Positions 1 through 64,000 of a stretch of 64,000 bases of DNA are shown in pieces. Both the position numbers and the translations under genes were made by a program. The number at the start of each line of letters is the position of its first letter. Within the stretch, counting starts at the first letter, position 1. Source of the DNA: Octopus vulgaris (taxonomy: Eukaryota). The notes beneath the pieces are model-generated. The model had not been told where the DNA came from, made no database searches, and saw only the letters and a program-made list of their open reading frames with translations. The stretch is from positions 16,802,001 through 16,866,000 of the forward strand of contig OX597838.1 in NCBI GenBank assembly GCA_951406725.2. Direction: 5' to 3'.

Positions 1-400
1 GAATGCTTTGGTTTTTCTCTGATGAGAAAAACTTAATTGTACACGTATCCCTGAAATGCTTAGCCGCTTACAAGCTAATTCAATGAACTAGTAATTCAGA
101 TGACCTAACAAATGAGTAATCATTGTCGAAAACAGCTGGAGTTTCACTTTTACTTTTTATATGAATGCATGCATGTCATGGCGTTGTATCTGCACTTGTT
201 TTTACTTTACGGACAAATCGAAAAAAAAAGAAAAAGAAAAAAATCTCAATAATTCTCAGAATATTGCATAGCATTCTCTGAACGCAGCAATTTTTACTTT
301 TAAACCCCACCGTTCTTCTCTAATTTGTAGTGTAATTGTATGCGCTCCATGCGTTAAATGCTCGATCATAGCATACCTTTCGGCGCAATGGCCCATACCT

Positions 401-784
401 GGAGGCGCAATGGCCCAGTGGTTAGGGCAGCGGACTCGCGGTCATAGGATTGCGGTTTCGATTCCCAGACCGGGCGTTGTGAGTGTTTATTGAGCGAAAA
501 CACCTAAAAGCTCCACGAGGCTCCGGCAGGGGATGGTGGTGATCCCTGCTGTACTCTTTCACCACAACTTTCTCTCACTCTTACTTCCTGTTTCTGCTGT
601 ACCTGTATTTCAAAGGGCCAGCCTTGTCACTCTCTGTGTCACGCTGAATATCCCCGAGAACTACGTTAAGGGTGCACGTGTCTGTGGAGTGCTCAGCCAC
701 TTACACGTTAATTTCACGAGCAGGCTGTTCCGTTGATTCGGATCAACCGGAGCCCTCATCGTCGTAACCGACGGAGTGCTTCCA
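401..784 (+). mobile_element. tRNA-derived SINE directly upstream of the ELP5 ATG
   Basis: A box (tggcccagtgg) and B box (ggtttcgattcc); the same head recurs at 11067-11373(-), 16380-16638(+), 37815-38112(+). Confidence 0.85.
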
Positions 785-892
785 TCCCCGTAGGATACCT
801 AGGGCTAAACAGTAAGAAGAAAAGTAACGACAATTTAATCAAGGGAGATAACTCTAAACTCGATACGACAAGAGGTCAAAACGATAAAAAGC

Positions 893-947
893 ATGTTGGA
901 AAACTTGCTCAGAGGTTCTGAACAATCAAAAGTTGTTTTGATACAAG
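893..947 (+). CDS. ELP5: ELP5 coding exon 1 (MLENLLRGSEQSKVVLIQ)
   Basis: ATG at 893; donor GTAATT at 948; phase fits exon 2. Confidence 0.85.
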
Positions 948-1964
948 GTAATTAATCATTTGGACTTCTTTTTGCGTCTTTAATATCCTTGATGGAACAG
1001 GGATGTTATACCTTCTCAGTTCTCGTCCCCTAAGTATTTTTCATGCTTCATGCCTGGAAATCGTTTCTGCTGTTAAATTGTTTTAAACCTTTTTCTGCTT
1101 TGTATTTTCGTGTTTTTTTTTTAAGAATTATTTTCGTCTGCTGGGAAGAATACTTCGGATAATAGGTTGAAGAATGGTTCTTTGGATTTGCTTCTCTTAG
1201 CAAAGAACAATAATGTCTTTCCCCACCACTTTTTTTGTGAAATATACTGGTTCTACTCTACACCTTTTGTTGATCTTTAATCCCATGCCAGTCCCACCGG
1301 AACCTATAGCCAAAAAACAACCAAATCGGGACTGGCAACCCTTTATATTAATAGTAGCCCTTCATGTTACAGCTCTAAACTCGCAAAAAATAACCCCAAA
1401 AAAAACAAAAAAAAACAGAAGCTAGAGTACGAATAAAAATAAAAAACAAACACGAATGTCATTAAATTCTCGAAAGAAACAAATAGTCTTTCATTTATGT
1501 ATGCGTAATAATGTTTCTTTTTTTTTTTGGTTAGTATAAAATATAATTTTGTGTGTGTGCAAAGCAAGGATAACTTCGTTTAATCTAATCCAATATGACA
1601 TCATCACCAATACTCGTTTAATAAGCTACGAAACAAGAAGTCCAGCTTCCTGAAGCATTGCCCCCTCAAAGTCGTGTATTATATAAAGCAATACGATTCC
1701 TTTGAAATATATATATTTTTTTACGCAGTTATATATTTTATACTGAAGGGAAAAAACAACATTAAATATTGTAAACTGTATTTCATTTGGGTGTGTTTGT
1801 AAGCATAACTTTGTTGTGAAGAAGTTCGTTCGCTAGTCAAGGTTTCATGTTTCTTATTCTTTTGTAAGCCCAGTACTTATTCTATTGGTCTCTTTTGCCG
1901 AAACGCTAAGTAACGGGGACATAAACACACCAGCATCGGTTGTCAAGCAATGCTAGGGGGACAA

Positions 1965-2011
<47 letters not shown>

Positions 2012-5000
2012 GTTGGCGATATGTGTGTCTGTGTTTGTCCCCCCCCTCCGTTTGACAACCGGTGTTGGTGTGTTTATATCCCTGTAACTTCACGGTTCCT
2101 TAAAAGAGACCGATTGATTAAGTAACGGGCTTTAAACAAATAAGTACTGGGGTTGATTCATTCAACTAAAAAATTTTCAAGCCAGTGCCCCACCATATTG
2201 CTTTAGTCTAATGACCGAAACAAGTAAAAGATATAAGATATATATCATCATCATCATCGTCGTTTAACGTCCGCTTTCCATGCTAGCATGGGTTGGACGG
2301 TTCAACTGGGGTCTGGGAAGCCAGAAGTCTGCACCAGGCCCAGTCTGATCTGGCAATGTTTCTACGGCTGGATGCCCTTCCTAACGCCAACCACTCCATG
2401 AGTGTAGTGGGTGCTTTTTACGTGCCACCTGCACAGGTGCCAAGCGAGGCTGGCGAACAGCCACGATCGGATGGTGCTTTTTACATGCCACCGGTGGTTG
2501 AAAATAAGGTAAAAGATGACTCATCCGAGAAAATAACATCCTTTCAGGTTCAATAAATTAAGTACCAGTGAAACACTGGGGTTGATGTAATCAACTATAC
2601 CCCTCCCCCAAATTTCAGGTCTTGTGCCTACAGTAGAAAAGATTATTATTATTACTACTATTATTATTATGGCGGTAAGCTGACAGGATCGTTAGCATGT
2701 TGGGTGGAATACTTGAAGCATTTCTTCTGTTTTCACATTCTGGGTTCAAATTCTCCCAAGGTTAACTTTACCTTTTAGTCTTTCAGGGTCGATGAAATGA
2801 ATACCAGTTGAGTACTGGGGTTGATGTAATCGATTAGCCCCCTCCCCCAAAATTTCAGGCCTTGTGCCTATATTAGAAAGGATAGTTATCATCATCATCA
2901 TCATCATCACTTTGTTTAATTAGACTTTAATATACCAATTTTCATTTCAGATACAGTAAAACAATCTGGTTACCCACTGACTGCATGCTTTCTCAAGTTT
3001 CTATCGACCAGGTTCGTATATGGGTCTTTCGTTATTTTTATTTTTTTAAATTCATTTAACTGTCTCACTCAAGATAGCATTGGAAACATGTAATAAAAGA
3101 TCTTTTTTTCCAGAGTCAAGAATCTTGCCTTGTTGTCAGGGAAGCTGTCAGAGGGAGAAAGTTATTCTAAAGAAAGTTATCAGTTCCATTGTGGATGACA
3201 CCAGTCTTTGTGGATATCCAAAGGAATCCTGTATGGACAATATCCACTTTAACCCTTTAGCATTTAAACCAGCTAGATCCAGCCAAAATGTTCTACGTGT
3301 TTTTATGTTCAAACTGACCAGATCTGGCTTCTTACACCAATCCTTCTATATCATTCTAAAAATAAACAATCATAGCATCAAAGTCCCAAAGCTGGCAGAT
3401 AATGCATGATTGATTCAAAACAACATGAATAAATAAGAATAATCTGAATGCTAAAGGGTTGAGCTTATTTTTTTTAATATTTTGTTATTTTATACATACA
3501 GGGATGGATGGATGGGTAGTTTCATAAGAGCGTGAGGAGAGAGTGTGTTTATTATTCATGGCTTATATCTTTGACGTTAGGAAGGGCATCCAGCTGTAGA
3601 AACACTGCCAGATCAGACTGGAGCTTGGTGCAGCCTCCTGGCTTCCCAGACCCAAGTCGAACCATCCAACCCATGCTAACACGGAAAGCGGACGTTAAAC
3701 TATGAGAGAGAGAGAGAAATACATACATGTATATAGGCATGCAGACATGCATACGCTCATACATGTACACACATATACATACATATGAACATACATACGT
3801 ATGTATGTACGTACATACGTATGTATGTACGTATGTATGTACATATGTATGTACTACATAGGTATGTATGTACGCATGCATGCACGCACATATATACATA
3901 TCATGAACTAACTGTTACTTTCTCAGATGCAGCACAGAATTTTGTCTGATCAGGTCAGGGTCTCAAAGCGACAAAAATATTTTGACAAATTAAATTTAAA
4001 TGTTGAAGTGAATCTAATGGTTTTTGTGTTTCTTAAATGGCTTATAAATACCTTCCATGCTGCAATTGTTATTTTATTTATTTTTCATAAATTATCATCA
4101 TCATTATATTAACACCCACTTTGCCATGCCCACATGGGTTGGATGGAATTTGTTGAGATGGATTTTCTATGACCAGACACCCTTTCTATTATTGACCCTC
4201 ACCTGTTTCCAAGTAAGGTAATATGTTTCTGTGGAAGATTGGGAACAAAGGACATCACCTGCAGAATCTTGGTAAAACTCACAAAGACAACATCATGTGA
4301 TGGCAAGGTAAAGAGATAGTAACACATGCCCATACACACACAAATATATATATATATATATTGGATTGTCCGGAAAGTTCACGCCAATTTATAGTAGCTT
4401 ACCTTTCGACTTATTTTAGAACATGGTTGAGTCCATAAAATAGGATTTGACTACACCTCCATTTAGAGCACAGTTTAAGCTATCTTTGCGTGGAAGAAGG
4501 TTTATGTTCCTATAACCTGTGTTAATTCTGTAACCCTTTAAAATGGAAGATAAGAAAGTTCATTTTCGGCACTTGATGCTTTGGGAACCAGACAAAAATT
4601 ACTGCAGCTCGGCTTGGATGTGTTACCCCACCCTCCATATTCACCAGATATTGCTCCTTCGGAATGAAACAAGTAGCAGATAAAGCATTAGGGGTTTTAT
4701 ACACTTGACTAAAACTCTCAAGCCCAGTGCCCCAGCACGGCCACAGTCCAATAAATGAAATCATAAAAAAATAGAAAAATGTCTAACTTAACCCTTCATC
4801 TCTTCGGAACTAATACAGTAAATACCAGTTGTACTCAACTATATCCTTTCCCTTCACATTCTTTATTGTTATTATTATTATTATTATTAGATATGAGCAA
4901 GTTCATGTGCTGCTTCTTGATCCGAGTGCTGAATGTTTAAGGAACATCGTCCCTGAAGAAAATATATCAAGGTACGTGTGTTGCTTTGCATTTGTCAAGT

Positions 5001-8000
5001 TGGTAGCCAGTCAAATTATTACAGTTGATGAAATGGGTTTTCTCCCTTGTCCTTACCGTATTTCCATCGAAATACTCTGCCTTAAGTGAAGGCGGAGGTA
5101 TTGTTTGCAGACCAAATTCCGCCGAGGCCGACTTTGCCTTTCATCCTTTCGGGGTCGATAAATAAAGTACCAGTTACGCACTGGGGTCGATGTAATCGAC
5201 TTAATACCTATGTCTGTCCCCTCTGTGTTTAGCCCCTTGTGGGTAATAAAGAAATAGGTATTGTTTGCAGTCTTGTTTGTTTGTCTGTAGACAAGATATC
5301 TCAAGAACTGTTTGATGGATCCGAATGAAACTTTCAGAGATATTTGGCCTTCTGACTGGCAGGAACTGATTAGATTTTGGGGTTGATCCTGTACCGGACA
5401 CGGATTCTGGATCATTTGTTATATTTACGGCCATATCACGTTGAAAGCACCGGTTCTCGTCTGATCACCGAAGTTAAGCAACGTCGAGCCTAATCAGTAC
5501 TTAGATGGGTGATCGCTTGGGTAACCTAGGTGCAGTAAGCATAGCACATTGTTTAAAGGCGGCGAGCTGGCAGAAACGTAAGCGCGCCAGGCGAAATGCG
5601 TAGCCGTATTTCGTCTGTCGTTACGTTCTGAGTTCAAATTCCGCCGAGGTCGACTTTGCCTTTCATCCTTTCGGGGTCGATAAAGTACCAGCTTCCCACT
5701 GGGGTCGATGTAATCGACTTAATCCCTTTGTCTGTCCTTGTTTGTCCCCTCTATGTTTAGCCCCTTGTGGGCAGTAAAGAAATACATTTGTTATATTTAC
5801 TTTACTTTGCATGAAGTATTACAATCTTACGTTCTTTCAAGTCTTTTTCTGATTATCTCTTTTACAAATCATCTCCGGCTAATTGTTGAGAGGATGCTGG
5901 TGATGCTTTAGTGGAGGTTTGTGTTCTTTGATTGCTCTTGTTTCAATTAATTTTGAAATATATGGTAGCAGGCTGACAGAATCGTTAGCACACCAGGTAA
6001 AATGCATAGGGGCACTCTCTCTGTTTTTACATTTTGAGTTCAAATTCTGCCATGGTCAGCTTTGCCTTTTGTTCTTTCAGGGTCAATAAAATAAGTACCA
6101 GTTTCAGGATTGATTTAATTGATTTAGTCCCTTCTCTGAAATTGCTGGACATATGCCAAAATTTGAAACCGATTTTGAAAGAAATGAAGAATTTAGTATA
6201 ATTCCAATTGAAGTTGGATGTAGAGGGTTTGTTGGACACAGTGTGAGACGACTGTTGTTATCGTTAGGCCTAACTCATCGTAAAGTCAATACCACCATGA
6301 CCGATATCCAAACTACAGAGGAGAAGGCTAGCCACTGGATTTGGTTAAAAAGAGACGATGAGCAATGGATAGAGAAATAATGAGCTTTATTTAATAACCA
6401 GTTGATCTAGCAAGCGGGGTCTCATATCAGTGAGGGGGGCTGGTGCGCATTGATGCCGTCGAGAGGTAGGCCCCGAAACAGTGCGCATTCTCTCCTGATG
6501 ACCCCATACACTTGCTGGCTTCCGGTAACCCAACTGAAACTGGCTCTGGCTCTGAGTACAAATGCCTTGTTTTCAAAAGTCCTGAACTAAAATCTTCCAC
6601 CAAACCTTAGTCACAATTTATGTTCCTAACACTAGCTGAATGATAACTAAGTTATTTTACTAAATTCTTTGTTATATTTAAAGTAATTGAAAGAAACACA
6701 GAGCTTCTCAAAATAAATACAGTAACGAAAGGGTTAAGAAGAAAAATAATCAGCAGAAATAATAGCCTAAATTTCCTCCAATCTGCACCCTTCCAACTGC
6801 TTCTAATGTGCATCAGCCCAAATGTAGAGGTGTGTGTAACCCTTTCGATACCAACCCGGCTGAAACCACCTCTGGCTCTATAGTACAAATGTCTTGTTTT
6901 CATAAGTTTTGAATTAAAATCTTCCACCAAACCTTAGTCACAATTTATGTTCCTAACACTAGCTGAATGATAACTAAGTTATTTTATTAAATTCTTCGTT
7001 ATATTTAAAGTAATTGAAAGAAACACAGAGCATCTCAAAATAAATACAGTAATAATAATAATAATAATTGTGTACAGTGCTCAGGTGCACTACAACTCAT
7101 CTAAAGTGTATATATAATCAGGTGTAGTTTCGGCGGATTTCGGAAAGCATGAGGGCCTTAAAGGATGCAGTGTCATGGCAGTCAACAACTGACGCAGGCA
7201 GTTTGTTCCATGCTTCAGCAACTCTGGGCGTGAAAAAATGTTTCCGAAAGTCATGGGAGCTGTGTTGTTTTCTGACTTTGTAGGCATGTCCACGTGTGTT
7301 GGACACATGGAGATCAAAAAGGTGTAATGAAAGGGTTAAAACAATGAGGAGGATGTTATGACCCCATACACTTGCTGGCTTCTGGTAACCCAGCTGAAAC
7401 CGACTCTGGCTCTGAGTACAAATGTTTTTCTTGAACTTTCTCAAAAGAAGTCAATAATTTGTCATTTTCCATTGTTCCAGATGTATCTATCACAACCTAT
7501 ACTCTGATCCCCTAAACTGGTTAGGCAATGCAGATGTTACAGTTACAAGCACAGATTTCATTGACTTCCTCCAGCGCAAGATCACCAGTTCAGTTCACAA
7601 TGTTGCTGTTGTCATTTGTTCTCTAACCAGCTTGATAATTCATCGGTCTCCAGCGTATACCTGCCAGTTCTTAGAGAAATTAGGAAACAGACATTCGTCA
7701 CCATTTCCTGGTAAGTACATGTGTATGGCTGAGTGGTTAAGAAGCTCACTTGGTAACCGCATGGTTTTGAGTTCAGTCCTATTGTGTAGTACCATGAGCT
7801 TCACGATAAAACAAGGTCTGGTGAATGTATTTAGTGGGTGGAAAAGGTGTGGAAATTCACTGCACGTGTGTGTATGTGCATGCATGTGTCTTCACTACTT
7901 GACAACTCTGTTAGTTTGTTTAATAAAATAAAATAAATGCGCCCTTTTAAAGCCTAGCCAAGCTCATGGGCCCGGTTTCCCGGTTTCAATGGCGTATGTG

Positions 8001-11000
8001 TTCCGCAACTGGACAGGATGCCAGCCCATCGCAGCATTACCCATTTTTGCCAGCTGAGTGGACTGGAGCAACATGAAATGAAGTGTTTTGCTCAAGAACA
8101 CAACGCGTCGCCCGGTTCAGGAATCGAAACCACAATCTTACGATCATGATGCTGACACCCTAACCACTAAGCCTCCACTTTAGTTTGTTTACATCTTTGT
8201 AACTTACCAGTTTGACAAAAAAAGACTGATAAAATAAGAGCCAGGCTTAAAATTCTGGACATCACCTTGGAGGACGCAGAGGGGCTGGCACAGGACCGCC
8301 AGCAATGGAGAGCACTGGTGGATCTAGTCGGCTCTATGCATGATGACATCTTAGGGACCATTAACCTTGGACAACCTCAGTCCCCTCATGGAAGAGCATG
8401 AAGCAAGGCTTACAATTGGTATTGCAGTCAATTTGTTCCACTGCCCCTGTTGAATGACCACATAGAGGTTCTCTTGTTGACTCAACCCTTATCTACTTAC
8501 TGTTAAGTGTACAGAGTCAGAAGGGGTTAAATGTTTTGGCCATTGAGACAGTTCAGGTCTAGTGACATCAGACTCCAATCTGATCTGGCAGAGTTTCTAC
8601 AGCTGGATGCCCTTCCTAACGCCAACCACTCTGAGAGTGTAGTGGGTGCTTTTACGTTCCACCGGCACGAGGGCCAGCCAGGCAGTACTGGCAACGGCCA
8701 TGCTCAAATGGTGCTTTTTATGTGCCACCTGCACAGGAGCCAGTCCAGCGGCACTGGCAACGACCTCGCTCGAATGTTTTTACAGCTGGATGCCCTTCCT
8801 AACGCCAACCACTCTGAGAGTGTAGTGGGTGCTTTTACGTTCCACCGGCACGAGGGCCAGCCAGGCAGTACTGGCAACGGCCATGCTCAAATGGTGCTTT
8901 TTATGTGCCACCTGCACAGGAGCCAGTCCAGCGGCACTGGCAACGACCTCGCTCGAATGTTTTTACAGCTGGATGCCCTTCCTAACGCCAACCACTCTGA
9001 GAGTGTAGTGGGTGCTTTTACGTTCCACCGGCACGAGGGCCAGCCAGGCAGTACTGGCAACGGCCATGCTCAAATGGTGCTTTTTATGTGCCACCTGCAC
9101 AGGAGCCAGTCCAGCGGCATTGATAACGACCTCGCTCGAATGTTTTTACAGCTGGATGCCCTTCCTAACGCCAACCACTCTGAGAGTGTAGTGGGTGCTT
9201 TACGTTCCACCGGCACGAGGGCCAGCCAGGCAGTACTGGCAACGGCCATGCTCAAATGGTGCTTTTTATGTGCCACCTGCACAGGAGCCAGTCCAGCGGC
9301 ACTGGCAACGACCTCGCTCGAATGTTTTTACAGCTGGATGCCCTTCCTAACGCCAACCACTCTGAGAGTGTAGTGGGTGCTTTTACGTTCCACCGGCACG
9401 AGGGCCAGCCAGGCAGTACTGGCAACGGCCATGCTCAAATTGTGCTTTTTATGTGCCACCTGCACAGGAGCCAGTCCAGCGGCACTGGCAACGACCTCGC
9501 TCGAATGTTTTTACAGCTGGATGCCCTTCCTAACGCCAACCACTCTGAGAGTGTAGTGGGTGCTTTTACGTTCCACCGGCACGAGGGCCAGCCAGGCAGT
9601 ACTGGCAACGGCCATGCTCAAATGGTGCTTTTTATGTGCCACCTGCACAGGAGCCAGTCCAGCGGCACTGGCAACGACCTCGCTCGAATGTTTTTACTGC
9701 TGGATGCCCTTCCTAACGCCAACCACTCTGAGAGTGTAGTGGGTGCTTTTACGTGCCACCGGCATGAGGGCCAGCCAGGCAGTACTGGCAACGGCCATGC
9801 TCAAATTGTGCTTTTTATGTGCCACCTGCACAGGAGCCAGTCCAGCGGCACTGGCAACGACCTCGCTCAAATGTTTTTACTGCTGGATGCCCTTCCTAAC
9901 GCCAACCACTCTGAGAGTGTAGTGGGTGCTCTTACGTGCCACCAGCATGAGTGGCAGTAAGGTGACGCAGGTAATGATTACGCTCGAACGGTGTTTTTTA
10001 CGTGCCCATCGGTACGGAGGCCAGCTTGTTGCTCTGGCAACGATAATTAGATGTCACTTATTATGATAGTGATTTGTACTCTTGTATATTTCCAGATGTT
10101 TCTATTGGTCAAGTTGTATCTCTAGTACACCAGGACCTACACAATGAATATACTCTAAAACAGCTTCGGTATGTTTCAAGCAGTGTGATAAGCCTTCTGG
10201 AAGATTCATCAGTGAATCACCTCACCAACTGCAATGTGGTTCATCGCCGACTTTCTGGAAAGATCTTCAAAAGTGTTAGTACTCACTTAGTTTCATTGGT
10301 TTGTTGTTGCTTCTGTTATTTTATCTGAGCCAATCTGTGGCCATCACACATTTATTTGAGCCTTTTGTGTTACCATTATTTCTATTGAAATATGCCCTCT
10401 TTACTACAATTAAGGCAACTTCATTGTAGTAACCATGTGCGACTCTCCCTTCTGGCACTAGATGTCCGCACTGCGACCGATCTTTTCAAGCAAGAATTGG
10501 TCTTATCGGTCACCTTCGGACTCACCAGTAAATTTGTGCGAAGACCATCATCCTCGACCTTGAGGGATTGCAATCATCATCACTACAATTAATTTAGAAA
10601 ATAATAAAGAATATAAAAAAAAAATAAATGCACCCTTTTAAAGCCTAGCCAGGCTCATGGGCCCGGTTTCCCAGTTTCAATGGTCTATGTGTTCCCCAGC
10701 TGGACGGGATGCCAGTCCATCGCAGCGTTACTCACTTTTGCCAGCTGAGTGGACTGGAGCAATGTTAAATGAAGTGTTTTGCTCAAGAATACAACACGTT
10801 GCCCGGTCCAGGAATTGAAACCACAATCTTACAATCATGATGCTGATGCCCTAACCACTTAGCCACATGCCTCCACAATAAATAATATAGTAAAATATAT
10901 ATATATTAGCAACAGAGGCAGTATTCATACTGCAAGGTAATACCTATCCCCACTTAAATATGGATGTTCTGTTAGCACAAGCTATACTGTGGCAGATAGC

Positions 11001-13226
11001 ACGAGAGAAACTCTCATATTGGCTTTTGGTACACAATACACTCTTGTTTGTATTCTTCTCTTCTTGCCCTTTTCAAGCCTAGCCAGGCTCATGGGCCTGG
11101 TTACCTGGTTTCTATGGCGTATGTGCCCCCCCCCCCCCCAGCTGGACGGGATACTAGTCCATCACAGCGTTACTCAAAAAACAGGAAAAAAGAATGAGAG
11201 AAAGTTGGGGCGAAAGAGTACAACAGGGGTCACTACTACCCCCTGCCGGAGCCTCGTGGAGCTTTTAGGTGCTTTTGCTCAATAAACACACACAATGCCT
11301 GGTCTGGGAATCGAAACCGCGATCCTCCGACCGCGAGTCCGCTGCCCTAACCACTGGGCCATTGTGCCTCCACCTTGTTTATACTGCTGCACCAAAAACC
11401 AACATCAGTGTTTCTCTCGTGGTAACTACTGCAGTAAATTTTTTTCTAACAGAGCATCCATGTTTAACTTTTTAGCATTCAAACTGTCCATATCCAGCCC
11501 AAATATTCTACTTGTTTCATGTTCAGCATGACCAGATCCTGTCCCTCACACTTAACCTACAATGTCATTCTGAAAATAAGCAATCACGTCATTAAGATCT
11601 TGAAGCTACAAGATAATTCGTGGTTAATTCAAAACAATGTGAATAAACAAGCATTACATTTAACAGAGTAATCTGAATGTTAAAGGGTTGAACCTAATTA
11701 CGTTAATTATCTTCATTTACTTTTTCTCTGTTTTCCAGAAAGAACAGTATCAATTATTGAATAGCTTTGAACTGAAAGCTGTTAAAGAACTGCAGACCAC
11801 AAACCTCAGGCCTAATGATAGACCTCAGGTTAGTAATTCTCTTCACAGGCAGCAATACATGGTATCATTAGCGATAGATAGCTCTTGGTATTCTTAATCC
11901 ACTGAAATCATCATCATCATCATCGTCGTCATCATTTAACGTCCGCTTTCCAAGCTGGCATGGGTTGGACGGTTTGACTGAGGACTGGCGAGCCAGATGG
12001 CTGCACCAGGCTCCAATCTGATCTGGCAGTGTTTCTACAGCTGGATGCCCTTCCTAACGCCACCCACTACATTGATTTCATGGAGAGAAGTGAGCTGATG
12101 TGCGGCACGAACATTTGATCACTATAAACAAATCATTTGTGCAGGTCATTCAGCAAAAGCTTAATGCTCATAGGTTGTCTTCAATGGGAGAGTCCATTAT
12201 CATCATAATCATCATATTTAATGTCCGTTTTCCATGCTAGCACAGGTTGGACGGTTCAACCGTGGTCTGGCAAGCCAGGAGGCTGCACCAGACTCCAGTC
12301 TGATCTGGCAGTGTTTCTACAGCTGGATGTCCTTCCTAACGCCAACCGCTCCGAGAGTGTAGTGGGTGCTTTTACATGCCACTGGCACAAGGGCCAGTCA
12401 GGCGGTTCTGGCAACGACCACGCTCAGAAGGTGTTTTTTACATGCTACCTGCATGGGAGCCAGTCCGGCGGCACTGGCGACGACCACACTAGGGATAAGA
12501 AATTAATGGAAATGATTCTAAGTAGTTGCTAAAGTTGTTAGAGAAATCTTGGACAAGAGTCTTCTACTGTAGCCCAAGGCTGACCACCAGTACCTTGGTA
12601 GTGAAAATGGTTGTTGGGAACTGTACATAAGTCACTATACATGTGTGAGTGTCCCCCTGCATTTGAATATGTGTTTAAACTGGTGTTACATTTAAATTGT
12701 ATCCCTTTATGTCTCATAACTTAGCTGTTTGACAAACAAGTATTGATAAAATAAGCACCATACTGAAATAAGTACTGGGACAATAACAATCAATGAAACC
12801 TTTCAGGTTGGTGCCAATGGTGCCAATGCAGTGATTTTCTCGGTGGACTCAAGATGTAACATAATTTATTTGAAATTGCATTATCTTTTCCCTATTATTC
12901 AGTATAATTCTCTTATCAGCCAAAATTCATTTTAGTCACCAATATCAACAGTATACCTTATACCACAAACAAAATAAATATTTCGTTGTTCATTTGTACT
13001 AGGCCTTCTCTCATTTTCTTACTTTCTTCATGGAAAATAACAAATTCCGTTTTTTTTTCTTTCTATCCTTTTAACCATTGGCTTATTTCAGGTCGATCCT
13101 ACAGCTAATTTGACATTCAAACTTAACTTGTCGGACACAGAAAAAGTTGCACGTAGCCAACAAGTACTACCTCATATTCAAATACAAAACAGGTAAGAGA
13201 CAAAAGTTGTTTGTGTGTGTTTCTGA

Positions 13227-13282
<56 letters not shown>

Positions 13283-14141
13283 CCAATTCTGGTAGGCTTA
13301 ATTCGTAAGAAAAAAAATATGTGTTTAGCAAAACTGCTATCACTGATGGACAATTTTTGTCTGCTATTGATAGATTTCTGTTTTTTAACACTATGCATCT
13401 GTAAGAGATGCTGTCTTGAGATAAATACTGCAGTTTATAAAGCTTTTAATGATATATATACTCTAAGTATGATACACAAATTGCTATTTTGAACTAATAC
13501 TGCTCCTGTCCCTCATAATGTGTATGTGTGTGTGTGTGTGTGTGTATATGTATACATACATATATATGGTGGCGAGCTGGCAGAAATGTTAGCACGCCGG
13601 GCGAAATGCGTTGCCGTATTTCGTCTGAGTTCAAATTCCGCCGAGGTCGACTTTGCCTTTCATCCTTTCGGGGTCGATTAAATAAGTACCAGTTACGCAC
13701 TGGGGTCGATATAATCGACTTAATCCGTTTGTCTGTCCTCCCTGTGTTTAGCCCCTTGTGGGTAATAAAGAAATAATATGTATACATACATGCACACCAG
13801 CATCACCTAGGGATTAACTTTGCAACAAATTCTCTGTATTAGAGAATCAAACATTTTTCAGTTACTTCTACACCTCAGAAACCAGGGTAAGGTCTGGCAT
13901 AGTGAGCTTGTAGGCTCAAGAGAAACTGGGGTTGGTTTATTTGACCGGACCCTCTCTCGGTATGTGATGCTTTGTGTTAAATTTGAACTCTCTTTATTGT
14001 GACTAAAGCGGAAAATATCTTTCATGCAGGCAACAAGAACTCCAGTCTTCTACCATGAGTGGACAAGGACAGATTTTCTACGAGCCTGACGATGCAGATG
14101 ATTTTGATGATGAAGATCCCGATGATGATCTTGATATCTAA
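893..14141 (+). CDS. ELP5: Elongator complex protein 5; join(893..947,2951..3011,4891..4971,7481..7710,10096..10274,11739..11828,13092..13192,14030..14141), 302 aa
   Basis: All 7 introns are GT..AG and the phases join into one 909-nt ORF. The protein has ELP5 hallmarks: VLIQDTVKQSG, YEQVHVL, YHNLYSDPLNW, LVHQDLH, DPTANLTFKLNLSDTEKVARSQQVLP and the terminal IFYEPDDADDFDDEDPDDDLDI*. Confidence 0.95.
2951..3011 (+). CDS. ELP5: ELP5 exon 2 (DTVKQSGYPLTACFLKFLST)
   Basis: ttcatttcAG acceptor, GTTCGT donor, phase-consistent. Confidence 0.85.
4891..4971 (+). CDS. ELP5: ELP5 exon 3 (YEQVHVLLLDPSAECLRNIVPEENIS)
   Basis: (tta)n-tAG acceptor, GTACGT donor; EQVH motif. Confidence 0.85.
5111..5255 (+). 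mobile_element. 5'-truncated SINE (gcctttcatcctttcggggtcgata family)
   Basis: 15-bp TSD aggtattgtttgcag at 5096-5110 and 5256-5270. Confidence 0.85.
5425..5541 (+). rRNA. 5S: 5S rRNA copy (dispersed, probably a retro-pseudogene)
   Basis: Near full-length match to metazoan/mollusc 5S (ttacggccatatcacgttgaaagcaccggttctcgtc..gaagttaagc..agtactt.gatgggtga..gc.tggg..gtaagca). It lacks the first 2 nt and has no oligo-T terminator. Confidence 0.9.
5558..5784 (+). mobile_element. Full-length tRNA-derived SINE fused 3' of the 5S copy
   Basis: Head ggcggcgagctggcagaa, B box gagttcaaattcc, tail gtaaagaaata; family also at 13567-13774, 49458-49690, 50668-50886, 61530-61747(-), 62141-62553. Confidence 0.9.
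6189..6525 (+). mobile_element. 3' end of a HERO/R2-group non-LTR retrotransposon (restriction-like endonuclease C-terminus plus 3'UTR)
   Basis: PIEVGCRGFVG...EKASHWIWLKR...W motif, followed by a structured 3'UTR. Confidence 0.75.
6837..7339 (+). mobile_element. piggyBac-type TTAA MITE (monomer of the 169-bp satellite) interrupted by a CR1 3' fragment (7051-7323, -)
   Basis: Left end taaccctttcgatac, right end gtaatgaaagggttaa; a second, 5'-truncated copy lies at ~6526-6737. Confidence 0.8.
7481..7710 (+). CDS. ELP5: ELP5 exon 4 (CIYHNLYSDPLNW...SSPFP)
   Basis: ttccAG acceptor, GTAAGT donor; DPLNW motif. Confidence 0.92.
8598..9951. repeat. Tandem array ~7.4 x 183 bp amplified from the body of a CAT-tailed SINE (ELP5 intron 4)
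   Basis: tacagctggatgccc recurs at 8598, 8781, 8964, 9147, 9329, 9512 and as tactgctgg at 9695, 9878. Confidence 0.95.
10096..10274 (+). CDS. ELP5: ELP5 exon 5 (VSIGQVVSLVHQDLH...SGKIFKS)
   Basis: ttccAG acceptor, GTTAGT donor. Confidence 0.9.
11739..11828 (+). CDS. ELP5: ELP5 exon 6 (KEQYQLLNSF...NDRPQ)
   Basis: Long polypyrimidine tract plus CAG acceptor, GTTAGT donor, phase 0/0. Confidence 0.85.
13092..13192 (+). CDS. ELP5: ELP5 exon 7 (VDPTANLTFKLNLS...QIQN)
   Basis: tttcAG acceptor, GTAAGA donor; conserved LTF.L.LS..E..AR motif. Confidence 0.93.
14030..14141 (+). CDS. ELP5: ELP5 last coding exon (...IFYEPDDADDFDDEDPDDDLDI*)
   Basis: tgcAG acceptor; diagnostic acidic C-terminus; TAA at 14139-14141; ATTAAA at ~14251 is a candidate polyA signal. 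Confidence 0.95.
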
Positions 14142-15233
14142 ATCAAGTTTCTCACCGACAACCGAATGGCACAACTGTGACACAGTGATGTAAGGGCTGG
14201 TTCTGATACATAACTAATGCAACATATTGCTGTATTTGAATTTTATATTCATTAAAAAAAGAGAGAAAAAAACCCAATCTTTCAAGTTACAACATTCTGT
14301 ATTTTGTATTCATATTCATTATCTTCATTTTAAAGGTGGTGCTACAGCATGGCCGCAGTCAAATGACTGAAACAAGTAAAAGAATAAAAGAGTAAAAGAG
14401 ATATCTGACTTTCTGTGCTTGCATAGGTTGGATGGAATTTGTTGAGGCAGATTTTCTACAGCAGGATGCATTTCCTGTTGCCAACCCTCACTTATTTCCA
14501 AGTAAGGTAATATTTCCTCTAAGGCCAGACATGTTTTTGCAGAAGATTGGAAATAAACAACTTCATTTGTTTGATGGTGGTGCTTATTTGCAATGACTGA
14601 CCATGGGATTGCACCTAGAAAGTTCCCCTCCGAGGCCCAAGTCCGGGCAAGGTTGTTTATGGAAGACCAACAGTCGCCCATGCATACCAGCCTCCCCTCT
14701 CCATGCCACCGATGGAGAAAGGAAAAGGCCAATAAAATTTATCATCAGTGATGTCACAACTCTATTCTACAGCTGAGTGAACTGGTGCAACATAAAATAA
14801 AGTGTCTTACTCAAGAACACAACACACAGCCCGGTCCAGGAATTGAACTCACTACCTTGTGATTGTGAGTCCGATGCTCTATCCACTGAGCTATACACCT
14901 TCACATAATATATATATATACAGTACACATAAAGGATAGTCATTTAACGACCTAATGTAATAGGTAAGTGCTTGATTTGGTTTACCACTAAAACTTTGGC
15001 TTGAACTGCAACTGAAAACAAATTGGTATTGAGGATACCTATCAATGCTGGCTAGACGTGCTTCATCGAGGAGCGGGTATACATATATTAGAAACAGGAG
15101 CAAAACATGTATCTCTTTAGGGCATTAGAGTTCTTACAGTTAATAAGTAAAGTTTCGGCCTATTTAATTAAAGGCCATAAAGTGAAACCACATGTTTTAC
15201 TTGTCTGTTCTGTTTCTAATATATATATATATA

Positions 15234-15632
15234 CTAGCAGTATTGCCCGGCGTTGCTCGGGTTTGTAAGGGAAATAACTATATAGGCATTTTTAGAGAGT
15301 TATAGCCAAAAAATAGCAAAAAAATGCATTAAAAATGGAAAAAAAATGATGGTAAATTTTTTTTTAAAATCGTTGACTCATCGTAGACATTTTTAGAGAG
15401 TTACTTCCCTTATATAATTGCGAAAAAATGCATTAAAATGGAAAAAAATGATGGTAAATTATTTTAAAAATCGTAGACTCATCGTAGATGCGCGCTAATA
15501 CCCAGAAGGGCTTGATATGAATCACGACTATAAGATACCCGGTTTTGGTTAAACTGCACCGCAAAATGTGGGAGTAGTTAGGAATCTAAATCGGAGTAGA
15601 CAGACACACAACCTTACTTTTATATATAAAGA
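15234..15632 (-). mobile_element. Non-autonomous Helitron
   Basis: On the minus strand: 5'-TC start, 3' cccgagcaacgccggg hairpin plus CTAG end, inserted between A and T; second copy at 56653-56950. Confidence 0.8.
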
Positions 15633-15640
15633 TATATATA

Positions 15641-15827
15641 TATGAATAAATGAAAGAATGGAGTCGAACGAAGATTTTAACAAAATTCCTTTACTCTTAA
15701 CACATGTTTCGAAGACTGCATACTCTTAATTCCGAAGGAAAAGAGTATGCAGTCTTCGAAACATATGTTGAGAGTAAAGGAATTTTGTTAAAATCTTCGT
15801 TCGACTCCATTCTTTCATTTATTCATA
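15641..15827. repeat. 187-bp near-perfect palindrome (87-bp arms, 2 mismatches)
   Basis: tatgaataaatgaaagaatggagtcg... pairs with ...cgactccattctttcatttattcata; loop 15728-15740. Confidence 0.95.
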
Positions 15828-17696
15828 AAAAAAAAAACACACAAATTACCACACAGGAACACGGGGTTTCTGCCCTTGGCATGTAGCTTCAACTGTGTCT
15901 TCTGACGTGAATTTGCTACCCAGGTATCGATTAACCGAATTATCAATACTAAGATAATTCATTCACATACTTAAATATGGCGGTGCCCCAGCATGGCCAC
16001 AGCTCATAGGCTGAAACTGGAATCAATCAATCAATCAATCATATATATATATATATACATTCATATATATATATATATATCTTTATAAAACAGGAAGTTG
16101 GAAAATTTATTGGTATTATTTATTTGCCATTCGCATGTTTCATTAATCAATAGGAATTATAGAGATTTTACTCTCTTTACTAGTTTCAGTCATTTGACTG
16201 CGGCCATGCCGGAGCATCGCCTTTAGTTGAGCAAATCGACCCCAGGACTTATTCTTTGGAAGCCTAGTACTTATTCTATTGGTTATATTAATCAAATATT
16301 ACACACAAAAAAGAAGTTATACGCGCATGCAAGCACACACACGTATACACAATAAATACATGTAAATATTTTGACACAGTGGAGGCACATGGTTAGAGCA
16401 GCGGACTCGCAGTCGAGGGATCGCGGGTTCGAATCTCAGACCGGGTGATATGTGTGTTTATGAGCGAAACACCTAAGCTTCACTGCTGACTCTTTCGTCA
16501 CAACTTTCTCTCACTCTTTCCTCCTGCATCTTGCAGCTCACCTGCGATGGACTGGCGTCCCGTCCAGGTGGGGAACCTATACGCCAAGGAAACCAGGAAA
16601 CCGACCCTTATGAGCCAGGCATGGCTTGAAAAGGAACAAACATATACACAATTACACACACCCATACATATGTTCATGTACATACACATTTTCTTACATA
16701 CACACACCCATACATATTAAATTCGAAAAATCGTCACAATAATTACATATAAATATTTTGACACAAGGAAAAATATAAATGTATAAAAAAGTTAAATAAA
16801 TAAAACAAGACACTATTTTGTCATGGGAGAAGAAAGAAATGTAGATATCTGCATACAATTTTAATAAAAAAACAAAGAACAAAAATAATAAAAACCCATT
16901 TTATATATATATATGGCGAAAGTAAAGAATACGTAAACCCTGTTTAGGGTTTTTGTTACGCCAAAAATGGGTGGTGTATGTATTCTTTACCTCCGCCATA
17001 TATCTATACAGACAACTATATAATTATATGATCTATATACATATACAATATAACGTAAAAATACACATATTATATATGAAAGCGCATGACTCAGTGGTTA
17101 GAGCGTAGTGAGTTCGATTCCCGGACAGGGCTGTGTTCTTGAGCAAGACATTTTATTTCACATTGTTCCAGTTTACTCATCTGTAGAATAGAGTTGTGAT
17201 GTCGCCTAGTGCCAAGCTGTATTGGCTTTTGCCTTTCATTTGGGTAACGTCAATGGCGTGAAGACAGGAGGCTGGTATGCTTGAGCGACTGCTAATCTTC
17301 CATAAACAACCTTGCCCGGACTTGGGCCTCGGAGGGGAACTTTCTAGGTGCAATCCCATGGTCATTCACGACTGAAGGGGATCTTGATATACATATATAC
17401 TTTAAAAACTCCTAATCGTGGTTTATTCGCTACGTCAAAGTAATGAAAACTAAAGAAAAAGTGTTGCTTTACACTGAAATAAAAGGATGAATAAGTAATT
17501 AGCATTTTGTAATTAAAATTAGTTTTAGTTTCTTTTCAGCGTCACATACGTCTTGCGTGGGAATGGAGACCTGGGTCCTTTTAACTTTTCTACAAATGTT
17601 ACTTTTACAAATTTTCTAATATCTTCTTTAATCTCAATTAAAGTTCCTGCCCTCAAAGAATGCCAAACGTAGGGGATTTTATTATCGGGATATAAA

Positions 17697-18186
17697 TCGT
17701 GCCACCGTGTCAGTGGCACGTAAAAGCACCATCCATTCGTGTTCGTTGTCAGCCTCGGCTGGCCCCCGTGCCGGTGACACGTAAAAGCACCGTCCGTTCG
17801 TGGCCGTTTGCCAGCTCTGTCTGGCCCCGTGCCGGTGACACGTAAAAGCACCGTCCGTTCGTGGCCGTTTGCCAGCTCTGTCTGGCCCCGTGTCGGTAGC
17901 ACGTAAAAGCACCATCCGTTCGTGTCCGTTGCCAGCATCGCCTGGCCCCGTGCCAGTGACACGTAAAAGCACCATCCGTTCGTGGCCGTTCGCCAGCTGT
18001 CTGGCACCTGTGCAGGTGGCACGTAAAAAACACCCACTACACTCGCGGAGTGGTTGGCGTTAGGAAGGGCATCCAGCCGTAGAAACACTGCCAGATCTGA
18101 CGAAGCCTTCCAGCTTCACAGACCCCAGTTGACCCGTCCAACCCATGCTAGCATGGAAAGCGGACACTAAATGATAATGATGATGA
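17697..18186 (+). mobile_element. CAT-tailed SINE with an internal ~61-bp minisatellite (5-6 units)
   Basis: Repeated cacgtaaaagcacc.tccgttcgtggccgtt units, then the gttggcgttaggaagggcatccagc body and a (gat)n tail; family has >12 copies in the window. Confidence 0.85.
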
Positions 18187-19160
18187 AATCGACTTCCTTG
18201 CTTGGTTAGTACTTTATTTTATCGACTTCACCACCTGAATAGGATGAAAGGCAAAGAAGTTGACCTCAGAATACAGCCAGGCCTTTTCCTGATGTTCTAA
18301 CAATTCTATTGCCCCTTTAACTCTTCTTCGCCCCCCCCCCCCCCTTCCGCAGTAACTTTTTTCGGATCTTTGCCTTTTGACCTGCAGGTAAAGATCCATA
18401 CGTTTCCGATGGTGTTACATGCCAATTATTATTTCATATTTTATCACGATAATCGTAATCTAACCCTTCGAAAACGTATCTCGGGGAAAATGTATTTTGA
18501 AATTTATTTCTGGAAACTTCCCGGAGGAAATGCATTTAAGAAAGTCTGGTGGGAGAATAATCCTAAAAAGAAACAAAAACCTTTTTAAATATTTTCTACA
18601 CTAAAATGTATCTTAGGAAAATTTCACTAGACAATATGGATTTTTCAGAAACATTTGTAGAGAAACAAAACTACATCCCGCCTTAAAACGTCACACACAT
18701 ACACACACACTATCATTGGCTGGAGAGGCAGAATTAAAGTAAGGTTGTCTCGTAATAGGAAATTTGTTAAAATACCACGAAGAATAATACTAAATAAAGA
18801 AATGTTGGGGGACATTGTGACGTTTATGCGTTTGCCAGGAATATCACTGATGTTAAAGGGAAGTGAACATGTTTTGAATTGGATATCAAAACAGGTAGCC
18901 TGAAGCTTATCTTTCGCTTTATGGCAACTTTCCTCACAAAAAGTGGAAAGAAAAAAAAATAGTGTCCCACATTCGACTTCTCACATGAAAAATGTCAAAT
19001 AAATCAGTGATATTTCAGAATGTCAAAGTAGAAATATAAATTTAACCCTTTCAATTCATAATGTCAAAACAATCTACATATTTCTGAAAGACAGAAATGA
19101 AAATTAAGGCAAAATTTCCAAATAATGAAGACAGTTATAAAAATTTAAACTTTGAAGTGA

Positions 19161-19990
19161 GAAATGGTTACGAATTTACTGGTTTGTGATGGAATTAAGG
19201 AGACATTCAAACAGATAAGAGTTGGGGCCATTTTATATAAAAATCTCTTCTCCACCAAATAAATTAAAAGAAGGGATGTCAGGAACTTCTGCAAGAAGAG
19301 AATCCTCAGAAAGTTCCTGGTTCTTTGAAATGGTTACGAATTTACTGGTTTGTGATGGAATTAAAGAGACATTCAAACGGATAAGAGTTGGTGCCATTTT
19401 ATATAAAAATCTCTTCTCCACCAAATAAATTAAAAGAAGGGATGTCAGGAACTTCTGCAAGAAGAGAATCCTCAGAAAGTACCTGGTTCTTTGAAATGGT
19501 TACAAATTTACTGGTTTGTGATGGAATTAAAGAGACATTCAAACGGATAAGAGTTGGTGCCATTTTATATAAAAATCTCTTCTCCACCAAATAAATTAAA
19601 AGAAGGGATGTCAGGAACTTCTGCAAGAAGAGAATCCTCAGAAAGTACCTGGTTCTTTGAAATGGTTACAAATTTACTGGTTTGTGATGGAATTAAAGAG
19701 ACATTCAAACGGATAAGAGTTGGTGCCATTTTATATAAAAATCTCTTCTCCACCAAATAAATTAAAAGAAGGGATGTCAGGAACTTCTGCAAGAAGAGAA
19801 TCCTCAGAAAGTTCCTGGTTCTTTGAAATGGTTACGAATTTACTGGTTTGTGATGGAATTATAGAGACATTCAAACGGATAAGAGTTGGTGCCATTTTAT
19901 ATAAAAATCTCTTCTCCGCCAAATAAATTAAAAGAAGGGATGTCAGGAACTTCTGCAAGAAGAGAATCCTCAGAAAGTTCCTGGTTCTTT
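19161..19990 (-). repeat. Tandem array, 5 x 166 bp, made of the last ~30 codons, stop and 3'UTR of the 151-aa gene
   Basis: gaaatggtta recurs at 19161, 19327, 19493, 19659, 19825; units nearly identical. Confidence 0.97.
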
Positions 19991-20352
19991 GCTGCTGCAC
20001 ACCGTCTTTGGTGAACTTTCTGTCTGTTTGAAGCCTGAACTTGTAAAGTAGTTTTCGATGACTGTACAGGAGTTCCTGGAACTTGTTGATCGGATGTGGA
20101 TGATTCTAGGGAGACGACTGTAGCTTCGCTTTTATTCTTCTTCCGAGATGGAGTTTGTGAGTTTGGCGCCAAAATTTCCTGGCTTTGAACAGGTGTCCTA
20201 ATATTCCCGTAAGAAGTGCTTGTTTCTGGCGACCTCCAAGGATCGATATTTGAACTTCTTGATTGCGGAACAACGGCCGAAGGAGAATTACAATTGTTCT
20301 GAGTCACTAAAAGAGGTGTACTGGGAACATTTTGTAACGGAGACTTCGACAT
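19897..20352 (-). CDS. Uncharacterised 151-aa Ser/Thr/Pro/Gln-rich (likely disordered) protein
   Basis: Mostly non-repetitive, more GC-balanced ORF. A canonical 67-nt intron (GTAATT...tttttAG, 20442-20376) lies 23 nt upstream of the ATG, with an in-frame stop in the upstream exon. Seven S/T-P sites, a basic RKKNK stretch, and a hydrophobic-acidic C-terminal motif. Confidence 0.65.
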   Translation of the reverse strand: MSKSPLQNVPSTPLLVTQNNCNSPSAVVPQSRSSNIDPWRSPETSTSYGNIRTPVQSQEILAPNSQTPSRKKNKSEATVVSLESSTSDQQVPGTPVQSSKTTLQVQASNRQKVHQRRCAAAKNQELSEDSLLAEVPDIPSFNLFGGEEIFI

Positions 20353-22009
20353 TTCGATGAACGAATCAAGATCAGCTAAAAATCAATATCAAGAGATTTA
20401 AGCAGGATTTAATTATCTCGTTATAAACTTAAAATAAATTACCTCAGCTTTGGTGTGACAATCTTTAACGAAGTTTCTATTTTTCTTCCACTATTTCTTC
20501 ATGGAAATTTAACAGGAAACATAATTAAATGTTTTATCATAATGATTTTTTTCTTTATTGAATTATGTCGGGATTATCTAAACGAAGGACAACGGAAAAT
20601 AACGAGTTTTAAATTACCATTAAAACATTTTAAAGTATTATTTTTTCCTGAGATTGGTGTTTACTTCGATTTCTTCTTATTAGTAAATAAAAAAACTTAT
20701 TTTTCTCAAAATTAACGCTTTCTTGGGAAAAAGAAATATTTATTTCATAAAGCTATTAGTGAACAATAGCGTCGTGAGATGTTTAAATGTGTTTATCACT
20801 GGTTTACTGTGTTTCTAACGAACTAAATTGTTTGAAACGAGGTATTTATATGGTGATTTAAAATTTCTGTATATAATATATTAAAAATATATATAATGTT
20901 TTATATTTCACTAACAAGGTTAGTCTTGAGGTTATGGTAAAACATACTTATTCAAGATGCCATGCAGTGGAATCGAACCCAGAACCTCACGGCTGTGTGA
21001 CCATCCTGCATTTCTGGTGATGTTCAGCAACACCGTTATGCAGGTCGAAGTGCAGTTTAGTGTTGTAAAAAAATTGGAATTAAATAGTGCCGGAAATGGA
21101 GATTGCTAAATACCATAATTGCATAGGTACTTGTATAGAATCACCATGGTAAATAGTATTTTTTAAAAATTGGGTATTTGGGACAGTAGAAAGAGGTCAA
21201 ATGCTGCCTGACAGATCCTTGATCGTCCGTGCGCAATGGTTATTACATTGCGTCATTATTATAGTAATAACGCAATGGTTATTACTAGGGACGCGTATGA
21301 TACCTGATAGGTAAACGTTTTAAGTTAATTTAGGCCACATACATAAAGTGTGAAGTTACGAACTATTCTTTAAAATTTGTCGATCCAATGATGAGAACAT
21401 CTATATACAGACTTATTGAATGGTGGCGTATACTCGCCAAGAAGAAACTCAGATGACAATGTGGAACGAGTAATGCTTTTATTAACGTCGTATTTGTACG
21501 AGCATATGTGGCAAATTAGGTTCAGAAAAAATGGAAAAGCTATATGTATGTTCTATACATTGTTTTCATGTTATATAAATATGATGGAGATGGGGGTGTT
21601 TTGACTGCATTTTTGAATGAGACAGAATAAATTTTCCGCAAATGTTCACAACTTTACCAAAACAATATCAGCTAAGCAAATGGCCTTCCTTAAACGTATT
21701 AAAAGTATTACTCGCCATGCAGTTAAAAGAGAATAAATTATTGAAATTAGACGTTACTCATTTTACCCCATTTTAGACGTCATTTTTTTAAATCTTGAAA
21801 ATGATCAAATTAGACTTAGTGTGAGAAAAAAATTGAGTTGGAATCCAACAGAGTAAAGAATATCAATTGTTAAACATCAAAATAATCTAGATATTTTATT
21901 AAAATCCTCAATTATAATTGGGTCAAAGTTGAGGAAAAACTTCTTGGAAAAAGGGGGCCTACCACCTCTCAACTTCAACAACTATGCTAACCAGTTTTTA
22001 CTCCTAAAG

Positions 22010-22255
22010 ATGATGCTTTTCAACCTCGCTCGCCTCAAAAGTACGTCAAAGACAATGGTGCGAAGCTTGCTAGAGTTCCAATATGCCGACGACAACAGTG
22101 TAGCAGCTCACAGACTGGATCACCTCCAACAGATCCTAAATGCTTTTCATCATGCATATACTAAACTTGGACTGAGCATCAACATCAAGAAGACTCACTT
22201 ACTCTACCAACCTCCCCCCAATGCCCGTGTTGACAACCCGCCATCGATTCAACCT
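22010..22255 (+). mobile_element. RTE-clade LINE reverse-transcriptase fragment
   Basis: FNLARLK...LEFQYADD...LQQILNAF...LGLSINIKKT. Confidence 0.85.
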
Positions 22256-22766
22256 GAAATATAATAAATATTAATAAAAATTATTCCGAGTATCACAAAC
22301 TCCAACAATGATTTATTTGCTGTGCCTTTGAAATTCTTCCAGATATCCAGGCAGGCACTAAAAAAAAATTAATCCCAAAAAATAAATACAAAAGTATTCA
22401 AATATTTTCTCCATAGACAGACCCTACCAAGAAGAAAATGTTTTTTTTCCCACCAGAATAACTGTGTGTGTGTATATATATAATTAAGTGAAGTAACTTC
22501 TATTAAGCAATTTAATGTTTATTTAATTTATTGATTTTTTAAATAATATTTATTATAGTATATTTAAATTTTTTTTATATAATATAATGTCTTTCACTAT
22601 TGAATTGCTTAATAGAGGTTATTTCTCTTAGGTCACAGCTAGTGAGCTGAAACTAGATGAAATGAATATATTATATATTGTGAAATTTGATTTAGAATGC
22701 TAAACTGAATTTTTCCCTTTAAGTTTGGAACTATATTTCCTACTATTATTATTATATATATAATAT

Positions 22767-23124
22767 ATGCAGGAGTGGCTGTGTGGTAAGTAGCTTGTTT
22801 ACCAACCACATGGTTCCGGGTTCAGTCCCACTGCGTGGCACCTTGGGCAAGTGTCTTCTACTATAACCTCGGGCCAACCAAAGCCTTGTGAGTGGATTTG
22901 GAAGATGGAAACTGAAAGAAGCCCGTCGTATAATGTACATATATGTATATGTATGTGTGTGTGTACATGTTTGTGTGTCTGTGTTTGTCCCCCCAACATC
23001 GCTTGACAACCAATGCTGGTGTGTTTACGTCCCCGTAACTTAGCGGTTCAGCTAAAAGGCAGTGCTCCAGCATGGCCACAGTCAAATGACTGAAGCAAGT
23101 AAAAGAGTAAAGAGAGTAAAGAGT
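22767..23124 (+). mobile_element. CORE-type tRNA SINE with internal TA/TG microsatellite (most abundant family)
   Basis: caccttgggcaagtg CORE-like block and (gtaaaaga)n tail; further copies at approx. 31143-31550, 35090-35483, 35830-36190(-), 39236-39660, 43605-44027(-), 44180-44592(-), 50970-51370, 53567-53957, 53960-54236(-), 57580-58020(-), 59565-59945(-). Confidence 0.85.
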
Positions 23125-23520
23125 ATGTAGTGTGTGTGTTTATTTGGCAAAAAGAAAAAAGTGACCCTCTTGAAATATAACAATATATTTGCATTTATCT
23201 TTCTGTATATTTAGCTTCCATTAAAATTAAATTAATTAACGATCAATTATTTTAATCTAATTTTCCCCGTGGTAACTATGTTGGTATATAATAATTGTTT
23301 TGAAGCTTTATATATGAAAGAATGCTAAAGAGGACATTATGTATTGTATGTGCAAGAACACACAAAGAACATTGTGTGTTGTGACACATTTCCCAGTGAC
23401 ATAGTTGGCACTGGAGTAGCTGTTCACAACATAACGGAACAGTGTGCTTATTGCAGCTTCAAAGGAAAGTGTCCTTATTGTGTCATCAAAGGATCATGTG
23501 CTTATTGTGTTTACAAATTA

Positions 23521-24089
23521 TATTGGGTTGTCCGGAAAGTTCGTGCCGATTTTTAAAGGATAAAAAAGGTCAATAAATAGTTGCCATTACATTTTTAATC
23601 AACCAAACATGAACCATTTTGTTACACAATGCATCTCCATCTTTCCTTTAACTTGAAAATACCCTCTTCCCAGAATTGAGGTGGTTTCATGGCAAAGAAT
23701 TCATCAAGGTATCTTTTTATGTTATCCAAGGAATTGAAATTTTTACCATTAAGACTATTCTGCAGAGACCTGAATAAGTGGAAATCTGAAGGAGCAATAT
23801 CTGGTGAATATAGAGGGTCAGGTAACACATCCCAGCTGAGCTGCAGCAATTTTTGTCTGGTTCCCAAAGCATCAAGTGCAGAAAATGAACTTTCTTATCT
23901 TCGATTTTAAAGGGTTACAGAATTAACACAGGTTATAGGAACATAAACCTTCTTCCACGAAAAGATGGCTTAAACTGTGTTCTAAATGGAGGTGTAGTCA
24001 AATCCTATTTTATGGACTCAACCATGTCCTAAAATAAGTCGAATGGTAATCTACTATAAATTGGCACAAACTTTCCGGACAACCCAATA
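23521..24089 (-). mobile_element. Internally deleted mariner element
   Basis: TIRs ttgggttgtccggaaagtt.gtgcc.attt with TA flanks; YSPDIAPSDFHLFRSLQN transposase remnant; truncated sister copy at ~4359-4665. Confidence 0.92.
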
Positions 24090-24625
24090 GTTTTCCAGGT
24101 TTTGTGGGTGGTATATAATTAATATACTTTTCATGCTCCATTGGTGATAATTTTCTTACCAAAAGTCTAGTCTTTTGGTTCTCTTTCTAATCTGAACTTT
24201 TGTTCTTGAATATTTCCTCAAATTGACTATAATAAGCAGTAAATGTAACACCTTCATCCAAATTATATCTAAATTCATTGATGGAACTTGTCAATGAATC
24301 TGGTGTAAATGATTTTGAAGCATTCTTTGTTTCCTTGAGGAGATTCTGTAAAACCTCATGTTGCTGTTTTTAAATCTCTATCACAGCTGATAGTAATTCT
24401 TCCATGATAAACAACAAGATGAATTTTTTGTTCTCATAAACAAAAAAATATACAATTCACAATAATTTGAGTGAGTCTCGAACACTTCTCATTACCAGCT
24501 GTTATATCGCCAGTGACGATATATGATGTGTGTGTGTGTAACACTACATCACAGTACCAAATATAACCGTATAACAACAAGCCATGTAACAAGAGTTGGT
24601 TATCTTATAACCATTCACACAATAA
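24090..24625 (-). mobile_element. Degraded Gypsy (Mag-like) LTR/gag remnant into which the mariner inserted
   Basis: Pseudo-ORF MEELL...INEFRYNLDEGVTFTAYY...RLLVRKLSPMEHEKY, homologous to the gag at 41370-41700. Confidence 0.7.
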
Positions 24626-24694
24626 CAATCTAATGCCTCCGTGCAGAATCAATAAGGAGACTAACACTCTCACAGTTTGACTTCAACTGTCTCA

Positions 24695-25070
24695 TCATCA
24701 TGGTCGAGACAATGGAATTTACCATGCTACGCCAGACTTCACGGTCCATCATGGCATTACGGAGGTCCTGTTGCTGGATGGCTGCATCCTTGGAGATTAC
24801 ATCAGGGTAGGAGAGTGTGCGCCCTCTGGTATTGCGAGTAGATGGCTTCCAGAGGAGAAGAGTAGAAATTGCCTCGTTTTCAGCTCTACAACAATGTCCA
24901 GCAAACTGGACTCTTCTACCTTTCACAAGAGATGACACAGGTGGTAGTTTCCCATATATTTGCATTTTGGTTGGATGACGCTTCCACAAGAGATTTTGAG
25001 CTCTCATAAGGAGGCGAGTGTAGGTTCCATTCAACCGCCTCTCAAGCTTCTTTGATAACGTCCAGGTTTA
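24695..25070 (-). mobile_element. RTE LINE 3' end
   Basis: GTYTRLL...RRVQFAGHC.R...LLLWKP...MMDREVWR followed by an (atg)n tail. Confidence 0.85.
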
Positions 25071-25325
25071 TCGATTTATAAGACTTGTCCAGTCCATTGA
25101 CAGTCATGTGCAGGGGTGTCAGTTCATTCCACAACAACTTTATGGATGCTACCACCAGTTTCTTTGAACTCCTGAGTATACCATACATTCTTTGAGAGCT
25201 TACTTCAGCTTCAAAACATTGACGTTCAGAAATAACACAAATGACCATAAAGATGTTCAAGCATTGGTAAGTTATGATTCGAGAAAAAAAGAAATAAAAG
25301 AAAATTTTAGCAAAATGAGGTAAAA

Positions 25326-25407
25326 CGCTTTAAGACCGCGACCTGTTCACTGACAAAAATCTGTGCTCACAGATTTTTGTCAGTGAACAGGTCGCGGTCT
25401 TAAAGCG
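25326..25407. repeat. Perfect 82-bp palindrome at the centre of a foldback repeat family
   Basis: 40-bp arms with a 2-nt loop; the same family occurs at ~3945-4070 and as a two-armed copy at 52810-53098. Confidence 0.9.
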
Positions 25408-26439
25408 ACGAAAATATTTTGACAAATTAAACTTAAATGTTGAAGTGAATCGAACGGCTTTTGTGTGTTTCTTAAATGGCTTACAAACACCTTCCACGCT
25501 GCAACTGTTTTCGTTTCAGCACACGATCTCAGATCAAATCACTTGCTATGCAAGTACGTCTCCGTTATTTTTTTAAAAAATATCTATTCCCTTCATATCA
25601 GACATCAATGGTAAGGAAATTCCTGCAGCCTCTGTTATTCTTTTTATAGTTCATTCAGTTATTCGAACCTGTTAGTCCTGAAAACCCATAAAGGTTATGG
25701 AAAACTTACCTCTCACAAAGAAATGTCTCCTAGTTTCATAATATTGGTTATTTTAACATTTAACACAGATTCTAAAATAAAGAATTCATTATCATCATCA
25801 TCATCATCATCGTTTAACGTCCGTTCTCCATGCTAGCATGGGTTGGACGGTTCGACCGGGGATCTGGGAAGCCAGAAGGCTGCACCAGGCTCCAGTCTGA
25901 TCTGGCAGTGTTTCTACAGCTGGGTTCCCTTCCTAATGCCAACCACTCCGTGAGTGTAGCAGGTGCTTTTTACGTGCCAGGCAAGGCTGGCAACGGCCAT
26001 GATCGGATTGGTGCTTTTTATGTGCCACCGGCACGGAAGCCAGTCAAGGCGGCGCTGGCATTGGCCACGTTCGGATGGTGCTTAAGCAAAAAAACAAAAC
26101 AAAAAAAAAAACACAATAATATTTAAATACAGAAAATGCATCAGCATATGAAATTTAAGATTTATATAAAAATATTTTAATTATGTATACATACATATGA
26201 TATTATATTACATATTATTTTCATTCATAAATCTTTGAGCATATTAAATACTTGTTTTAAATTTTAAATTATAAAAAATAAATCTACATCCATAAAATTC
26301 ATAATCTTTAAAAAAATAATATTTAAAAGAAGTTGATTTTTTTTTCCATTAACAATAAGTCACTTCTGTAATGTTCTGTTCAAATACGTGATGGAATATT
26401 TCAATCAAATATTTTGTGTGGGAACCTATGTAATAGATA

Positions 26440-52616
<26,177 letters not shown>

Positions 52617-54524
52617 CTGGAAGAATAAGAAAACAAAAAAACAATTAAACAAAAGTTGAAATCAAATTAAAGAAAATAAATTTCAAATGCTTTTGTTCAT
52701 TTCATGTCTTATGTAGCTTTAGTCATAATGTGTAAAACAGACTCAAATATCACGGAGATGTACTTGCATAGTGACCTGATCTGAGATCGTGTGCTGGAAT
52801 GAAAACAATTGCAGTGTGGAAGGTGTTTATAAGCCATTTAAGAAACACACAAAATCCGTTAGACTCACTTCAACATTTAAGTTTAATTTGTCAAAATATT
52901 TTTGTTGCTTTGAGGCTGTGACCTGTTCACCGAGGTCAACTTTGCTGTTCACTGAGATACAGCATGGAATTTTGTCAGTGAACAGGTCACGGTGTCAAAG
53001 CTACGAAGATATTTTGACAAATTAAATTTAAATGTTGAAGTGAATCTAATGGATTTTGTGTGTTTCTTAAATGGCTTATAAACACCTTCCACGCTGCACA
53101 CTCAAATATATTTTTGTAATCATCATCATCATCATCAAAATCGTTTAACGTCCGCTTTCCATGCTAGCATGGGTTGGACGGTTCAACTGGGGTCTGGGAA
53201 GCCAGAAGGCTGCACCTGGCCCAGTCAGATCTGGCAGTGTTTCTACAGCTGGATGCCCTTCCTAACGCCAACCACTCCGTGAGTGTAGTGGGTGCTTTTT
53301 ACGTGCCAGACAGGGCTGGCAAACGGCCACGATCGGTTTGCCAGCCCCGTCTGGCACCTAATATTGAAATTAAACTGCTTTGCACTGAAACTGAGGAGCA
53401 CTTGTAATGGCCCAAACACTAGAGCCTAAAGCTTTAGCAAAGCTTACCTATAACTCAACAACCATAAGAAATCTTTCTCTTAATTCTCTCTAGATCTGGT
53501 ATAATCATCCCTCTTCCATTTACAAAATTCTTAAAAAATATTCTTTCTTTTTAATAATACATTAACAGGCACAGGAGTGGCTGTGTGGTAAGTAGCTTGC
53601 TTACCAACCACATATTTCCTGGTTCAGTCCCATTGCGTGGTACCTTGGGCAAGTGTCTTCTACAATAGCCTCAGGCCAACCAAAGCCTTGTGAGTGGATT
53701 TGGTAGACGGAAACTGAAAGAAGCCCGTTGTATATATGTATATCTATATATACATATGTATGTGTGTGTGTGTATATGTTTGTCCCCTAACATCGCTTGA
53801 CAACTGATGCTGGTGTGTTTACGTCCCCGTAACTTAGCAGTTTGGCAAAAGAGACTGATAGAATAAGTACTAGGCTTACAAAGAATAAGTCCTGGGTCGA
53901 TTTGCTTGACTAAAGGTGGTGCTCCAGCATGGCCGCAGTCAAATGACTAAAACAAGTTATAGGGATGTAAACACACCAGCATCGGTTGTCAAGTGATGTT
54001 GGGGGGACAAACACAGACACACAAACATATACACACACACATACATACATACACACACACACACATATATATATATATATGTACATATATACGATGGACT
54101 TCTTTCAGTTTCCGTCTACCAAATCCACTCACAAAGCTTTGGTTGGCCCGAGGCTATAGTAGAAGACACTTGCCCAAGGTGCCACACAGTGGGATTGAAC
54201 CCGGAACTACTTACCACACAGCCACTCCTACGCCTACATATTATATGTGTGTACCAGATAGCAGACAATATAGCTGCTGAGTTTTTATGATGGATACTAC
54301 TTAATATTGGTTTAAAATTTTGGCACAAGGCCAGCAATTTCAAAGGAAGTGGTGAATCAATTACATCCACCCCAGTGTTCAACTATTACTTATTTTATCA
54401 ACCTCAAAAGGATGAAAGGCAAAGTCAACCTTGGCAGAATTTGAACTCAGAACGTAGAGACAGACGAATGGCCACTAAGCATTTTCTCCAGCAAGCTAAC
54501 GTTTCAGCCACCTTGCCGGCTGCG

Positions 54525-54790
54525 GGGTCACTCCGAAAAGCTCTATCTGCGACAATTTCATCTCAATCGAAGGAGAGGGGCTTTCTCCGTCCGGGTTGCG
54601 GATCCGTGGAATAAGCTGCTGGACGAGATAGTGAAGATGCCGACAACCGCTCGGTTCAAAGTTTCTCTTGACCAGAAATGGCCTGAACTCTTTGTATGAA
54701 CACCCTCCTTGTACATAACTCCATGTCCCCCTACATGGCCTTGCTTTTTGCTTTTTGAGCCAAAAAATTAACTTGAACTTAACTTAACTT
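54525..54790 (+). mobile_element. CR1/L2-type LINE 3' end
   Basis: HSEKLY...RR.AFSVRVADPWNKL...FKVSLD, followed by an (aactt)n tail. Confidence 0.75.
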
Positions 54791-55208
54791 TATATAGTAA
54801 AAGTTTATATAAAACTCTGCAGGGTTACTCTTTCTGCTTGCATAAACTCTTAACAGAAACATAAAGAGAACACATTACAACTATTCTAAAAATTTTTATT
54901 AAAAGATAAAACTTTGCAACACCCCCATGTACATAAGAATGATCCCAAATAACTCCATTGCTTTGTTACTGCCAAAGTACTCTACAGTCAGCATCTCATT
55001 CCATATTTCCTCTCCAACAATGTACCATTCTCCACTCACAAAGAACAACATTTCAAGCTAGACAATACTCAACTATCAATCTCATAAATGAACGAAAATA
55101 TAAAAGCAAAATAAAAATAACCACTGAAACACAGAAGTGTCTCACTTCTGAACCCAGAACAATGTGGTTGGGAAGCAAGATTCTTACCCAACAGCCATGC
55201 CAGTGGCT

Positions 55209-55645
55209 TAACCCTTTAGTGTTCAGATTACTCTGTTAAATGTAATACTTTTTCACTCAAATTGTTTTGAATTAATCATGCATTATCTCATAGCTTTGAG
55301 GTTTCAATGATGTGATTGCTTATTTTCAGAATGTCAATGTAGGTTTGGTGTGAGAGGCTGGATCTGGCCAGTTTGAATATAAAACATGTAGAATATCTGG
55401 GCCAGATATGGCTGGTTTAAACACTAAAGGGTTAAACCAGCCCTATCCGGCCAAAATATTCTACCTGTTTTATGTTCAAACTAGTCAGATATGGTCATTC
55501 ATAGCTACCTAATTGTGTCATTTTTAAAAATAAACAATCACATCATTGAAATCTCAAAGCCATGAAATGATGCAAGATTAATTTTACATGGTGTGAATAC
55601 ATAAGCTTTACATTTGACAGAATAATTTGAATGCTAAAGGGTTAA
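55209..55645. mobile_element. Two oppositely oriented copies of a second TTAA MITE family joined at a TTAA
   Basis: ttaaccctttag...ctaaagggttaa termini; other copies at ~3249-3460 and ~11464-11690. Confidence 0.75.
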
Positions 55646-56044
55646 TATACTAGTTTTAGATATATTGGTGACATCATCATCATGATCATCATCATCGTTT
55701 AACGTCCGTTCTCCATGCTAGCATGGGTTGGACGGTTCGACCGGGGATCTGGGAAGCCAGAAGGCTGCACCAGGCTCCAGTCTGATCTGGCAGTGTTTCT
55801 ACAGCTTGATGCCCTTCCTAACGCCAACCACTCCGTGAGTGTAGTGGGTGCTTTTTACGTGCCACCTGCACAGGTGCCAGGTGAGGCTGGCAACGGCCAC
55901 GATCGGATTGGTGCATTTTACGTGCCACTGGCACGGAAGCCAGTCGAGGCGGCACTGGCATCGGCCTAATCTTTGCAGAATTTTGACAAAAGCTTGCTGC
56001 ATTTCAGTGGTTATTTTTATTTTGCTTTTATATTTTCGTTAACA

Positions 56045-56381
56045 TCGAGCCACCTAACTCCCCATACTGCAAACCCCTTAGTTATTATGTGTGGGGCACA
56101 GTTGAACAAGAGAGCAACAAAACTCCTTGTAACACCAAAGATGAACTGAAGGCAAGGATTCACCAACTTAAACAAGGAGGCTGTCCAGAAGAGTTGCAGG
56201 AGATTCCGAAGTTGTCTGGGAGGACATGGTTGAAGACAATGGCAATTTTATTGAATGAATTTACACTTTAGTATTTCAAGATATTTTAATGAAATTTTGG
56301 TAAATATATCTGTTGAAATGAGATGTCAGTATTATTTTCATTTTTGCGTAATTTAGACGAATTTATTCACCGCACCTTGTA
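56045..56381 (+). mobile_element. Tc1-like transposase 3' remnant
   Basis: PPNSPYCKPL.YYVWG.VE....K.ELKARI-like remnant and a terminal ...caccttgTA. Confidence 0.6.
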
Positions 56382-56385
56382 TACA

Positions 56386-56438
<53 letters not shown>

Positions 56439-59400
56439 TTGTGTCTTTGACTGTCCCCCACCACTATTGAACAATAGTTGGTGAGGTTAGATCCCTGTAA
56501 CTTAGCGGCTTGGCAAAAGAGACTAAGCTTTAAAAAAAAAAGTATTGGGGTTGATTTGTTTCAACTAAAACCCTTCAAAGTAGTGCCCCAGCATGGCCAC
56601 ACTGAAATAACCGAAATAAGTGAAAGATAAAACACAATTACTTCATTTATTACTAGCAGTATCGCCCGGCGTTGCTCGGGTTTGTAAGGGAAATAACTAT
56701 ATATGCATTTTTAGAGAGCTACTTCCCTTATATAATAGCAAAAAATGCATTAAAAATGGGAAAAAATGATGGTAATTTTTTTTTTAAATCGTAGACTCAT
56801 CGTAGACGCGCACTAATACCCAGAAGGGCTCGATATGAATCACGACTATAAGATACCCGCTTTTGGTTAAACTGCACCGCAAAATGTGGGAGTAGTTAGG
56901 AATCTAAATCGTAGGAAACAGACACACAACTTCATTTTTATTTATAAAGATATTACTGCAATTTAAAGCCTCAATTTCTTTATTAAAAAGCTTACTGACA
57001 AGGAATCAGACGAAATAATTCCCTCCACATTTCTACCAAGTTGTTCATGGCATGCATCACAAACTCACATAAACACACGTACACAGCACGACACAAAACT
57101 AAATACTTAGACTTATTGGCTATAGTAATTTGATACTAGTATCATTCAGTTAGTCATAAACTATTCCCATGAATATGTTTCACAAACTGTAGTGGGTTAA
57201 CACTCCCGTGCTTTATCTGATAAATCTCAAAATTTTAGGACTTTGACATAGATGAGAGCAAAAAATAAGAAGAACAGGAACTAGCCCTCCATTTTCTGAA
57301 GTAGTGTATGTGCATGTGAGATAAAGAGCAGGGAGGAGACTGAAAGAGATGGGGGGAGCGCGAAAGGGGGGAAGGGTAAAAGAGAGAGAATGGGTAGGAA
57401 GTCAATGATGTGAAGGATTTGTAATAATTTGAAGAATTCGCATCACCAAATGCTTCTTTTCAGACATCACTATAATTTTAGGATGTTTATATAGCTTAGG
57501 AATTTTAAATTAAAATATAACATTTTGAAATATAAGCATATAAAAATACGGAAGCACAAATTTGAAAAAACATGTCTTTTAACTCTTTTACTTGTTTCAG
57601 TCATTTGACTGTGGCCATGCTGGAGCACCGCCTTTAGTCGAGCAAATCGACCCCAGGACTTATTCTTTGTAAGCCTAGTACTTATTCTCTCGGTCTCTTT
57701 TGCTGAACCGCTAAGTTACGGGGATGTAAACACACCAATATCGGTTGTCAAGCGATGTTGGGGGGACAAACACAGACACGCAAACATATATATATATGGT
57801 GCATCAGCATGGCCACAGCTCTGAGCTGAAACTAGAGAAAAAAAATGCATATATACGACGGGCTTCTTTCAGTTTCCCTCTACCAAATCCACTCACAAGG
57901 CTTTGGTCGGCCTGAGGCTATAGTAGAAGACACTCGCCCAAGGTGCCACGCAGTGGGACTGAACCCAGAACCATGTGGTTGGTAAGCAAGCTACTTACCA
58001 CACAGCCACTCTTATGCCTATGTATTAATAATTGTTTTGAAACCATTAACATTTTCTCTGTATAACACACTTAAGTGAATTTCATAAAATGGTTTGCTGA
58101 ATAATGATCACATGAACAAACTAAACTGAATTATTATATTTCTTAGCAACCAAAGGTATTTTAACTATTCTCATATCTTACACGTGTGTATGGAAGAAAA
58201 ACAATTTATCATCTCTTTATGTCAAAATGGTTTAAAGATAAGCATTTCTAACCAACCGAACCCTTATAAACAATTTATCGTATCACTATGACCAATGAAT
58301 ATTCTAAAAATACCAGCTCAACATTCACTCCAAATAAAATTCATGTCAGTTGAATTAGACTAGGGAGGTGGCACAGAAAAAGCATCCAGTACAAACAATT
58401 AGGCAGTTGATTTTAGGAAGGTTATCCAGCCACAGAAACTATATCAAAGCAGACACTGGAGCACAATACAGTCCTTGGGCCCATCAGATCCTGTCAAATC
58501 ATCCACCCCTGCGCTCCCTGTCACATCTTCACTATCTTCTCTTTCTCCTCCCTCCCTCCCTCCCTCCACTCACTCTCAACCTGTGGTGGCCTTGTTTCTT
58601 GTCTACTGCAAGACACCTTTTTTTCTGTCCCTCAATACTTTCACCCCCAACCTCAGTTGAGGACTCTTATCTTGCAAGTTACTTGGTGAACTCAATGCTG
58701 GTGGTGTCACGTAGATAGCATTCAGTACACTCTGTAAAGTGGTTGGCAATAATAATAATAATAATAATAATAAGGGCATCCTGTCATGGGGACTATGCCA
58801 AAGCAGACAGCAGAGATTGGTGCTGTCTTTTCATTTGCCAATTCCTGTCAAACCATCCAGCTCATGCCGGCATGGAAAAACGAATCTTAAATGATGATGA
58901 TAATGATAATAATGGTGATGATGATGGAGATAATGATTCTGGCTCTTGTGCAAATGTTTTGTCCCTTTCATGGTCGATATATAACCATGTGATTTGTAAG
59001 CAAGCTATTTACCACACAGCCACACCTGTGCCTAAAAGAATAAAATTCTTACAATGTAGACAAACATACAGTTCTCACTGCTAATGACTGGCACTCCATC
59101 AGTTATGACAACGAATGTTCCAGTTGATATGATCAATGGGACAGCCTGCTCATGAAATTAACATGCAAGTGGTTGAGCACTCCACCACATACACACGTAC
59201 CCTTAGTGTAGTTTTCAAGGAGATTCAGTGCAACACAGAATGTGAAAAGGCTGATGCTTTGAAATACAGGTGCTACTCATTTTCGCAAGCTGAGCAGACT
59301 GGAGCAACGTGAAACAAAGTACCTTGCTCAAAGACACAATGCACTGCCAGGAATCAAATTCCAAACCTTCTGATCAAGAACCAAAAACCCTAACCACTAA

Positions 59401-60515
59401 ACCACACTGGTCAGAACAATGCTTTTAAAATAGGTAAACAGAATTTGAAGGGCTTTTAGGTATAAAGCAGTGGATCTCATCCAGGATCCACATGACCCTT
59501 GGGGATCCATAGAAGATTTTGTGGTTAAAAATAACGTGCAATAATTTGGTTATATTTCTGCTATACTCTTTTACTTGTTTCAGTCATTTGACAGCAGCCA
59601 TGCTGGAGCACCAATTTTAGTCGAGCAAATTGACCCCAGGACTTATTCTTTGTAAGCCTAGTACTTATTCTATTGGTCTCTTTTGCCGAACTGCTAAGTT
59701 ACGGGAGAGGTAAATACACCAGCATCGGTTGGGGGAACAAACACAGACAAACACACACACACACACATGCATATATATACACATACATACAGCTGGTTTC
59801 TTTCAGTTTCCGTCTCCCAAATCCACTCACAAGGCTTTGGTTGCCCTGGGGCTATAAGTAGAAGACACTTGCCCAAGGTGCTGCACAGTGGGACTGAACC
59901 CGGAACTATGTGGTTGGGAAGCAAGCTACTTACCATGCAGCCACTCACAAACAATATATATATACATATATTTTTCTCACTATTTACACTTTTTCTTCTG
60001 ACTTTGTACCTCTTGTATTTTTTTCTCTTTTTTCTCACCAACTAACCCATTTTCTTCAGTGGTTTTCCTACTCTCCCTTGCACCTTCCTCCCACCTTCAT
60101 TACATTCACACAGCAGATACTCTCCTATATATGCACACGTCGCTCTACCTTCTCTTCCCATACAAGCACATCCCCACCTGGTCACTAAATCATTTGTTTT
60201 AAGCATTATACTGATAACACCTTCATTATAACTTGTCCCACTCATTTTGTCTTTTTCTTATTTTTACTCATTACCACACACACCTTCAATGTAGTGATGA
60301 GGGGACTACAATAGTGCTGACATCTGCAACCTTATAGGATTGTATATACTGCACACTTTAATGACGAGGTTCCTGTCAGTCTTCCTTAGTCCATACAGAA
60401 ATGATGCTTTAACCATAGCCATCTCTAGAAGAGCTAATGGATATACCCTAGATAGCCTTCAAAAAGATCTAATTTGCATCCTTGGTTCCACTGAACGCAA
60501 CATTACAATTTAGAG

Positions 60516-60846
60516 CAGGCCTGGCCAACTCGAATTACATTGCAGGCCACTTTAATCATAGAAATTTTTTGAGGGCTGCTTGTATACTGACAGAATTGAA
60601 AACATTTTGCTTCCCTATGCTATTATTACAATAATGAATGAAAGATCATTGATTCAACATGAAATATTATCACTGCAAAAACAGTAGTATCATTCTTTTT
60701 TACTTCCCACTGCAATCTTTAATTTTTGATAAAAATTTTTAAAATGTTTGTTTAAATAAACCCATTTCAAGAAAGTATCAAGCAGATCGCAAGATAAAAG
60801 TCTGCGGGCCGCATGCGACCCACATGCCTCGGGTTGGCCAGCCCTG
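60516..60846. mobile_element. hAT-type MITE
   Basis: TIRs caggcctggccaac / gttggccagccctg; 8-bp TSD atttagag / atttagac. Confidence 0.85.
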
Positions 60847-60859
60847 ATTTAGACCAATC

Positions 60860-62700
60860 TTACCACTGTCAACTTTTTAAATGTTATGTTGGATCTGGGT
60901 AATCTGGGTACCTGTTCTTACAGACCCTACTACAAACTAAATGAGAGGTTGTCGTACATCAAAATAGTCTCCGGCCACACATCTATTGTGTTCAAGAACC
61001 TAGTGAAGGGTGCCAGCAACAGGATTTTGAACTTGTCCTCCAGGCAAGAGATTTTTGACACCACAGCCCCCTATATATCAGACCCTAGCACCAGCAAAAG
61101 AAGTGCCAATGTAAAGTCATTTGGTTTGCTCCACCTTTCTCACTCAATGTCAAGATTTTTATGTGGGAAGGATATTCTATAGATTAGTGGGCAAACACTT
61201 CATAGTCACACAGATACGGAAGTTTGTTTTACAGACACAATGTAAGCACCTCTTTTACTTCTGCATCCAGCATTAAGAAAATATTAGCAAGCACACCTAA
61301 GTCACAGGCAGAAGTAAGGTGCTCATGTAGAGTATACAATGAATGCCCAGTAGGTCAATGCAGTGCTGAGGGAGTAGTGTATGAGGCTGAAGTGGTGATC
61401 AGAAGTGGCAACCACAGTGGCAGAGTTAGCAACAGCTTGCCAATAACAATCACAACAGCAACAGAAAATAGCAGTGGTAGGTACACCAGCAACATGTCAA
61501 GCGGCAGAGGCAGCAATACCAACAGCTATACCTGTTTCTTTATTACCCACAAGGGGCCAAACAAGGACAGACATAGGTATTAAGTCGATTACATCGACCC
61601 CAGTGCGTAACTGGTACTTAATTTATCGACCCCGAAAGGATGAAAGGCAAAGTCGACCTCGGCGGAATTTGAACTCAGGACGTAACACAGACGAAATACC
61701 GCAAGGCATTTTGCCCTGCGTGCTAACGTTTCTGCCAGCTCGCCGCCTATACCAGCAGCAACAAAGCAGCTGGCAGTGGTGGCTACACCAGGATTGCATC
61801 CAGAAATAGCAGCAACATCAGCAACACAAGCAACAGTACCTGTGGCAGTAGCAGCAGCAGTGGCAATACCTACGTTGGGCACAGCAGTGACAGCAGCAGA
61901 GTTAACAATAGCAACTGTAACACTACCAGCACAGACATAGAAATATGTCCCTTCCACAGATGACCCCTTTCAGCAATGTCTGAGGAACCACAAGTCCTCC
62001 ATCAGAATACCTGAGAGGTGCAACATCATGTCCCTGGCCAACTACATATACTGTTAAAAAGAATAAGGCATGCCATACATAACTAAATGGAGGCTCCTAG
62101 AACAACTGGGGCCATACCTCACCAGGAGTATATGATGTAAATGTGGTGAGCTGGCAGAAACGTTAGCATGCCGGGCGAAATGCGTAGCCGTATTTCGTCT
62201 GCCGTTACATTCTGAGTTCAAATTCCGCCGAGGTCGACTTTGCCTTTCATCCTTTCAGGGTCGATAAATTAAGTACCAGTTACGCACTGGAGTCGATGTA
62301 ATCGACTTAATACCTATGTCTGTCCTTGTTTGTCCCCTCTGTGTTTAGCCCCTTGTGGGTAATAAAGAAATAGGTATTTTGACTGCCGTTATGTTCTGAG
62401 TTCAAATTCCGCCGAGGTCGACTTTGCCTTTCATCCTTTCAGGGTTGATAAGTTAAGTACCAGTTATGCACTGGGGTCGGTGTAATCGACTTAATCCATT
62501 CGTCTGTCCTTGTTTGTCCCCTCTTTTAGCCCCTTGTGGGCAATAAAGAAATAAGGAGTATATGATGTAAGCATTGCTTGGTCAAGAGAGCAAGAATCCT
62601 GAAAAACTCACTTGAACCAGGGACTTTTTTAATTTCGAGGAAAGAAACATTTAGTCAATGCCTCCATCAAAGGCATTTCCTGTTACAAGCTTGGAATTCT
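60860..62700 (+). mobile_element. Decayed Penelope-like element ORF (RT C-terminus plus GIY-YIG region) with nested SINEs
   Basis: YRPY.K.N..L.Y...S.H, CSCR...CP..G.C....VVY.A.V and NHKSS...SLANYI remnants; SINE dimer 62141-62553 with a 17-bp TSD aggagtatatgatgtaa. Confidence 0.7.
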
Positions 62701-63007
62701 TCATTTGCATAATAGGAACGTGCCACCAGCTTCGAAAAGCATTATGGACATAACTGGAACTGATGTAAGGGGGATAACCCCACCCCACCTGAAAGCTTAC
62801 TGGTAGGGCCCATTCCAGATATTTTTGATTTACAAAACTGACATGATGTTTTCCTCCCTCCAGTTGTAGAGAGGTTACGTGTCTCTGCCTATTTGAGTCC
62901 GATAAGTCGCCTATACAGCTAAGTATTCTACAGGTGTGAAAGTAGTGGTCACTCTCTGACCAGCCATAACAAACAACCTTCTAAATATACGTATATATAC
63001 ATATATA

Positions 63008-63262
63008 TTATGGCTGCCCCCTCGTTATCGAGTATGGCCATTGCACGAAGCTTAACTGTTACTGGTGCTGTGATCGAATGTGACTTTTTAGCCCAGCTAA
63101 AGATCTACAATGTCTTGTACAAAATTGGCAACTAAAACCTTTACTGGTAATAGTCGGCTGTAGTTGTAACTGGGCTTCATGTACCTTTGCATGTCGTTTA
63201 AGTCCTCCTGCCGAATTACACTCTCTTCCCCATGCCCGACAGATATGATTAGTATGGTGTGT
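63008..63262 (-). mobile_element. RTE LINE 3' end with C2H2-like tail
   Basis: C..C.R.C.S.AGLKSH.R motif followed by a short 3'UTR. Confidence 0.7.
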
Positions 63263-63426
63263 TACACCACCACCAGTGGCCAGGTTGTCACTCATCTGTC
63301 TCATATATATACACACATGCATACATATTGCATAGGTGATGAGGTGATGAAACACAATAATCATATTATAGACATAACATTCAAAAAGAATCTGATAAAA
63401 TTACTATCAGTTAATTTTTTGGTACA

Positions 63427-63548
63427 ACTTAAATACAGAGGTCCCGATGCATCTATGTAATCCTAACCTTAAAACCAACCCTACCCTAACGAGTGAGCAC
63501 TGTAGAAACATTGTTTGCATAGATGCATTGGGACCTCTGCATTTAAGT
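63427..63548. mobile_element. Small TTAA-flanked palindromic MITE
   Basis: ~33-bp TIRs (acttaaat.cagaggtccc.atgcatctatg) around cctaacc-like repeats. Confidence 0.75.
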
Positions 63549-64000
63549 AGTGCCAATTTTTGGGGGTTTTTTTTTCCCCATGACCTTCACAAGGTCTTCT
63601 TGAGATCAGCTATCTTGAGGGTGTCAAGGTTCTGTTTAAACTTTTTCAGGTTAACACCTGCAGCAAGAAAAACATCAGCAAGAAGATTCCAAAGGGCCAA
63701 TGTTTTGGGGGAGAAGGGATTAAGCATAGTGATCAGTGAGGGGATGAGTGCACCAAGGGTAACAAAAGGTGGAAAGCCGAGTGGGCTAGAGGTGCCTGAG
63801 TGGTGGAGGTATAAGACTAACCAGCTCTGAGATTATAGGAGCAATAGTTATAATTATAATTATAGTAGCAGAGAGAGAAGACAGCATGTGCTTGGGTTAC
63901 AAACTAGAGCGTATCTGTTAGTGACTGAATTACAATTAGCTGAGTGGCCCTTCTCTGGATGGAGTCCAAGATGTGTTTACTAGCAGCATTGTCCCAGATG

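What the first reader, a model, noticed from the sequence alone, without database searches (positions are those of the whole stretch)
19161..20352. Gene end amplified into exact stop-A-ATG mini-ORF cassettes
Seen: directly after the TAA of the 151-aa ORF comes A-ATG-G (AAAATGG, a good initiation context). The unit is 166 bp = 54 codons + stop + 1 nt. Each of four units is therefore a complete ORF MAPTLIRLNVS(L/I)IPSQTSKFVTISKNQ(E/V)LSEDSLLAEVPDIPSFNLFGGEEIFI* (19895-19731, 19729-19565, 19563-19399, 19397-19233), and a fifth ATG runs into the original 3'UTR. Each peptide reproduces the parent protein's last 30 residues. Inference: the mRNA would look polycistronic, with termination-reinitiation geometry, and could release free copies of a C-terminal binding motif (decoy or dosage effect). 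A +1 slip at the stop would instead extend the protein by a unit. It may equally be a neutral recent duplication whose geometry is coincidental.
Basis: partly seen in the sequence, partly recalled or inferred. Interest (0 to 1): 0.7.

Follow-up and report, generated by a model that had tools for sequence, protein, structure and literature searches.

The report
Repeated gene end makes mini-ORF chain
The last 94 coding bases and first 72 untranslated bases of a small cephalopod gene stand five times in a row, which by simple geometry creates four tiny reading frames behind the gene; copies in a related organism carry stops and frameshifts, so this is likely a tolerated recent duplication and not a device for making several peptides.

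Summary
Observation confirmed. A 166-bp unit (94 nt CDS end + 72 nt 3'UTR) stands 5.0 times at 98% identity behind a 151-aa ORF, giving four 54-aa stop-A-ATG ORFs. The parent is a real, single-locus cephalopod gene (orthologs at 66, 44 and about 30% identity) with a conserved C-terminal motif, which each mini-ORF carries. The array is not an assembly artefact: junction-bridging contigs occur in 2 of 4 DNA runs and 2 of 4 RNA-like runs, and flank contigs break at the same boundaries under three organism labels. The geometry needs no selection: the ATG at +2 is inherited 3'UTR, and 28% of possible breakpoints give the same chain. The antisense strand also yields four 50-aa ORFs. No UGGGA TURBS core is present. 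Variants look neutral (4 synonymous of 11), and a related organism has copies with a nonsense codon (two studies) and a frameshift. Best reading: a recent, near-neutral minisatellite expansion that lengthens the 3'UTR. A peptide-independent dosage effect remains open; decoy peptides are unlikely. Translation is untested. The scan noted the same junction-duplication logic before in bacterial DNA, not at this locus.

The parts
19897..20352 (-). Parent gene: 151-aa ORF, S/T/P/Q-rich, 7 SP/TP sites, predicted disordered with one helix (109-122); single locus; no Pfam family
19161..19991 (.). Tandem array, 166 bp x 5.0 (94 nt CDS end including the stop + 72 nt 3'UTR); units differ by 1-5 nt
   Evidence: junction-bridging contigs
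19731..19895 (-). Mini-ORF 1, 54 aa (24 UTR-derived codons + parent's last 30)
19565..19729 (-). Mini-ORF 2, 54 aa
19399..19563 (-). Mini-ORF 3, 54 aa
19233..19397 (-). Mini-ORF 4, 54 aa
19145..19231 (-). Fifth ATG ORF, 28 codons; inferred to be the downstream ORF of the single-copy ancestral 3'UTR
   Evidence: ancestral status is inference
19900..19935 (-). Codons for the conserved C-terminal motif (LF..[ED][ED][IF]F[IL]-COOH); repeated at the end of every mini-ORF
19734..20105 (-). +1 frame, open for 124 codons over the CDS end and in frame with the first mini-ORF ATG
19276..19926 (+). Four antisense 50-aa ATG ORFs (19276-19428, 19442-19594, 19608-19760, 19774-19926); internal control for chance ORFs
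20353..20552 (-). 5' leader covered without a splice by contigs of two RNA-like runs; holds three short upstream ATG ORFs (20540, 20522, 20502)
19175..19180 (-). AGUAAA polyadenylation-signal variant in the last unit (one per unit; also one UAUAAA and two CPE-like UUUUA(A)U per unit); use as a signal is untested
18756..19160 (-). Unique 3' flank, covered by contigs of one RNA-like run (X5)

Best explanation
A 166-bp stretch spanning the stop codon of a small single-locus cephalopod gene is amplified to five tandem copies, and the chain of stop-A-ATG mini-ORFs is likely a near-neutral by-product of that geometry rather than a selected polycistronic device. Shown: the gene is conserved, the array is real and shared with the same boundaries by runs under three organism labels, the first copy keeps the 151-aa protein intact, and some copies in a relative are broken. 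Inferred: one slippage or unequal-crossover event copied the CDS end plus 72 nt of UTR (a 5-nt CAAAG match lies at both ends, 7 nt off the present junction), and further unequal exchange expanded it. The gene's own 3'UTR already had an ATG at +2 with an open frame, so every copy regenerates stop-A-ATG; 166 = 3n+1 puts that ATG in frame with the next CDS end, a 1-in-3 outcome. Inferred: ribosomes mostly terminate and recycle at the first stop, so copies 2-5 act as extra 3'UTR, and any 54-aa peptide is made at background level.
For: Breakpoint model: 28% of pairs within 100 nt of UTR (4953 of 17760), 14% within 200 nt (4953 of 36260), give the chain from the +2 ATG. The antisense strand gives four 50-aa ATG ORFs, and 3 of 9 other comparable arrays carry repeated ATG ORFs of 30 aa or more. 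The region is prone to such arrays: 9 in 264 kb at and around the window against 1 in 200 kb sampled elsewhere. No UGGGA, UGGG or GGGA within 110 nt of any of 5 stops. Of 11 distinct point changes in the unit, 4 are synonymous, 6 missense and 1 nonsense; the neutral expectation is 24-29% synonymous, P 0.25-0.39. A nonsense change at codon 27, which removes the motif, is on junction-linked contigs in X5 and X12 (organism C, two studies), while the parent contig of X12 is intact there; X12 also has a unit with a 2-nt insertion that leaves an 8-codon ORF. Unit divergence (mean 3.2 of 166, 1.9%) is close to the flank divergence of organisms B and C from the window (25-26 letters in about 1045, 2.5%), so the array is young. 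Reinitiation after a long cellular ORF is described as presumably very rare (PMC5972666, passage).
Against: An ATG in good context at +2, in frame and open, is a 0.3-0.7% event a priori. All four mini-ORFs are intact in this genome. The repeated part holds a motif conserved down to about 30% overall identity. The array persists in runs under three organism labels. The variant test is small (11 changes) and has little power; one change (Q27R, A>G on the sense strand in an RNA-like run) may be RNA editing; variants cannot be placed on a given copy. Broken copies still keep their ATG, so they do not exclude a peptide-independent effect of dORF number (PMC7459409, passages). Translation of 3'UTR ORFs in cellular mRNAs is reported as common (PMC10275272 section 9; PMC3923131 abstract).
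Confidence: 0.72

Rival explanations
1. Peptide-independent dosage: the extra copies multiply downstream ORFs and 3'UTR elements (CPE-like U-rich motifs, weak poly(A) signals), and copy number would tune translation, stability or 3'-end choice of the parent mRNA.
For: dORF number, not length or peptide, raises main-ORF translation in vertebrates (PMC7459409, abstract and passages). Each unit has 2 CPE-like motifs (shuffle mean 0.35, P 0.03) and 2 poly(A)-signal variants (mean 0.31, P 0.03). Broken copies in organism C keep their ATG. RNA-like contigs cross junctions.
Against: The motif tests were chosen after looking and are not corrected. Both CPE-like motifs lie in the parent's CDS end, where codons for the conserved motif explain them. 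No expression or allele data. The dORF effect was shown in vertebrates only. An effect on expression would not by itself show selection.
Confidence: 0.15
2. One reading: ribosomes terminate and reinitiate along the chain and release free 54-aa peptides bearing the conserved C-terminal motif, which would act as decoys or raise motif dosage.
For: Stop-to-ATG distance of 1 nt is within the 20 nt seen for viral reinitiation (PMC10275272, passage). ATG context is A at -3 and G at +4. The motif is conserved. Only one out-of-frame ATG lies inside the CDS, so leaky scanning past the main start would meet few traps. Four intact ORFs in this genome.
Against: No TURBS core. The upstream ORF is 151 aa and the mini-ORFs 54 aa, against 'much shorter than 35 aa' for tarsal-less reinitiation (PMC1852585, passage). 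Nonsense and frameshift copies in organism C remove the motif. No excess of synonymous changes. Three upstream ATGs and a main ATG with A at -3 precede the mini-ORFs.
Confidence: 0.07
3. A +1 ribosomal frameshift in the CDS end or at the stop would extend the protein by one unit and duplicate the C-terminal motif in cis.
For: The +1 frame is open from codon 82 to the end and runs in frame into the first mini-ORF. A U-rich run precedes the stop.
Against: The only XXXYYYZ heptamer in the CDS is at 20177 and is a -1 type site out of register. The stop context ATA-TAA is not the +1 sites I recall (antizyme, Euplotes; recalled, no call). The frameshifted unit in X12 breaks the extension.
Confidence: 0.03
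4. The array is an assembly expansion and the true locus has one copy.
For: No contig in any laid run spans the whole array, so the count of five is not independently confirmed.
Against: The units differ at 7 sites. Junction-bridging contigs with 31 or more letters on both sides occur in X1 and X6 and in X5 and X18; X2 and X4 hold shorter junction contigs. Flank contigs break about 30 nt inside the repeat in 4 of 4 DNA runs on both sides.
Confidence: 0.02

Closest known systems
Minisatellite / VNTR formed by tandem duplication across a gene's stop codon (general class; from my own knowledge)
   Same: Head-to-tail 166-bp units at 98% identity; first copy keeps the protein intact; extra copies become 3'UTR; neighbouring arrays of 115-184 bp period are frequent here.
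   Different: Here the unit happens to be a whole ATG-to-stop ORF ending in the parent's conserved motif. Variation in copy number between individuals was not measured.
Downstream ORFs (dORFs) in 3'UTRs (Wu et al. 2020, PMC7459409; RPL36A dORF, bioRxiv 10.64898/2026.05.26.727855)
   Same: Short ATG ORFs behind the main stop of a cellular mRNA; peptide sequence not conserved.
   Different: Known dORFs are defined by ribosome footprints, which are lacking here. These are tandem copies that include the parent's own C-terminus.
tarsal-less / polished rice / mille-pattes polycistronic smORF genes (PMC1852585)
   Same: Several tandem short ORFs with a shared motif on one eukaryotic transcript; ORF number varies by duplication.
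   Different: tal ORFs are 11-32 aa, spaced 40-200 nt, first on the mRNA and conserved for 440 Myr. Here they are 54 aa, spaced 1 nt, behind a 151-aa ORF, young, and broken in a relative.
TURBS-dependent termination-reinitiation of caliciviruses and influenza B (PMC10275272, PMC5972666)
   Same: Stop and start within 20 nt and out of frame, after a long ORF.
   Different: No UGGGA core upstream of any stop; the stop and start do not overlap.
Mycobacterial MIRU repeats and duplicated bacterial stop/start junctions (PMC12548453, one passage)
   Same: A repeat unit that carries a mini-ORF and regenerates a stop/start junction.
   Different: Bacterial units bridge two coupled genes, so a relay has a target. 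Here no gene lies downstream, and eukaryotic ribosomes normally recycle.

Membership tests
Tandem repeat (minisatellite/VNTR) over a gene end | Head-to-tail near-identical units in genomic DNA | tested here: met
   166 bp x 5.0, 98%; junction contigs in independent DNA runs
Tandem repeat (minisatellite/VNTR) over a gene end | Copy number varies between individuals | not testable with these tools
   Only short-read contigs were on hand; their depth is no copy number and none spans the array
TURBS termination-reinitiation | Stop and restart codon within about 20 nt | tested here: met
   1 nt spacing at all 5 stops; criterion from PMC10275272
TURBS termination-reinitiation | UGGGA motif-1 core upstream of the stop | tested here: not met
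   0 of 5 stops have UGGGA, UGGG or GGGA within 110 nt; definition from PMC5972666
TURBS termination-reinitiation | Motif 2/2* stem presenting motif 1 | not tested
   Not folded, since motif 1 is absent
tarsal-less-type polycistronic smORF gene | Several short ORFs with a shared motif on one transcript | tested here: inconclusive
   Shared motif yes; junction-crossing contigs in runs only guessed to be RNA; no full-length cDNA
tarsal-less-type polycistronic smORF gene | ORFs much shorter than 35 aa, spaced 40-200 nt, with no long ORF in front | tested here: not met
   151-aa ORF first, then 54-aa ORFs spaced 1 nt; criteria from PMC1852585
tarsal-less-type polycistronic smORF gene | Peptide conserved under purifying selection | tested here: not met
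   4 synonymous of 11 changes, 1 nonsense, 1 frameshift; small sample
Translated dORF | ATG ORF in the 3'UTR of an expressed mRNA | tested here: inconclusive
   ORFs present; covered by contigs of RNA-like runs whose kind is a guess
Translated dORF | In-frame ribosome footprints or detected peptide | not testable with these tools
   No Ribo-seq or proteomics tool
Programmed +1 frameshift | Open +1 frame beyond the stop | tested here: met
   Open 20105-19734
Programmed +1 frameshift | Known shift site with conserved stimulator | tested here: inconclusive
   Only XXXYYYZ heptamers were scanned (one, at 20177); ortholog DNA not available

The most novel reading that the evidence does not exclude
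A young tandem duplication has turned a monocistronic animal mRNA into a copy-number-tunable polycistron: ribosomes reinitiate without a TURBS after a 151-aa ORF and release free copies of the protein's conserved C-terminal docking motif, a decoy system born de novo from a gene's own end.
Probability: 0.07. Interest if true: 0.75.

Novelty: new member of a known kind. Interest (0 to 1): 0.28.

Why it matters
As most likely read, it is a clean example of how one tandem duplication across a stop codon yields a polycistronic-looking ORF chain with no selection, a caution for sequence-only scans. It also offers a natural allelic series (intact, nonsense and frameshifted units) in which reinitiation after a long cellular ORF, and the claimed effect of dORF number, could be tested outside vertebrates. 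If the peptides are made and act, it would show a polycistronic decoy arising de novo. The parent is an uncharacterised cephalopod protein with conserved short motifs.

Tried and rejected
Last exon of a longer gene: a candidate 67-nt intron (20442-20376) has good splice sites, but the upstream frame holds a stop, contigs of X5 and X12 read through it unspliced, and all three orthologs begin at the same Met; a search among 278-2000-aa proteins gave none at E<=1 of 867 candidates (weak evidence). Transposon cargo: no terminal inverted repeats around the gene among the 25 longest of 116 pairs; the upstream flank is single-copy and the downstream flank has only 8 short 51-79-nt side matches. Paralogs: none in the own genome. 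Naming the protein: Pfam 0 families for the parent, the mini-ORF, the +1 frame and 3 orthologs; PDB only E 0.85; ESM Atlas no usable hit; P0004 (frog repeat protein, E 1.3e-5 on a 25-residue stretch) was dropped as a low-complexity match. No fold search was run because the model has pLDDT 54. Mini-ORF peptide in protein databases: no candidate among 29-95-aa proteins and no exact match; this is no evidence, since such short ORFs are seldom called. Ortholog DNA to test the +2 ATG: the metagenome scan gave 88 pattern matches and 0 confirmed; no relatives' genomes are held, so this stays open. No RNA holder is on record; the RNA labels are guesses. Contig depth was higher in the array than in the flanks and low past 19174 in X5, but the tool states that depth cannot rank parts or give copy number, so I did not use it; the idea that transcripts end near the last AGUAAA is untested. 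A retrocopy origin of the unit was considered, because the junction lies 14 nt behind an AGUAAA, and set aside: there is no poly(A) tract or target-site duplication, and the copy starts exactly at its own source. Literature searches for this locus or a cephalopod case (listings only) showed none. No supplements were read.

Full report
Observation. TRF finds 19161-19991, period 166, 5.0 copies, 98% matches, no indels. The minus strand holds the 151-aa ORF 20352-19897 and four 54-aa ORFs at the stated coordinates, each starting 1 nt after the preceding TAA in A-ATG-G context. A fifth ATG at 19231 opens 28 codons into unique sequence. The unit is 94 nt of CDS end plus 72 nt of UTR. The five units differ at 7 sites, 1-5 nt per pair, mean 3.2.

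The parent gene is real. A near-length search gave 2 hits among 29 candidates: P0001 (149 aa, 66%, unnamed Logan protein) and P0002 (157 aa, 44%, Argonauta hians hypothetical protein). A profile search of 1.84 billion representatives gave 4 hits at E<=0.001: these two, P0003 (167 aa, about 30% in the alignment) and a repeat protein that I dropped. P0003's only match in this genome is this locus, weakly (E 0.059). All four start at the same Met and share an N-terminal SPxQNVPxTPLL block, a DQQVP block and a C-terminal LF..[ED][ED][IF]F[IL] end. The gene is single-locus, has no Pfam, PDB or Atlas assignment and is predicted disordered apart from one helix (pLDDT 54). It lies about 6 kb behind the last exon of a DRAM/Frag1 gene on the same strand.

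The array is real and shared. I laid 8 of 24 listed runs. In 4 of 4 DNA-sized runs (organisms A, A, B, C; four studies) the unique flank contigs stop about 30 nt inside the repeat on both sides, at 19190-19202 and 19949-19962, as expected from a branch at the same boundaries. Junctions are bridged by 31 or more letters a side in X1 (19451-19534) and X6 (19617-19700), with shorter junction contigs in X2 and X4. No contig spans the array, so five copies is not independently confirmed. Among four small runs (X5 of unknown kind; X12, X16, X18 guessed to be RNA), X5 and X12 read 19962-20552 and 19953-20520 without a splice, X5 (19621-19698) and X18 (19193-19395) bridge junctions, X18 reaches into the last unit, and X5 covers flank down to 18756. 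This fits a transcript running through the array, with the caveat that no run is on record as RNA. P0001 is full length on contigs up to 1514 nt, whereas CDS contigs break at the repeat in 6 of the 8 runs laid; I infer that its source lacks the array, but could not fetch its DNA. Organisms B and C differ from the window flank by about 2.5%, close to the 1.9% between units, so the array is young but older than that split (inference).

Is the geometry more than chance? Two separate things are needed. First, an ATG just after the stop with an open frame: for the real breakpoints, shuffled or sampled UTRs give an in-frame open ATG within 2 nt in 0.3-0.7%, within 20 nt in 4.5%, and anywhere in 11-20%. 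This is the one mildly surprising fact, and it belongs to the single-copy gene, since the last unit still shows it. Second, the period must be 3n+1. Given the +2 ATG, 4953 of 17760 breakpoint pairs (28%) within 200 nt of CDS and 100 nt of UTR give the same chain, and 1350 of 7446 (18%) for units of 140-190 bp. The 'exact' 54 codons + stop + 1 nt is then forced arithmetic. Controls: the antisense strand of the same array gives four 50-aa ATG ORFs, and 3 of 9 other arrays of 100-300 bp period carry repeated ATG ORFs of 30 aa or more. Such arrays are dense here: 9 in 264 kb at and around the window, 1 in 200 kb sampled elsewhere.

Is there selection on the mini-ORFs? Pooling window and run variants gives 11 distinct point changes: 4 synonymous, 6 missense, 1 nonsense, plus one 2-nt insertion. 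The neutral expectation is 24-29% synonymous; P(4 or more of 11) is 0.25-0.39, and 0.19-0.32 for 4 of 10 if the one possible A-to-I edit is dropped. The nonsense change at codon 27 removes the whole conserved motif and is on junction-linked contigs in X5 and X12 (organism C, studies P4 and P6); X12's parent contig shows no change there. The insertion in X12 leaves an 8-codon ORF. Against this reading: the sample is small, variants cannot be assigned to copies, and all four ORFs are intact in this genome.

Mechanism. Reinitiation after a long ORF usually relies on added signals (PMC10275272; section 9 and passages read) and is called presumably very rare for cellular ORFs; the TURBS core is UGGGA (PMC5972666; passages). 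None of the 5 stops has UGGGA within 110 nt. tarsal-less, the closest animal polycistron of tandem short ORFs, has ORFs much shorter than 35 aa, spaced 40-200 nt, with a strongly conserved peptide (PMC1852585; passages); this locus fails those features. On the other side, human 3'UTR ORFs are often translatable (PMC3923131; abstract), leaky scanning can reach a dORF (bioRxiv 10.64898/2026.05.26.727855; abstract and outline), only one out-of-frame ATG lies inside this CDS, and dORF number rather than peptide raises main-ORF translation in vertebrates (PMC7459409; passages). Broken copies keep their ATG, so a peptide-independent dosage effect survives my tests (0.15). The +1 frame is open from codon 82 into the first mini-ORF, but I found no shift signal (0.03).

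Origin (inference). The parent side and the 3' flank share CAAAG, 7 nt beyond the present junction, and the junction itself has a 1-nt match. This fits microhomology-driven slippage with a small deletion, then expansion by unequal exchange. There is no sign of a transposon around the gene.

What is known. The class, a tandem repeat over a gene end, is ordinary (own knowledge). Repeat units that regenerate a stop/start junction are known in bacteria as MIRUs (PMC12548453; one passage), and the scan's own notes list several bacterial junction duplications; none concerns this locus or sequence. Searches (listings only) showed no paper on this gene or a cephalopod case.

Verdict. Real, young, likely transcribed tandem amplification of a conserved gene's end; the mini-ORF chain is most likely coincidental and near-neutral (0.72). 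New member of a known kind, interest 0.28. The bold reading, a de novo polycistron releasing decoy motif peptides, has probability about 0.07 and would deserve 0.75.

Noticed in passing
window 26443-26667 and 34028-34249 (-): Two exons of a DRAM/Frag1/Sfk1-family gene (Pfam PF10277, E 3e-4 and 1e-9); its last exon ends about 6 kb upstream of the 151-aa gene on the same strand.
   Followed up: partly
window 26694-30583: 169-bp x 23 tandem array (96%) ending about 50 nt before the splice acceptor of the last DRAM exon; carries repeated 32-aa ATG ORFs.
   Followed up: partly
window 8593-9951: 183-bp x 7.4 tandem array (98%) built from a common interspersed repeat; period divisible by 3 gives stop-free frames of 258-280 codons.
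   Followed up: partly
L031:4419-5546 (G000:C25, about 55 kb left of the window): 115-bp x 9.8 array with repeated 69-aa and 61-aa ATG ORFs on opposite strands.
   Followed up: no
G000:C25:16.70-16.97 Mb: Arrays of 100-300 bp period look denser around this window (9 in 264 kb) than in 20 stretches sampled elsewhere (1 in 200 kb).
   Followed up: partly
window 19897-20352 (-), proteins P0001-P0003: Uncharacterised cephalopod protein family: disordered, rich in SP/TP sites, with conserved N-terminal, DQQVP and C-terminal blocks; looks like a kinase-regulated scaffold (inference), function not found.
   Followed up: partly
window 15641-15827: Near-perfect 87-nt inverted repeat with a 13-nt spacer, 98% complementary; possibly a MITE-like element.
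   Followed up: no
window 20144: The window's base (R70) differs from 6 of 7 runs covering it, which read Q70 as in the two closest orthologs; a rare allele or a base error.
   Followed up: no
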